A DNA stretch of 64,000 nucleotides from an uncultured Desulfosarcina sp. (lineage in GTDB: Bacteria > Desulfobacterota > Desulfobacteria > Desulfobacterales > Desulfosarcinaceae): contig CAXXWQ010000002.1 in NCBI GenBank assembly GCA_963674945.2, forward strand, positions 544,001 to 608,000, written 5' to 3'. Shown here piece by piece: positions 1 through 64,000 of the stretch. The number at the start of each line of letters is the position of its first letter. Position 1 is the stretch's first letter. The notes beneath the pieces were generated by a model, which was not told the origin of the DNA, did no database searches, and saw only the letters and a program-made list of their open reading frames with translations. The translations under genes were made by a program, and so were the position numbers.

Positions 1-247
1 CGCCGATGATCAGTACACGTTTGACATTACCGTGGGCGAAAATGGGAACATGAGTGAGCATTTCATGGTAGATGAACTCATCTTTTTCGGTGGTCTGCAC
101 CACGCCGTCGAGCACAAGCACCCGTCCGAATGCCGCATTTTTGAAGATAACGATGTGCTGGTGGTCGGACTTTACCTCGAAGAGCAGTTCGTCGATGCGA
201 AAGGTCTGTCCGTAACTGTCGTAAAGGGTTTCGATGAAGTCAGGCAT
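1..247 (-). CDS. speE: Spermidine synthase (polyamine aminopropyltransferase), 5' part; runs off the window start
   Basis: Manual translation from ATG at 247: [82 protein letters not shown], which has the SpeE motifs LDGxxQxTExDEFxYHEM and VLIIG. Overlaps the speD stop. Absent from the ORF track because it is truncated. Confidence 0.95.
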
Positions 248-725
248 TGGACACCACCCCCCGCAGATTTTCATTGATATGCATGTCCGTCGGCGAAAAG
301 GCATGCTGTAAGACTGAGATCGCCTCTTCGGGTCTGGCATCGCCACACATGAAGATATCGAAGGCCGCAAAATCGCGTTCGGGCCAGGTATGTACGCTGA
401 TGTGGGATTCCGCCAGGACCGCTACCCCGGAGATGCCTCCGTTGGGAAGGAAATGGTGCAGGTGGATGTGCAAGAGGGTCGCCCGGCATTTATGGACGCA
501 TTCACGCAATGCGGATTCCATGATGTTCAGGTCGTCCAGGTGTTTGGCGCCCCATAGGTCGACGATGAGATGTGTCCCGGCGAAAAGGACGCCGTTCCTC
601 TCGACGAAGTGGTCTTCGTTTTCGCCGTTGACACTGATTTGGTGGTGTGCCGGCCAATTGTTCCTGAAAGATGGTGCGTGGATTGGTTGGGTCGGTTTAA
701 CCGCCGCTAAATAGTTCTCCTTCAT
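240..725 (-). CDS. speD: S-adenosylmethionine decarboxylase proenzyme
   Basis: GTHLIVDL and [13 protein letters not shown] (E-S self-cleavage site); directly upstream of speE. Exact start uncertain. Confidence 0.95.
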
Positions 726-788
726 TCATTGGGCCCCCCTTCCGGTGGAAAGTAGAGAGTGGGAAACTGACTCGCCAGCCAAGGCGAA

Positions 789-818
789 ATTGTAAAAATC
801 GCAGCGGATTTAATGCAA
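789..818 (-). promoter_or_regulatory. Putative sigma70 promoter of speDE
   Basis: TTGCAT-N18-TACAAT on the minus strand, preceded by a T-tract. Confidence 0.45.
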
Positions 819-930
819 GAAAAAAAAAAGTACAAGTGTTTTTTGGTGCGGAACGATTTTTATTCAGTTTTGATAACCTGTTTCTCTATCCCAGGTCAGA
901 GATAAGTGGTTCTACCGTAAGATTTTTTCA

Positions 931-1028
931 AGAATCCAGGAGTCAGAATTCAGAATCCAGAATCAGGTATTCGCCTTCGGCTCGATCCATCCATTCATTC
1001 TGACTCCTGTGGTTTTCCACGATCGCAG
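931..1028. repeat. Heptamer-armed palindromic repeat (family H), copy 1, internally deleted; empty site for the 70-bp insert at 960|961
   Basis: AGAATCC AGGAGTC AGAATTC AGAATCC AGAATC ... TTCGCCTTCGGCTC ... TTCTGACTCCTGTGG. Bases 931-960 are identical to 18074-18103. Confidence 0.85.
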
Positions 1029-1894
1029 CCCCTCTTCCAGGGTGAGTCCAACGCCCCTGCTTCTTCCGGTCTCCTGGCGATTCGCTCATATCGGGCCGCT
1101 TCGGTCATCCGGCCCCGTTTGCGACATCCCTTGGCGTAGATGGCACATTTGGTTGAAAGCATGGTCCGGGCGTCTCTTTTTTGCTGGGCGGACAATCCGC
1201 CCTCGTTTAAGAGACCCACGATGGATTGAATGCGGAATCTGTCCAATTCCGGCATGCGGGAGAGCTGGTCCCCGTGGCCTCCGTGTTTTTCGATGAGCGG
1301 TCGATCGATGAGAAAGATGGCATGTTTTCGAGCGATTCTAAGCCACAGATCGTAATCTTCACAGGCGGGGAGCGATTCATCAAAGAGTCCCACCTCTCGC
1401 AGCAGACGGCGCCGGATCATGACCGCCGAAGGGCTCACCAGGCAAAGGGCCAGGCTGGGTGAAAAGATCATTCCCGATGGCTTTCGATGGCGCTTTCCGG
1501 GATTGACCCGAACGCCGTTTCGAATCCAGATCTCCTGGGTCTGGCAGATCTGTGCATCCGGGTGGCCGGTAAAAAAGGCCACCTGGGTCGCCAATTTTCC
1601 CGGCAGCCATCGGTCATCGGAATCCAAAAGGGCGATCAAGTCGCCGCAAGCCGCCCGGATCCCCCTGTTGCGGGCGGCGCTGACACCCTGGTTTTCCTGG
1701 CGGATAACGTGGATTTGCTTTCCATACGCCGACAGCAGGGCCGGCGTGTCGTCGGTGGAGCCGTCATCCACCACGATCAGTTCGGTGTCTTCGTAATCCT
1801 GAACAAGCACCGAATCGATGGCCGCCCGAAGTGTCCATGCCCGATTGTAGGTGGGAATGATCACACTGACCATTGGTTTTTCATTTTCAACCAT
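995..1894 (-). CDS. Glycosyltransferase family 2
   Basis: VSVIIPTYNR, VVDDGSTD, GVSAARNRG, LLDSDD and EDYDLW motifs; start set at MVENEK. The last codons lie inside repeat H copy 1. Confidence 0.9.
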   Translation of the reverse strand: MVENEKPMVSVIIPTYNRAWTLRAAIDSVLVQDYEDTELIVVDDGSTDDTPALLSAYGKQIHVIRQENQGVSAARNRGIRAACGDLIALLDSDDRWLPGKLATQVAFFTGHPDAQICQTQEIWIRNGVRVNPGKRHRKPSGMIFSPSLALCLVSPSAVMIRRRLLREVGLFDESLPACEDYDLWLRIARKHAIFLIDRPLIEKHGGHGDQLSRMPELDRFRIQSIVGLLNEGGLSAQQKRDARTMLSTKCAIYAKGCRKRGRMTEAARYERIARRPEEAGALDSPWKRGCDRGKPQESE

Positions 1895-1965
1895 CGTCCT
1901 TCCTTTTACCACCCATCGAAAAATGGAATAGGCGATGCTGCAGAAAACAGCAAGATCCAAACAGC

Positions 1966-1986
1966 GACTTTTTACGAGTTCATCAA
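1966..1986. repeat. Possible solo end of the rod-hairpin repeat family (resembles the right end of 23668-23792)
   Basis: GACTTTTTACGAGTTCATCAA versus GGCTTTTTACGGAGCCGTTAA at 23774-23794; no partner end found. Confidence 0.35.
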
Positions 1987-2340
1987 ATATCGTCGGCCTG
2001 ATATCGGTGTCCTCATTGGTTGACAGAAGAAATATTATGCTTTAGCCTTTAGTGATCCTCGATATTTCTCCTAAGAAATGCGAACGTTATCATTCTCGTC
2101 GTGCCTATATTGATTTCAGTCGGGGATTCGGCCGCCACTTTTTGGTTGTTCTACTGTATTTACCGTTTGTTAGAAATTGGTATGTTGGCTCGCCGATGGT
2201 GCGCAGCATTTCTGCCGAAATTTTTCATTTTCAATATAACTATCCGATATTTTAGTTTATTTAAATAGTAATTCTTTGCATTCCGGCCACATTCGGCCTT
2301 ATTTCGTAAGATAAAACACCAAAATAAGAAGGAGGAACCC

Positions 2341-3318
2341 ATGAAGAGAGCAGCAATTCTGGCCCTGTTTGTCGCGATTTCATTCGTTTTCGGATTCGCC
2401 GTGGTGGATGTACAGGCGAAAACCACCTTCGTCACCATCGGTACAGGCGGCATTACAGGCGTCTACTATCCCACTGGCGGGGCCATCGCCAAGATGGTCA
2501 ACGCCAAACGAAAACAATACGGCATTCGGGCCACCGTGGAATCTACCGGCGGTTCGGTATTCAATATCAATGCGATCATGGCCGGTGACCTGGAGTTTGG
2601 CGTGGCGCAGTCCGATCGCCAGTACCAGGCATGGGAAGGCATCGCAGACTGGAAGGACAAGGGACCCCAAAAGGATCTTCGTGCGGTGTTCTCCATCCAT
2701 GCCGAAACCGTGGATCTCATCGCCGCGGTGGATGCCGGTATCAACACCATCCAGGATTTAAAAGGCAAGAGGGTGAACATCGGTAACGTCGGCTCCGGTT
2801 ATCGCCAGAACGCCATCGACGCCCTGGTGGCCAACGGATTGGATTACGAAAAGGATTTCCACGCCGAGAGCATAAAGGCCGCCGAGGCACCGGGCCTCAT
2901 CCAGGACGGCCGCATCGATGCCGCCTTTTATACCGTGGGCCATCCCAGCGGTTACTACAAAGAGGCCACGGCCGGTGCCCGAAAGGTGAAATTCATCTCC
3001 ATTCCCAATGCGGACAAACTGGTCGCAAAATACCCCTACTATGCCAAGGCAAAGACCCTGATGTCCAACTATCCGGGGGCCGCCAACACCGAAGATGCCG
3101 TCGAAACCTTCGGCGTCAAGGCCACCTTCGTTACCAGTGCCAAGGTGCCCGATAATGTGGTCTATGCCATCGTCAAGGAGGTGTTCGACAATTTTGACAG
3201 TTTCAAGAAGCTGCATCCGGCCTATGAGGGCCTCACCAAAGAGGACATGCTCACCGGTCTCTCCGCACCCATTCATCCCGGTGCCATGAAATATTACAAG
3301 GAGGTCGGCCTTAAATAG
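2341..3318 (+). CDS. TAXI-family TRAP transporter solute receptor
   Basis: Signal peptide; TIGTGGITGVYYPTGG, STGGSVFN and PIHPGAMKYYKE motifs; SD AGGAGG. Confidence 0.95.
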   Translation: MKRAAILALFVAISFVFGFAVVDVQAKTTFVTIGTGGITGVYYPTGGAIAKMVNAKRKQYGIRATVESTGGSVFNINAIMAGDLEFGVAQSDRQYQAWEGIADWKDKGPQKDLRAVFSIHAETVDLIAAVDAGINTIQDLKGKRVNIGNVGSGYRQNAIDALVANGLDYEKDFHAESIKAAEAPGLIQDGRIDAAFYTVGHPSGYYKEATAGARKVKFISIPNADKLVAKYPYYAKAKTLMSNYPGAANTEDAVETFGVKATFVTSAKVPDNVVYAIVKEVFDNFDSFKKLHPAYEGLTKEDMLTGLSAPIHPGAMKYYKEVGLK

Positions 3319-3357
3319 ACCATCCAGAGATGGTTTCCTGTTTTTCTGGTTAGACAC
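3318..3357. repeat. Vestigial, internally deleted copy of the ATCCAGAAATGG-ended hairpin element
   Basis: GACCATCCAGAGATGG ... TTTTCTGGTTAGACAC resembles both ends of 16715-16855 and 38670-38816. Confidence 0.45.
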
Positions 3358-3394
3358 TGATGGGTTCGGTCTTGTCCGGACGATATCGCCGGAT

Positions 3395-3486
3395 CGGCGG
3401 GCATCGCCTTCGGGTGCCATGCCCGCCGGCCCCATCTTCTCCCCGATTCGATCTGCAATCGCTATGGGGTTTTCGGGTCGGGGGAA
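3395..3486 (+). other. Two strong intercistronic stem-loops between the TAXI receptor and permease genes (likely mRNA stabiliser or partial terminator)
   Basis: CGGCGGGCAT/ATGCCCGCCG stem capped by a C-TTCG-G hairpin; CCCCGATTCGA/TCGGGTCGGGG stem. Confidence 0.55.
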
Positions 3487-3516
3487 ACCGATTTGCAAGA
3501 ATGCGGGTGACTTTCG

Positions 3517-5580
3517 ATGACGGACAACGCTGCAAATGGACATGATGACGGCCTGGATATCGCCAAACGCATGGCGGAAGAGGAAGAGGGGATCGGGCGG
3601 CGACCCGAGGGGCCTTCCAAGTGGGTGATTCCCACCATCTGCGTGGCATGGAGCCTGTTTCAGCTATCCATTGCCAGCTGGTTGATCCTGGAAACCACTT
3701 TCATACGGTCCATCCATCTGGGGTTCGCCCTGCTCGTCGTCTATCTCAACTATCCTTTCATTAAAAAATCCATACCCGGTCTCGGATTCCTCTCCGCAAA
3801 GGACCGCATTCCCATCTTCGATTATGTGATCGCGGTTGTCGCCTGTTTTTGTGCCCTGTACATCGCCATCGACTACGAGGGGATGACCTTGCGATACGGG
3901 GATCCGATCCTGCGGGATATCCTAATTGGTATGGGTTTGGTGGTGCTTTTGCTGGAGGCCTCCCGGCGGGTCATCGGTCCGGCCCTTCCCATTATCGGCC
4001 TGGCGTTCATCATCTATGCCTTCGCCGGGCCGTACATGCCCGATCTCATCGCCTTCAAAGGGGTCTCCCTGAATCGTTTCGTGGGACAGATGACCATGTC
4101 CACCGAGGGTATTTACGGTATCCCGTTGGACGTATCGGCTACTATTGTTTTTCTCTTCGTGCTGTTTGGTGCCATGCTGGACAAGGCCGGAGCCGGCCGA
4201 TACTTCATCCAGCTGGCCCTGAGTCTCTTGGGGGGCTTTAAAGGGGGACCGGCCAAGGCCGCCATCATGGGCAGCGGACTCACCGGCCTGGTTTCCGGAT
4301 CGAGCATCGCCAACATCGTCACCACCGGCACCTTCACCATTCCCCTCATGAAAAAGGTCGGGTATCCTCCCAAGAAGGCCGCCGCCGTGGAGGTGGCCGC
4401 CAGTACCGACGGCCAGCTGGCACCCCCTATCATGGGCGCCGCCGCCTTCATCATCGCAGAATATGTCAATGTGCCCTATGTGGATGTGATCAAGGCAGCG
4501 GCCATTCCTGCCTTTGCCTCCTATGCGGCCCTGTTCTATATCACCCACATCGAGGCGTCCAAACTGGGATTGCAGGGAATGCCCCGGTCCGAGCTGCCGC
4601 CTTTCTTCAAAACGTTCGTTGGCGGTCTGCAATATATTATTCCCATCCTGATGCTGCTCTATGAATTGATTGTGGTGCGCCATTCGCCGGAACTGGCTGC
4701 ATTCAACGCCATCTGGATCATGGCCATCATCATGCTCGTTCAACGGCCGGTCCAGGCCTATCTGAGAAAGGATCCCATGGGCCCGGCCTTTCGTCAGGGC
4801 ATTACAGAGATCTTCTCGGCCCTTGCCTCGGGCGCCCGAAACATGGTTTCGGTGGCCCTGGCCACGGCCGCCGCCGGGATCATCGTGGGCGTGGTCGCTT
4901 TAGGTCTGGGCCAGTTGGTCACGGCGATCATCGACACCCTGTCCGGCGGGAATATTTTTTTGATGTTGGTCATCACGGCGGTGGCAAGCCTGGTCATCGG
5001 TATGGGATTGCCCACCACGGCCACCTATATCGTCATGGCTTCCTTAACGGCACCGGCCATCGTGGAGATCGGCGCCTTTAACGATTTCATCGTTCCCCTC
5101 ATGGCGGCCCATCTCTTCTGTTTCTATTTCGGTATCCTGGCCGACGATACGCCGCCGGTGGGGCTGGCGGCCTATGCCGCGGCGGCCATCGCCAAATCAC
5201 CGCCGATTCCAACGGGGATCCAGGGCTTCATGTATGACATCCGAACGGCCATTTTGCCGTTCATGTTCATCTTCAATACCGATTTGATTCTGCACAACAT
5301 CAGCAGCTGGCCCCAGGGGATTCTGATCTTCATCATGGCCTGTCTGGGCAACTTCGCCTTCGCCTCGGCCACCCAGGGATGGTTCGTTGCCCGCAACAAG
5401 ATCTGGGAGGTGCCGTTATTCTTGGCGGTGACGTTGATATTGATGCGGCCGGACCTGATCGCCTCGCTGATCCGCATTCCCCAGGAACAACGCTACTGGA
5501 CCTATCTCATCGGATTGGCCCTTTTCGGTCTGTTGTACGTTATCCAGCGTCCGCGGATACCCAAACCGGCCGCCGCATAG
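3517..5580 (+). CDS. TRAP transporter 4TM/12TM fused permease
   Basis: Many TM segments; GGPAKAA, SGSSIAN, PPIMGAAAF, GMGLPTTA and DDTPPVGL motifs. Confidence 0.95.
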   Translation: MTDNAANGHDDGLDIAKRMAEEEEGIGRRPEGPSKWVIPTICVAWSLFQLSIASWLILETTFIRSIHLGFALLVVYLNYPFIKKSIPGLGFLSAKDRIPIFDYVIAVVACFCALYIAIDYEGMTLRYGDPILRDILIGMGLVVLLLEASRRVIGPALPIIGLAFIIYAFAGPYMPDLIAFKGVSLNRFVGQMTMSTEGIYGIPLDVSATIVFLFVLFGAMLDKAGAGRYFIQLALSLLGGFKGGPAKAAIMGSGLTGLVSGSSIANIVTTGTFTIPLMKKVGYPPKKAAAVEVAASTDGQLAPPIMGAAAFIIAEYVNVPYVDVIKAAAIPAFASYAALFYITHIEASKLGLQGMPRSELPPFFKTFVGGLQYIIPILMLLYELIVVRHSPELAAFNAIWIMAIIMLVQRPVQAYLRKDPMGPAFRQGITEIFSALASGARNMVSVALATAAAGIIVGVVALGLGQLVTAIIDTLSGGNIFLMLVITAVASLVIGMGLPTTATYIVMASLTAPAIVEIGAFNDFIVPLMAAHLFCFYFGILADDTPPVGLAAYAAAAIAKSPPIPTGIQGFMYDIRTAILPFMFIFNTDLILHNISSWPQGILIFIMACLGNFAFASATQGWFVARNKIWEVPLFLAVTLILMRPDLIASLIRIPQEQRYWTYLIGLALFGLLYVIQRPRIPKPAAA

Positions 5581-5619
5581 AAAGGCGACCGCGTAACGAA
5601 AAAGCCCAAGGAGTGCGCC

Positions 5620-6114
5620 ATGAAAGAGGTACAAAAGGTTCTCGCGGCCCTCGCCTTTTCCGACTATGCACAGGGAACATTCGATTTTGCCGCCCAATTC
5701 GCCCAAATGGCCGGTGCCGAGCTGATCGTAGCCAATGTGATCAACGTCCGGGATGTGGACTCGGTGCGGACCATCTCGGCCATGGGGTATGATGTGGATG
5801 GGGAACACTACGTGCAGAGCATCAAGGATGAGCGGCGCCGATTGCTGGAGAAGATCGTCTCCGCGTCCGGTTATCCCATGGAGAAAGTCCGGTCCGTATT
5901 TCGCATGGGCAACCCCATCGATGAACTGCTCAAACTGATATTAGAGGAAGAGATCGATGTCGTGGTCATGGGGCCGAAGGGGCGAACCGATCTGGAGCAT
6001 ATTCTTGTGGGGTCCGTGGCCGAAAAGATCTTCAGGCGTAGTCCGGCGACGATCATCTCCTATCGTGAAGAAAAGGTGGCCGAGCGGCTCAAAAAACGGA
6101 TCAAGCATCTATAG
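5620..6114 (+). CDS. Universal stress protein
   Basis: DVVVMGPKGR...LVGSVAEKIFRRSP USP signature; follows the TRAP genes. Confidence 0.9.
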   Translation: MKEVQKVLAALAFSDYAQGTFDFAAQFAQMAGAELIVANVINVRDVDSVRTISAMGYDVDGEHYVQSIKDERRRLLEKIVSASGYPMEKVRSVFRMGNPIDELLKLILEEEIDVVVMGPKGRTDLEHILVGSVAEKIFRRSPATIISYREEKVAERLKKRIKHL

Positions 6115-6123
6115 GAGAATATT

Positions 6124-6612
6124 ATGGGCAGACACCTCCGATGGTGCCTTTTTCTACCATTGGTCTGGTTTGTGTTGGCGATCCTCGGCAGCGCTGTTGC
6201 CGGCGAACGGTTCACCGATAACGGCGATGGCACGGTGACCGATCACCAGCTGGGATTGATGTGGGCCAAGAGCGACAACCAGGGAGATATCGACTGGAAG
6301 GAGGCGGGCCAGTGGATTCGATTCACCTTTCCCTATACCATCACTGCGACCTACGATAACTGGCGGATGCCGACATTAGAGGAACTTTCCAGCCTCTACA
6401 CGGGCAACGATAAAAAAGAGGGGTACGAGACCGCCTGCGGTCAATGGGTGCAGATCGTTCCGTATATCCGTCTCAGTTGCGGCTGGGTATGGTCGGCCGA
6501 GACGTCGGCAATTCAGGCCCATATCTTCAATTTTCATCGCGGCACCCGCTATACCGATCGGATGGCACACAAAAGGGGCTACCGCGCGCTTCCAGTGAGA
6601 GACCTCGAGTAG
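6124..6612 (+). CDS. DUF1566 (Lcl C-terminal-like) exported protein
   Basis: Signal peptide; RFTDNGDGTVTD..GLMW, WRMPTLEEL, WVWS and ALPVR motifs. Confidence 0.85.
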   Translation: MGRHLRWCLFLPLVWFVLAILGSAVAGERFTDNGDGTVTDHQLGLMWAKSDNQGDIDWKEAGQWIRFTFPYTITATYDNWRMPTLEELSSLYTGNDKKEGYETACGQWVQIVPYIRLSCGWVWSAETSAIQAHIFNFHRGTRYTDRMAHKRGYRALPVRDLE

Positions 6613-6682
6613 CCAAGCGACATCAATGCGGTATAGAGGGAAATCGTATTCGGGGTTTACTGGCAGATCAGGGTAAGTGAGT

Positions 6683-6745
6683 GACGAAGGAAGATGGACG
6701 GTACGAGTATTACCTTTTCGTCCCTCGTCCATCTTTCCTCATCTC
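6683..6745. repeat. Short palindrome built from GACGAAG/GAAGATG-type heptamers
   Basis: GACGAAGGAAGATGGACG ... CGTCCATCTTTCCTCATC imperfect inverted repeat with 7-nt periodicity. Confidence 0.65.
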
Positions 6746-6839
6746 TTCTTTTCGACCTCACAACGTAACAGAAAATCGGTCCTATTCCTACGAACAGCCA
6801 AGTTCCAATGCGCTCCCGCCGGACTCGATGCATACCGCC

Positions 6840-6868
6840 TTGACTCCACCTTTCAATCCTTCTATGAT
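6840..6868 (+). promoter_or_regulatory. Putative sigma70 promoter
   Basis: TTGACT-N17-TATGAT about 60 nt upstream of the CDP-alcohol phosphatidyltransferase gene. Confidence 0.55.
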
Positions 6869-6929
6869 GCATTGATTTGAAAACGACAAGATCGGCAACG
6901 AATCCGAACCGCCCACAGGCATAGTTTCC

Positions 6930-8417
6930 ATGACCGAAAAAACCCCGCTTCCAGAACGACTCGCCGCCATCCTCGTATACGGCCGGCCCGTTTTGGTATT
7001 TGGTGGAATGATCTGCGCCATCGCCGTCATGTGGTGGAGAAATCCCGTCGTCTACATCATCGGCGTGACGCTCCTCATTATCTCCATGGCGTTCGATCTG
7101 GTGGACGGGTGGTTCTCGGCACGATATCGGCCAAATGCGCCACTGGCGCCACTGGCCGACCGGTTGATGGACAAGCTGGTCTACTCCATTATTTTCCCGG
7201 TCATCTCGGCCGGAATGATGTGGCGCCTTCTGGTGTCGGAGACAGATCCCACGCAAGGTCAGCTCCTGCATGCGATCTTCGTTCTCGTACTATGTGTAAC
7301 GGTTCTGGTGCGGGACAGTTTCGCCGGATTTATGCGCGGATTCGCCATTCGTCAGGGCGTTGAACCGGAGAGCAGTGAATACAACCGGATGAGAACCATC
7401 GTAGCCGCTCCGGTCAGCGCGCTTCTTTATGCATATGCGTTCTATATCCCCGCAGGTCCGGAATCGTGGATCTATTTTCGGATCTCCTATCTGGGAAACG
7501 TCTCTCTCCGGGTGCTTTTGTTCGTCGAGATCCTCTTTTTCACCATCAACCTCGGTTCCATTGCCGGTTATTGTCGAAAATACGGCACCGCCTGTCTGGA
7601 CGAGTTATGTTTCGGAGACCAGGCGCTCAGACGAAAAATTCTGTCGGTGTTCCCCAACGCCTTGACGTTGATGAATGCGCTCATGGGAATCATGTCCGTT
7701 TTCTTCGCATACCAGGGACGACTGAGGGAGGCTTACCTGATGCTGATCGGAGCCGCCACCTTCGATAAATTGGATGGCGCACTGGCCAGACGCCTGGGAC
7801 TGACCGAACCCATGGATGATGCGCCGGTCAAGAAAAAGATCAGCATGGGGAGTATCCTGGACGATCTTGCCGATGCCATCAGTTTCTGCATCGTACCGGC
7901 CTGGATTTTTTACGTTACCCTGACCCAGTTCGGCCAAGGGCGCTTCTCCCAGGTACCCATGGCCTGGATCGCCTTGTTCTACGCTCTTGCGGGAATTGGC
8001 AGACTGGTTTACTTCACCCTGGACAAAGACCCGATCCCAGGTTTTTTCAAGGGATTACCGACGCCTGCAGCAGCCATGCTGGTCATGGCGCCCCTCGTGA
8101 TATTCGATCAGGCCATGGCGCTGGAATCCAATCGGATCATCCTCTGGGGAATTTTTTCCGCTGCCACGATGGTGGCTACGGGAATTATCATGAATCTGTA
8201 TCCCATCCGATATATTCACCTGGGGCGAACATTCAGCCGGCATCCGCGGTTTGGAAGGGCGAATCTGGTCCTGCTTTCCATCAGTATGTTCACGCCCATT
8301 TTCGGACAGATCTGCCTGGGATACATGATTCTTTACCTTCTTTCACCCGTTTATACATGGCGGATCCATCCGGAAGAGGCGGCAAAGGAAAGCCGCCGAT
8401 CCATGGTCGAGAGCTAA
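6930..8417 (+). CDS. CDP-alcohol phosphatidyltransferase family protein with two tandem domains
   Basis: Two signatures: DLVDGWFSAR...ADRLMD and DKLDGALAR...GSILDDLAD; the C-terminal half also has PNALT and FFKGLPTPAAA (PssA-like). Confidence 0.85.
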   Translation: MTEKTPLPERLAAILVYGRPVLVFGGMICAIAVMWWRNPVVYIIGVTLLIISMAFDLVDGWFSARYRPNAPLAPLADRLMDKLVYSIIFPVISAGMMWRLLVSETDPTQGQLLHAIFVLVLCVTVLVRDSFAGFMRGFAIRQGVEPESSEYNRMRTIVAAPVSALLYAYAFYIPAGPESWIYFRISYLGNVSLRVLLFVEILFFTINLGSIAGYCRKYGTACLDELCFGDQALRRKILSVFPNALTLMNALMGIMSVFFAYQGRLREAYLMLIGAATFDKLDGALARRLGLTEPMDDAPVKKKISMGSILDDLADAISFCIVPAWIFYVTLTQFGQGRFSQVPMAWIALFYALAGIGRLVYFTLDKDPIPGFFKGLPTPAAAMLVMAPLVIFDQAMALESNRIILWGIFSAATMVATGIIMNLYPIRYIHLGRTFSRHPRFGRANLVLLSISMFTPIFGQICLGYMILYLLSPVYTWRIHPEEAAKESRRSMVES

Positions 8418-8513
8418 GCGCCTGTCCGTAGTCAAGGATACATGTGTCGCAAGGTGGTTTGTCTGAACGGTCCCACCTTCAAATGGAAGGCTTGGGTCTG
8501 GCTGGCGATACGC

Positions 8514-9719
8514 TCACCGTAACACCTGGATGGCATCCGATACAAATTGATACCCGATGGCGTGCCCCAAGTTGGCTTCATTGTTTTCGACGATAACGAT
8601 CTTCTTGCGCAACAGTGTTTCCCTAAGCTGTTCATTCTTCGGGATGGCCTGGCGCTCTTCGCGAAACGGATTGGGTATATTTCTTCGATAATAATAAAAA
8701 AAATCTCGGTCGCCAAATAGCTTGTCGCACACGAATTCGTTTATCGTGTGCATGAAGCTGGATCCGACGATCAAGATATGCGGTTGTACACGGTCGTGGG
8801 GATACAGTGGCGCCGCCGACGGGTGGGCCGTCTTGCCGAATGTGGCTGTCATGTCGAAAACGTTCATTAACGATGCGAGGTCGCGATCGGTTCCGGTCGG
8901 CAGGGAATCGATGCGCAGCGGGTCACAAGAGATCGATCCGATGGGCATCCCCGTATCTTGCCGGATCCGGGCGACCAAATTTTCGCTGAAAAGGCAGGCT
9001 CCGTAGTGGCTCCAATGGGTTCCGCCCCGGACAAACACATCGTAGGGGGCTGTCTCCTTTTTTTGCATAAAAAATTCGTGCCCATCCAGGTAATTGACTT
9101 GATATTGGTCGAGGAGCCGCTTTGTCTGCAGATAAACGGGCGTATCCCGAAGCAAGGGTTTCTTGAGATCTTTTTTCGGAATGTACTCTCCATATATGGT
9201 CGCCTTGCTTGGCGAGACCAGATACAAAAAATAGATACCCCGATCTCTTAGAATATCCTGCAGTTGTCTCAACGCTTGAATCCTATGTTCCAATTTGATT
9301 GGATTCGCCCGTGCAGCGTTGTTCAGGCTTTTTATATACCCTTTCTCGAAAAGCCAGTTGTCGTGCCCTACAACGATGCCGTCGTTATAGGAATGACATT
9401 CCCGAAAAATGGAAAAATTAATCTGATTGTCCAGTTTGATAAAAAAACTTCGAAAACCGATTCTTTTTTTAAACCAATTTTCGAGCCGGTCCTGATAGCT
9501 GCCCGATGCCCACCGGGAATAACTAAGCAACGGGAAATCCGGGTCGTCGGCCTCGACGCCGGCCAGGGGTGTTTCGGGAATAAAATGGAAGACCATTTGA
9601 AGGGGGGGTAAAAAAAACATCAGGATCAACGGTCCTGCCAGCATGAGCCATTTCATATACTCACGACAGCACCGGGGATATTTCCATTTAAAAGGCAAGA
9701 ATTTTCGAATCATGAACAT
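8514..9719 (-). CDS. AlgX/AlgJ-like SGNH O-acetyltransferase
   Basis: N-terminal TM; VVGHDNWLF, PSKATIY, THWS and VGSSF motifs; start placed at MFMIRK behind SD GAGGA, just after the MBOAT stop. Confidence 0.75.
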   Translation of the reverse strand: MFMIRKFLPFKWKYPRCCREYMKWLMLAGPLILMFFLPPLQMVFHFIPETPLAGVEADDPDFPLLSYSRWASGSYQDRLENWFKKRIGFRSFFIKLDNQINFSIFRECHSYNDGIVVGHDNWLFEKGYIKSLNNAARANPIKLEHRIQALRQLQDILRDRGIYFLYLVSPSKATIYGEYIPKKDLKKPLLRDTPVYLQTKRLLDQYQVNYLDGHEFFMQKKETAPYDVFVRGGTHWSHYGACLFSENLVARIRQDTGMPIGSISCDPLRIDSLPTGTDRDLASLMNVFDMTATFGKTAHPSAAPLYPHDRVQPHILIVGSSFMHTINEFVCDKLFGDRDFFYYYRRNIPNPFREERQAIPKNEQLRETLLRKKIVIVENNEANLGHAIGYQFVSDAIQVLR

Positions 9720-9736
9720 ACACAAATCCTCGAGCG

Positions 9737-11167
9737 CTAAAAACGAAAATATAAAAAAGGATGAAAGGATTCGTTGCTGAGTGTGCCGATCGACAGAATG
9801 AAAAGAGAAAAACCGGCTAGTATTTTCAACTTGAAGCGAAGATTTACGGGAATATTGTTGAGAATTTTCACATAGCCATCTGAGAAAAACCGCGAGGTCG
9901 GGAAGAAGGTGAGAAGGCAAATACACAGGATGAACACGGAGCGATTTGTCATCACGTCTACCCACATCTTGCCGGAGTCAATCAAAGGGGCATTGCCGAA
10001 AAGATATCCATAGTATTGCCATGCATCCTGAATCGATTCGCAGCGAAAGAGCACCCAGCCCATCATGACGATAAAAAAGGTCACCGCTACCCGAATCCCG
10101 CTAGGTATTTTTCTGATCTCTCTTGTGTTCAGGATGAACTTGTCGATGGTTAAAAAAAGACCGTGAAATGCACCCCAGGCGATAAAGGTATAGTTGGCGC
10201 CATGCCACAATCCGGAAACCAGAAAAACAATCCATAGATTGATGTAGCCACGAAGCGGGCCGACCCGATTCCCACCAAGGGGAATATACAGATAGGTCTT
10301 CATCCAGCGGGACAGGGATATGTGCCAGCGCTGCCAAAATTCTGTAATACTTTTAGATACATAGGGCCAGTTGAAATTTTCGAGCAGATGAAACCCCATG
10401 CTCCTGGCCAAACCGATGGCCATGTCGGAGTACGCGGAGAAATCGAAATAGATTTGAAACGTATAGCACAAGATTCCCGTCCATGCGTATAACACCGTCA
10501 TGGATCCGGCATCCAGGGCGAATATCGTGTCCGCTACTTCTCCCAGGCAATCTGCGATCAATATCTTCTTGGATAGACCGATGCAGAATCGAAAAAATCC
10601 CATGTAGACGTCCCGAAGGCAATGTTTACGTTCTGCAATCTCCTGATGGATGTCATGGTATCGAACGATGGGCCCGGCGATCAGTTGTGGGAATAAAAAA
10701 ACGAATACCAGGAAATTCAACATCGTTTTCGGAGGCGAGGCATGCCCTCGATAGACATCTACCATGTAACTGATCTTTTGAAAGGTGATGAAGGAAATTC
10801 CAAGGGGCAGGGCGATCTGGGTCCACGGAATTGGATCCATTGCAAAATGATTGAGAACTTGATTCATCTCTCCGACGAAAAAATTGGCATACTTTGCATA
10901 GGCCAGAACCATAATATTGGAGATGATGGAGAGACACAGGATTTTTTTTCCGGTTTCTTTCCGAACGTTTTTCATCTTCAGGCCAAGGAAATCGTCAAAA
11001 GCCGATGACAACAATACAATGAAGATGAAATTGGGTGCGCCCCATGCATAAAACAGAATGCTTGCCAAAAGAATCTGAAAGTTCTTTACGCGATCCGGAA
11101 CCAGAAAATAGGTCGCGAAGAAGAAGGGCAGAAAACCGAAGAGGAATATTTCGGAACTAAATACCAT
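9737..11167 (-). CDS. MBOAT family O-acyltransferase (AlgI/DltB-like)
   Basis: LPLGISFITFQ, FPQLIAGPIVRY, QIYFDFSAYSDMAIG, FWQRWHISLS, SGLWHGA and FLYFRF motifs. Confidence 0.95.
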   Translation of the reverse strand: MVFSSEIFLFGFLPFFFATYFLVPDRVKNFQILLASILFYAWGAPNFIFIVLLSSAFDDFLGLKMKNVRKETGKKILCLSIISNIMVLAYAKYANFFVGEMNQVLNHFAMDPIPWTQIALPLGISFITFQKISYMVDVYRGHASPPKTMLNFLVFVFLFPQLIAGPIVRYHDIHQEIAERKHCLRDVYMGFFRFCIGLSKKILIADCLGEVADTIFALDAGSMTVLYAWTGILCYTFQIYFDFSAYSDMAIGLARSMGFHLLENFNWPYVSKSITEFWQRWHISLSRWMKTYLYIPLGGNRVGPLRGYINLWIVFLVSGLWHGANYTFIAWGAFHGLFLTIDKFILNTREIRKIPSGIRVAVTFFIVMMGWVLFRCESIQDAWQYYGYLFGNAPLIDSGKMWVDVMTNRSVFILCICLLTFFPTSRFFSDGYVKILNNIPVNLRFKLKILAGFSLFILSIGTLSNESFHPFLYFRF

Positions 11168-11469
11168 TGGCCATATCTATTTGAATTTATATAGATATTG
11201 ATCTTTCGCTACTTGTTTTCAAACCGAATTAAGCTCATGATATCAATTGAATTTAGAGGTGATTCATACAATGAACGGAACCGTTCGTCAATACGATGAC
11301 ATCGCTCGTCAATGGCTTGTTTTTCTTGACAAGCGCAGTCTCTGCTCCTATAGGCGGTTACTGGACATAGTGATTGTTTTCCGAAATCCAGTTTTTTTAG
11401 GCGTTCATCATAGTCAGACGGACAACAGTCAAACGCTAAAAAAAAGAACATAACGGTTGGAGTTACCCC

Positions 11470-11958
11470 ATGAAAGATTGCCCCTGTGGAAGCAAAAAAG
11501 AGTATGCGGTCTGTTGTGAACCGCTGATTGCCGGTGAGAAGACCGCCGATACCGCCGAAGCGCTCATGCGCTCTCGATACAGCGCCCATGCAAAAAAGAT
11601 GTTCGATTATATTTATGATACCACGCACCCCGATACCCGCAAGGAGAGTGATCGGTCGGAGACGGCATCATGGTCCCGGAAATTGGACTGGCAGCAGCTT
11701 GAAATTCGAGACGTGAAAGGCGGAGGACCCGAAGATACCACCGGCCATGTGGAGTTCGTGGCCCGTTACCGGAAAAACGGCAGGGCCTTCGACCACCATG
11801 AGATCGCCGAGTTCGAACGTCAGGACGGCCGCTGGTACTTCAAGGATGGCAAGGCGCCCAAACACGTTCAGGTGGTGCGCCAGGGGCCGAAGATCGGAAG
11901 AAACGATCCGTGTACCTGCGGAAGCGGAAAGAAATACAAGAAGTGCTGCGGGGCTTGA
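11470..11958 (+). CDS. ychJ: YchJ family protein with SEC-C motifs
   Basis: CPCGS...[46 protein letters not shown]. Confidence 0.9.
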
Positions 11959-12340
11959 CCCTTTTCAAAAACACTCGTTGGTTAATACTTTGCTTTCGCA
12001 CATCGGTTGCCGCGAGCAGAATATTCGATGACGCCTTGCGAACTCGCCCTTACGGATGCCGGACATCAGCGCAGTCTAAAACGCTTTCGGGTAAAATGTA
12101 ATTATTACGCCGATACACGTTATCGGGTGCTGATGATCGGCCTCCTCAGTGGCTTAAGACAGCGAAAAACGTCATACATCATCCTGTTCGCGCCATTTGG
12201 GTTGAATTCCGGACGTTGCGTCAAAAGATTTTTTATAAGAAGCTGTTCCCATCGTAACCATCGGCAAATTATTTGATGAATGCGTTTTTTTCGTAATTCT
12301 GTTTGGCTATATTTGATAAAGAAAAGCTTTTTAGGAGGAA

Positions 12341-12868
12341 ATGATGTTCATCGATCTGCTACGAAACAGGCGAAGCGTGCGACAATTCGAAAAACGCCCC
12401 GTCGAACCGGAGAAGGTGGACCTTATCGTGGAAGCGGTGCTGCGTTCTCCATCCTCCCGCGGATTCAATCCGTGGGAGTTTATCGTGGTGACGGAACCGG
12501 ACATCATCGGCCGACTGGCAAAGGCAAAACCCCATGGCGCGGCTTTTCTGGCTGGTGCACCGCTGGCCGTAGCGGTTTGTCCGCAACCCGAAAAGTCGGA
12601 CGTGTGGGTGGAAGACGTCTCCATTGCCACCCTTATCCTGCATCTGGTCGCCGCAGACGTGGGGTTGGGAAGTTGCTGGATCCAGCTTAGAAAGCGCGAC
12701 CACGATGGGACGCAAACCGCCGGCGAGTATGCGGCCCGGGTCCTTGCCATGCCCGAAGGGCGGTCAGTCTCCGCCATCGTGGCCATGGGATATGCGGTCA
12801 AACAGCCGGCGCCTCATCCAAAGAGCTCTCTTTCCTTTGAGAAAGTCAGCTACAATCAGTATGGATGA
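12341..12868 (+). CDS. Nitroreductase family protein
   Basis: RRSVRQF, SPSS...PWEFIVV and GLGSCWI motifs. Confidence 0.92.
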   Translation: MMFIDLLRNRRSVRQFEKRPVEPEKVDLIVEAVLRSPSSRGFNPWEFIVVTEPDIIGRLAKAKPHGAAFLAGAPLAVAVCPQPEKSDVWVEDVSIATLILHLVAADVGLGSCWIQLRKRDHDGTQTAGEYAARVLAMPEGRSVSAIVAMGYAVKQPAPHPKSSLSFEKVSYNQYG

Positions 12869-12871
12869 ACA

Positions 12872-13978
12872 CTAACGGCTTTTCCGGTCCAAATATTCCA
12901 ACAAGTCGGCCATCGCCTCGGTGGGCTCTTTTTGGGATAGGGCACGACGGATGTCGATGGCCTGGGCAAGTTCTTCGTCGTCCATCAGCAGTTCCTCTTT
13001 TCGGGTACCACTCTGTCGGATATCGATGGCGGGAAAGACGCGGTGTTCAGCACAATCGCGGCTTAAGACCAGGTCCATGTTTCCCGTTCCCTTGAATTCC
13101 TGGTAGATGATGTCATCCATCCGGCTGCCGGTTTCCACGAGAATGGTGGCGATAATGGTAAGCGAGCCCCCATTTTCGATGTTTCGGGCGGCACCGAAGA
13201 TTTTTCGGGGGAATTCCATGGCATTGGCCCCCAGTCCTCCGGAAAGGGTTCGGCCGTAGCTTTCCGTTTCGACATTAAAGGCCCGTGCCATTCGGGTAAG
13301 GGAGTCGATGAAGACCACCGTATCCCGTCCGGACTCGGCGCGTCGCATCGCGGTATGAACGGCAAGGCGCGTCATGCGCATGTGGTGGCTGATGGCCTGG
13401 TCTGCGGAAGAGTAGAGCACATGGGCCTTTTTCAGTCCCCGTTTGAAATCGGTCACCTCTTCCGGCCGCTCGCTGACCAGTAAGACGAATACTTCCATCT
13501 CGGGGTCGTTGATGATCACGGAGTTGGCCATGTGACGCAAGAGCGTGGTCTTCCCCGATTTGGGCGGCGAGATGATCAGCCCCCGCTGCCCGCGTCCCAT
13601 GGGAACGATCAGATCCAAAGCCCGGCCGGTGAGATCATCGTGGCCCTGGGTCATGCGAAGACGTCTTTCGGGGTTGATGCTGGTCATCGTATGCATCGTT
13701 TCGGTCTGGGCATACTCCCGCAAGGAAAGGTGGTTGACCCGGTCCAATGCCGCCAGCTTCAGATTTTGGTTGCCAGGGTTGCCCGGCCCCCCCCGCCCTT
13801 CGATGAAAGATCCTTCCCGCAGGCCGAATTTCGTGATCATGAATGCCGGGACGAAAGTGTCCAACGGTCCGGCCTGGTAGTTGTTTTCAATGTCTCTAAG
13901 AAAGCCGAAACCCTTGTCCAGTATTTCAAGGTGTCCGCTTACCCGTTTGGTCGGTTGCGTTTTGGTGTTTTTTTCCAT
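12872..13978 (-). CDS. rho: Transcription termination factor Rho, short form lacking the N-terminal helical domain
   Basis: GFGFLR (RNP-like), [16 protein letters not shown] (Walker A), ERPEEV, DSLTR, EFKGTGN and SGTRKEELL. Confidence 0.9.
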
Positions 13979-14348
13979 TTTCTATTTGCTGGCAAATCGG
14001 GAGGGTGGTATCCATAATCCATCAGTACGACGGCACGAAAGTTACGATAGGGTCGTTCCCGTCACTTTTATCTCAGACGTTTACGCTGATGTACTTAAAA
14101 AGTAGCGCCTGGTACAAAATTGAGACAAAATGGTTTTTTTGGATGGGCGATGGCTATGGACAATCAATGTCAAGAAGATGTACCTGAACCGTTTTTCCCG
14201 GTCTTTGTTTCGTATATGCCTGATTTCTTTCGTTTGATGAATTATTATGTTTTATGCGACATCGGCCGCAAGCAAGTACAATCCAAACCCCACAAAACCT
14301 ATAATAAAACACAGACGATCTTCTGACAACCTTTACGAGGAAAAAACC

Positions 14349-14894
14349 ATGGGCGATATAAATCGATTCGATCCTTTTTCCAGCCGCCTTTGCCGAAACG
14401 TACGCAATGCCCTTTCCGAAGGTTTCAAGGAGGCGCTGGTCAAAAAAGACCTTTCACCCGTAAATCGCGTTGCCGCACTTTTTTTAGAAGACGCCCCGCC
14501 GTTTTGCGTGAATGCCTATATCGACGATCGTGTAAGGGCGTACGAAAACGTATTGTCCCTTACGCCATCTTCTTCCAATCCGCTGGTTCTTGCCCTGATT
14601 ATTTGGGATCATGGTCTTTTTTTCGAGACCCATGAGTATTTGGAGCAGTACTGGATGAGGGCGGATGGCGACGAAAAAAAGCTATTACAGGCATTGATCC
14701 GTGCAGCCGGTGCCTACGTTCACCTAACTGCGGGCAACCTTACCGCCGCCCGGAAAATTGCAGACAAGGCAATTTTCGGACTGAAGATGCACACGTCGCT
14801 GCTCGCTTCCGTTACGGATCCGGATCTGTTGATAGACAAACTCATAGATCTTGATCCCGTTGCGCCGGTACTCTCAAAGACCCACTCCGGATAA
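14349..14894 (+). CDS. DUF309 domain protein
   Basis: WDHGLFFETHEYLEQYW...LQALIRAAGAYVH motif; SD GAGG. Confidence 0.8.
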   Translation: MGDINRFDPFSSRLCRNVRNALSEGFKEALVKKDLSPVNRVAALFLEDAPPFCVNAYIDDRVRAYENVLSLTPSSSNPLVLALIIWDHGLFFETHEYLEQYWMRADGDEKKLLQALIRAAGAYVHLTAGNLTAARKIADKAIFGLKMHTSLLASVTDPDLLIDKLIDLDPVAPVLSKTHSG

Positions 14895-14898
14895 GATC

Positions 14899-15366
14899 TT
14901 ATCTTCTCGCCTTTCCGACCAGCTCTTCGATGGCGATTTTTACCACTGCGGTCTTTTCCATCAGTTTGCCGATGTAGGCCTCTCCCGCAGCCATATGATC
15001 CGGCGCATACTTGGCGATGAGTGCGCAAAGGGCATTTTTCTTCAACACCTGATCTTCGATGACCTCCGCTGCTCCGGTTACCACCACGCTTTCATACCGC
15101 GTGGAAAACTTGTCGGGAATCAGCTCCGTCTTTCCCACGACGCAGAAGGAGACATCCTGGTTGGCGGCGATATTTTTCAATTTGTGGCCTTCGGTGGCAC
15201 AGTGAAAAAAAATCGTTTCATCCATCACCACGTAGTTTAAGGGAATGCCGTATGGCCGATTTTTTTCGTCCGACGTCGACAAGATACCGTACTCCCCTCT
15301 TTTTAAAAGCGCCATGGCGGCGGTTTCATCGAGTTTCCTGTCGTCGCGTCTCAATTGTTTTGTCAT
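14899..15366 (-). CDS. Pyridoxamine 5'-phosphate oxidase-like flavin-binding protein (NimA-like)
   Basis: LRRDDR, PYGIPLNY, FHCATEGHKL and YESVVVTG motifs. Confidence 0.88.
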   Translation of the reverse strand: MTKQLRRDDRKLDETAAMALLKRGEYGILSTSDEKNRPYGIPLNYVVMDETIFFHCATEGHKLKNIAANQDVSFCVVGKTELIPDKFSTRYESVVVTGAAEVIEDQVLKKNALCALIAKYAPDHMAAGEAYIGKLMEKTAVVKIAIEELVGKARR

Positions 15367-15534
15367 GGGGCCTCCCTCTGGAGTACTTTGCGGCCTTTGT
15401 TATCTTTGGTTTTCCCAAGTACCCCCATACCCGGTTTTTTCTACCATTGCAATGGACGGCGGCTTTTATCGTTGGGGCCAATGGCCCCTCCTTGTGTCTT
15501 GTCAATGAAACGGTATTTGATTATGCTTTCAGCC

Positions 15535-15879
15535 ATGATTGAATCCACCACATTCGGAGCCATGACCATCGACGGCAAATCCTATTCCACCGATCTGATC
15601 ATCTTTCCCGATGGACATGTGAAAGATGGATGGTGGCGAAAAAGTGGTCATCTGTTGCTACCGGATGACATTCTTCCCCTCGTCGGTACCGAACCGGACC
15701 TGATCGTGATCGGAACGGGCATCCATGGACGCATGCGACTGGATGCCCGTCTCACGCCATTTCTTAAACAACGGGGGATTCGCCTGGTTTCCGCACCAAA
15801 TTCCGAAGCCGTCGCTGCTTACAATGAGGAGCAAGGAAAAGGGATTCGACTCGGAGCTGGTTTTCATCTTACTTGCTAA
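15535..15879 (+). CDS. Mth938-like (DUF498) protein
   Basis: FGAMTIDGKSY..DLIIFPDG, IVIGTG and C-terminal FHLTC. Confidence 0.88.
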   Translation: MIESTTFGAMTIDGKSYSTDLIIFPDGHVKDGWWRKSGHLLLPDDILPLVGTEPDLIVIGTGIHGRMRLDARLTPFLKQRGIRLVSAPNSEAVAAYNEEQGKGIRLGAGFHLTC

Positions 15880-16135
15880 GCGTCATAACAGGAGACGATT
15901 TCGTTTGACAGGTGTTTGTGGCCATCTTAGCATGAAAAATGAAGTGCCAATCATGGTTTTCCCCAAGTGCCGCAATTCATTCGGCTGATTGCCGATGCGC
16001 ATGCGAAGCCGCGCCACCGGCCGCGCTCCAATCGTTATTGATGCAACGCCCACTGTCCCAATCGACCAACCTGCCTTTCCCACATATTGAATCGCGGCTG
16101 CTCGATAACCCTTTTTATTTTGAAAGGAGGGTCTC

Positions 16136-16711
16136 ATGGCATCTGAAAACAGGATTACCATCGACATTTTCAAGGCCGTTACCCAGTCCATCGCCCACAG
16201 CGAGGACCTGGACGTGATGGCCAACCACCTGGCCCAGCTGTTGACCACCGGGTTGGACATCAAAGGTTGCGCCATTTTCGTACTCAACGCCATCACCGAG
16301 GAATTGGAAATATTGGCCAGCTTCGGTCTTTCCGCCAAGTACCTAACCAAGGGGCCGCTGCACGCTCCGAAAAGCATTAATGAAACCTTTCAGGGAAATC
16401 CGGTGGTGATTTCGGACATCAGCAAGAAAAATGCGAGTCTGCAGTATCCGGAGGAGGCGCGCAAGGAAGGAATCGCCGCAATCGTATCACTTCCCATCAT
16501 CCATCTCGAAGAGGTGGTCGGCGTTCTCCGGCTCTATCATTACGAGCCATGGAAGGTCCCGGATCAGGATTTGGATTCCCTCCAGATTCTGTCAGGGATC
16601 ATCGGCCTTGCCATGACCTATACCAGATTCCACAATACCGTGCATGCCATCGCCGAGGTGCTGGGACACACCTTCCAGGTGAAGCTGACGCCCAAGTTGG
16701 GAACGAGATAG
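16136..16711 (+). CDS. Stand-alone GAF domain protein
   Basis: ASFGLSAKYLTKGP, QYPEEARKEGI..IVSLPI and VGVLRLY; SD AGGAGG. Confidence 0.88.
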   Translation: MASENRITIDIFKAVTQSIAHSEDLDVMANHLAQLLTTGLDIKGCAIFVLNAITEELEILASFGLSAKYLTKGPLHAPKSINETFQGNPVVISDISKKNASLQYPEEARKEGIAAIVSLPIIHLEEVVGVLRLYHYEPWKVPDQDLDSLQILSGIIGLAMTYTRFHNTVHAIAEVLGHTFQVKLTPKLGTR

Positions 16712-16714
16712 TTC

Positions 16715-16855
16715 GTGGTCATCCAGAAATGGCCAATTTGCTCGATATCGGCGTTGCGCGAAAAATTTTATCCTCGGAATATCAACGATATACCTGTGGT
16801 AAAATTTTTCGTGCGCCTTGATCTCGACCAAATTTTCCTATTTCTGGACGACCAC
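16715..16855. repeat. Rod-like hairpin repeat (family R), MITE-like
   Basis: Terminal IR GTGGTCATCCAGAAAT/ATTTCTGGACGACCAC (15/16); internal perfect stem CGAAAAATTTTA/TAAAATTTTTCG. Confidence 0.85.
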
Positions 16856-17004
16856 TAGTAAGGCACAGATGCGGCCACCCTACCCGCCTTGCCGGCGGTC
16901 GTTGACTTTTTTCTATCCTTCGGGCAAAAGACTGCCATAGACGAAGCATATGGTTCAATTTAGGAAAACAGCGATGGTATCGAAATACCTTCGGAAAGGT
17001 GCAC

Positions 17005-17997
17005 ATGGTTGAATCCAGGACGGTTCGTGCCCTTGGACTTTGTTCCGGTGGATTGGACAGCATATTGAGCGCCCTGATTCTCAAAAATCAGGGAATCGAG
17101 GTGAGCTGGGTCACATTCGAGACGCCTTTCTTCTCGTCGGCCAAGGCCCGAAAGGCATCGGCGCAGATCGGTGTGCCGCTGACCGTACGAAACATCACTG
17201 AAACATATCTGAAGATGATGCGTGCTCCCGGGGTAACGTTCGGTAAGAACATGAATCCGTGCATGGAGTGCCATACGTTGATGTTCCGTTTGGCCGGCGA
17301 GATGATGACCGCCAAAGGGTACGATTTTTTATTTTCCGGTGAAGTATTGGGGCAGCGCCCCATGAGTCAGAACAAATCCTCCCTTCGGTACGTGGAAAAA
17401 CACTCGGGCCATGATGGGTACATCGTCCGGCCCCTGTCCGCCAGGAATCTTCCCGAGACCACAGTCGAACGCCAAGGACTGGTGGACCGAAATCGCCTGT
17501 TGGATATTTCGGGTCGATCCCGAAAAGTACAGATGGACCTGGCCAGGGGATTTGGTGTGACCGATTACCCTGCACCTGCCGGCGGTTGTCTCCTGACGGA
17601 CAAAAATTTCAGCCGTCGCCTCAAAGACCTGTTTGACCACCAGAAAACCTGTTCCGAAAAGGACCTTGAATTGCTGAAGTCCGGCCGTCATCTGCGTTTG
17701 GACGCGTCGACCAAACTCGTGGTGGGGCGAACACACAACGATAACGAGCAGATCGGCAGGTGGTTCGATCCCGAATCGGATTTGGTTTTCAAGGTGGATC
17801 AACATCCCGGTCCACTGGTTGTGATGCCCAATGGTGGCGGCGAGCCCATGGTCATGCTGGCGGCCAGCATTTGTGCCGGGTACTCCAAGGCACCCGATAA
17901 CATGCCGGTCATGGTCAACGTACACGCTGGCGGTTTCCGGCGGCAGGTCACCGTGCTGGGCATTCCGCCCAAAGAGTGTAAAAAGTTTATGATTTAG
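17005..17997 (+). CDS. PP-loop tRNA sulfurtransferase-like protein (ThiI/MnmA-related, DUF814-type C-terminus)
   Basis: SGGLDS PP-loop, NPCMECH, GEVLGQRPMSQ and PAGGCLLT motifs. Confidence 0.8.
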   Translation: MVESRTVRALGLCSGGLDSILSALILKNQGIEVSWVTFETPFFSSAKARKASAQIGVPLTVRNITETYLKMMRAPGVTFGKNMNPCMECHTLMFRLAGEMMTAKGYDFLFSGEVLGQRPMSQNKSSLRYVEKHSGHDGYIVRPLSARNLPETTVERQGLVDRNRLLDISGRSRKVQMDLARGFGVTDYPAPAGGCLLTDKNFSRRLKDLFDHQKTCSEKDLELLKSGRHLRLDASTKLVVGRTHNDNEQIGRWFDPESDLVFKVDQHPGPLVVMPNGGGEPMVMLAASICAGYSKAPDNMPVMVNVHAGGFRRQVTVLGIPPKECKKFMI

Positions 17998-18073
17998 AGG
18001 CTTCTTTACTATAGAAGTTCTATCACTCTTGGCCAATTCAGAAGATAAATGGTTTTGCCGTAGGATTGTTAAA

Positions 18074-18293
18074 AGAATCCAGGAGTCAGAATTCAGAATC
18101 CAGCGCCGCCGCTGACCTTTGGTCGGTTTGAACGATAATTGAAACTATGCCATTTTGGCGTAGTTTCATACGAGAATCAGGTATTCGCCTTCGGCTCGGT
18201 CCATTTTATCCAATCGACGGAGCGAAGCGATATCAACTTCATTCTGAATCCTGAATACTGGCTTCTGACTCCTGTGGTTTCCCGCGATCGCAG
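18074..18293. repeat. Heptamer-armed palindromic repeat (family H), copy 2, carrying the 71-bp insert
   Basis: Left arm AGAATCC AGGAGTC AGAATTC AGAATCC; core TTCGCCTTCGGCTC...GAGCGAAGCGA; right arm ATTCTGAATCCTGAATACTGGCTTCTGACTCCT. Confidence 0.9.
18104..18174. mobile_element. 71-bp site-specific mini-insertion in repeat H
   Basis: Removing it restores the sequence at 931-990 (30/30 left, 29/30 right). It has two internal hairpins, no terminal IR and an AG on both sides. Confidence 0.75.
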
Positions 18294-18341
18294 GCTTCCC
18301 TTCAAGGGTAAACCAATGCAAGGTTTCCTGAACCCGGATTT

Positions 18342-19391
18342 TTACTGCCGCTGTGCCCGCAACTGTCCGCAGGCCGCCGATATGTCCTGGCCCTTGCTGT
18401 GCCGAACGATCACCGTGTAGTGATGTTGGGCGAGAAATTCCTGGAACCGTTGGATTTGCTGCGGTGACGGACGCTTGAATTCGCAGCCCGGGTGCTCGTT
18501 GAAGGGGATGAGGTTGATCTTCGCCTTTACGGGCCGGAGTATTTTCGACAGGTTGTCCGCATGGGAAACGGCGTCGTTAACCCCCGCCATGAGGATGTAC
18601 TCGAAGGTGATCTTTCTTCGAGGGGGCAACGGATACCGCCGGCAGGCCGAAAGCAGGTCGACAAGGGGATATTTTCGATTGATGGGCATGAGGCGGGACC
18701 GGGTTTCGTCATCGGCGGCGTTTAGCGAGACGGCCAGATTCACCTTGGTCTGTTTGCCCAGATCTTCCATTTTGGGGACCAACCCGGCGGTGGATACGGT
18801 GATCCGTCGGCTGGAAATCTTAAGCCCCCAGTCGCCATTGGAGATGACATCGATGGCATGAACGACATTGTCATAATTGGCAAGTGGTTCACCCATGCCC
18901 ATGAAGACGATGTTGGTCAAGGGCATATCCGATTTTCCGTCCAGTCGGTTCTGGACGTCCCTTACCTGGGACACGATTTCGCCGGCAGATAAATTACGCG
19001 AAAAACCACCTTTTGCCGTCATGCAGAACTTGCATCCCTGGCGACAGCCCACCTGGCTCGATATACATAAGGTGTAGTGATCCTTTTCCGGAATGATCAC
19101 CGTTTCGATATGCTGTCCATCTTTGAGCCGAAACAGCAACTTGCGAGATCCGTCATTTGATACGCACTCTTCTTCCAGATACAAACGTGGATTCACGAAG
19201 GTCTCTGCAAGGGCCGTTCGAAGGGGTTTGGCCAGGTTGGTCATGTCGTCGAAACAATCGATCTGGTGCAAATGGATCCAGCGGAGGATCTGATCGCATC
19301 GAAATGGTTGTTGCCCTTGATTTTTCAACCAATCGATCAACTGCGTCCGGGTAAGATCCTTGATGTCGATTTTGCTTGCTATTGGCGTCAT
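18342..19391 (-). CDS. rlmN: 23S rRNA m2A2503 / tRNA methyltransferase RlmN
   Basis: CISSQVGCRQGCKFC, FMGMGEP, INLIPFN and DISAACGQL motifs. Confidence 0.97.
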   Translation of the reverse strand: MTPIASKIDIKDLTRTQLIDWLKNQGQQPFRCDQILRWIHLHQIDCFDDMTNLAKPLRTALAETFVNPRLYLEEECVSNDGSRKLLFRLKDGQHIETVIIPEKDHYTLCISSQVGCRQGCKFCMTAKGGFSRNLSAGEIVSQVRDVQNRLDGKSDMPLTNIVFMGMGEPLANYDNVVHAIDVISNGDWGLKISSRRITVSTAGLVPKMEDLGKQTKVNLAVSLNAADDETRSRLMPINRKYPLVDLLSACRRYPLPPRRKITFEYILMAGVNDAVSHADNLSKILRPVKAKINLIPFNEHPGCEFKRPSPQQIQRFQEFLAQHHYTVIVRHSKGQDISAACGQLRAQRQ

Positions 19392-19443
19392 GATATGGGA
19401 TCCACGGTCCGAAATCGGTTGCGCTGCCTGCCCTTTTTCATGC

Positions 19444-19472
19444 TTGACATACCATTAAAAAAAATCTACTTT
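19444..19472 (+). promoter_or_regulatory. Putative sigma70 promoter of the ffh operon
   Basis: TTGACA-N17-TACTTT. Confidence 0.6.
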
Positions 19473-19504
19473 CAAGGTTTTAGTTTATACTGCGGTGGAA
19501 AGTC

Positions 19505-20836
19505 ATGTTTGACGCACTTAGTGAAAAATTAAACTCGGCCTTCAAGCAACTCAAGGGGCAGGGCAAGCTATCGGAGAAGAATATTGCCGATGGTATGCGA
19601 GCGGTTCGGATGGCCCTTTTGGAAGCCGATGTTCATTTCCAGGTGGTCAAAAAACTGGTTGCCGACATCAAGGAGCGGGCCCTGGGCCAAGAGGTCATGG
19701 GCAGTTTGACCCCGGGCCAGCAAGTGGTGAAGATCGTCAACGAATCCCTCACCCAGCTCATGGGGGAGAGCCATCAGGGGTTGCGTCTGACCGGAGAAAA
19801 ACCGGTTTCGGTGATGCTGGTGGGTCTTCAGGGGTCTGGTAAAACCACCACTGCGGGAAAATTGTCGGTGATGTTGCGAAAAACGGGCAAGGAACCCTAC
19901 CTGGTGCCGGCGGATGTGTATCGTCCGGCGGCCATCGACCAGTTGAAAAAACTCGGCAGCCAACTGGGCGTTCCCGTATTCGACAGTGCACCGGATATGG
20001 ATCCGGTACGGATCTGTCAGGATGCCCGTGTGGCAGCCCAGAAGGCGGGGTGCGATACCCTGCTGCTGGATACGGCCGGGCGGCTTCACGTCGATGAAGA
20101 ATTGATGGACGAGTTGTCTCGGATTCGTTCGGCGGTCCAGCCGTCGGATATACTGCTGGTGGCCGATGCCATGACCGGGCAGGACGCGGTGAACATCGCC
20201 AAGTCCTTTGACGAGCGGCTGGATATCGGCGGCGTGGTTCTGACCAAAATGGACGGTGATGCCCGGGGCGGGGCGGCCCTGTCCATACGCGCCATCACCG
20301 GAAAGCCCATCAAGTTTATCGGTGTGGGCGAAAAGCTCAGTGAGCTGGAAGCCTTTCATCCGGATCGCATGGCGTCCCGGATCCTCGGCATGGGGGATGT
20401 CCTCACCATGATCGAGAAGGCCCAGGAAGTGGTGGACGAGGATAAAGCCGCTGAGCTGGAAAAGAAGCTGCGGAAAAACCAGTTTACCCTGGAGGATTTT
20501 CGCGATCAGATGCGTCAGATCCGGAAAATGGGGTCGCTTACGGACATCCTGGGGATGATTCCCGGGATGGGAAAAATCAAACAGATGAAAAATCTGCAAG
20601 TGGACGAAAAGGAACTGGTTCATATCGAGGCCATCATCAATTCCATGACGCCACAGGAGCGACGCCAATATACGATTATCAACGGTAGCCGACGCAAGCG
20701 GATTGCAGCGGGAAGCGGCACCCGTGTTCAGGATGTCAACCGCCTGCTGAAAAACTATGCGCAGGTGATGAAGATGATGAAGAAAATCAATAAAAGCGGC
20801 ATGCGCGGATTGGGTCGTGGCATGTTGCCCTTTTAA
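19505..20836 (+). CDS. ffh: Signal recognition particle protein
   Basis: [24 protein letters not shown] and a Met-rich M domain. Confidence 0.98.
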
Positions 20837-20847
20837 AGGAGAAGAAA

Positions 20848-21102
20848 ATGGCAGTAAAAATCAGACTCGCCCGCCATGGTGCGAAGAAAAGGCCCTTTTA
20901 CCGGATCGTGGCTGCCGACAACGACAGTCCCAGGGATGGTCGTTTCATCGAAAAGCTGGGCACATACAACCCCCTTTTGAATCCGGCGCAGGTATTGCTG
21001 AACACGGACCGCGTAAAGTATTGGATCGAACGGGGTGCCATCCCCACCGATACGGTACGTAGCATACTCAAACGAGAAGGTGTCTTGGGCACTTCAGCGT
21101 AA
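20848..21102 (+). CDS. rpsP: 30S ribosomal protein S16
   Basis: [21 protein letters not shown]...[14 protein letters not shown]. Confidence 0.98.
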
Positions 21103-21150
21103 GATTTGGTATTGGATCCGATTCTCAGCGACACCAAAGGAGATGGAGCT

Positions 21151-21381
21151 ATGAAAGACCTGATCAGATTCATTGCGCAAGAATTGGTGGATTTTCCCGA
21201 CCAGGTGTCCGTTGAAGAGATCGAAGGCAGCCAAACATCCGTCATTGAGTTGAATGTGGCCAAAGAGGATCTGGGAAAGGTGATCGGAAAGCAGGGACGA
21301 ACGGCCCGCGCCATGCGAACACTGTTGAGCGCTGCGTCGGCCAAAGCGAAAAAACGAATGGTCCTTGAAATCATCGAGTGA
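21151..21381 (+). CDS. khpA: KH domain RNA-binding protein
   Basis: [17 protein letters not shown]; position between rpsP and rimM. Confidence 0.93.
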
Positions 21382-21907
21382 GACGGCGGATCGAGCGAAC
21401 CTGATCCTTGTGGGGCGGGTAACCGGTGCTCACGGAATTCATGGCGGCTTGAAGGTGCACTCATTTGCCGAAACCATGGCACCCTACCTCGTGGGAGAGA
21501 AGATTTTGCTCGATATGCCCGAAAGTGGTCTGCAAATTCGGACCATTCGATGGGTGACGTCCCATGGACGCAGGCTTCTTTTGGGTCTCGAAGCGGTGGA
21601 AGACCGGGATACGGCCGAGTCGCTCGCTGGTGTGTCTCTGTTCATTGACAAGAAACGCTTGCCGCCGTTAGAAGAGGATACTTACTACTGGTTTGATTTG
21701 GTGGGGCTGTCGGTATACGACATCCAAGGGGAGCTTTTGGGACGACTCGACGAAGTGATTCCCACACCTGGAAACGATGTTTACGTGATCAGACAAGTCG
21801 TCCATGGGCAGACACGGGAGAGATTGCTTCCAGCCATCGGCGAGGTGATTGTAAAGGTCGATATCGTTCGAAAAATCATGGTCGTCAATCCTCCGGAAGG
21901 TCTATGA
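21365..21907 (+). CDS. rimM: Ribosome maturation factor RimM
   Basis: [32 protein letters not shown] and PPEGL; start uncertain. Confidence 0.95.
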
Positions 21908-22654
21908 ATGAAGGTCTGCGTTCTGACCCTTTTTCCGGAACTTTTCGCCCCCTTCTGGGCCCATGGCATCATTGGCCGGGCGGTGAAAGGAGACAAGCTG
22001 GTGCCCTTCACCATCAATATCCGCGACCATGCAAAGGGACGGCACAAGGTGACCGACGACCGTCCCTATGGGGGTGGATGTGGAATGGTGATGAAGCCGG
22101 AACCCCTGGCAGCAGCGGTGGCAGCCGCCAAGAAAATGATGCCGTCGGCAATGACGTTGTTGCTGTCTCCCCAGGGAAAGCGGCTCGATCAACGGCTTGC
22201 CGGATCACTGGCGGTCATGGAGGAGGTCATTTTCGTCTGCGGCAGGTACGAGGGGGTGGACGAACGGTTTATCGATCGACACATCGATGGGGAAATCAGT
22301 ATCGGGGATTTCGTGTTGACCGGTGGAGAGCTGGGTGCCATGGTGGTCATCGACGCGGTGACGCGATTGATTCCCGGCGTTTTGGGCAATTTGAACTCCG
22401 CCGAGAGTGATACTTTCAGTGACGGTCTCGTGGAACACGCGCAATACACGCGTCCGCCAAACTTCGACCGGATGGATGTACCGGATGTGCTGTTATCCGG
22501 AAATCACCAGGAGATCGAGCGGTGGCGAAGGGAAACCGCATTGATCCGTACCTTGGTGAAACGCCCGGATCTGTTGGCCCAGCGGGATTTGACACCTGCC
22601 CAGCGGGATACGCTGATGAAATGGCGCCAGGAACTTGACCGGATTCTCGGATAA
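21908..22654 (+). CDS. trmD: tRNA (guanine-37-N1)-methyltransferase
   Basis: [34 protein letters not shown] and YTRP motifs. Confidence 0.98.
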
Positions 22655-23207
22655 ACGGCTTTATGTGGCCCTCGTTCACTATCCGGTGATCGATAAGAAC
22701 AACGAGACCATCGCGTCGGCGGTCACCAACCTGGATTTGCACGACATCGCCAGGGCATGCCGCACCTATGGGGTCAAGGGATATTACGTGGTAACTCCGT
22801 TGGCGGACCAGATGGTGCTGGCCGAACGGATCGTCGGACATTGGACCACGGGTTTCGGAGGAACGTACAACCCCCAGCGCAAAGAGGCGTTGGCACTCGT
22901 CCGGGTCACGGCCCGATTCGAGGACGCCGTCAATGAAATTACGGCAAAGGAGGGGGGGCGACCAATAACGGTGGCGACTTCGGCAAAGGAATGTCCGGGA
23001 AGCGTGGCGTGCGCCACTTTCCGGAGAATGCTGCAAGAAACCAAACCCTATCTCCTTGCATTCGGCACGGCCTGGGGACTGACCGATACATTCATGGACG
23101 AAGCGGATTGTCGGTTGGCACCCCTTACCGGCGCGGGAACATACAACCATCTGTCGGTCCGATCGGCGGTATCCATCATATTGGACCGGCTATTGGGTGA
23201 TGCATAA
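22635..23207 (+). CDS. SPOUT-class RNA methyltransferase (TrmD-associated)
   Basis: [27 protein letters not shown] and YNHLSVRSA motifs; TTG start overlapping the trmD end. Confidence 0.85.
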
Positions 23208-23259
23208 GGCAAATGAAGCGTTTTTTACTATAGATCAACATTGTATCGGGAGTTTTATC

Positions 23260-23607
23260 ATGGAAACCATCCAACGTATTGAAAGAGAACAAATCCGAAT
23301 GGATATGCCCCATTTTTTACCTGGGGATACCGTTACCGTTCATGTGAAGATCCGCGAGGGCAACAAGGAGCGCATCCAGGCGTTTCAGGGCGTTGTGATC
23401 AGCAAGAAAAAGGGCCTTGCCAACGCCAGTTTCACCGTTCGCAAGGTCTCCTACGGCGTGGGGGTCGAGAGGGTTTTTCTCACCAACTCCCCCTCCATCG
23501 ACCGTGTGGAGGTGATGACCCGCGGTCGTGTAAGGCGGGCCAAGATTTACTATCTCAGAAAACTGCGGGGCAAGGCGGCAAGGATTCGAGAACGGCGGTT
23601 TACCTGA
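23260..23607 (+). CDS. rplS: 50S ribosomal protein L19
   Basis: [24 protein letters not shown] and [12 protein letters not shown]. Confidence 0.98.
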
Positions 23608-23667
23608 TTCAGGACAAAAAAGTCTTTTATTGTTTTTATTGAATCGTTCCTTAGGCGTCGGATCTCG

Positions 23668-23792
23668 GACGGCTTCGTAAAAAGTTCGAGATCAAGGCTT
23701 GCGAATCCCGAAAAATGAGGCGTATGGTTGGATACGTCCCAGTGACGAGGGATGAAGCATGACGCAGATATCGGGCTTTTTACGGAGCCGTT
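23668..23792. repeat. Rod-like hairpin repeat (family R variant), MITE-like
   Basis: Terminal IR GACGGCTTCGTAAAAAG/CTTTTTACGGAGCCGTT (15/17); shares GAGATCAAGGC and ACGC.GATATCG with 16715-16855. Confidence 0.8.
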
Positions 23793-23805
23793 AAGATTTG
23801 AATCG

Positions 23806-24414
23806 ATGATATCAGATCTCTGGGCTTTCGAAAGATCGGCCCATGAAATGGGCTACGAAATGGTCGCGGGCATCGATGAGGCCGGCCGGGGGCCCCTGGC
23901 CGGCCCCGTCGTTTCCGCCGCAGTGGTGTTGCCCGACGGTGTTGATCTGAACGGAATCGACGACTCCAAAAAGCTGACACCGGCAAAACGCAGTCGCCTC
24001 TATGATCGTCTCTACAACATTGCCATTAGCATCGGTATCGGCATGGTGGATACGACTGAAATCGACCGTGTCAATATCTTGCAGGCCACCTTGCGTTCCA
24101 TGGCCATGGCTGTGGCAAACCTTCGTCCTCGACCAGATTACCTTCTCATCGACGGGATATTTCCCATCACCTCGAAAATTCCCCAACAGACAATTAAAAA
24201 AGGTGATTCCAATAGCGTGTCCATTGCCGCCGCCTCCATCGTGGCCAAGGTGACGAGAGACCGGATCATGACCCAACTGGATGATCAGTATCCCGAGTTC
24301 GGTTTTGGCCGCCACAAGGGGTACCCTACCCAACGCCACCGGGCCGCCATCGTGCGATACGGTTTGAGCCCCATTCACAGGCGGACATTTAAAGGGGTTC
24401 GGGAGTACCGCTAG
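23806..24414 (+). CDS. rnhB: Ribonuclease HII
   Basis: GIDEAGRGPLAGPV, DDSKKL, SIAAASIVAKVTRD and HKGYPT; start placed after the repeat. Confidence 0.97.
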   Translation: MISDLWAFERSAHEMGYEMVAGIDEAGRGPLAGPVVSAAVVLPDGVDLNGIDDSKKLTPAKRSRLYDRLYNIAISIGIGMVDTTEIDRVNILQATLRSMAMAVANLRPRPDYLLIDGIFPITSKIPQQTIKKGDSNSVSIAAASIVAKVTRDRIMTQLDDQYPEFGFGRHKGYPTQRHRAAIVRYGLSPIHRRTFKGVREYR

Positions 24415-24786
24415 ATGCTTAATCGGCAGCAGCAATTTGGAAAAAGAAGTGAAAAGCTCGCTGTCTCCTTTTTGGAGCGGAGGGGATACAAAATCCTGGA
24501 GACGAATTATCGTAGCAAAAACGGGGAGATCGATATCATCGCCAAGGAAAGGGGAACCATCGTTTTCGTGGAGGTGAAGGCCAGGTCCTCCCATCGATTC
24601 GGCAGCCCGAAGGGGGCCGTGACACCCGCCAAACAACGAAAAATTTCCATGGCGGCGCTCGAATACCTGAAACAATCGGACCAGATGGAAACCCGGGCGC
24701 GGTTCGACGTGGTGGCCATCGATACTGCGGCGGGGAGAACCGATATCGAGGTCGTGAAAAATGCCTTTTTCCTCACCTACGGATGA
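24415..24786 (+). CDS. yraN: YraN family endonuclease-like protein
   Basis: GEIDIIA, VFVEVKAR and RFDVVAI motifs. Confidence 0.93.
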   Translation: MLNRQQQFGKRSEKLAVSFLERRGYKILETNYRSKNGEIDIIAKERGTIVFVEVKARSSHRFGSPKGAVTPAKQRKISMAALEYLKQSDQMETRARFDVVAIDTAAGRTDIEVVKNAFFLTYG

Positions 24787-25669
24787 ACAGGCCCAAGGGC
24801 CATGCCCTCGCGGTCTCTATGTCGTGGCCACCCCCATCGGGAATCTCGAAGACATCACGTTCCGGGCCATTCGTATTCTGTCGCAGGTGGATCTGATCGC
24901 TGCCGAAGACACACGGCACACGGCACGTCTTCTTTCCCGTTACGAGATTCGAACCCCTTTGGTTTCCTGCCATGAACACAACGAAGTGGATCGTGTTCCG
25001 GAATTGATACGAAAAATTGAGGCCGGTGCCGCCGTGGCAGTGGTTTCCGATGCCGGAACGCCTTCTGTTTCCGACCCGGGGTATCGCTTGGTACGTGCGG
25101 CGGCGGCCAGCGACCTGAACATATATCCCATCCCCGGTGTCACGGCGGCGATGACGGCCCTGTCCGCATCGGGATTGCCGACCGATACCTTCGTTTTTTT
25201 TGGATTCGTTCCCAAAAAAGAGGGGAAACGAAAAGAGCTGCTTCGCTCTGCCGCCGCTGAATCCAGGACGATGGTTTTTTACGAGTCGCCGAGAAGGATT
25301 GTGGGCCTGCTGGATTCACTCCTGGAGATGATGGGAGACCGGCCGGCCGTATTGGCAAGGGAAATGACCAAGATTCATGAGGAATTTATCCGGGGGAGCC
25401 TGTCTACGATCCGCAGGATCATGGATGAACGCCAAGCAGTAAAGGGAGAATGCACCCTGCTGGTGGGCGGGAAAAAAATCGAAGAAAGTGAAATTTCGAC
25501 AAAGGATCTTCGTGAAATCCTCCGTCATGAACTGGCCCGACCGGAAGGTCGCGTGTCCCACCTCTCCAAAAAAATATCCAAACAATACGGACTTCCCAGG
25601 AAAAAAGTGTACGACATGGCCCTTGCCCTGAAACGGGCAGCAGACACGGAAAAGGATGCCGATCGATGA
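24761..25669 (+). CDS. rsmI: 16S rRNA C1402 2'-O-methyltransferase
   Basis: LYVVATPIGNLEDIT, AEDTR, SDAGTPSVSDPG, FYESPRR and REMTKIHEE. Confidence 0.97.
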   Translation: MPFSSPTDEQAQGPCPRGLYVVATPIGNLEDITFRAIRILSQVDLIAAEDTRHTARLLSRYEIRTPLVSCHEHNEVDRVPELIRKIEAGAAVAVVSDAGTPSVSDPGYRLVRAAAASDLNIYPIPGVTAAMTALSASGLPTDTFVFFGFVPKKEGKRKELLRSAAAESRTMVFYESPRRIVGLLDSLLEMMGDRPAVLAREMTKIHEEFIRGSLSTIRRIMDERQAVKGECTLLVGGKKIEESEISTKDLREILRHELARPEGRVSHLSKKISKQYGLPRKKVYDMALALKRAADTEKDADR

Positions 25670-26274
25670 AATCGGTATCAACCCTTTTCCCGGTGATCTC
25701 GACTGTTTCCGAGGCCCATCGCCGGCTCACGGGCAGGCAGATGGTTCAGAACTTGAGCCGTCTCGCCCGTCTTGCCCTGGACCGATCGTGTCGGATCAGC
25801 GGGCTTCGTCTCGAACGATTGATCAAGGACGACGAGGGCGTGCCCCTGCCGGAGAACGGAATCTACTGGTCCCTGAGCCATAAAAGAGATGTGGTCGGTG
25901 GTGTGGCTGCACCGAAGCGTGTGGGCTTTGATCTCGAGACAATCCATCCGGTAAACGACATGTTGTTTTCCAAAGTAGCCGATGGCGATGAATGGAATTT
26001 GATGGCAGGAGACAGGACGCTGAATTTCTATCGAATGTGGACGGCAAAGGAGGCCGTGGTAAAGGCTGTCGGAAAGGGGATTGCCGGCTTGTCACGGTGC
26101 AGGATTGTGAGCGTTGTCGACGATTACCGAATGAACCTTACCTATGATGAAACGCCATGGCTTGTGGTTCACCACTGGTTCGACAATCATGTTGCCGCGC
26201 TGACATCCCACCACTTCGAGGTCTCCTGGAAACTGATGGATCCTTTTGCATTGGACCGTGAAGTGGTTTGGTGA
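25666..26274 (+). CDS. Sfp-type 4'-phosphopantetheinyl transferase
   Basis: WSLSH, VGFDLE and FYRMWTAKEAVVKAVGKG motifs. Confidence 0.88.
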   Translation: MKSVSTLFPVISTVSEAHRRLTGRQMVQNLSRLARLALDRSCRISGLRLERLIKDDEGVPLPENGIYWSLSHKRDVVGGVAAPKRVGFDLETIHPVNDMLFSKVADGDEWNLMAGDRTLNFYRMWTAKEAVVKAVGKGIAGLSRCRIVSVVDDYRMNLTYDETPWLVVHHWFDNHVAALTSHHFEVSWKLMDPFALDREVVW

Positions 26275-26359
26275 TCAATTCCGTCCGGCACCTTTGGACA
26301 GTATGGAAAATCTATTCCTACGGGCCGAGTCAAAGATAAATGGCGTTACCGCATGATTG

Positions 26360-26551
26360 TTACCTGTCCTTCGTGATGCAGGCAGTTTGCAGTTCGCTCC
26401 AAAACTCCCGATTCTCCCGCCTGTCTATGCCGCTTCGGCACTGGGGATCCATCCGTTTTTCAATCCCCGTGTATCGGGGTGGATTGATCCTGCGTCGGTC
26501 AACACCGGAACGCCTGTCCGTGGCACGCCTTTTTTCTTTGCTCTCTTCCAT
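26360..26551 (-). CDS. Small Arg-rich protein with repeated DRR/RxxxxRR motifs
   Basis: MEESKEKRRATDRRSGVDRRRINPPRYTGIEKRMDPQCRSGIDRR...; GAGG upstream. Confidence 0.65.
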   Translation of the reverse strand: MEESKEKRRATDRRSGVDRRRINPPRYTGIEKRMDPQCRSGIDRRENREFWSELQTACITKDR

Positions 26552-26693
26552 TGTTTTGGCCTCATTGTGGATCATGGGAAAACGTCTTTTCCTTCTAATT
26601 GTAAAGTAACTTCTGCTGCTGTCAAATACAAACTTTTCCCGATGGTCGATTCGTTGTATTCAAACCGGGTTCTTTGCACCCGGAACCAACCCG

Positions 26694-26773
26694 AACGATG
26701 AAAGCACTGACGTGCTTTTGGATATCCGGCCTTTGGTCGGATATCCAAGCCATCCGCGAAACGGGTGGTCGTT
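26694..26773 (+). ncRNA. Candidate structured RNA (four-way junction) upstream of nrdJ
   Basis: Closing stem AACG/CGTT around three hairpins of 7, 13 and 8 bp; the non-Watson-Crick pairs are G-U only on the + strand. Confidence 0.4.
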
Positions 26774-26871
26774 GACCCAGATGAACTTTGTTTTTTCCTG
26801 GTATTTTCCCTGACGTTCAATTACATTAATGGGCGTATTTTGACTCAGAAACAAATGTGTAAGGTCGAAAA

Positions 26872-28530
26872 ATGCAGTCACTGAACCTGACATCCTTGGC
26901 AAAAGAAGTTTTTGAACAGCGTTATCTCGCCAGAAACTATCGGGGCGAGATCATCGAGACCCCCTCCCAGCTATTTTCACGTGTGGCCCAGGTTGTGGCC
27001 GAGGCGGATCGGCTCTTCGACGCCGGTGCGTCTGTTGCGGACACGGCACAGCGTTTCGAGGAGGCAATGACCTCCTTTTCGTTTCTACCCAATTCCCCAT
27101 GCCTGATGAATGCCGGCCGGCCCCTGGGCCAATTGGCCGCCTGCTTCGTCTTGCCGGTGGAGGACAATCTGGGATCCATCTTTCAAACCCTCAGGAATAC
27201 AGCCTTGATTCACCAAACGGGGGGCGGGACCGGATTCTCCTTCAGCCGGCTTCGGCCGGCCGGCGATACTATTTTCCCCGCCTCCGGTGTGACGGGCGGA
27301 CCGGTTTCCTTCATCCAGTTGTTCGACGCCGCCACCCATCTCATTGATCTGAATCGGGTTCGTCCCGGAGCCAACATGGGGGTGCTGCATGTGAGTCACC
27401 CTGATATCGAGGCGTTCATCACCGCCAAGAAAAATAACAGACAATTGTGTAACTTCAACATCTCCGTCGCAGTGGACGACGACTTCATCGCCTGTGCCGA
27501 AGAAGATCGCGAGTACCCGCTCATCCATCCGCGCACCGGTGCCGTTGTCGGCCGAAAATCCGCATCCGATCTGCTCTATCAGATGGCAAAAAGTGCTTGG
27601 GAAACCGGTGACCCCGGCATACTGTTCATCGATCGTATCAATCGTACCAATCCCACGCCGAAGTTGGGGGGACTGGAAGCGACCAACCCCTGTGGGGAGC
27701 AGCCCCTTTTGCCTTACGAATCGTGCATTTTGGGGTCCATCAATGTCAGTCGCATCGTCGACGGTGAATGCGTCGATATTGACAAGCTGTCGTCACTGGT
27801 CCGGCTCGGGGTACATTTCTTGGATAACGTGGTGGAGGTGAATCGTCACCCCATCGCCCGAACCGAGGAGTGGAGTCGGATGAATCGAAAAATCGGGCTT
27901 GGGGTAATGGGATTCGCCGATATGCTCATTCAACTTGGCGTCTCCTATGAGAGCGATCGGGCCGTTTCACTGGCCGAACAGGTGATGGCATGCATTCAGG
28001 AGACGGCTGTGGCGGCATCCAGGGAACTGGCCGAAAAGAGGGGTAACTTTCCGGCTTTTCACCAGAGCATATACCCGGGGCTGGGGGTGAAACGGCGCCG
28101 CAATGCCACCGTTACCACAGTTGCTCCCACCGGTACCATCAGCATCCTGTCCGGCGTCAGCAGTGGTATCGAGCCCGTCTTCTCCTTTAAGGTCAAGCGT
28201 CGTATCGCCAATGACGTCTATACGGATATTCATCCCATCTATCAAAGGTATGTACGGGAAGGAAAACGGATCGACGAACGGATCTTTCAAACCGCCTGGG
28301 ACATCTCGCCAATGGGGCACCTGAAGGTTCAGGCCGCTTTTCAAAAACATACGGAAAATGCAGTGTCCAAGACCGTCAACCTACCCGAAAGCGCCAGCGT
28401 AGAGGACGTCCGCCATCTGTTTCTGCAGGCGGCACGAATGGACATCAAGGGCATTACTGTCTATCGAAACAACTCTCGTCCCGACCAGATTCTCTCCGCA
28501 TGTTCCCTGAAAAACGAGGAGTGCTCGTGA
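26872..28530 (+). CDS. nrdJ: Class II (adenosylcobalamin-dependent) ribonucleotide reductase, compact form
   Basis: FLPNSPCLMNAG, QLAACFVL, GGGTGFSFS, TNPCGEQPL, APTGTIS, SKTVN, KGITVYR; C-terminal Cys pair; no nrdB nearby. Confidence 0.92.
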   Translation: MQSLNLTSLAKEVFEQRYLARNYRGEIIETPSQLFSRVAQVVAEADRLFDAGASVADTAQRFEEAMTSFSFLPNSPCLMNAGRPLGQLAACFVLPVEDNLGSIFQTLRNTALIHQTGGGTGFSFSRLRPAGDTIFPASGVTGGPVSFIQLFDAATHLIDLNRVRPGANMGVLHVSHPDIEAFITAKKNNRQLCNFNISVAVDDDFIACAEEDREYPLIHPRTGAVVGRKSASDLLYQMAKSAWETGDPGILFIDRINRTNPTPKLGGLEATNPCGEQPLLPYESCILGSINVSRIVDGECVDIDKLSSLVRLGVHFLDNVVEVNRHPIARTEEWSRMNRKIGLGVMGFADMLIQLGVSYESDRAVSLAEQVMACIQETAVAASRELAEKRGNFPAFHQSIYPGLGVKRRRNATVTTVAPTGTISILSGVSSGIEPVFSFKVKRRIANDVYTDIHPIYQRYVREGKRIDERIFQTAWDISPMGHLKVQAAFQKHTENAVSKTVNLPESASVEDVRHLFLQAARMDIKGITVYRNNSRPDQILSACSLKNEECS

Positions 28531-28540
28531 TCTTGAATTC

Positions 28541-29017
28541 TTACTGAAGGGCCGCCTTGAGGAGATTGGCGACTGTTTCTCCACCCTTCGACTGCGCGTA
28601 CTCCAAAACGATGGGAATATATTTGCCAACCATTTCAGTGCTAAGCCCCAGTTTCGAAAAGGCACCTGCCAAGTCGGTGAGGCTTCCCAGGGATCCACCT
28701 GCGGATTTCATCATGGAGGACAAGGCGCCGGTGGTTCCCGAACCTGAACCAGAGTCCATGGCGGGTGCGGCTTTCATGAGCGATAACGCTTCGGGAAGAG
28801 CATCGGTCACTTTTGCGAAGTCATCTTTGTTCATATTTTGAGACGCAGCGTTGAAGATGGCTCCTGCACCACCTTTTGCCTGCTCTGTCGTAACACCCAG
28901 GTCCTGGGTCAATAGACCCACCAATTCGGAATCGAAGCAATCAACAGATGCCTCTGGCCGTAACATTACACCAAACAAAAAAATGGAAAGCACAATCCAT
29001 CGTGCACGTGTTTTCAT
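28541..29017 (-). CDS. DUF2780-like exported protein
   Basis: Signal peptide; LGVTTEQAKGGAGAIF and AFSKLGLSTEMV motifs. Confidence 0.8.
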   Translation of the reverse strand: MKTRARWIVLSIFLFGVMLRPEASVDCFDSELVGLLTQDLGVTTEQAKGGAGAIFNAASQNMNKDDFAKVTDALPEALSLMKAAPAMDSGSGSGTTGALSSMMKSAGGSLGSLTDLAGAFSKLGLSTEMVGKYIPIVLEYAQSKGGETVANLLKAALQ

Positions 29018-29132
29018 AGTTTATCTCCTTACGGGATTGAGTGGAAGATCACGATCGGGATCGCAGGGTCAATCGAAAACCATATAAAATAAATCATCTT
29101 GTGGTATTGATCAAGGAAGCCGCTGTGCTTAC

Positions 29133-29309
29133 CTACAGTCCCGACTGGTTATGCTGCATGAGACCCCGGATACTTTGGGTGATCAACTCCAATTTGCGAA
29201 TGATTTCCATCCGGGCTTTGTTTTTCGACAATCTGTCGTCGGTGATCCGCTCACGGTATTGCATGGAGAGGTTCGACAACAGGTCGGCGATGGCGAGGTC
29301 TGATTCCAT
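29133..29309 (-). CDS. Small hypothetical protein (58 aa), not in the ORF track
   Basis: MESDLAIADLLSNLSMQYRERITDDRLSKNKARMEIIRKLELITQSIRGLMQHNQSGL; GGGAAG 5 nt upstream; amphipathic helical pattern; same strand as its neighbours. Confidence 0.55.
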   Translation of the reverse strand: MESDLAIADLLSNLSMQYRERITDDRLSKNKARMEIIRKLELITQSIRGLMQHNQSGL

Positions 29310-29560
29310 ATCAACTTCCCAAAGGCTCTGTTTGAAGGTTTTACAAGTGGATTACAATTGCTTGCCCTTGTGTCCGTCTTCGAATGCAACCGTTTATACA
29401 TCCGAATCAAACAATGATCAACCACCTGTTTCACGCATGGACGTCTTGATCCAATACGCATTCTCATGGGATTTGGAAGAACGCCATTTTGTGGAAGGAT
29501 TCAGGTATATGGTATCAGGGCAATGGGTTGCGACAGTGGGAATACTGCCGTCTTTGGCCT

Positions 29561-30148
29561 TTACACGATGAGGGTGAACCACACCCGGTTTTTTGCCAAC
29601 CGATCCATGAGGTTTTGACCGATTGTTGTCTCTTGCCCGTCGACGATCACTTTTCGGATGCCCGGGAGGAGATCATCGTTGTCATGATGTAAGATTCGGG
29701 AAAGATTCTGACCCTTGATTTCAACTCCTTTTTTGAGCAGATGAACACCCACCTCTTTGGCGACCATGTTAAACAGCTTGATGGTCACCCGGCCGTTTTT
29801 TTTCTCCATTTTGCCTGTCGCATCTGTTTGGACGGATATCCCCTTGCGAAACGTGGCGTACCGACCACCCTTGCGCATGGTGGCACCGAGAAGGCCCGGC
29901 ATGGCAGCACTCAAGGCGACGGTTGATCCATCTCTCACCACGGCCTCGTCCACATCGTCCACGGGACGAGAATCCAAAAAAAGGGTCTGGATCCGTTGGT
30001 CCAGGTACGCTTCGGAAAAACCCAACTGGCCGCATAAAAATGCCTTGAGGCTACAGCCGGTATCTGCCGGAATGACAACGCCTTTTTCCATCAGTGGAGT
30101 GAATTTGGATACGATATGGGCATCAACATGTAAAACGAGTCGGATCAT
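29561..30148 (-). CDS. Hypothetical protein downstream of aor, possibly with two MoaD/ThiS-like domains
   Basis: TLFLDSRPVDDVDEAVVRDGSTVALSAAMPG and VTIKLFNMVAKEVG resemble beta-grasp sulfur-carrier segments. Confidence 0.65.
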   Translation of the reverse strand: MIRLVLHVDAHIVSKFTPLMEKGVVIPADTGCSLKAFLCGQLGFSEAYLDQRIQTLFLDSRPVDDVDEAVVRDGSTVALSAAMPGLLGATMRKGGRYATFRKGISVQTDATGKMEKKNGRVTIKLFNMVAKEVGVHLLKKGVEIKGQNLSRILHHDNDDLLPGIRKVIVDGQETTIGQNLMDRLAKNRVWFTLIV

Positions 30149-30171
30149 GGGATTCTTCAGGGAAGACAAAC

Positions 30172-30195
30172 GGGGAGATCGTTTCGGATCTCCCC
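30172..30195 (-). terminator. Stem-loop downstream of aor (terminator or stabiliser)
   Basis: Perfect 9-bp stem GGGGAGATC/GATCTCCCC followed on the minus strand by GTTTGTCTT. Confidence 0.55.
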
Positions 30196-30270
30196 ATCTA
30201 TCGTATACATGTGTCGGTCAAAGAAACGGTCCGTGTCTATTCAGAAACAGGAATTTCTGAATGCGCACAA

Positions 30271-32013
30271 TCACCAGTTGTATAGCGTATCCAGCTCCTC
30301 TTCCGTAACGCCGAAGGTCACATCGTGGGGTGCCAGCTTTTCATTTTTGAAGTAGTCGGGGAGCCGATCGTCCTTGGCGGTGAAACCGGCGGCCAAGTTG
30401 AATTCTCTCTCGTTTTTCAATATGGATTTACCCAACTGTGTCACATCGTCTGCTGTCATTGGCTGGCCGGTGAAGGCGGATATCAGATCGATCAGTGCGT
30501 TGAAGGTTTCGGCCTGATCGAGGATGGCGAAGGCAATAAAGAGGCACATGCCGGTGGCATCGATGGCCGCGGTGGCGATCTGCAGGTTGCGCGACAGTTC
30601 CACCTGTCCTTCCGGTTTGAGGGCATCCACATTTCCGCCTACGCCCAACAGGTTGGTGGCCACGGCGTACCCGGCGGTGTGGTCGGCGCCCATCGTAGAT
30701 GTGGCGTAGGTGACGCCGATCCCCTGAACGGCACGGGGGTCATAGGCCGGCATTGATTGGCGTTTGACCACGGGAACCCGCTCCACACCGAAGACCTGAC
30801 CGGCTACGGCGGCACCATTCCCCAGGATTCTTCCCAAAGGCGTTCCGTCTCCTACTTCCTGAAGCAGCTTGATGGCGCCCGGACCATCACCAAACTTGGC
30901 CAAGCCTGCTTCCATGGCGACGCCGATGGTAGCACCCATTTCGATGGTGTCCAGCCCGAAATCGTCATCCATCCGATCCAATTGGGCGATCGTATCCAGA
31001 TCGTCGATGCCGCAATTGCCGCCATGAGCCCATACGGTTTCGTACTCGGGCTGCTTGGTAACGAAGTTTCCGTCTTTGTCGTAATAGGTGCCGGAGCAGC
31101 GGATAACGCAACCGCGATGGCAACCGTGGGTGGCCGACCCCTCGCCGCCGCGTTGATTTTCCAGGGCCGCCTGAGCCTCTCCCGAGATATTGGCAGCCCC
31201 TTCGAACTGGCCTCTCGAAAAGTTATGGGTGGGGTAGCCGCCGGCTTCGTTGACAACGTTTGTGAGAACATTGGTGCCATAGGCAGGAAGTCCCTCACCG
31301 GTGACCGGGTGTTTTCGCAGCCCTTCGGCAAAGGTCTTGTTGGCGGCCTTGAACTTTTCCGGGTCGGCGGGCGATCGTACCTTCATACCGTCGTCATCCA
31401 GAATGATGGCTTTGATGCCTTTTGCACCCATGACGGCACCGACGCCACCGCGACCGGCATGGCGGGTGGGACGTTGTTCCATATCCGTGAAGGCAACGGA
31501 GGCCGCTGACATCTTCATCTCACCGGCCTGGCCGATGGTGATGCAGGCGACCTTTTTTCCGTATTGGGCGGCGAGTTTCTCCACCGTCGCGTAGTTGCCC
31601 AATCCCTTGAGATCGTCTGCCGATTCGATCGAAACCCCGTCTTTGTTGATGAAGACTTTGTATAGGCCGTCACTTTTCGCCTCGCCCTCGAGGATGATGG
31701 CGGCATATCCCAGCCTGCCCAATACCTGTGCGCCCTGGCCACCGGAATTGGCTTCCTTGATCCCACCGGTAAGCGGGCTCTTGCAGCCCACACTCACCCG
31801 GCCTGAAATGGCTGCCGCCGAACCGCTGAGCAAACCCGGTGCGATGACCAACTTGTTTTTTGCGCCCAATGGATGGCAGGTCGGCGGAACCTCCTTGACC
31901 ACGACGGCCGAAGTCATGGCACGGCCACCCAATCCTGCATATGCACCAAGATCTTCGGTTTTTGCTGCCGGTCCCCCGGGTGCCCCAACATCAATTCGTA
32001 ATATTTTGTCCAT
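30271..32013 (-). CDS. aor: Aldehyde:ferredoxin oxidoreductase (W/Mo-pterin AOR family)
   Basis: KSPLTG..KEANSGG, AGRGGVGAVMGAKGIKAI, CHRGCVIRC, EYET, DDFGLDTIE and YDPR. Confidence 0.95.
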   Translation of the reverse strand: MDKILRIDVGAPGGPAAKTEDLGAYAGLGGRAMTSAVVVKEVPPTCHPLGAKNKLVIAPGLLSGSAAAISGRVSVGCKSPLTGGIKEANSGGQGAQVLGRLGYAAIILEGEAKSDGLYKVFINKDGVSIESADDLKGLGNYATVEKLAAQYGKKVACITIGQAGEMKMSAASVAFTDMEQRPTRHAGRGGVGAVMGAKGIKAIILDDDGMKVRSPADPEKFKAANKTFAEGLRKHPVTGEGLPAYGTNVLTNVVNEAGGYPTHNFSRGQFEGAANISGEAQAALENQRGGEGSATHGCHRGCVIRCSGTYYDKDGNFVTKQPEYETVWAHGGNCGIDDLDTIAQLDRMDDDFGLDTIEMGATIGVAMEAGLAKFGDGPGAIKLLQEVGDGTPLGRILGNGAAVAGQVFGVERVPVVKRQSMPAYDPRAVQGIGVTYATSTMGADHTAGYAVATNLLGVGGNVDALKPEGQVELSRNLQIATAAIDATGMCLFIAFAILDQAETFNALIDLISAFTGQPMTADDVTQLGKSILKNEREFNLAAGFTAKDDRLPDYFKNEKLAPHDVTFGVTEEELDTLYNW

Positions 32014-32306
32014 TTCGTTTCCTCCCTATGGCGTAATGCTGATGTTTGAAGAACCGCCGGTCGCTTTTTACGGGGCGGTGGCCTCTACACGTTTATTTTG
32101 TTTATTATTATGGTCCGACCGGGGTTATGTCAAGAAAAACAGGTTGTGCCAATATCGGCATAACCGATTGACATTTCAGTAGTTTTGGTCGTATGGGTCG
32201 TCCGTTTTCCTTGAAGTGCGAAGAAGGGAAAAGCATGGGGAAAAACAACCAGAACGGACAGGCGAAACAGCAAAACGGCCCGAAAACCTGTCGTATGATT
32301 GTTACA

Positions 32307-32380
32307 AGAATATAGGAGTCAGAATTCAGCGCCGCCGCTGAATACTCGATTCTGACTCCTGTTGGTTTCCGTAATTGCAG
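32307..32380. repeat. Heptamer-armed repeat (family H), copy 3, collapsed; keeps the first 11 nt of the mini-insertion
   Basis: AGAATAT AGGAGTC AGAATTC AG-CGCCGCCGCTG-AATACTCGATTCTGACTCCTGTTGG. Confidence 0.8.
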
Positions 32381-32432
32381 TGCCCCCTTCCAATGGGAGC
32401 CCAAAGCCGAACACGTAGGGTCCGGATATCCA

Positions 32433-33521
32433 CTATCCGTTTTTTTGCTCGAATGTCTTCATGAAATCCACCAGTGCCTCCACCGCAGCAAGCGGTGTTG
32501 GATTGTAGATGGAGGCCCTGCATCCACCCACGCTGCGATGGCCTTTAAGCCCGCCCAAGTCATTTTCCAGGGCTTGTGCCACGAAGTTCTTTTCCAGCTG
32601 CTCACTGGGCAGACGGAACGTCACATTCATCCGGGATCGGCTCTCTTTTTCCGCCGTTGGTTGATAGAAATCGCTCTGATCCATGAAGTCGTAAAGAAGG
32701 CTTGCCTTTTTGCGATTCAGTTCCACCATCCTGTCCAGCCCGCCAATGGTCTCTTCCAGCCATTTGAGCACCAATTGGACCGTGTAGATGGCAAAACACG
32801 GTGGTGTGTTGAACATGGAATTTTTCTCCGCAAATGTGGTGTAGCGCAACATGGTGGGGATGTCCTTGGGGGTTCGGGCCAAAAGATCGTCGCGGATGAT
32901 GGCGAGGCAGACGCCTGCAGGACCCATGTTTTTTTGGGCACCGGCGTAAATCAGTCCGAATTTTTCCATATCCAGCGGCCTGGAGAAGATGTCCGAGCTC
33001 ATGTCCGATACGATGGGGACGCCACTGGTATCGGGGAACTTTGCCCATTGGGTGCCCTTGATCGTATTGTTCGAGGTGATGTGGGCGAAAACGGCGTCCT
33101 TGTTGAATTCGATGGATTGTGGAATATAGGAAAAGTTCCGATCCTCGGAAGAGGCCACCACTTCGATGGACTTGCCCTGGATCTGCGCCTCCTTGATGGC
33201 CTTGGTCGACCAGGTACCGGTATTGACATAGTCGGCTTTGTCGCCGGGGCCGAGAAGGTTCATGGGCACCATGCAAAACTGCAGGCTGGCGCCTCCCTGC
33301 AGGAAGAGAACATGAAAGCGATCGTCCAGTTTGAGAATACGCTTAATTCGATCCACGGCATCATTGATCACTTCGTCGAACCACTTGGAGCGATGGCTGA
33401 TTTCGGTAACCGACATACCTGAACCGGCAAAATCGAGAAAGGATGCCTGTATCTCCTCCAAAACCGGCAGTGGCAAGGCAGCAGGACCCGCATTAAAATT
33501 GTGTATTCTTTTTGTCTTCAT
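32433..33521 (-). CDS. serC: Phosphoserine aminotransferase
   Basis: NFNAGPAALP, LFLQGGAS, DMSSD, YAGAQKNMG and GHRSVGGCRASIYN. Confidence 0.97.
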   Translation of the reverse strand: MKTKRIHNFNAGPAALPLPVLEEIQASFLDFAGSGMSVTEISHRSKWFDEVINDAVDRIKRILKLDDRFHVLFLQGGASLQFCMVPMNLLGPGDKADYVNTGTWSTKAIKEAQIQGKSIEVVASSEDRNFSYIPQSIEFNKDAVFAHITSNNTIKGTQWAKFPDTSGVPIVSDMSSDIFSRPLDMEKFGLIYAGAQKNMGPAGVCLAIIRDDLLARTPKDIPTMLRYTTFAEKNSMFNTPPCFAIYTVQLVLKWLEETIGGLDRMVELNRKKASLLYDFMDQSDFYQPTAEKESRSRMNVTFRLPSEQLEKNFVAQALENDLGGLKGHRSVGGCRASIYNPTPLAAVEALVDFMKTFEQKNG

Positions 33522-33745
33522 TTGCTATTTCCTCCATATGGTTGGCGCGATGGGCAGTGTGCGGTGTATTCATGGTAGTTGTCCGGATCGCCGTTAACAT
33601 CTTTCCGTTCCTGAAATTGTGCTATGGGGCACATACCTTATTACACACCGGACGATCAACCCTATATTTTTTTCAGACATTGACAAATCGTACGCTTCCA
33701 CCTTAAGGAACACCAACCAAACCCGAATCAAAAGGAAGCGCTTCC

Positions 33746-35062
33746 ATGAAAATTCTTACCTACCCCTCGCCATTGGCCGAAAAGAAGATGGGGTCCATCA
33801 TCGGCAGACAGATCGATTTCAACAAATCCGATGTCCAAGCCGTCACGCGGATCCTCAAGGATGTGAAAGAACACGGTGATGAAGCGATGGTCCGATACAG
33901 CAATAAGTTCGATGCGCCCCATATGACCGCAAAAGACCTTGTCGTGGGCCCCGAGGAGATAAGAGCCGCTACCGCAAAGGTTGACCGCGCCTTTGCAAAG
34001 GCGCTCAATCGAAGCGCTTCCCAAATCGAATCATTTCACCGGCAGCAGCTTCCCAAATCGTGGATCGATACGAGGCGTCCCGGGACTCTTCTCGGTCAAA
34101 TGGTCAATCCCGTCGACGCCGCCGGTGTTTACGTGCCCGGTGGGAAAAGCGGCGCCACGCCGCTCGTCTCCTCCGTGCTCATGGGAGCGATTCCCGCCAA
34201 GATCGCCGGTGTGCCCAAGGTTGTGATGGCGACGCCGCCCATGCCTTCGGGAGAGGTTTCTCCATACCTTATCGTGGCCGCGAAAAAGGCCGGGGTCGAT
34301 ACTATATATAAGGTGGGAAGCGCATGGGCCATTGCCGCTTTGGCATACGGCACACAGTCCATCGCCAAGGTCGATGTCATCGTCGGCCCCGGAAACATCT
34401 ATGTCACACTGGCGAAAAAGCTCGTATCCGGGGCGGTGGGCATCGACATGATTGCCGGACCCAGTGAGATTCTCGTCATTGCCGACAAGACGGCGAATCC
34501 GGATTTTACTGCCGCAGATCTTCTCAGCCAGGCGGAACATGACCCTCTGGCATCTGCCGTTTTGGTTACCGATTCCGCCCCTCTGGCAAAGCAGGTTCAG
34601 GAGGCCGTAAAGCGGCAACTGGAATCATTGGCGCGCGGGGAGATCGCCAGACAAAGTATTGCGACCTACGGCGTCATCATGGTCGTGGACAATATGGATG
34701 TCGCCATCGAACTGGCCAATTTTATCGCTCCCGAACATCTGGAACTGCAGGTGGAGGACCCCATGGCGCTGGCCCCAAGAATCAGAAATGCCGGCGCAAT
34801 TTTTCTGGGGCACTATACACCCGAGCCGGTCGGCGACTACATGGCCGGCCCCAACCATGTACTGCCAACGGCTGGAACCGCAAGATTCTCATCCGCTTTG
34901 TCGGTGCATCATTTTATGAAAAATACTAGCCTGATCCGCTATTCACAGAGGGCATTTCAACAAGAGGCCAAGGATATCATGTGTCTGGCAAATGTAGAAG
35001 GACTGGGGGCTCACGCCAATTCCGTCGGGATCCGTCTGAAAAAAAAGATCCCGAAAACTTAA
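33746..35062 (+). CDS. hisD: Histidinol dehydrogenase
   Basis: GVYVPGG, VGPGNIYV, IDMIAGPSE, QAEHD, APEHLEL and AGPNHVLPT. Confidence 0.97.
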   Translation: MKILTYPSPLAEKKMGSIIGRQIDFNKSDVQAVTRILKDVKEHGDEAMVRYSNKFDAPHMTAKDLVVGPEEIRAATAKVDRAFAKALNRSASQIESFHRQQLPKSWIDTRRPGTLLGQMVNPVDAAGVYVPGGKSGATPLVSSVLMGAIPAKIAGVPKVVMATPPMPSGEVSPYLIVAAKKAGVDTIYKVGSAWAIAALAYGTQSIAKVDVIVGPGNIYVTLAKKLVSGAVGIDMIAGPSEILVIADKTANPDFTAADLLSQAEHDPLASAVLVTDSAPLAKQVQEAVKRQLESLARGEIARQSIATYGVIMVVDNMDVAIELANFIAPEHLELQVEDPMALAPRIRNAGAIFLGHYTPEPVGDYMAGPNHVLPTAGTARFSSALSVHHFMKNTSLIRYSQRAFQQEAKDIMCLANVEGLGAHANSVGIRLKKKIPKT

Positions 35063-35088
35063 AGAATGACGAGACCCTTAAAGGTGAG

Positions 35089-35224
35089 TTCAAAATGTTC
35101 AAATGTTCAATCGGGCTCAAGATAAAGGCGGGGTGAGGTGACCAACCGCAGACATACATGTAGTATTTCGAGGATTGGACAGCTCGGCCCAACACCGGTA
35201 TTGAGCCCGAGGGGACGTTTTGAA
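35089..35224. repeat. Rod-like hairpin repeat (family R)
   Basis: TTCAAAATGTTC/GGACGTTTTGAA ends; perfect TCGGGCTCAA/TTGAGCCCGA stem; core ACCGCAGACATAC...GTATTTCGAGGAT. Confidence 0.75.
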
Positions 35225-35270
35225 AAAAAAGGCGACCTTCCGGCAATACCATCATATCCGGAAGGTCGCC
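35223..35270 (-). terminator. Intrinsic terminator of the HU gene
   Basis: GGCGACCTTCCGG/CCGGAAGGTCGCC stem with A8 on the + strand (U-tract on the minus strand). Confidence 0.85.
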
Positions 35271-35292
35271 TGGGGAAATCGATGCGGCAGGT

Positions 35293-35565
35293 TTAGACGG
35301 ATTCTCTTAGTTTTTTTCCGGGTTTGAATTTCACCACGTTGGCCGCCTTAATTTTAATTACTTCTCCGGTCTGGGGGTTGCGACCTTTGCGGGCTTTGCG
35401 TCGAACCTTCATAAAGGTCCCGAAACCCACTAAGGTAACCTTGCCATCTTTCTTTTTCAATGCCTTGCCGATGTTGGCAGTGAAGGAGTCCAAAGCAGCT
35501 GCAGCAGCAACTTTGGTAATACCGGCTTCGTCTGCCATTTTCTCAACTAATTCAGCTTTTGTCAT
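35293..35565 (-). CDS. hup: HU family DNA-binding protein
   Basis: MTKAELV, VTLVGFGTF, RKGRNPQTG and KFKPGK; SD AGGAGG. Confidence 0.95.
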   Translation of the reverse strand: MTKAELVEKMADEAGITKVAAAAALDSFTANIGKALKKKDGKVTLVGFGTFMKVRRKARKGRNPQTGEVIKIKAANVVKFKPGKKLRESV

Positions 35566-35696
35566 CGTTTCCTCCTTTTGATGGGTGTGAGTTTGGAACC
35601 TTTTACTATCGCTCATAGTTTGCCATTACAGCATATTTATAACCGTGTCAACAGGGAAACCGCATGAAATAAGGGTTTGGAGGAAGAATTTCGATT

Positions 35697-36947
35697 TTAA
35701 TGTTTAAAACTGCGCTGTCCGGTGTAGACCATGGCCACATCGGCTTCATTACAGGCCTCAATGGATTGGTAGTCATTGGTCGATCCTCCCGGTTGGACGA
35801 TTGCGCTTACCCCTTCGCGAATGCCCACATCCACCCCGTCCCGAAAGGGAAAGAAGGCATCACTGACCATGGAAGAACCGATGAGACCTCCTTTTTCTGC
35901 CGAGACGCGGGCGTCGATTTCCGCCCGTCGATCGGCATCTTTGAGGTCGTTGTAAGGGATCTGCCAGTTTTCAAAGCAATAGCGGTCGGCCAGTTTTCGA
36001 TATGCCTTGTCTCTGGCGATTTCCGCGACACCGACCCGGTCCTGCTCACCGGTGCCGATTCCCACGGTGACCAGGTCTTTTACATAGAGTACTGAATTGG
36101 AGGTGACACCCGACTCCACGAGCCAGCCGAAGAGTAGATCTTCCATTTCCCTGTCGGTGGGCATGCGTTTGATCGTGTATGTTTTTCCGTTCGCCTCGCA
36201 TTGGGCGGGTTTCATGTCCTGCCGGGTCCGGGTCTGGGGAACGAAAGACCATTGGGCGATGATACCACCGTCGATAAGGCTCTTGAACTCCACGCATCGT
36301 TTGCCCACAAAGGCCTGAAGTCTTTCGATGTTACCGATGCGGACCACTCGCAGGTTCTTCTTCTTCGAGAAGATATCCATGGTCCCCTCGTCGAACTCCG
36401 GTGCAACGATAACCTCTGCGTATTGGCTTGCGATGGCCTGGGCCGTGGCGATATCGACACTGCGGTTCACGGCGATACATCCGCCAAAGGCCGCCACGCG
36501 ATCGGCGAGGTTGGCCTTGACGTAAGCGTTCTCCAGCGTATCGGCCTGGGCAACGCCACAAGGATTGTTGTGTTTGACGATAACCACCGTCGGGCGGTCC
36601 GCAAAGTATCGCAGGATGTTGAGAGAATTGTCCGCGTCGGTGAGATTGGTCTTACCCGGATGTTTCCCGGACTGGAGCAGTTCGATATCCGATGCCAGGT
36701 ATTGGCCGGGTTGTATTGTCTCAATCTCTCCCAGTACGAGATTCCCGTTGACCATTCGGTATAGCGCCGCTTCCTGGCCGGGATTTTCACCGTAGCGCAA
36801 ACCCTTTTGCACGTTATCGATGTTCCAGGTGACTTTTTCGTAAAACAGGGTTTGCCGCTTATCGCCATCCACGAAGCTGATCTCCATTTTGCCGGGAAAG
36901 TGATCATCCATGATGGTGCGGTACATCTTCTTCAGATCTTCAGCCAT
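35697..36947 (-). CDS. purH: PurH C-terminal-type protein (AICAR transformylase-like half)
   Basis: LRYGENPGQEAALY, VKHNNPCG, AFGGCIA, SDAFFPF, QPGGS and RSFKH. Confidence 0.85.
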   Translation of the reverse strand: MAEDLKKMYRTIMDDHFPGKMEISFVDGDKRQTLFYEKVTWNIDNVQKGLRYGENPGQEAALYRMVNGNLVLGEIETIQPGQYLASDIELLQSGKHPGKTNLTDADNSLNILRYFADRPTVVIVKHNNPCGVAQADTLENAYVKANLADRVAAFGGCIAVNRSVDIATAQAIASQYAEVIVAPEFDEGTMDIFSKKKNLRVVRIGNIERLQAFVGKRCVEFKSLIDGGIIAQWSFVPQTRTRQDMKPAQCEANGKTYTIKRMPTDREMEDLLFGWLVESGVTSNSVLYVKDLVTVGIGTGEQDRVGVAEIARDKAYRKLADRYCFENWQIPYNDLKDADRRAEIDARVSAEKGGLIGSSMVSDAFFPFRDGVDVGIREGVSAIVQPGGSTNDYQSIEACNEADVAMVYTGQRSFKH

Positions 36948-36967
36948 GATGTTTCTCCTTATAATAA

Positions 36968-37007
36968 GGGGCCGAGGGGCCGAGGTTTCGAGGTTTCAAG
37001 GGGATTC
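36968..37007. repeat. Degenerate octamer tandem repeat (one arm only)
   Basis: GGGGCCGA GGGGCCGA GGTTTCGA GGTTTCAA GGGGATTC. Confidence 0.55.
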
Positions 37008-37165
37008 TAAATAACATGCTCTGAAATTGTATCCTACATTGAACGATTAGAAGCATAATTACAAAGAATAGCTGAAGCTTTGCGTGTGAACATCGAATCA
37101 TCGATAAATGCTCAACAGATAAAAGCCATCACCCAATTGCCGAAGGCCAACCGATTACCTTGGGC

Positions 37166-37852
37166 TCACCTTTCTTGGGGCTTGTACTCGTCGGCTACTG
37201 TAGAAAAAGGGGTGTCATTCAAATAGCCGGCGATGGCCGCGTCGTAGGCGGCCGTGTGTGCAAATGCCTTCCGGGCAAGGCGGTATCGGAGTGCGAGGGA
37301 TATTTGACCATCGCTTGCGGCCATCTCATCGATGATCGACTCGTAGTCGTTCGGATCCACCACCGATGCCACACGGATGAAATTCTTCGCCGCCGCACGA
37401 ATCATACAGGGCCCACCGATATCGATGTTGCCGCGCGCCTGCTCCGGTGTGGCGCCGGGCTGGGCGATGGTCTCTTGAAAGGGGTAAAGGTTCACCACCA
37501 CCATGTCGATGGGAACACCGCCGGTTCGTTTCAGGTCGGCCTGATGGGCGTCGTTGTAAGTTTCGGTGAGGAGTCCCAGATAGATCTTGAAATCCAGGGT
37601 TTTGACCAGACCACCCTGGGTCTCCGGTTGTCCGGTATAGTCGGATACCTGTGTGAGACAATCGCCGGCCCGTTCGGCCAGTATTTCCCCGAGTCGGGCA
37701 TATGTTCCGCCGGTGGAGAAAATTCGGATGTCGGGATTGGCCGAAAGCAGCTTGGGCACGAACGCTTCCAGTCCACTTTTATCGGAAACGCTGATAAGGA
37801 TATGGTTCACACGTAGCCGGTCGTCAATCTTTTCTACTTTGTTTATCGTCAT
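37166..37852 (-). CDS. purH: PurH N-terminal-type protein (IMP cyclohydrolase / MGS-like half)
   Basis: LISVSDKSGL, STGGT, VKTL, VVNLYPF, NIDIGGP and KAFAHTAAYD. Confidence 0.88.
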   Translation of the reverse strand: MTINKVEKIDDRLRVNHILISVSDKSGLEAFVPKLLSANPDIRIFSTGGTYARLGEILAERAGDCLTQVSDYTGQPETQGGLVKTLDFKIYLGLLTETYNDAHQADLKRTGGVPIDMVVVNLYPFQETIAQPGATPEQARGNIDIGGPCMIRAAAKNFIRVASVVDPNDYESIIDEMAASDGQISLALRYRLARKAFAHTAAYDAAIAGYLNDTPFSTVADEYKPQER

Positions 37853-37857
37853 GGAAT

Positions 37858-38559
37858 TTACCTTTCTCCCTGGTACTCTTCTATCAAACGGTCGAAAAAA
37901 TCGGTCATGAATCGGTGGCGCTCCTCGGCGATCCGTCTGCCCGTGGCGGTGTGCATACGATCTTTGATTTTAATCAGTTTTACTTTGTATTCGCGGTAGC
38001 CCGTATCGTTTATACCATAGGAGGGCTCTCGGGTCACGTCCACCTCGGGACTGTGAAGCCGGGCACCCACTTCGCCGGCGAAGAGAAACGCCCGGGCCAC
38101 GCCGATGGCCCCGATGGCATCCAGCTTATCCGCATCGAAGAGAACGCGTGCCTCGACGGTCTTCGGAGATTCTCCCCTCCTGAACCGGTGGGAGGCGATA
38201 CAGTGAAGGATATTCTCTCTGCGACTGCCGGACAGGGGAAGGTCGGCGAGCATGTCGTTGGCCATTTCGGCACCCTTTTCGGCGTGGCAGGATTTGCCCC
38301 CCCCTCGGTCCTGATAGGAGCGTCCGATGTCATGCAGAAAAGCTGCGGCCTGGGTGACCAGCGGGTCCGAACCCTCTTGTGCGCCGATGCGCTGGCAAAG
38401 CCGGTGAACCCGCAGGCTGTGGTCCCAGTCATGGCTGCCTTTTACCCGAGAAAAGTGTGCTTGCGCCATCATGCGAATGTGTTGCAGCAGCAATGTATCG
38501 GATGTCTCTGTGATTGATGGACTGTCCGGCAAAAGATAGCCGACGCCTTGGTGCGTCAT
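37858..38559 (-). CDS. HD domain phosphohydrolase (YedJ-like)
   Basis: HDWDHSLRV, LHDIGR and DADKLDAIGAIGVAR; start uncertain. Confidence 0.88.
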   Translation of the reverse strand: MTHQGVGYLLPDSPSITETSDTLLLQHIRMMAQAHFSRVKGSHDWDHSLRVHRLCQRIGAQEGSDPLVTQAAAFLHDIGRSYQDRGGGKSCHAEKGAEMANDMLADLPLSGSRRENILHCIASHRFRRGESPKTVEARVLFDADKLDAIGAIGVARAFLFAGEVGARLHSPEVDVTREPSYGINDTGYREYKVKLIKIKDRMHTATGRRIAEERHRFMTDFFDRLIEEYQGER

Positions 38560-38669
38560 CGTCTTTTTTCTCCCAAATTGTCGCCGCCGTAGAAAAATTG
38601 TTTGATTTTCAAATTATGCTTCCCTTTGGGGCTGAAAAAAGGGGCGTGGTTTCAACTTATTCATAGATG

Positions 38670-38816
38670 GTGTCTATCCAGAAATGGTAGATCATGGGTT
38701 AAGGCCAAGGCCGCAGCGACGTCGGAACCGCAGGCGTAGCAGCAGCGCTGCGTTGAGGATTTCGACGGAGCGAGAACGCCGGCATGGGCCATGAGATGCC
38801 GTTTCTGGATGGGCAC
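38670..38816. repeat. Rod-like hairpin repeat (family R), MITE-like
   Basis: Terminal IR GTGTCTATCCAGAAATGG/CCGTTTCTGGATGGGCAC (15/18; all mismatches G-U compatible); core ACCGCAGGCGTAGC...GCTGCGTTGAGGAT. Confidence 0.85.
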
Positions 38817-39022
38817 TGATATGGATATAGTAAACTTTTGGTCGAGGCAATAAAAAAGAACATGCCAATGCTGGTAAGCGCAGGTCATTTTGCACCGTTC
38901 CGATCCGGGTAAGAAATGGATGGGACCTCCACTTTGCTCCCCTTCGGATTATTACCACTTTTTGTAATGTTAACTTTTATAAATTATTAATAAAATTTCT
39001 AGATTAACAACACCTTTTCCCC

Positions 39023-39086
39023 TTGACAGAATACCGTTTTTATACTTACTATTCAAATATTGTGGATTAAAGTGGATAAAATTGGT
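39023..39086 (+). promoter_or_regulatory. dcw promoter with MraZ-type direct repeats
   Basis: TTGACA-N18-TACTAT, then GTGG, GTGG and TTGG at a 10-bp period (39062, 39072, 39082) just before mraZ. Confidence 0.7.
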
Positions 39087-39091
39087 GAAAA

Positions 39092-39538
39092 ATGTTTCGG
39101 GGAAGCTCCTTTCATACCATCGATGCCAAAGGCCGGATTATCATTCCGACCCGTTTCAGAGATGTGATCAAGGCCAGCGGCAAAGACAGTATCATGATCA
39201 CGCGCTTGGACAGCTGCCTTTTTGCCTATACCCACGATCAATGGAGCAAGCTTGAACAGAAGATACTTCAACTTCCCGTAAAAAGCGAGGAAATGCGTCG
39301 TTTTCAGCGTGTTTTTATTGGAAGCGCCCAAGATTGCCGATGCGATTCGCAGGGGCGTGTGCTGATACCGCCATTTTTGAAGCAGTACTCCGGTCTTGAA
39401 AAAGAGATCGTTTTGGTGGGCGTGCTGGAGCGTTTCGAGATCTGGGCGAAGGAAAACTGGGATCTCGAGAACGATCAGATGGAAAAGGACTTGGGCGACG
39501 ATCGATTCAGGCAAGAGATTGCCCAGTTGGGGCTATAG
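39092..39538 (+). CDS. mraZ: Transcriptional regulator MraZ
   Basis: HTIDAKGRIIIP, DSQGRVLIP and RFEIW. Confidence 0.97.
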   Translation: MFRGSSFHTIDAKGRIIIPTRFRDVIKASGKDSIMITRLDSCLFAYTHDQWSKLEQKILQLPVKSEEMRRFQRVFIGSAQDCRCDSQGRVLIPPFLKQYSGLEKEIVLVGVLERFEIWAKENWDLENDQMEKDLGDDRFRQEIAQLGL

Positions 39539-39541
39539 GAC

Positions 39542-40480
39542 TTGTCCGAGTATCATGTCACCGCCATGCTCGAACCGGCGGTAGAAATCCTGGGTTGCCG
39601 TCCCGGGAAAATCATCGTGGACGGCACGCTGGGTGGTGCAGGGCATGCCCGTCGGATTTGTGAACAGATTGCACCGAACGGCGTATTTATCGGTATCGAT
39701 CAGGATGCAGACGCCATTGCACGGTGTCGAAATGTCCTTTGGCCAAGTTCTGTCACGGTTCATGTCATCCACGGAAATTTCGTGGATCTGCCGTCGTTTC
39801 TTGACCGGCTGGGCATCGAGGCCGTGGATGGCATCCTCATCGATATCGGGCTTTCCCTTCACCAGATCGAGGCCAGTGGCCGCGGGTTCAGTTTTCTTCG
39901 CGACGAGCCGTTGGACATGCGAATGGATGTGAGGTCCACCGTTACCGCGAAAGATCTTTTGGCTTCCCTGGAAGAAGATGCGTTGGCGAAGTTATTCGAG
40001 CGATTCGGAGAGGAGCGATGGGCCGGACGTATCGCCCGAAAAATCGTACAGCAGCGAACGGTTGCACCGATTGCGACGAGCGGACAACTGGCCGAGCTGA
40101 TATCCGCCGCCGTGCCGGCGGGTGCTGCGCGAAAACAGAAGATTCATCCGGCAACGCGGGTTTTCATGGCCCTTCGGATCGCGGTAAACCGGGAGCTCGC
40201 CGTACTGGACGAATTCTTGACGAATGCCGTGCACCGACTCAAGTCGGGTGGCCGGCTGTGCGTGCTCTCCTTTCATTCTCTGGAAGACCGAATCGTCAAG
40301 CATCGTTTCCGGGAAATGGAACAGCCATGTGTCTGTCCGCCGGATTTTCCTCAATGTGTTTGCGGGCGTACGGCATTGGTACGACGGATTACACGCAAGG
40401 TGGTCCGGCCCACGAATGAGGAGATTCAAGAAAACCCCATGGCCCGAAGCACTCGGATGCGTGCAGTGGAGAAATTATGA
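39542..40480 (+). CDS. rsmH: 16S rRNA m4C1402 methyltransferase
   Basis: DGTLGGAGH, RGFSF..DEPLDMRMD, HPATRVFMALRIAVN and SFHSLEDR; TTG start. Confidence 0.97.
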   Translation: MSEYHVTAMLEPAVEILGCRPGKIIVDGTLGGAGHARRICEQIAPNGVFIGIDQDADAIARCRNVLWPSSVTVHVIHGNFVDLPSFLDRLGIEAVDGILIDIGLSLHQIEASGRGFSFLRDEPLDMRMDVRSTVTAKDLLASLEEDALAKLFERFGEERWAGRIARKIVQQRTVAPIATSGQLAELISAAVPAGAARKQKIHPATRVFMALRIAVNRELAVLDEFLTNAVHRLKSGGRLCVLSFHSLEDRIVKHRFREMEQPCVCPPDFPQCVCGRTALVRRITRKVVRPTNEEIQENPMARSTRMRAVEKL

Positions 40481-40839
40481 TAGCTTGTGCAAAACAAACC
40501 TCATTTCGGCTTCCGCACAAAAACAGAGGAGAGATGCCGACCAGTGCGGCGAATCGAAGGGTGCGGCCGGAAAGAAAGACAATGACAGGCCTCTGGATTG
40601 CGTTCATGGTCGTTTTTTTCTTTGAGGCCCTTTTTTATACCTGGTCCCGCGTACAATGTGTAAATGCCGAAGTGGGGATCGACCGGCAGACCCGTCATCA
40701 TCTGCGTCTGCTCAAGTCGAGAAATACACTTCGGATCGAATTGGCCCGGCTGAAATCTCCCGAACGAATCGAAACCATTGCCCGAACCCGCTTGGGACTG
40801 GTCATGCCCGATGCGAAGCAGACGGTGACACTGCCATGA
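40477..40839 (+). CDS. ftsL: Cell division protein FtsL
   Basis: Single TM, coiled coil and LKSPERIETIARTRLGL; position in dcw. Confidence 0.85.
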   Translation: MIACAKQTSFRLPHKNRGEMPTSAANRRVRPERKTMTGLWIAFMVVFFFEALFYTWSRVQCVNAEVGIDRQTRHHLRLLKSRNTLRIELARLKSPERIETIARTRLGLVMPDAKQTVTLP

Positions 40840-42575
40840 AAACCACGACAACATCAACACGAACACGCCTGCGCGCCGGCATTGTCGGCGTATTTTTCAT
40901 TGTTGCCCTTTTGGTTATCACCGCCCAGGCCGTTCGCCTTCACGTATTCGAGGGTGCCTGGCTTTCCGAGCGGGCCGCCAGGGAGTATGAGTGCGATACG
41001 GTGATTCAGGGGAAACGGGGGGCCATTACCGATCGGAACGAAAGTCCCCTGGCCATGAGCATCGACAGTACCTCGATTATCGCCAATCCCAGACAGATCG
41101 CCGATCGTTCTGCCGCGGCCAAGGCACTGGCCCGGGCGATGGACACAAAACGCAACGAGATTTACAAAAAATTGGACCCAAAACGCGGTTTCGTATGGCT
41201 GAATCGCCAGGCTACCCCCAGTCAGGTGGAAGCGGTACGTTCGCTGGAACTCGCCGGGGTGTCCTTCATCACGGAGCATAGTCGCCACTATCCCAGCAAG
41301 ACACTGGCCTCCCAGCTCGTTGGATTTTCCGGCATCGATGGACAGGGGCTGGAGGGCCTTGAGTTTTACTTCAACGATCAGCTTACGGGAAAAAAGCATC
41401 AGATCACCGTGCGTAGGGATGCGTTGGGCCGTCGGTTGGAAGGCGCCGACGTGCCGGCCAATCTGGCCGGCGGCAACAACGTCGTGCTGACCATCGATCA
41501 GACGGTTCAGCACATCGCACAAAAGGCGCTTGCGGCCGCCGTTAACGAGTATGTGGCCCAGTCGGGCATGGCCATCGTCATGGCGCCGTCTACAGGCGAA
41601 GTACTTGCCATGGCCCACTATCCCTTTTTCAACCCCAACCGGTATGGGGATTTTAAAAGGGAATATTGGCGGAATCGTTCGGTTACCGACTCCTTTGAAC
41701 CCGGATCCACCATGAAGATGTTCAGTGCCGCCGCTGCCATCGACAGCGGCATCTGTTCCCCGTCCACCATCTTCTTCTGCGAAAACGGGGAGTACCGTAT
41801 CGGCAGGAACACCATCCACGACACGAAGTCCCACGGTTGGCTCTCCTTGCAGCAGATCGTCAAGTACTCGAGCAATATCGGGGCGGTGAAGATGGCAGAG
41901 AAGTTGGGTGCGAGAGTGCTTCACGATTATCTGTGCGGCTTCGGTTTCGGCCAGCGCACCGGTATCACCTGTCCCGGAGAGACCACCGGCAGCCTGAGCG
42001 GTTTCAAGAGATGGTCCGCCATCGATGCGGGGGCCATCTCCTTTGGGCAGGGAATTTCCGTATCCGCCATCCAGTTGATCACGGCGGCTTCGGCCATCGC
42101 CAATGACGGAATTCTCATGAAACCACTTTTGGTCAAGGCCATCACAGACGGAAACGGGCACGTCGTCCAGCAATTCCATCCGGAAGAGGTACGGCGGGTG
42201 ATCGATGCCAAAACGGCCGCCACCGTCCGGCGAATTTTAAAGACCGTCATCACCGAGGGGGGAACGGGTGTAAACGCGGCTCTTGCCGGATATGCCGTGT
42301 GCGGAAAGACGGGGACGGCCCAGAAGATCGACGAGAGCGGTACCTACGCCAAAAATCGCTACCTCTCCTCTTTTTTGGGATTCGCGCCGGCCGAGCGTCC
42401 GGAACTGGCCATCCTGGTAATCGTCGATGAACCGAAGGTCCAGACTTACGGCGGCATCGTCGCCGCACCCGCGTTTCGTCAGATCGCGTTGGAGACCTTG
42501 ACCTTTCTCAACATTCCACCGGGAAACGAAGCGGATCGACTGCGGGTATCCCGGGGAGATCGGGCCAACGGATGA
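40836..42575 (+). CDS. ftsI: Penicillin-binding protein 3
   Basis: RGAITDRN, EPGSTMK (SxxK), YSSNIG (SxN) and GKTGTAQK. Confidence 0.95.
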   Translation: MKTTTTSTRTRLRAGIVGVFFIVALLVITAQAVRLHVFEGAWLSERAAREYECDTVIQGKRGAITDRNESPLAMSIDSTSIIANPRQIADRSAAAKALARAMDTKRNEIYKKLDPKRGFVWLNRQATPSQVEAVRSLELAGVSFITEHSRHYPSKTLASQLVGFSGIDGQGLEGLEFYFNDQLTGKKHQITVRRDALGRRLEGADVPANLAGGNNVVLTIDQTVQHIAQKALAAAVNEYVAQSGMAIVMAPSTGEVLAMAHYPFFNPNRYGDFKREYWRNRSVTDSFEPGSTMKMFSAAAAIDSGICSPSTIFFCENGEYRIGRNTIHDTKSHGWLSLQQIVKYSSNIGAVKMAEKLGARVLHDYLCGFGFGQRTGITCPGETTGSLSGFKRWSAIDAGAISFGQGISVSAIQLITAASAIANDGILMKPLLVKAITDGNGHVVQQFHPEEVRRVIDAKTAATVRRILKTVITEGGTGVNAALAGYAVCGKTGTAQKIDESGTYAKNRYLSSFLGFAPAERPELAILVIVDEPKVQTYGGIVAAPAFRQIALETLTFLNIPPGNEADRLRVSRGDRANG

Positions 42576-44116
42576 AACTATCCACCCTCACCCAGTCTTT
42601 GGACCGCGAGCCTGCCCATGGTTTCCCATCGTCCGTGGATCCGGAGGTGACGACCATTTGTTACGATTCCCGAAAGGCAGTACCGGGCGCCGTGTTCGTG
42701 GCCGTGGAGGGTGGGGTGACAGACGGTCACCGGTTCGTTGACGAGGCCGTGAGAAAAGGAGCCGTTGCCGTAGTATGCAGACGGCCCGTTTCCGTCGATG
42801 TACAGGTGATTCGCGTTCCTGACCCGCGGGCGGCCCTTGCGAAAATGGCATGCCGTTTTTTCGGCCATCCGGCCCGGCGGATGACCATGGTGGGCGTGAC
42901 GGGAACCAATGGCAAGACCACCGTCACCTACCTTATGGAAGAGATCCTGAAAAAAGCCGGATATCTTCCCGGTATCGTGGGAACGATCAATTGCCGGTAT
43001 GACGGCAAGGTGGCCGACAATCCGGTGACGACGCCGGAATCGGTGGATCTGCAGGGGATATTGAAGGAAATGGCCGATGGTGGCGTGACCCATGTGGTCA
43101 TGGAGGTTTCGTCCCATGCCCTGGATCAGTCCCGGGTGGATGGTGTCGACTATGACCTGGCCGTGTTCACCAATTTTACCCAGGATCACCTGGACTACCA
43201 CAAAGAGATGGATCGATACTGGACCTGTAAGAAAAGGCTCTTCTTCGAACATCTCAAGCCGATGACACCGGACAACCCACTTCGGGTGGTGGCAAATGTC
43301 GATGATCCCAAGGGTGCCGAATTGGCGGATATCTTCGGTCCCCTGCTCCTCAAAACATCGAGACGGGGAAACGCGGATGTCTACCCCATCGTGAGACAGC
43401 TGGATCATTCGGGGATTTTTGGCCGGATCGTCACGCCGGAGGGAGAGATCCCCCTGGCTTCGAAACTTGTGGGGGCGTTCAATCTGGAGAATATCCTCTG
43501 CGCCGCCGGCAGTGCCCTGGCCCTGGGGGTCTCGCCGGTTCACATCCAAGCCGGCATCTCGGCAGTGGCCTGTGTCCCCGGCCGCCTGGAATCCATCGTC
43601 GTGGATGACCGACCTGCGGTTTTCGTGGATTATGCCCATACGCCCGATGCCCTGGAGAATGCCTTGTCGACGCTACGGGAGCTGACAACCGGTCGATTGA
43701 TTACCGTTTTCGGCTGCGGCGGCGACCGGGACGAAAAGAAGCGTCCTCTCATGGGTGAAATCGCCGGCCGCATCAGCGACCTGGCGGTGATCACCTCGGA
43801 CAATCCGCGGTCGGAAAACCCGAAGGCCATCATCGAACAGGTGGAGGCGGGGGTTCGGCGGGCGTCCCCGAACCGCCTTCGTGCCGACGCGCTTCACAAT
43901 GGCTGGAAGGGAAAAGGATATCTGTCCGAGCCGGACCGGATGAAAGCCATCGAAACGGCTATCGGCGCGGCATCGGCAAAGGATATTGTTCTCATCGCCG
44001 GCAAGGGGCATGAAACCTATCAGATCCTGGGAAGCAAAACCATTCACTTCGACGATCGGGAGGCGGCCCGAAAAGTACTTTCTGCCGTGACATCGACAAA
44101 AAGGGGGGCGTCATGA
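42572..44116 (+). CDS. murE: UDP-MurNAc-tripeptide ligase (meso-DAP adding)
   Basis: GVTGTNGKTT, TTPES, MEVSSH, DYAHTPD, DNPR and AGKGHE. Confidence 0.97.
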   Translation: MKLSTLTQSLDREPAHGFPSSVDPEVTTICYDSRKAVPGAVFVAVEGGVTDGHRFVDEAVRKGAVAVVCRRPVSVDVQVIRVPDPRAALAKMACRFFGHPARRMTMVGVTGTNGKTTVTYLMEEILKKAGYLPGIVGTINCRYDGKVADNPVTTPESVDLQGILKEMADGGVTHVVMEVSSHALDQSRVDGVDYDLAVFTNFTQDHLDYHKEMDRYWTCKKRLFFEHLKPMTPDNPLRVVANVDDPKGAELADIFGPLLLKTSRRGNADVYPIVRQLDHSGIFGRIVTPEGEIPLASKLVGAFNLENILCAAGSALALGVSPVHIQAGISAVACVPGRLESIVVDDRPAVFVDYAHTPDALENALSTLRELTTGRLITVFGCGGDRDEKKRPLMGEIAGRISDLAVITSDNPRSENPKAIIEQVEAGVRRASPNRLRADALHNGWKGKGYLSEPDRMKAIETAIGAASAKDIVLIAGKGHETYQILGSKTIHFDDREAARKVLSAVTSTKRGAS

Positions 44117-45540
44117 CGCCGTACCCCTGGACCGTGGACGACATCCTGTCCGCCACCGGCGGAACGCTGGTGTCGGGATCGGCGGATGCGTCGTTTGCCG
44201 GCATCGGCATCGATTCGCGAACGATCCTGCCCAGCCAGTTGTTCGTGGCCGTCACCGGCGAGGTGCACGATGGACACCGGTTCATCGAAGATGCGATCGA
44301 CGGTGGCGTCACGGGTGTATTGGCGGCCGATGCCAAATTGAGCGGCCTGCCTGTGGATCGAATGCGCAGCCAGGGTGTCGCATGCGTTTCGGTTCCGGAT
44401 ACGACGGTGGCCCTTGGAGAAATGGCCCGATTCAACCGAAACCGGAGAGACCTCAAGGTCGTGGCCATTACCGGTTCCAACGGGAAGACATCGACCCGGA
44501 AATTTACGGAGAAGGTGATGGCAACCCGTTTTTCCGTATTGGGCACCCGGGGCAACCTGAACAATCACATCGGTCTGCCCCTTACGCTTTTCGGCCTCTC
44601 TTCCGATCATCAGGCCGCCGTACTGGAATTGGGAATGAATCACCCGAAAGAGATCGACTACTTAGGTCGCATCTGCCAGCCGGATGTGGGGGTGATCACC
44701 AACGTCGGGCCGGCGCACCTGGAGGGACTGGGCACCATGGAGAACATTGCCATGGCAAAAGGAGAACTCTTACACACCATCCGTTCCGGTGGAACGGCCA
44801 TTCTCAACGGTGACGATGTCCGCGTGGCAAAGCTGGCCGATGCCGTGGACCAGCGGATTATCTTCTTCGGAACCGATCCAGCGGCACAGGTTCGGGCCAT
44901 TGACATCCGTTCGAATCGCAGCGAAACGGCTTTCACATTGGTTACACCATCGGGAAGTACACCCGTCACCCTTTCCACGCCGGCGCGGGTGATGGTGGCC
45001 AATGCGCTGGCGGCGGCGGCGGTCGGCGAGGCGATGGGGATCCCTGTGGAAAAAATCAAGGCGGGCCTGGAAGCATTTTCTCCCGGAGAAGGGCGCATGG
45101 GAATCGGCCAGCCGGGAAAAGGCGTCCTTCTCGTGGACGATACCTACAACGCCAACCCGGGCTCCATGGCGGCGGCCATCGAAACCCTGTCTGCCATCGG
45201 CGAAGATCGGCGCACCATCGCCGTACTCGGGGATATGCTGGAACTGGGGGAGAAATCGGCATCTCTTCACGAAGAGATCGGCCGAAAGGTCGGTGCGTTT
45301 CAAATCGACAGGCTCTTTGTTGCCGGCGGATTTGCCAGTGCCGTTGCAAAGGGCGCCATGGACGAAAAGATGGCACAGGATTGCATCGTTACCGGCGATA
45401 AGCAGCAGATCGTCTTTCACTTGATTCGGCAGCTTCGCCCCGGGGATTGTATCTTGGTCAAGGGTTCCCGGGGCATGGGCATGGAGACGGTGGTGCAGGA
45501 CATAGAAAAATGGGCAAAAGAGGCGGACAATGAATCGTAG
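44113..45540 (+). CDS. murF: UDP-MurNAc-pentapeptide ligase
   Basis: ITGSNGKTST, NNHIGLP, ELGMNH, DTYNANP and KGSRG. Confidence 0.97.
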   Translation: MTPYPWTVDDILSATGGTLVSGSADASFAGIGIDSRTILPSQLFVAVTGEVHDGHRFIEDAIDGGVTGVLAADAKLSGLPVDRMRSQGVACVSVPDTTVALGEMARFNRNRRDLKVVAITGSNGKTSTRKFTEKVMATRFSVLGTRGNLNNHIGLPLTLFGLSSDHQAAVLELGMNHPKEIDYLGRICQPDVGVITNVGPAHLEGLGTMENIAMAKGELLHTIRSGGTAILNGDDVRVAKLADAVDQRIIFFGTDPAAQVRAIDIRSNRSETAFTLVTPSGSTPVTLSTPARVMVANALAAAAVGEAMGIPVEKIKAGLEAFSPGEGRMGIGQPGKGVLLVDDTYNANPGSMAAAIETLSAIGEDRRTIAVLGDMLELGEKSASLHEEIGRKVGAFQIDRLFVAGGFASAVAKGAMDEKMAQDCIVTGDKQQIVFHLIRQLRPGDCILVKGSRGMGMETVVQDIEKWAKEADNES

Positions 45541-45568
45541 AAGATTTGCGTTCTCATAAGATGAAAGA

Positions 45569-45690
45569 AGAATTCAGGAGTCAGGAGCCAGAATAAAAAA
45601 GGATTTCGCTTCACTCCGACGATTCTAAAAAAGGAACATCGCCGAAGGCATTTCCTTCTTCTGAATTCTAAATTCTGGCTCCTGGATTCT
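45569..45690. repeat. Heptamer-armed palindromic repeat (family H), copy 4, inside the dcw operon
   Basis: AGAATTC AGGAGTC AGGAGCC AGAAT ... TCGCTTCACTC ... CGCCGAAGGC ... TTCTGAATTCTAAATTCTGGCTCCTGGATTCT. Confidence 0.85.
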
Positions 45691-45726
45691 GTAAAAAATT
45701 TTAACAGGCAGTAAAGATATCATCAG

Positions 45727-46806
45727 ATGATCTACCACCTCCTATACCCGCTGCATACGGTTTTTGCGGCCTTCAATGTTTTTCGGTACATCACTTTCCG
45801 GACCATTTATGCCGGCCTGACGGCATTTCTCATCTGCTTCTTTCTGGGACCCTGGATGATACGCAAGCTGACCATGATGCAGGTGGGACAGTATATCCGG
45901 GAAGATGGACCCAAAGATCACCAGAAGAAGGCGGGAACACCCACCATGGGCGGTGTATTGATCATCTTCGCAGTGGTCGGTGCCGCCTTGCTGTGGGCGG
46001 ACCTGACCAATCGTTTCGTGTGGATTGCTCTTTTGTCCACCTTCGGGTTCGGTCTCATCGGTTTCGCAGACGACTACCTGATGCAGGTGAAAAAGCGCAA
46101 TCTGGGGCTGACCGTCCGGCAAAAGCTGGCATTCCAGTTCGGCCTGGCGTTGATCGTGGGACTGTTGGCCTATTTGGTGCCTGAGTTCTCAACCAAGCTG
46201 AGTGTACCTTTTTTCAAGAATTTTCAACCCGATCCGGGTTGGGGGTATATCTTTTTCGCGGCTTTCGTCATCGTCGGGGCATCCAATGCCGTGAACCTGA
46301 CCGACGGCCTGGACGGCCTTGCCATCGGGCCGGTAACCATCGCCGCGGCCACCTATATGATATTTGCCTATGTGGCCGGACACGCCAATATTGCGGAGTA
46401 TCTTCAGATCACGCCGGTGTCCGGTTGCGGTGAAATCACCGTCTTCTGCGGTGCCGTGGCAGGCGCCGGTCTGGGATTCTTGTGGTTCAATGCCTACCCG
46501 GCCCAGGTGTTCATGGGGGACGTGGGGTCTTTGTCCATGGGGGCCACCTTGGGCACCGTGGCCGTCATTACGAAGCAGGAGATTTTGCTGGTGTTGGTGG
46601 GGGGCCTGTTTGTCATCGAGGCACTGTCCGTCATTTTTCAGGTGGGATTTTTCAAGGTGACCAAGGGGCGACGAATTTTTCGCATGGCGCCTCTCCATCA
46701 CCATTTCGAACTCAAAGGGTGGCCGGAACCCAAAGTGATCGTCCGGTTCTGGATTATCGCCATCGCCCTGGCATTGATCTCCATGAGTACATTGAAGATG
46801 AGATAG
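45727..46806 (+). CDS. mraY: Phospho-MurNAc-pentapeptide transferase
   Basis: [31 protein letters not shown] and MAPLHHHFE. Confidence 0.98.
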
Positions 46807-46810
46807 TACG

Positions 46811-48172
46811 ATGGATCTTGGCAGCAAACATATCGTGGTGGTGGGGCTGGGACGCTCTGGTGTGGCGGCTGCCCGTTTCCTCGCAAACCGGGGTGCCCGG
46901 GTAACGGTCACGGACAGGGCTCCTGAAAGTGACCTGAAGGACGCCGTCGCGGCCCTCGCGGATCTGCCGGTCCGGATGACGCTGGGACGGCACGATGCCG
47001 GGGATTTTGCGACCGCCGACATGGTGGTGTTAAGTCCCGGGGTTCCCCATACCCTGCCCATGCTTGAGCCGGCCTGGGCCAACGGCATTCCCGTAATCGG
47101 TGAGATGGAACTGGCCGCAGCCTTTATCGAGGAACCGATCCTGGCCATCACCGGCACCAACGGGAAGACCACGACGACGACCCTGGTGGGTGAGATGCTG
47201 AAAAAAAGCGGCAAACGGGTATTCGTGGGGGGAAACATCGGAACGCCGCTTATCGGATATGCGGATGGCGGGCACACCCGGGCGGACGTATTGGTGGTCG
47301 AGACCAGCAGTTTTCAATTGGACACCATCGCCGAATTTCGACCGGATACGGCGGTGATGCTCAATATCACCGACGATCACCTGGACCGCTATCCCGGTTT
47401 TTCCGCCTACGCCCAGTCCAAGTGGCGCATCTTCGAAAATCAGCAATCGGGTGATATCGCCATCATAAACGCCATGGATACTGCTGCGAAAGCCATGATG
47501 GAAAAGTATCCGCCACGGGCACGAAAGCGTGTCTATTCGGACCGGGCCGTGGCGGACGGTGCCCAGATTATAGGAGACGAAATCCGGATTTTCGAAGACG
47601 GTCGGGAAACCGGTCGCTTCTCACTGAAAAAAACCATCTGTGCCGAACCCCACAACCGAGAGAACATGGCTGCGGCATGCCTGGCCGCCCTGTCCCACGG
47701 TGCACCCTATGAGGCGGTCCAGCAGACCATCGACGATTTCAAGGGGCTGGCCCATCGCATGGAACCGGCGGGAACGATCAGGGGCGTTTATTTCGTGAAT
47801 GATTCCAAAGCCACCAACGTGGACGCGGTAAAACGGGCCCTGGCCAGTTTTTCCACCCCGGTGGTGTTGATCATGGGCGGTCAGAACAAAAAAGGGGACT
47901 TTACCGGGTTGAAATCGGCGGTACGAGAAAAGGTGCGGACACTGGTGGCCATGGGGCAGGCCAAAGACGAGATCGTCACCGCCCTGGCCGGTGATCCGGA
48001 AAATAACGTTATCGAGGCAGACTCCATGGAGGAAGCGGTCGAAGCGGCATTGGATGCTGCATTGCCGGGTGATACCGTACTGCTCTCCCCGGCCTGTGCC
48101 AGTTTCGATATGTTCGACAGTTATGTGCACCGGGGCAACCGATTTCGGGAAATCGTTAAAGGTCTGACATGA
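46811..48172 (+). CDS. murD: UDP-MurNAc-L-Ala:D-Glu ligase
   Basis: GLGRSG, SPGVP, ITGTNGKTT, GGNIG, NDSKATN and SPACASFD. Confidence 0.97.
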   Translation: MDLGSKHIVVVGLGRSGVAAARFLANRGARVTVTDRAPESDLKDAVAALADLPVRMTLGRHDAGDFATADMVVLSPGVPHTLPMLEPAWANGIPVIGEMELAAAFIEEPILAITGTNGKTTTTTLVGEMLKKSGKRVFVGGNIGTPLIGYADGGHTRADVLVVETSSFQLDTIAEFRPDTAVMLNITDDHLDRYPGFSAYAQSKWRIFENQQSGDIAIINAMDTAAKAMMEKYPPRARKRVYSDRAVADGAQIIGDEIRIFEDGRETGRFSLKKTICAEPHNRENMAAACLAALSHGAPYEAVQQTIDDFKGLAHRMEPAGTIRGVYFVNDSKATNVDAVKRALASFSTPVVLIMGGQNKKGDFTGLKSAVREKVRTLVAMGQAKDEIVTALAGDPENNVIEADSMEEAVEAALDAALPGDTVLLSPACASFDMFDSYVHRGNRFREIVKGLT

Positions 48173-49308
48173 TTCGTTCTTCGAAAAAAGAAACGAAAAA
48201 AAAGGAGAAGAAACCGGTCGCTTACGACCTCGGTCTCCTGTTTCCCGTTTTGCTTCTGGTGGGTATGGGAATCGTCATGGTCTACAGTGCCAGCTCCGCT
48301 CTCGCCCTGAAAAAGTTTGGCAGTGACTACTATTTTCTGGAGAAACAGGCCTTCTTCTCCCTTATCGGCATCGTGGTGCTGGTGGCCTTCCGATACATCC
48401 CTTTTGGGCTTTACCGGTCCCTGGTCTATCCGGTAATGATTACGGCCCTTGCCATGCTGGCCCTGGTGGCCTTTACCAATTTGGGAGCAAGTGCCGGCGG
48501 TGCCTCCCGATGGTTGAAGATCGGACCGATCCGGTTTCAACCCTCTGAGTTGGCACGCCTGGCACTGGTCATCTACCTGGCCTACTCCATGAGTAAAAAG
48601 GACGAGCAGGTACGGGATTTTTATGTGGGATTCCTGCCCCATTTTCTGGTGCTGGGTCTTTTTGTCTGTCTCTTGATGGCCCAGCCCGATTTCGGATCCG
48701 TCGTCATCTTTTCCGCCTTGACCTGGATCATGCTTTTCGTTGGTGGTTGCCGCATCTCTCACCTTCTTGGTGTCTTCGTCGTACTCACGCCATTTGCCTG
48801 TTTGGTCATGTACCAGGCCGAGTACCGTGTGAAGCGATGGATGAGTTTTCTGGATCCCTGGCAGTACTCGGCCAATGAAGGATACCAGATCGTTCACTCC
48901 CTTATGGCGTTCGGTACCGGAGGCGTCACGGGTGCGGGTCTGGGTATGGGATACCAGAAGTTGTTTTATCTTCCCGAGCCCCATACGGATTTCATCTTCT
49001 CCGTCGTTGGGGAAGAGCTGGGACTCATCGGCGTCATGGTGGTCATTGTGCTGTACACCATCATGCTCATGCGTGGCATCCGGATTGCCCGCAATGCCCG
49101 TGATCCCTTCGGCGCTTATCTGGCAATGGGAATTTCGGTGATGCTGGGACTTCAGGTGTGTATCAACATGGGCGTCGCCTTGGGGCTCTTGCCCACCAAA
49201 GGGTTGACGTTGCCTTTTCTCAGCTATGGCGGAACGAGTCTGTTGATGAACATGGCCGCCGTGGGGATCATGATGAACATCGGAGCACGGGATGCACGAT
49301 ACGGATAA
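48169..49308 (+). CDS. ftsW: Cell division protein FtsW (SEDS)
   Basis: MVYSAS, FQPSE, QPDFG, LPEPHTDFIF and LPFLSYGGTS. Confidence 0.97.
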   Translation: MIRSSKKETKKKEKKPVAYDLGLLFPVLLLVGMGIVMVYSASSALALKKFGSDYYFLEKQAFFSLIGIVVLVAFRYIPFGLYRSLVYPVMITALAMLALVAFTNLGASAGGASRWLKIGPIRFQPSELARLALVIYLAYSMSKKDEQVRDFYVGFLPHFLVLGLFVCLLMAQPDFGSVVIFSALTWIMLFVGGCRISHLLGVFVVLTPFACLVMYQAEYRVKRWMSFLDPWQYSANEGYQIVHSLMAFGTGGVTGAGLGMGYQKLFYLPEPHTDFIFSVVGEELGLIGVMVVIVLYTIMLMRGIRIARNARDPFGAYLAMGISVMLGLQVCINMGVALGLLPTKGLTLPFLSYGGTSLLMNMAAVGIMMNIGARDARYG

Positions 49309-50422
49309 AGCACAAAAGGGCAGTTGGCCACCCCTTTCCGTGGTTATCGCCGGTGGCGGCACCGGTGGTCATCTGTTTCCCGGCATTGCCGTGGCCAACG
49401 CCTTCGTCGCGAGAAATCCGAAGAGCCGCATTCTCTTCGTGGGATCCGGGCGTCCACTGGAAAAGGAGGCCCTGCAGCGTGCCGGGTTCGAGAGACGTAC
49501 CATCCATGTGGAAGGGATCAAGGGACGCGGTATAATGGCGAAGTGTCGCGCCTTTTGTAAAATCCCCGGTTCTTTGGTGCGATCTGCCGGCATCTTGTCC
49601 GATGTGCGGGCGCAAATCGTGGTAGCGGTGGGCGGATATGCGGCGGGGCCGGTTGCCCTTGCCGCGTGGATCAGGAGGATCCCCCTGGTTGTATGTGAGC
49701 AGAACACGGTGCCCGGTATTACCAATCGACTGCTCTTTCCGCTGGCTCGTCGGGTCTATGTCAGTTTTGAAGATACGACCGGGCGGATCAATCCGGATAA
49801 AATCCGTTTTTCCGGCAATCCGGTCCGGCGGCAAATCTTGAAACTGCGGGAAACGGAACCGGAAAAAAGAGAAACGTTTACCGTGATGATCGTGGGGGGA
49901 AGCCAGGGTGCCCACGCCATCAATCTGGCCGTCATGGATGCGCTCTCGCATTTTGCCGCGCCCAGCCGTCTGTTTTTCATCCACCAGACCGGAGCGGCGG
50001 ATCAGGACGCGGTGGCCCGTGCCTATGCCGATGCGGGCATCGATGCCGAGGTTCAGGCGTTCTTTCACGACATGGCATCCCGATACAAGCAGGCCGATCT
50101 CGTGGTCTGCCGTGCCGGCGCTACCACGGTGGCCGAACTGACGGTGCTGGGAAAAGCGGCGCTGTTTGTTCCCTTCCCCCATGCCGCCGACGATCACCAG
50201 GTGGTAAACGCCCGCGCCGTGGTGGATCGTGGCGCGGCCTTGATGATACAGCAGCGGGATCTGACCGGAGCAGGGCTGGCCGAAACCATCGAGCGGCTTT
50301 CCGGGCATCCGGAGCTTCTTTTGAAGATGGCGGCCCGATCCCGGCAGTTGGGAAAACCCGAAGCGGCACAGTTCATCGTGGATGATTGCTATCAGTTGGT
50401 TAAAGGCGAATCATGTATCTGA
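49292..50422 (+). CDS. murG: Lipid II GlcNAc transferase
   Basis: GGGTGGHLFP, EQN, GNPVR, GGSQGA and RAGATT. Confidence 0.97.
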   Translation: MHDTDKAQKGSWPPLSVVIAGGGTGGHLFPGIAVANAFVARNPKSRILFVGSGRPLEKEALQRAGFERRTIHVEGIKGRGIMAKCRAFCKIPGSLVRSAGILSDVRAQIVVAVGGYAAGPVALAAWIRRIPLVVCEQNTVPGITNRLLFPLARRVYVSFEDTTGRINPDKIRFSGNPVRRQILKLRETEPEKRETFTVMIVGGSQGAHAINLAVMDALSHFAAPSRLFFIHQTGAADQDAVARAYADAGIDAEVQAFFHDMASRYKQADLVVCRAGATTVAELTVLGKAALFVPFPHAADDHQVVNARAVVDRGAALMIQQRDLTGAGLAETIERLSGHPELLLKMAARSRQLGKPEAAQFIVDDCYQLVKGESCI

Positions 50423-51780
50423 AGAAATACCATATTCACTTCGTCGGGATCGGCGGTATCGGCATGAGCGGCATCGCCGAACTTTTGCTGAACCTGGGGT
50501 ACCGGGTCTCCGGATCCGACCTGAGGGCCTCGGAGATCACGGCCAATCTGGCGCGTCTCGGCGGAAGCATCCACGTCGGCCATCGGGCCGAGCAGATCCA
50601 GGGGGCGGATGTGGTGGTGGTTTCTTCCGCCATCGATCCGGCGAATCCGGAGGTCGTCGCCGCAGGTCAATCCGCCATACCGGTGATTCCCAGGGCCGAG
50701 ATGCTGGCCGAACTGATGCGGCTGAAGTACTCCGTTGCCATTGCCGGCGCCCATGGAAAGACCTCCACCACTTCCCTGGTGGCCAATGTTCTCGCCGGCG
50801 GCGGCCTGGATCCGACGGTGGTGATCGGTGGCAAACTGAAAGGCGTCGGTCGTAATGCGGTGTTGGGAAAAGGAGACTTCATCGTGGCCGAGGCGGACGA
50901 GAGTGATGGCTCTTTCCTGAAATTCTCTCCTGCCATTGCCGTCGTGACCAATCTCGACCGTGAGCACCTGGACTTCTACAAAGACCTGGATGCCATCAAA
51001 AAGGCGTTTCTCGATTTTATCGATCGCATTCCCTTTTACGGCCTGGCGGTACTCTGCCTGGACAACGCACCGCTGCAGAGTATTTTGCCCCATATCAAAA
51101 AGCGGTTTACCACCTATGGCCTCAGCGCACAGGCCGACTACCAGGCGCGGGAGATCGTTTTCGGGGAGATGAAAAGCCGGTTTTCCGTCGTCCATCGCGA
51201 TGCCGGTCTCGGCGAATTTCAGCTGGCCATGCCGGGGATGCACAATGTGACCAATGCCCTTGCCGCCATTGCCGTGGGGTGTGAGCTGGACATCCCACTG
51301 GATACCATCAAGCGGTCCCTTGCCGAAGCCGTCGGCGTGCAACGCAGACTGGAGATCAAAGGGGAGGCGGGCGGCGTGACGGTGGTGGATGACTACGGGC
51401 ACCATCCCACGGAGATTCAGGTGACACTTTTGGCCGTGAAGAGCAATTGGCCGGATCGCCGGAAGGTGGTGGTTTTCCAGCCCCATCGCTATACGCGGAC
51501 CCAGGCCCTGCTCACGGATTTTACCCGGTCGTTTAACGACAGTGATATTTTGATCCTGCTTCCCATTTACGCGGCAAGCGAGTCTCCCATCGATGGTGTG
51601 GATGCGGTGCTGTTGCAAGAGGGGATACGGGCCCACGGCCACCGGAACGTCACCTGTGTCGAGGGAATCGCGTCCTGTGTGGACCATCTTACGAAGATTC
51701 TCACACCCGGCGACCTGTTGTTGACCTTGGGCGCCGGTGATGTCTATCGGGTGGGAGAATTGATGTTGGAACAGCTGTGA
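50413..51780 (+). CDS. murC: UDP-MurNAc:L-Ala ligase
   Basis: HFVGIGGIGMSG, GAHGKTST, EADESD, DDYGHHPTE and FQPHRYTRT. Confidence 0.97.
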   Translation: MYLKKYHIHFVGIGGIGMSGIAELLLNLGYRVSGSDLRASEITANLARLGGSIHVGHRAEQIQGADVVVVSSAIDPANPEVVAAGQSAIPVIPRAEMLAELMRLKYSVAIAGAHGKTSTTSLVANVLAGGGLDPTVVIGGKLKGVGRNAVLGKGDFIVAEADESDGSFLKFSPAIAVVTNLDREHLDFYKDLDAIKKAFLDFIDRIPFYGLAVLCLDNAPLQSILPHIKKRFTTYGLSAQADYQAREIVFGEMKSRFSVVHRDAGLGEFQLAMPGMHNVTNALAAIAVGCELDIPLDTIKRSLAEAVGVQRRLEIKGEAGGVTVVDDYGHHPTEIQVTLLAVKSNWPDRRKVVVFQPHRYTRTQALLTDFTRSFNDSDILILLPIYAASESPIDGVDAVLLQEGIRAHGHRNVTCVEGIASCVDHLTKILTPGDLLLTLGAGDVYRVGELMLEQL

Positions 51781-52631
51781 TGAAAACGACACGAAAGAAC
51801 AAATTCAAACGTAAAACACCGGTTCGCAAAGGGTGGCTGCGCCGGCATGCCGGCCACATGCTTGCCATTTTTTCCGGTGCGATAGCCGTGGTGGTGACGA
51901 GTTGTGCATTTATTTTCGTTCACGACTGCTTCACCCAGGCCCGCCACTTTACGGCGCGGCAAGTCATCGTGAGCGGAAACCAGCGATTGGATCGGCAAAC
52001 GATTCTCACGACTTCTGAAATCCAGAAGGGAACGAACATCCTTGCCGTCAACCTGGCCAAGGCCCGCAAAAAGTTGTTGGCACATCCGTGGATCGCCGAT
52101 GCGACGGTAGGTCGAAAGATCCCGTCGACCATTACCATTACGGTCGTGGAAGAAAAAGCCCTGGCGATTCTGGATTTGGACGGTGATCAGGATTTTGTCA
52201 TCAACACCCGGGGTGAGGTGTTCAAGCGTGCCGACGGCTCGGAAAACGCCGCCCTTGTCCGGATCCAGGGTCTTACCGCCGGCGATCTGCCTGTTCCCGG
52301 CATGCCGGCCACCCGGATCTTTCGATCCGTTATGGTCCTTTTGCGCCTTACCGGGAAAGACGAAAGTGCGATGCCCCTTTCCGGTGTTCGACGGATCCAT
52401 CTGGATCGGGAAATCGGGGCGACGGTTTACATGGGAGAGAAGGATCGCGCCGTAAAGCTGGGGTTCGGTCATTATGAAGAAAAAATCGCCGCACTGCACC
52501 AGTTGATGGAGCGCTATGATGGGGACAACCGGTTGACCTGCTTTCGGGTCATCGATCTTTTTGACATCAATCGGATCGTCGTTACGCCGGCTTCGGCCGA
52601 ACCGTCCGTAGACGATCACGAGGAGGTGTAA
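51777..52631 (+). CDS. ftsQ: Cell division protein FtsQ/DivIB
   Basis: Basic N-terminus, single TM and POTRA-like VSGNQRL...HPWIADATV..KIPSTITITVVE. Confidence 0.88.
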   Translation: MMKTTRKNKFKRKTPVRKGWLRRHAGHMLAIFSGAIAVVVTSCAFIFVHDCFTQARHFTARQVIVSGNQRLDRQTILTTSEIQKGTNILAVNLAKARKKLLAHPWIADATVGRKIPSTITITVVEEKALAILDLDGDQDFVINTRGEVFKRADGSENAALVRIQGLTAGDLPVPGMPATRIFRSVMVLLRLTGKDESAMPLSGVRRIHLDREIGATVYMGEKDRAVKLGFGHYEEKIAALHQLMERYDGDNRLTCFRVIDLFDINRIVVTPASAEPSVDDHEEV

Positions 52632-52632
52632 G

Positions 52633-53865
52633 TTGCAGCAACCTAGAGAAGGAGCGATTGTCGTCGGACTGGACATCGGAACGACAAAAATCTGCGCCGT
52701 GGTCGGCGAGGTGATCGGAAAGGATATCAACATTATCGGAATTGGGACGCATCCCTCCATCGGGTTGCGAAAAGGGGTGGTGGTCAACATCGAATCCACG
52801 GTGGAGTCCATCAAGAAAGCCGTGGAAGAGGCCGAGTTGATGGCCGGTTGCGAGATATCTTCCGTTTATGCCGGAATCGCCGGTGGCCACATCACCGGTT
52901 TCAACAGCCGGGGCATCGTGGCCATCAAGGGATCGGAAATCACGGAACTGGATGTGGAACGGGTTATCGATGCGGCCAGGGCCGTGGCCATTCCCATGGA
53001 CAGGGAAGTGATCCACGTACTTCCCCAGGAGTATATCGTGGACGATCAGACCGGTATTCAAAATCCGGTGGGTATGGCCGGCGTCCGGCTGGAGGCGAAG
53101 ATTCACATCGTCACCGGCGCCGTCACGTCGGCTCACAACATCGTCAAATGCGCCAATCGTGCGGGATTGGATGTGTGTGACATCGTCCTGGAGAGCCTTG
53201 CCTCGGGCGAAGCGGTTCTCGCCGACGAAGAGAAACAGCTCGGAACGGGGCTGATCGACTTAGGCGGGGGGACCAGTGACCTGGCCATCTTCTCCGGAAA
53301 AAATATCAAGCATACCTTCGTTCTCGCTCTGGGGGGAGACAACCTCACAAACGATATCGCCATCGGCGTACGGGCCCCGCTGAACGAGGCGGAGCGGATC
53401 AAGCGCAAATACGGCACCTGTCTGGGCGGAGAGATCAGTCCCGAGGAGACCATCGAGGTGCCCGGCATGGGGGGGCGTTCGCCTCGAAAGATGCCACGGC
53501 AAATTTTGGGGGAAATTCTGGAACCCCGCATGGAGGAGATTTTCACCCTTCTGCAGCGAGAAATATTCAGGGCCGGAATGGAGAACATGATCGCATCGGG
53601 TATGGTGCTCACCGGCGGAACTTCCCTTCTGGAAGGTGCCGCCGAGATCGCCGAGTCGATTTTCGGGGTTCCCACCCGGCTGGGGCGTCCCCAGGGCATC
53701 AGCGGCCTTACCGACGTGGTAAACAATCCCATGTACGCCACGGGCGTAGGGCTGGTGATATATGGGGCAAAAAAGGAACCGGAGCGAAAGTTTCGCATCC
53801 GGGACAAAAACATCTTCAACAGCATTATCGCAAGGATGAAGAAATGGTTCAGGGACGTTCTTTGA
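52633..53865 (+). CDS. ftsA: Cell division protein FtsA
   Basis: VGLDIGTTKI, GLRKGVVVNI, DLGGGT, VLTGG and C-terminal amphipathic KKWF; TTG start. Confidence 0.97.
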   Translation: MQQPREGAIVVGLDIGTTKICAVVGEVIGKDINIIGIGTHPSIGLRKGVVVNIESTVESIKKAVEEAELMAGCEISSVYAGIAGGHITGFNSRGIVAIKGSEITELDVERVIDAARAVAIPMDREVIHVLPQEYIVDDQTGIQNPVGMAGVRLEAKIHIVTGAVTSAHNIVKCANRAGLDVCDIVLESLASGEAVLADEEKQLGTGLIDLGGGTSDLAIFSGKNIKHTFVLALGGDNLTNDIAIGVRAPLNEAERIKRKYGTCLGGEISPEETIEVPGMGGRSPRKMPRQILGEILEPRMEEIFTLLQREIFRAGMENMIASGMVLTGGTSLLEGAAEIAESIFGVPTRLGRPQGISGLTDVVNNPMYATGVGLVIYGAKKEPERKFRIRDKNIFNSIIARMKKWFRDVL

Positions 53866-53925
53866 TTCAACGGTGAAAATGTCCCTTTCCGTTGCAAAAA
53901 AAACAGGTTGGATGCAAAAAGGCGG

Positions 53926-53989
53926 TTGCATTTTTTTTAACCACAACATATAGTCTGATACATCCCATCTATACACCTATATAATGTGG
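53926..53989 (+). promoter_or_regulatory. Internal ftsZ promoter overlapped by two NrdR-box-like sites
   Basis: TTGCAT-N17-TATAGT; box 1 CCACAACATATAGTCT (53941-53956) covers the -10; box 2 CACCTATATAATGTGG (53974-53989). Confidence 0.6.
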
Positions 53990-54104
53990 TAGCAGCCAAT
54001 TTTTTGGGCATATGTCAAATCCATCGGGCACGACGAAAAATAAAAGGGCAACCCGGACGCTTCGGCAAGCGTCTTTATGGGCCGACCAAGAAAAGGGGGA
54101 GCGT

Positions 54105-55316
54105 ATGACGGATATGTTCAAGTATGTTGAGAATGAAAATTCGGCAAAAATCAAAGTTATCGGTGTTGGTGGGGCGGGCGGGAATGCGATCAACAACATG
54201 ATCGAGAGTGGTTTGCAGGGCGTAAAATTTATCACCGCCAACACCGATGCACAGGCACTGCAAATCGCCAAGGCAGAGACACGGATCCAGTTGGGATCTC
54301 AGATTACCGAGGGCCTTGGCGCCGGTGCCAATCCGCAGGTGGGCCGGGATTCCGCCCTGGAGAATGCCGAGATGCTCAAGGAAGCCCTGGCCGACTCCCA
54401 CATGGTCTTCATCACCGCTGGATTTGGCGGCGGCACGGGAACCGGCGCGGCACCGGTCATCGCAAGGCTCTGCAAAGAGATGGGCATTTTGACCGTGGCC
54501 GTGGTGACCCGTCCCTTCTCATTCGAGGGAAGAAAGCGTGCCAAGCAGGCAGATGAGGGTCTCGCCGAATTGAGAAAGGCGGCAGATACGGTCATTACCA
54601 TTCCCAATGACCGGCTTCGCGGTCTGGCCAAAAAGAATGCCAAAATGGTGGAAATGTTCAAGAAGGCCGATGAGATCCTGCTCCACTCGGTCAAGGGGAT
54701 CACCGACCTGATCATGATGCCCGGCCTGGTCAATCTGGACTTCGCCGACGTGAAAACCACCATGTCCCGGGCCGGCATGGCCATCATGGGGATCGGCATC
54801 GCCAGCGGCGATAATCGGGCACTGGAGGCAGCCGAACGTGCCATTTCCCATCCGCTTTTGGAAGACATCAACATCACCGGTGCCAAGGGCGTGTTGATGA
54901 ACATCACCTCCAGCAGCGATCTCACAATGGAAGAGATGACCGAAGCCAGCGAACGCATTTACAACGAGGTGGGAGACGATGCGGAGATCATCTGGGGTGC
55001 GGTAATCGACGACAGTATCGGCGACGAGATGCGCGTCACCGTCATCGCCACCGGAATCGGCGGCAGGGAGGAAGAGACCCGTCCCGTGAAAGATACCGTC
55101 GTCAAGGTAGTGGATCCCACCTATGGTGGGAAGGTGCGTGACATCACCCCGGCGGATTTGGCCCGGTCCCCCGAATTGGATCAACCCACCTTCATTCGCC
55201 GTCGCAAGAGTTCCGATGAGAAAAGGGCAAGTGAGGTTTACCGGGAGTATAAGGGGATCGTCATCGATAATGACGACCTGGATGTCCCCACCTTCTTGCG
55301 GAGAAAAGCCGACTGA
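54105..55316 (+). CDS. ftsZ: Cell division protein FtsZ
   Basis: IKVIGVGGAGGNA, GGGTGTG, NLDFADV and C-terminal LDVPTFLR. Confidence 0.98.
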   Translation: MTDMFKYVENENSAKIKVIGVGGAGGNAINNMIESGLQGVKFITANTDAQALQIAKAETRIQLGSQITEGLGAGANPQVGRDSALENAEMLKEALADSHMVFITAGFGGGTGTGAAPVIARLCKEMGILTVAVVTRPFSFEGRKRAKQADEGLAELRKAADTVITIPNDRLRGLAKKNAKMVEMFKKADEILLHSVKGITDLIMMPGLVNLDFADVKTTMSRAGMAIMGIGIASGDNRALEAAERAISHPLLEDINITGAKGVLMNITSSSDLTMEEMTEASERIYNEVGDDAEIIWGAVIDDSIGDEMRVTVIATGIGGREEETRPVKDTVVKVVDPTYGGKVRDITPADLARSPELDQPTFIRRRKSSDEKRASEVYREYKGIVIDNDDLDVPTFLRRKAD

Positions 55317-55344
55317 TCGGGGCCGGAACCGTCAGGGGCACGAA

Positions 55345-57057
55345 ATGGTGGAGCGCGGTGTAATCCGAAAATCCGCCGCCGGTCGATGTCGCGTCGCCCT
55401 GGTCTATCCCCATCACTACGCCGTGGGGATGTCCAACTTGGGATTCCAGACCGTTTACCGGCTTCTCAACGACATCGACCACGTGGCCTGTGAACGGGCC
55501 TTTTTGCCGCAGCCCGATGGCGGCAAAAAAAATCGGGTGGTGACGGTTGAATCGGAAACGCCCATCCGGGACTTCGACATCATCGCTTTTTCCATCTCCT
55601 ACGAAAACGACGCGCCTTTTGTTCTGGAAATCTTGAATGCAGCAGGACTCCCCCTGCCAGCCGCCCGGCGTGAAAAAACGCTCCCCCTCGTGCTGGCAGG
55701 GGGAGTCTTTTGTTTTCTCAATCCCGAAACCCTCGCCCCCTTCGTCGATGTGTTCCTTCTGGGGGAAGCCGAGGGAATGGTAAACGATTTTTTCCGGATC
55801 TTCGATCCCTCGGCCGATAGAAGGCGGAATTTACTGGAACTCAGCCGCCGGGTTCCCGGCGTTTACGTTCCTGCATTCTATCGGCCCCGATACGCCAAGG
55901 ACGGGACTCTGGCAGAATTCGTTCCCACAGCGGATGTGCCGGCCACGGTCCGGCGTCAGATGGTGTCGGACCTTTCCGGCCTGCCCACGGCAAGCACGGT
56001 CCTCACCTCCGATACCGCCTTTTCCGACACCTATCTCATCGAAGTCTCCCGTGGGTGCCCCCATGGATGTCGATTTTGCAGTGCCGGCTATATCTACCGT
56101 CCCCCCCGCTTTCGTCCACTGGCGTTGCTCGATCGCCAGGTGGACGAAGGTTGCCTGCTCTCCGACAGCATCGGCCTTGTGGGGGCCGCCGTATCGGACC
56201 TGCCCGGCATCAAAGAGCTGTGCGGGCGCCAACGTCAGCGTGAGATTCGATTCTCCTTTTCCAGTCTTCGCGCGGACGCCCTGGATGGACCGTTGATCGA
56301 TGCCTTGAAAAAAAGCAGGGTCAAGACCGCCACCATTGCTCCGGATGCGGGTTCGGCGCGAATGCGGCGGGTGATCAACAAGGGTATCGAAGAAGAACAT
56401 GTGATCGCGGCGGCACGGAAACTGGTATCCGCCGGCATTCCCAACCTGAAGGTCTATTTTATGGTGGGGCTTCCCACGGAAACCGAAGATGATGTTTTCG
56501 CTATCCCGACGCTGGTGAAAAAAATCAAAGGCCAATTTCTCACAACCAGTCGGAAAAAGGGGTACATGGGAGAGATTATCGTCAGCCTCGGTTCGTTCGT
56601 TCCCAAGCCCTTTACCCCGTTTCAATGGGCTGCCATGGACCCGATCAAAACCCTGAAACGAAAAATCAAGATGGTAAAGGCGGGATTGAGAACCACGGCC
56701 AATGTGACTGTCCGTGCCGACCTGCCCCGTTGGGCCTATCTGCAGGCCCTCATTGCCCGGGGTGACCGGCGGGTAGCCGATATCCTGGTACTGGCCAACG
56801 AGAACCGGGGCAATTGGCCCCAAACCTTCAAGGCGTCACCCATCGATCCCCATTTCTATGTTCTTCGCGAGAGGGATGCCGACGAACGATTCCCTTGGGA
56901 TTTCATCGATTCGAGGATCGACAAATCCTATTTGTGGCGGGAATACCAACGGGCATTGGATGCCCGAACCTCCGCCCCTTGTCCCGCCGATCCTGCCAGG
57001 TGCTCCATTTGCGGGGTGTGTGAAGGGGCGAGGGGCGATAGGCGAGGGGAAAGATGA
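55345..57057 (+). CDS. B12-binding-domain radical SAM protein
   Basis: VGMSNLGFQ, EVSRGCPHGCRFC, YFMVGLPTE and FVPKPFTPFQW; C-terminal CxxC. Confidence 0.88.
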   Translation: MVERGVIRKSAAGRCRVALVYPHHYAVGMSNLGFQTVYRLLNDIDHVACERAFLPQPDGGKKNRVVTVESETPIRDFDIIAFSISYENDAPFVLEILNAAGLPLPAARREKTLPLVLAGGVFCFLNPETLAPFVDVFLLGEAEGMVNDFFRIFDPSADRRRNLLELSRRVPGVYVPAFYRPRYAKDGTLAEFVPTADVPATVRRQMVSDLSGLPTASTVLTSDTAFSDTYLIEVSRGCPHGCRFCSAGYIYRPPRFRPLALLDRQVDEGCLLSDSIGLVGAAVSDLPGIKELCGRQRQREIRFSFSSLRADALDGPLIDALKKSRVKTATIAPDAGSARMRRVINKGIEEEHVIAAARKLVSAGIPNLKVYFMVGLPTETEDDVFAIPTLVKKIKGQFLTTSRKKGYMGEIIVSLGSFVPKPFTPFQWAAMDPIKTLKRKIKMVKAGLRTTANVTVRADLPRWAYLQALIARGDRRVADILVLANENRGNWPQTFKASPIDPHFYVLRERDADERFPWDFIDSRIDKSYLWREYQRALDARTSAPCPADPARCSICGVCEGARGDRRGER

Positions 57058-57100
57058 GAACGTTGAACATCGAATGGTGTGGCAGCAGACATATAGGAAA

Positions 57101-57306
57101 AGAATTCAAGGGTCAGAATTCAGCGCTGCCGCCGGCTTTCAACCGGTTTGAACTAAAACCCGACTTCGGGAAAATGAAGTCAGATACGAGAATCCAGAAG
57201 TTTGATTCGTCTTCGGCTCAGTCGGTAAAAGGATTAGAAATAAAGCAGACGTACTATCTAAAAATAGATAGAGCGTAGCGACACCTTCTCCTGGCTCCTG
57301 GCTCCT
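57101..57306. repeat. Heptamer-armed palindromic repeat (family H), copy 5, carrying a 67-bp insert
   Basis: AGAATTC AAGGGTC AGAATTC AG[insert]AATCCAG ... TTCGTCTTCGGCTC ... GAGCGTAGCGA ... CTCCTGGCTCCTGGCTCCT. Confidence 0.8.
57124..57190. mobile_element. 67-bp mini-insertion, same family as 18104-18174
   Basis: Starts CGCTGCCGCCG, contains GGTTTGAAC, ends ATACGAG; inserted at CAG|AATC. Confidence 0.7.
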
Positions 57307-57311
57307 CTTTC

Positions 57312-58079
57312 CTATTGATAGATCTTCTTCAACTCCTCGTTCGCCTCGACGGCCAGTTCTCCGTCTTCGGTGTATGTGATCGCGCCTTTTAAAGCCAAAA
57401 TGGCGTTATTGTAGTCTCCGAGCAACCGATATGTCTTGCCCAGTTCGAGGAGCAATATCGGATTTTTCGGTTGGGTTTTGGCGGCTTTCTCAAACAGGGC
57501 CAGCGCACTGTGCAGATGACCGGTGGCGAGGTCCGTCCTGCCTAAGTTGAGTTGGGCAAGAAAAAAATCAGGCTGCAAGTCCAATGCTTTATTCAAATAC
57601 TCCCGGGCTTTTTGATAATCTCCCTTGTTATAGTAGGCCCAGCCCAGGTTGGTCAGGGGGAAATGAGGGGTGGCATACAACAGGTCTCCGACGACCGACT
57701 CCAGTACCGGGATCGCTTTGTCCCATTCTTCGCGTATCAAATAGGCGCTTCCCAAATTGTTCTTGGCGACCGAGTAGTCCGGGTTGAGTTCCACTGCTTT
57801 TTCGAACTGTGCCGTGGCCAGATCGATTTTCTCCTTGGCCATGTAAACCAGTCCCAGGTCGTTGTACAGAATCGGGTCTTGGGGATCCAGTTTTTCCGAC
57901 TTGAGAAACTCGGAAAGAGCCCCGTTCACATTGCCGTCGCCGAGGTAAGCCTCTCCCAGGTTTCGGGCGGCGACAGCTTTCTTTTTATCTTCCGGGGATA
58001 CGCCCGATGTGGCACAGGCCACGAGGGTCCAAATGGCAAATAGCAAAAGAATGATCGCCCTGGTTCGCGATTTTTTCAT
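57312..58079 (-). CDS. TPR lipoprotein (PilF/PilW-like)
   Basis: Lipobox LVAC; multiple TPRs (NDLGLVY, NNLGSAY, TNLGWAY); LLYATP motif. Confidence 0.8.
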   Translation of the reverse strand: MKKSRTRAIILLLFAIWTLVACATSGVSPEDKKKAVAARNLGEAYLGDGNVNGALSEFLKSEKLDPQDPILYNDLGLVYMAKEKIDLATAQFEKAVELNPDYSVAKNNLGSAYLIREEWDKAIPVLESVVGDLLYATPHFPLTNLGWAYYNKGDYQKAREYLNKALDLQPDFFLAQLNLGRTDLATGHLHSALALFEKAAKTQPKNPILLLELGKTYRLLGDYNNAILALKGAITYTEDGELAVEANEELKKIYQ

Positions 58080-58174
58080 GGATGGTTCTCCTGTTATCGT
58101 CTGTCAAATTGTAACACCCAAATTTTTATCACAAATAGATTACAATGAACAAAGATTCAAAAAACAGATTAAAG

Positions 58175-58397
58175 AGAATTCAGGAGCCAGGAGTAAGAAT
58201 CCAGAATGCGGATTCGCCTTCGGCTCAGCCGATTTGAAACAACCACAGAGGACACAGAGAGCACAGAGAACAATTTAGACCGTATTTCTCTGTGACCTCT
58301 TTGCTCTCTGTGGTGAAAGGATGTTATCTGAAAAAACAAGTTTCTTAAAATTAAAAGGAGCGAAGCGGCAACATCACGATTCTAACTTCTGACTCCT
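58175..58397. repeat. Heptamer-armed palindromic repeat (family H), copy 6, with a nested nonamer hairpin
   Basis: AGAATTC AGGAGCC AGGAGTA AGAATCC AGAAT ... TTCGCCTTCGGCTC ... GAGCGAAGCG ... GATTCTAACTTCTGACTCCT. Confidence 0.85.
58242..58314. repeat. Nonamer-armed palindrome
   Basis: ACCACAGAG GACACAGAG AGCACAGAG ... TTCTCTGTG ACCTCTTTG CTCTCTGTG GT. Confidence 0.85.
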
Positions 58398-58470
58398 ACC
58401 TTCCGTATTTTTGTTATTCGGTGCTCGTAATCTGGAATTTTACATCGACTCCGTGAATTCCCAAGCGATC

Positions 58471-60330
58471 TCAAATATCGGTCTCGGCAACTTGCTTCTT
58501 GTCGTTTACATTCAGTGTCGCATTGCCCTGGATCCGGGCCTGGCGAATACCCTGGTCCGTCAGAAAAACACGAATCGGTTCCGGGATATCCAGCGTGGTG
58601 AACAGCCGCTGCTGCCCGGTTTGGGTTTTCACAAGGATACCGGCAACCGAAATGGTGGTGTTGTACTCGGATGGGCGTTTCGCTCCGTACCAGTAAGGAT
58701 TCAGGGTATACTCCATGCCCACAAAACCCATCAATTGCTTGATGATATCCACCGGACCGGCATCTGCATCGATCTGGAGAATTTGGAGTCCCGTCTGACG
58801 AATGGCTTTGATGGCGTCGCCGTAAAGGTCTCCGAAATCGATGAGAATTTCATTTCCTGAGCCAAAGGACAGCAGGTTGGAAAGGGCCTGGACCTGTATC
58901 CCGGCGTAGGGAAAGCTGATGCTGATGTTCGGTGAATAGGTGAACCCCATGATCCGTGAAAACGATGCGACAAATGTCTTTTGGTCACTGCCGTCGATAC
59001 GATCCACCTGAATTCGTTGTGGTGCTGCGTACTCCGGTTGTGTTGGCTGCTCACCACCGGTGAGAATATCCTTGATGAGGATGTCGTTTTGGTCCAGATA
59101 GCGCACGATGGCGCCATGGGTCTGCTGGGCAACGGACCCGATCGGTGTAATACAGGTGTGGCGTATGCTGCTGCCATCCGAGGCGGGTTTGCTGCTGATC
59201 CACTTGGCGCTCACCTGGATGGAGACACCCTGTTCTTCGAAGGCCAGCCGATCCGGGGTGCCTTTGCCGGATGCGGAGGACAATACCGCCTCCATCACTT
59301 CCGTGTACGAACCATCTTCCGGCACCTTCACAAACTGAACATCTTCCCTGAAGGAGCCGATTTCAGAGAGGTCTACATCCATGATCCGGTCTTTGGATGT
59401 CAAGATGATTTTGGATCCGTTCTCCATGTCGATCATGGGATATTGCGAAAGATCCAATTCGAAATCCTCTCCCTGCCTCGTTGGAAGAAACAGGGTCCCT
59501 TTCCTGATCAGCCGACCACCGATGGCGGCCGCCGTTTTCATTGCCGAGGCTTCGAGAGGGTTCCTCGGCTCCGAATCGGTTTCGGTCCACTGCCTTGCAG
59601 GTGGTGCCGCCGGAGCGGGGCGCGAAGCGGTCGTCTCTTCTCCCTGGGATTCAGATGGAGCCTTTTCGTCCACGATATTGCCGTCTTCATCGAAGAGACT
59701 TTCGTACCAGTTTTTTTCCCGTATGGATGGGTCGGGCATGTGGACCTTCTGGCCGGCGTAGATGCGATTGATATCTTTGATATGGGGGTTGGCCGCCAAA
59801 AACAGCTTCACCCCCTGGTTGTACAAGTTGTCGCCGTATTTTCCACCGAACCGTTTGGAAATAAGGGTGGAAACGGTGTCACCTTTCTGAACGGTGTATT
59901 CAGTTGAATGCTTTTCGATTGTCTCTTTCGTACTGGAGATCATGACAAATGGAATGGAGACGATGCCCGTGTCCTGACCGGGGAGGTTGCCCGGCGCCAA
60001 TTTCTTGATGGGAATGTCCACCACTTGCCCGGGTCGAATCCGGTCGATATCTTTTACATGCGGGTTGAGACGTTCAAAAATGCCGAGAAATTCCCTGAAG
60101 TCCTCGTGGGCGATTTCGCCTTTTTGCCGAAAGATTTTCAACACCCAATCACCGGCCTCGACCCGGTACGGGTCGCACAGAATGTCCCAACCCCGGTCGT
60201 ACCGGACCACGTAGTTTTTGTAGAGCATGGCGCCATTGACAACGACGGCGCCAAGCAAAATGGCAAGGATCGGGAAAAGGAAAAAAAGAGTTCGGATGAG
60301 TCGCGGATGGAAAGAATTGGGAAAAATCAT
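58471..60330 (-). CDS. Membrane-anchored protein with two LysM domains
   Basis: N-terminal TM; YRVEAGD...LNPHVKDIDRIRPGQVVDIP and YTVQKGDT...ANPHIKDINRIYAGQKVHMP; ATGA overlap with the thrC stop. Confidence 0.85.
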   Translation of the reverse strand: MIFPNSFHPRLIRTLFFLFPILAILLGAVVVNGAMLYKNYVVRYDRGWDILCDPYRVEAGDWVLKIFRQKGEIAHEDFREFLGIFERLNPHVKDIDRIRPGQVVDIPIKKLAPGNLPGQDTGIVSIPFVMISSTKETIEKHSTEYTVQKGDTVSTLISKRFGGKYGDNLYNQGVKLFLAANPHIKDINRIYAGQKVHMPDPSIREKNWYESLFDEDGNIVDEKAPSESQGEETTASRPAPAAPPARQWTETDSEPRNPLEASAMKTAAAIGGRLIRKGTLFLPTRQGEDFELDLSQYPMIDMENGSKIILTSKDRIMDVDLSEIGSFREDVQFVKVPEDGSYTEVMEAVLSSASGKGTPDRLAFEEQGVSIQVSAKWISSKPASDGSSIRHTCITPIGSVAQQTHGAIVRYLDQNDILIKDILTGGEQPTQPEYAAPQRIQVDRIDGSDQKTFVASFSRIMGFTYSPNISISFPYAGIQVQALSNLLSFGSGNEILIDFGDLYGDAIKAIRQTGLQILQIDADAGPVDIIKQLMGFVGMEYTLNPYWYGAKRPSEYNTTISVAGILVKTQTGQQRLFTTLDIPEPIRVFLTDQGIRQARIQGNATLNVNDKKQVAETDI

Positions 60331-61832
60331 TTTTTTCTCTTTAGCTTTAGGTCCGATGCGATCTCGCTGCAAACCGCTTCAACAAATTTTGAAAAATCTT
60401 CGGGATTTAGTGGCCTGCCCGGCTCCGGTACCCGTTCTAACTGTTCGGGGCGTACCAGTTTGGGAAGATTGATCAGCTGCGGGTCGGGGCGAACGGCAAA
60501 TTCATCGGGAAAGTCATTTTGAAAGTACATGTCCTGGAAACCCGAGAACTTGAGGGCATGGGCCGTGGAGTCCACGATGGCCGTTTCGCTTGGGGACACG
60601 AAACCTTTTTCCACGGCCGAATGCAGTCCGGCCAAAGACTCGCCGCCGTGGGTACATGCGATGTGGCCGTTTCGATTCGCCGTCAACTGCCAGTCCATGA
60701 TCGCCTGTTCGACCACCTCGACGAAGAAAACGCGCTGGCACCCGGCCGTCTGGTTGTATTGATCCACCAGATGCATCACACGGGGCATGGAAACCGGGTT
60801 GCCGATCATGGCGGCCTGGGCAACACTGGGTTTGACGGTCATGGGTGTAAAACGCCGCTGCGCCGAATCCGGCTCCTCATAGTATCGGACCACCGGGTTG
60901 GCATGAACGGATTGTACACCCAATATTTTGGGCAACGTGTCGATAACGCCGACATCGAAGAATTTAAGGAAGCCGTTCATGACGGCGGTGATGTTGCCCG
61001 CGTTGCCGATGGGGACCACCACCACCTTGTCATTCATTTCATACTCGAACTCCTGCGCGATTTCGTAGGAGTAAGACTCCTGACCCAATATCCGCCATGC
61101 GTTTTTCGAGTTGAGCAGTGCCACGTTGTACTCGTCGGACAGGCGTTCGACCACCTTCATGCAATCGTCGAATACGCCGGGAATTTCAAACACGTCTGCA
61201 CCGCTGCCCAGCGGTTGGGAGAGCTGCTGGGGGGTCACCTTTTTATGGGGCAGCAGCACCGCCGATGCGATGTGGGGTTTCAGGTACGCGGCATACAGCG
61301 CCGCCGCGGCACTGGTGTCTCCGGTGGAGGCGCAAATGGAGAGCACCCGGTCGATTACACCCCGTTGGATGAGAAAATGGATATAGCTCAAGGCACTGGC
61401 CATCCCACGATCCTTGAAGGATGCACTGGGATTCTGTCCGTCGTTTTTGAAAAAGAACCGGATGCCCGCCTTTTTTGCAAGACGTGCGTTGGCTTCCACC
61501 ACGGGCGTATGGCCTTCGCCCAGGTAAATGATGGATTCCAAGGGGATTACCGGACCGATGAATTCGTGATACCGGTAGATCCCCTTCAATGCCGGGATCT
61601 TCAACATGCGGCGATAATCGAAGATCTGTCGCCACATCTTGCCATCGATGGCCTTTAACCGGTCGAATTGTGTATCGTGGATCAAAAGTACCTGGCCGCA
61701 GTCCGGGCAGGTGTACAACAAGGACTCGATACCATGCTCGGTGCCGCACCCCAGACATCGATAGATCTGCTTTCCACCGGGTTCGGGAATCAGGTACGGT
61801 TGCACCTTTTCGGGAAATTGGTCGATTCTCAC
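60327..61832 (-). CDS. thrC: Threonine synthase
   Basis: N-terminal CxxC...Cxx[18 protein letters not shown] (PLP Lys), CASTGDTSA and VPIGNAGN. Confidence 0.93.
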
Positions 61833-63103
61833 GGGACGATTTTCTCCATATTTTCCATATAGGGCCTAAGCGCCTTCGGGATGATCACGCTGCCGTCTTC
61901 CTGTTGGTTGTTCTCCAACAGTGCCGCGAGGGTCCGGCCGACGGCCAGCCCGCTGCCGTTTAAGGTGTGGACCAGACGCGTGCCCTTTTTCCCCTTCTCC
62001 TTACACCGGATATTGGCGCGGCGGGCCTGGAAATCTTCGAAGTTGCTGCAAGAGGAGATCTCCCGGTACACTCCCTGGGACGGCATCCATACCTCGATGT
62101 CGTAGGTTTTTGCGGCGGAGAATCCCAGATCCCCCGTGCACAAGGTGATAATCCGATAGGGAAGTTCCAGGCGTCGAAGAACGGCCTGTGCATTGTCCAG
62201 AAGGGTTTCCAGCTCATCGTAGGATGTCTCCGGGCGGGTGAACTTGACCAGCTCCACCTTATTGAATTGGTGTTGCCGGATCAGGCCCCGGGTGTCCTTT
62301 CCATAGCTGCCGGCCTCGGACCGGAAACAAGGGGTATACGCCGTATATTTGATGGGCAGTTGGGATGCGTCCAGAATTTCCGCCTGGTAGATGTTGGTCA
62401 CGGGTACTTCCGCCGTGGGAATGAGAAAATAGTCCAGTCCTTCCAGTTTGAACAGGTCCTCTTCGAATTTGGGAAGCTGGCCCGTACCGGTCATGGTTTT
62501 TCGATTGACGATGAAAGGTGGCAACACCTCTGTGTATCCATGTTCACCGGTGTGCAGATCCAGCATGAAGTTGATCAGCGCACGTTCCAGCCGAGCTCCC
62601 AATCCCAGGTAGAGGGGAAACCGTGCACCGGCGATTTTGGCGGCACGGGCAAAATCCAGAATGCCCAGACGTTCGCCGATGGTCCAGTGGGGCAGGGGGG
62701 GGGCATCGAATGTTGTTGGCGTGCCGACGGTTTTCACCACGGGATTATCCGTTTCGTCCTTTCCCACCGGTACGGTCTCATGGGGAATGTTGGGCATGGC
62801 CATGACCATTTCATCGATTGCCGATTCGCTTTCCGTCAGGGATGTTTCCAAGTCCTTTATGGTCGTGGACACCTCCCGCATGTTCGCGATGATGGACGCT
62901 GCGTTTTCTCCGGCACGCTTCATTTCGGCCACCTGTTCGGATACACGGTTGCGTTTTTGCCGGAGCGCCTCTATCTCGGAAAGCAATTCCTTGCGCCTTG
63001 CATCCCGGGCTTGAAATGCTTCCCAATCAAAGGCCGTGCCACGGTTTTTCATGGCGGTTTTGACGAGTTCCAAATTTTCTCTGATGAGCTTGATTTCCAG
63101 CAT
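61829..63103 (-). CDS. serS: Serine--tRNA ligase
   Basis: [34 protein letters not shown] and [12 protein letters not shown]; start at [10 protein letters not shown]. Confidence 0.98.
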
Positions 63104-63233
63104 AATTGTCCTTACTATTTCACTGTCGTGTGTATCGGGGCCATGCATCGGATTGCAGGCAGCGGTGAAAATTTTCGGAAGTGGTGGGCGGCGATACGGA
63201 TAATTGGCGGCCACCGAAGGCGAAACCAGCCAA

Positions 63234-63262
63234 AATTTATCCCAAGTGGCCCAATTAGTCAA
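63234..63262 (-). promoter_or_regulatory. Putative sigma70 promoter of serS-thrC
   Basis: TTGACT-N17-TAAATT on the minus strand. Confidence 0.5.
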
Positions 63263-63433
63263 TGATTATTGCCGGTTGAACCGCGATAGAGAGACGGTCT
63301 CCCTGAAATTCCATCTTGGGACAAGACAATCGACACCCGAAATAAGACGATGCCGCCATTGAACGAAAGAGGATGCCAATCGTCGTAAGTGTGCGGGACA
63401 TTGCGGTAATATGGCAAAAACCGAAAGGTGGAA

Positions 63434-64000
63434 ATGGCAATGGATGAAGTGCGGGAAAAAAAGCAGGAAATCAGAAATGAAATGTCGACCTATGTTTGCT
63501 CACTTTCAAGTGAGGTCTGCCGGGAGAATACAGCAATCATCGAAAATCGGCTTTTTGAATTTGCCAACTTTCTCGAGTCCAAGATTGTCATGTTGTACGC
63601 GAATGCCGAGTGCGAAGTCGCAACCGACGCGATCATCAAACGGGCGTATGACTTTGGAAAAATCGTCGTGCTGCCCACCTTTGACGCCGCCAAGTTCACC
63701 ATGACGCCCATGAAGGTCGATAATCCGGAAAAGGACCTGGTTACCGGCGCGCGGGGGATACTGGAACCGGATCCGGCCAAATGCAAAACGGTTCCCTTTG
63801 ATTGCATCGATATCGCCATCATCCCCGGCATCGCCATGGATGAAAAGGGAGGGCGAATCGGCTCCGGAGAGGGCTTTTACGACCGTATGATCCCCAACTT
63901 GCCCATGACGACGCGAAAGGTGGGACTGGTGTTCGAAGGCCAGCTGGTCCCCCAGATACCCATGGAGTCCCATGATAAACACGTGGATATCATTATCACC
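63434..64000 (+). CDS. 5-formyltetrahydrofolate cyclo-ligase; runs off the window end
   Basis: Manual translation MAMDEVREKKQEIRNEM...GILEP...IIPGIAMDEKGGRIGSGEGFYDR...PMESHDKHVDIIIT; absent from the ORF track because it has no stop in the window. Confidence 0.9.
   Translation, partial: MAMDEVREKKQEIRNEMSTYVCSLSSEVCRENTAIIENRLFEFANFLESKIVMLYANAECEVATDAIIKRAYDFGKIVVLPTFDAAKFTMTPMKVDNPEKDLVTGARGILEPDPAKCKTVPFDCIDIAIIPGIAMDEKGGRIGSGEGFYDRMIPNLPMTTRKVGLVFEGQLVPQIPMESHDKHVDIIIT

Follow-up and report, generated by a model that had tools for sequence, protein, structure and literature searches.

The window, a 64,000-nucleotide stretch from an uncultured Desulfosarcina sp. whose assembly is 98.7% complete in 4 contigs, contains an intergenic repeat between two convergent genes, one of them rlmN, and this repeat harbors a 71-bp insert (Table 1). 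Recomputing the comparison of the filled copy at 18074–18204 with the empty copy at 931–990 bore out the first-pass annotation: the flanks match at 30/30 and 29/30 positions, and the filled copy has 71 additional bases. A 67-bp relative at 57124–57190 and a stub at 32330 were likewise as described there. The hairpins of the two inserts, said to differ and yet to pair, do so: in type-2 miniatures the sequence of the type-1 sub-terminal repeat is swapped for C(C/T)GACT/AGTCAG, with spacing kept and pairing largely kept. The 71-bp miniature itself comprises no ORF and no RNA, and is classed as a non-autonomous derivative rather than an insertion sequence. An Rfam search of the window gave no match.

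Table 1. Miniatures, their parts and their host repeat in the window; + is the direction of the recombinase gene in full-length relatives.
Feature	Position	Strand	Basis or remark
Type-1 miniature, 69 bp plus one AG core	18104..18174	+	Profile copies and end comparison
Left flank AATCCAG, closing in the AG core (18102-18103)	18097..18103	+	Equals 3' target guide in full-length relatives
Left-end arm, 8 nt, core-adjacent	18104..18111	+	Matched by no donor guide (48/264 vs 51.5 shuffled)
Stem B, the left-end hairpin	18112..18126	+	Compensatory changes and variable loop in relatives
Linker TTTGAA and CG pseudo-core	18127..18134	+	Equals 5' donor guide in full-length relatives
Sub-terminal inverted repeat (18141-18146 pairs with 18162-18167) around 15-nt self-pairing cargo	18141..18167	+	
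Right end ATACG and AG core	18168..18174	+	Equals 3' donor guide in full-length relatives
Type-2 miniature, 67 bp, plan 8/stem/6/2/5 as in type 1, inverted repeat C(C/T)GACT/AGTCAG	57124..57190	+	
Stub of the left end (8 nt and a shared CTG), explained most likely by deletion at CTGA microhomologies	32330..32340	+	
Empty host repeat, long hairpin of AG heptamers	931..1010	+	
Host repeat holding the type-1 miniature, between convergent genes	18074..18274	+	Genes 16999-17997 (+) and rlmN 18342-19391 (-)

A profile search of the 7.08-Mb genome recovered 22 full miniature copies, all at E<=1.6e-12, with the next match at E=0.007. These copies are 67–72 bp long with sharp ends, and 17 belong to type 1 and 5 to type 2. 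The right end reads ATACGAG in 21/22 copies, and the AG reported on both sides of the inserts is present at both ends in 20/22, the core being mutated in the other two. The left flank is AATTCAG in 15 copies, AATCCAG in 3, AAGTCAG in 2 and AATTCCG in 1, with one copy mis-cut by a 3-nt deletion; AATTCAG itself occurs at just 1020 sites on both strands of the genome. Genome-wide, the inserts thus have sharply defined ends and follow a 7-nt left flank that includes the AG core, in contrast to ragged ends and random flanks. A 2-nt core at both ends, with no target duplication and no long terminal inverted repeats, is the arrangement seen in the IS110 family, and the miniature lacks the terminal inverted repeats and target-site duplication of a classical DDE-type MITE. 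The earlier description of the insert as free of terminal inverted repeats holds for long terminal repeats; a sub-terminal inverted repeat does exist, as the base of hairpin 2.

In structure, the host repeat is REPIN-like: AG heptamers make up a long hairpin that also includes small inner hairpins, and its inner motif has 91 copies genome-wide. Within the window, host-repeat copies occur at 931–1010, 18074–18274, 45566–45703 and 58172–58403, the last containing a further nested palindrome. For 14/22 miniature copies, an empty host-repeat paralogue was found that aligns without gaps, and for the remaining 8/22 there is none (one owing to the mis-cut); at least five of the 22 lie outside the host repeat, in unrelated DNA with unrelated right flanks, and two are in its opposite arm. 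Insertion is not confined to a single fixed site, and the empty, filled and collapsed forms, which had been called alleles, are paralogous loci. A search of four contig sets for the circle junction found none (contigs drop rare forms), and the same sets gave no orthologous empty/filled pair across strains; the 71-nt skips in these sequencing-run contigs are explained by empty paralogues. The stub at 32330 is best read as a deletion at CTGA microhomology, and three right-end-only stubs each arose at TCA microhomology. Elsewhere in this genome (G000), a near-perfect palindrome from an inverted left-end duplication lies inside a host repeat (G000:C3:566271-566308). A second, multi-hairpin repeat family of ~125 bp, seen in the window at ~26651–26775, has 12 copies in the genome, three of them nested in the host repeat; it starts sharply after ..GAT/..AAT, ends near GGTCGTTGAC and is possibly an IS200/IS605-type or other miniature element. 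Between 43153 and 50991, the window also has diverged repeats (families D4, D7 and D9) among a paralogous-looking run of genes, likely common coding motifs.

Similar miniatures are present in 8/24 same-genus genomes. Of 201 genomes of the order, 24 contain the central miniature motif, and two of these have 144 and 197 matches; genomes with a single match are unsure because a backwards control also gives single matches in about ten genomes. Record titles of further family matches are mostly from Desulfobacterota. From retrieved loci of relatives, 76 distinct miniatures of 57–234 bp were parsed, all built on one constant frame; the cargo enclosed by their sub-terminal repeats varies from 2 to ~180 bp and often consists of other REP-like hairpins. 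Relatives hold miniatures in other heptamer repeats too, and head-to-tail arrays, whose joints are the predicted circle junction, are common among them. Genome G166, with 316 right-end motifs in 4.5 Mb, has dense head-to-tail arrays at loci L101–L112, with GTAG- and CGTC-type REP doublets as cargo.

Longer elements with the same ends around a DEDD (IS110) ORF, proposed in the first-pass annotation as a thing to look for, were found at ~1.68 kb in related genomes and metagenomes. In two low-copy genomes the right end lies 1636–1637 bp past the left-end motif, and both intervals enclose a 467-aa IS110 recombinase. The collection comprises 90 full-length loci: eight close copies from 7/201 genomes of the order, two from the same-genus genome G008, and 80 from metagenomes. 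Their left end runs AG core, 8 nt, hairpin, 6-nt linker, C-purine, 5 nt and GAAACT, and their right end AGTTTC, 5 nt and AG, as in the miniatures. Between these ends lie a promoter-like site, a two-loop bridge-like RNA and a DEDD/serine recombinase, in place of which the miniature at 18104 has its 15-nt self-pairing cargo. The recombinase belongs to Pfam families PF01548 and PF02371, scores above the cut-off of NF033542, and has IS621 as its sole PDB match. Residues D31, E79, D116, D119 and S351 are invariant in 61/61 distinct recombinase proteins, the invariance of D31 and E79 being forced because rows were chosen by the GIDL and EST motifs. The full-length partner therefore has both the RuvC-like DEDD domain and the Tnp domain with a catalytic serine that define the IS110 family.

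The helper is missing from the genome under study. The window had been reported to encode no cognate enzyme, and domain, protein and bridge-RNA profile searches extended this to the whole assembly, detecting no IS110 domains, cognate recombinase or bridge RNA; with no remnant of either recombinase or RNA in the assembly, the miniatures here are orphans today. Among the 8 same-genus genomes with miniatures, only G008 has a close helper. A helper RNA query, run without a positive control, returned nothing in G166, G112, G127, G022 and G023. In G166, one contig ends in a C-terminal piece of the cognate recombinase, followed by an intact right end (L237, end of G166:C92), which suggests that the helper of that genome was left unassembled.

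Turning to the RNA, a species of ~150 nt with two internal loops is predicted upstream of the gene, with two-sided changes in 14/31 pairs, and the non-coding end of the full-length relatives is thereby predicted to carry a two-internal-loop non-coding RNA of the IS110 kind. Rfam searches of three full-length loci gave no match beyond one sub-threshold CRISPR hit. A promoter-like TTG-N17-TA pattern with a 17-bp spacer, found in 43/57 left ends, suggests a native internal promoter, as in ISPpu9. Guide tests used the 76/90 full-length loci that could be parsed, omitting 14 that were truncated or divergent. The 3' target guide matched the left flank at 156/180 positions over 36 distinct pairs (shuffle mean 63.6, maximum 93), and the 3' donor guide matched the right end at 64/65 over 13 pairs (shuffle mean 42.2, maximum 56). 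The 5' target guide gave a weak, canonically complementary signal against the right flank (126/348; shuffle 86.9, maximum 112), so targeting appears to rest mostly on one guide arm. By the definitions in the available text of PMC11208160, the top strand under this guide layout is the minus (CT-core) strand. The guides of the resident full-length element of G008 match the G008 miniatures in flank and right end, with one linker mismatch.

Some target guides are directed at the ends of related elements. Of the 76 full-length elements, 19 have a target guide that resembles a right end, and 13/14 of those with a known flank sit behind a right end; a target guide equal to the element's own right end was seen in 0/17. 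Miniatures of both types also occur immediately upstream of full-length elements with a target guide identical to the miniature's right end (L244, L322). These guide sequences would fit the building of tandem arrays by sibling-end targeting. Lineages aimed at sibling right ends include L215, L216, L291, L293, L296, L312, L317, L320, L322 and L328.

The 5' donor guide has a different partner from that expected of an IS621-type element, in which both donor guides match the bases directly beside the core; here only the 3' guide does. Against the reverse complement of the core-adjacent left bases, the 5' donor guide is at chance level (48/264, with 51.5 when shuffled). Against the 6-nt linker past the left-end hairpin, read in the same sense, it matches at 100/120 positions over 20 pairs (shuffle 72.8, maximum 87). 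This match first emerged from an unbiased column scan, in which left-end columns 26 and 28 equal RNA columns 163 and 165 in 98%. On the 61-protein tree, linker position 4 has 9 RNA changes and 9 DNA changes, 9 of them joint, and 0/54 rows disagree; as a control, unrelated RNA columns on the same tree give 15–24 joint changes. When only strongly supported branches are counted, the linker reduces to 2 independent pairs, 2/2 concordant (p=0.5, not significant), and two target positions reach p=0.016–0.03. The same plan recurs at 16 sister-clade loci of 42–52% identity, where the linker scores 78/128 against 51.2 shuffled and the canonical position 34/128, a count that includes two mis-parsed rows and poor linker matches at L224, L225 and L347–L350.

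The hairpin between core and linker, stem B, begins 8 nt from the core and stops 6 nt before the C-purine pseudo-core, and its loop is variable. Its positions pair by Watson–Crick rules in 49, 43, 42, 48 and 40 of 49 sequences at a fixed register, with swaps, and the spacer after the pseudo-core is 5 nt in 46/49, a counterpart of the 5-nt stretch in the right end. Mismatches in stem B (G-T 3, A-C 7) decide no strand preference.

We propose that the insert is, almost certainly, an internally deleted, gene-less IS110-family derivative that retained its two ends and was moved in trans. The first-pass annotation had offered a trans-moved miniature served by either a repeat-targeting recombinase or an HUH enzyme; the IS110-like branch of that proposal stands, as the same ends enclose an IS110 gene and the RNA guides track the flank and the ends, and the HUH branch lacks support. 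Taken as a whole, this explanation (an IS110 derivative copied in trans by the recombinase and bridge RNA of the full-length element, with a folded single strand as the probable form) we regard as likely. One folded strand puts both guides in the geometry of IS621, and for this reason we lean, if only a little, towards a donor that is handled as a folded single strand, a reading drawn from sequence. Both donor guides would pair with the minus (CT-core) strand, which could fold through the hairpin and the sub-terminal repeat into a stem-flanked bubble of ~13 by 15 nt. The guides would be arranged within this bubble as they are in the IS621 complex, the 3' guide on the core and right end and the 5' guide on the linker opposite. 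The miniature would leave as a dumbbell single-stranded circle of 57–71 nt, with the cargo in one end loop, and would insert by one top-strand exchange behind YCAG sites picked mainly by one guide arm, with replication completing the insertion. The helper behind the 22 copies likely had a target guide near AATTCAG and has since been lost from the assembly.

The donor could instead be double-stranded, with the same IS110 origin and trans-mobilization: the linker would then be read in an extruded cruciform, as a separate anchor or only at excision, and circles would be made double-stranded before insertion, as proposed for IS621. We consider this possible but the less probable course. All covariation results fit a cruciform equally well, and naked DNA has folds of lower energy than the open bubble (-1.8 vs -8.8 and -1.4 vs -4.4 kcal/mol). 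Against a duplex donor, both donor guides are in the sense of one strand and the core-adjacent arm has no guide; stem B, moreover, holds the exact 8/6/5 spacing despite its variable loop. Miniatures extend down to 57–64 bp, and duplex DNA circles of that size would be strained.

Published work on related elements, in the text available, bears on both readings. IS621 excises a single-stranded circle (10.64898/2026.08.31.748434), CazIS110-1 integrates top-strand ssDNA via top-strand insertion (10.1101/2025.10.25.684509), and engineered 6-nt top-strand mismatches in the left arm help IS621 synapsis (PMC11208158). The same preprints on IS621 and CazIS110-1 favor dsDNA for insertion, with CazIS110-1 preferring dsDNA ~20-fold at one junction (10.1101/2025.10.25.684509), and circles of ISPpu9 still form after mutation of its left-end inverted repeat (PMC12288879), results on the side of a duplex donor.

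A miniature of HUH type (IS200/IS605, IS91 or RAYT) using its hairpins is very unlikely. Hairpins, a one-sided target and the lack of target duplication would suit such an element; an IS200 TnpA and a long RAYT-like gene are encoded in the genome, where IS91-like genes also occur in broken form, and one RAYT locus of G166 lies among element ends. The searches, however, found these ends neither around nor next to a cognate HUH gene: element motifs are absent around the two Y1 genes of this genome and around 29/30 Y1 loci of five element-bearing genomes, Y2 loci checked likewise lack element ends, and the G166 RAYT was not found in this genome and has paired motifs only at its own locus among 30 homologue loci. 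What the ends do enclose is an IS110 gene, with an RNA that tracks those ends. At that G166 locus (L088:1417-1896, G166:C201), the RAYT is of 159 aa and flanked by GTAG REPs, and its stop codon overlaps an inverted right-end-like motif.

It is still harder to see the insert as an immobile, ancestral part of the host repeat, with the empty copies arising by deletion; the stubs show that microhomology deletions happen and the four contig sets contain no strain-level empty/filled pair, but at least five copies lie beyond the host repeat with unrelated right flanks, which contradicts this reading unless every one descends from a decayed host repeat, and in relatives the family is also found within other heptamer repeats and as head-to-tail arrays. 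Least credible of all is a folded substrate of the solo integron integrase (C3:2206242-2207282) that adjoins one copy at ~170 bp, since 30 tyrosine-recombinase loci of five element-bearing genomes show no paired element motifs, no attC core pattern is present, and such adjacency is plausible by chance because the inner motif of the host repeat has so many copies. That locus (L001:4243-5283) comprises the integron-integrase-like gene, then a host repeat with a miniature and a LexA-like gene, with no cassette array noticed.

Returning to the IS110 derivative, the closest precedent is ISPpu9/MITEPpu9 of Pseudomonas putida KT2440 (ssr9 module; PMC12288879, available text). Shared features are REP-like targets, an internal promoter and, in the direction of the gene, an AG core at either end. 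MITEPpu9, like the miniatures, is gene-less and has the same boxes as its parent, and it occurs as circles and in tandem. In Table S2 of that work, judged by eye, the 43-nt A box of ISPpu9 runs AG, 8 nt, hairpin and terminal CAAACA, and the B box TGTTTG, 5 nt and AG, the plan seen here; the linker-to-repeat spacing looks ~2 nt longer, and the likeness is one of the ends. MITEPpu9 carries an sRNA gene, whereas the 57–234-bp miniatures of relatives carry hairpin or REP cargo, and the available account of ISPpu9 assigns no bridge guides, end-to-end inverted repeat or folded donor.

With IS621, as described in the available text of PMC11208160, PMC11208158 and PMC13626964, the full-length elements share a DEDD and serine recombinase, a two-loop RNA upstream of the gene, repeat targets, a core within the guides, and 3' guides that pair with the CT strand. 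They differ in having their ends inverted relative to the gene, with the AG core in gene direction; in a 5' donor guide that reads the same-strand linker past the hairpin rather than the adjacent arm; in a weak right-flank guide (~36% matches); and in a promoter-like site inside the left end, the IS621-type promoter being one formed at the circle junction. The recombinase is 467 aa long, compared with 328 in the IS621 PDB chain. The copy-out models of CazIS110-1 and IS621 (10.1101/2025.10.25.684509; 10.64898/2026.08.31.748434), as far as their available text goes, have in common with our proposal single-strand excision, top-strand insertion, half-match targets and tandem products; they posit an ordinary duplex donor site and dsDNA as the preferred insertion substrate, whereas the guide layout here implies a fold-back donor. 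In ISPpu10, according to the available preprint text, DNA structure likewise provides an IS110 bridge RNA with a further level of recognition, the stem-loop being on the target; here it would be in the donor, shifting the guide-binding segment (10.64898/2026.03.19.712850).

Gene-less IS110 derivatives with an AG core are thus already known (MITEPpu9, PMC12288879), and the first-pass claim of an undescribed system holds only in part; a 5' donor guide that matches a distal linker beyond the hairpin is absent from the literature searched as far as the available texts go. In the open literature (ISfinder, subscription papers and preprint supplements lying outside the scope), neither this repeat family nor an IS110 donor folded as a single strand is described in what we found, and the available text of PMC6006769 and PMC3733652 contains no match to this repeat family.

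More broadly, the balance of evidence tips slightly towards a wide clade of ~450–470-aa IS110 recombinases that recognize their donor as a folded single strand, with miniatures as dumbbell ssDNA circles of 57–71 nt and with some lineages targeting sibling right ends and so building arrays. This clade would span Desulfobacterota and sister loci in Nostoc, Paraburkholderia and rhizobia, and probably ISPpu9. In such a system the hairpin would set the distal linker opposite the core-adjacent arm, giving a pre-opened bubble that may be viewed as an RNA-guided counterpart of integron attC. Integron attC sites are folded single-strand substrates in which a single exchange is made by a tyrosine recombinase that reads extrahelical bases, and replication resolves the product. 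The likeness would lie in working mode only, the elements here having an RNA-guided DEDD recombinase and not being members of that class.

Programmable insertion is a use for which bridge recombinases are being developed, and there is debate over whether the intermediates have one strand or two. Because the layout of the guides in this clade implies an ssDNA donor that is folded, short oligonucleotides offer a direct test of that question. The distal linker may also explain how covariation surveys with 25-nt core windows could miss one guide (10.64898/2026.10.21.760802, available text). If the folded-donor proposal is true, the minimal donor would be ~57 nt, single strands would be copied in, and the 57–71-nt dumbbell ssDNA circles would be the smallest natural bridge donors observed in this analysis. 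A folded donor is thus a predicted new working mode for programmable bridge recombinases, and an origin can be named for an abundant intergenic repeat family of sulfate-reducing bacteria.
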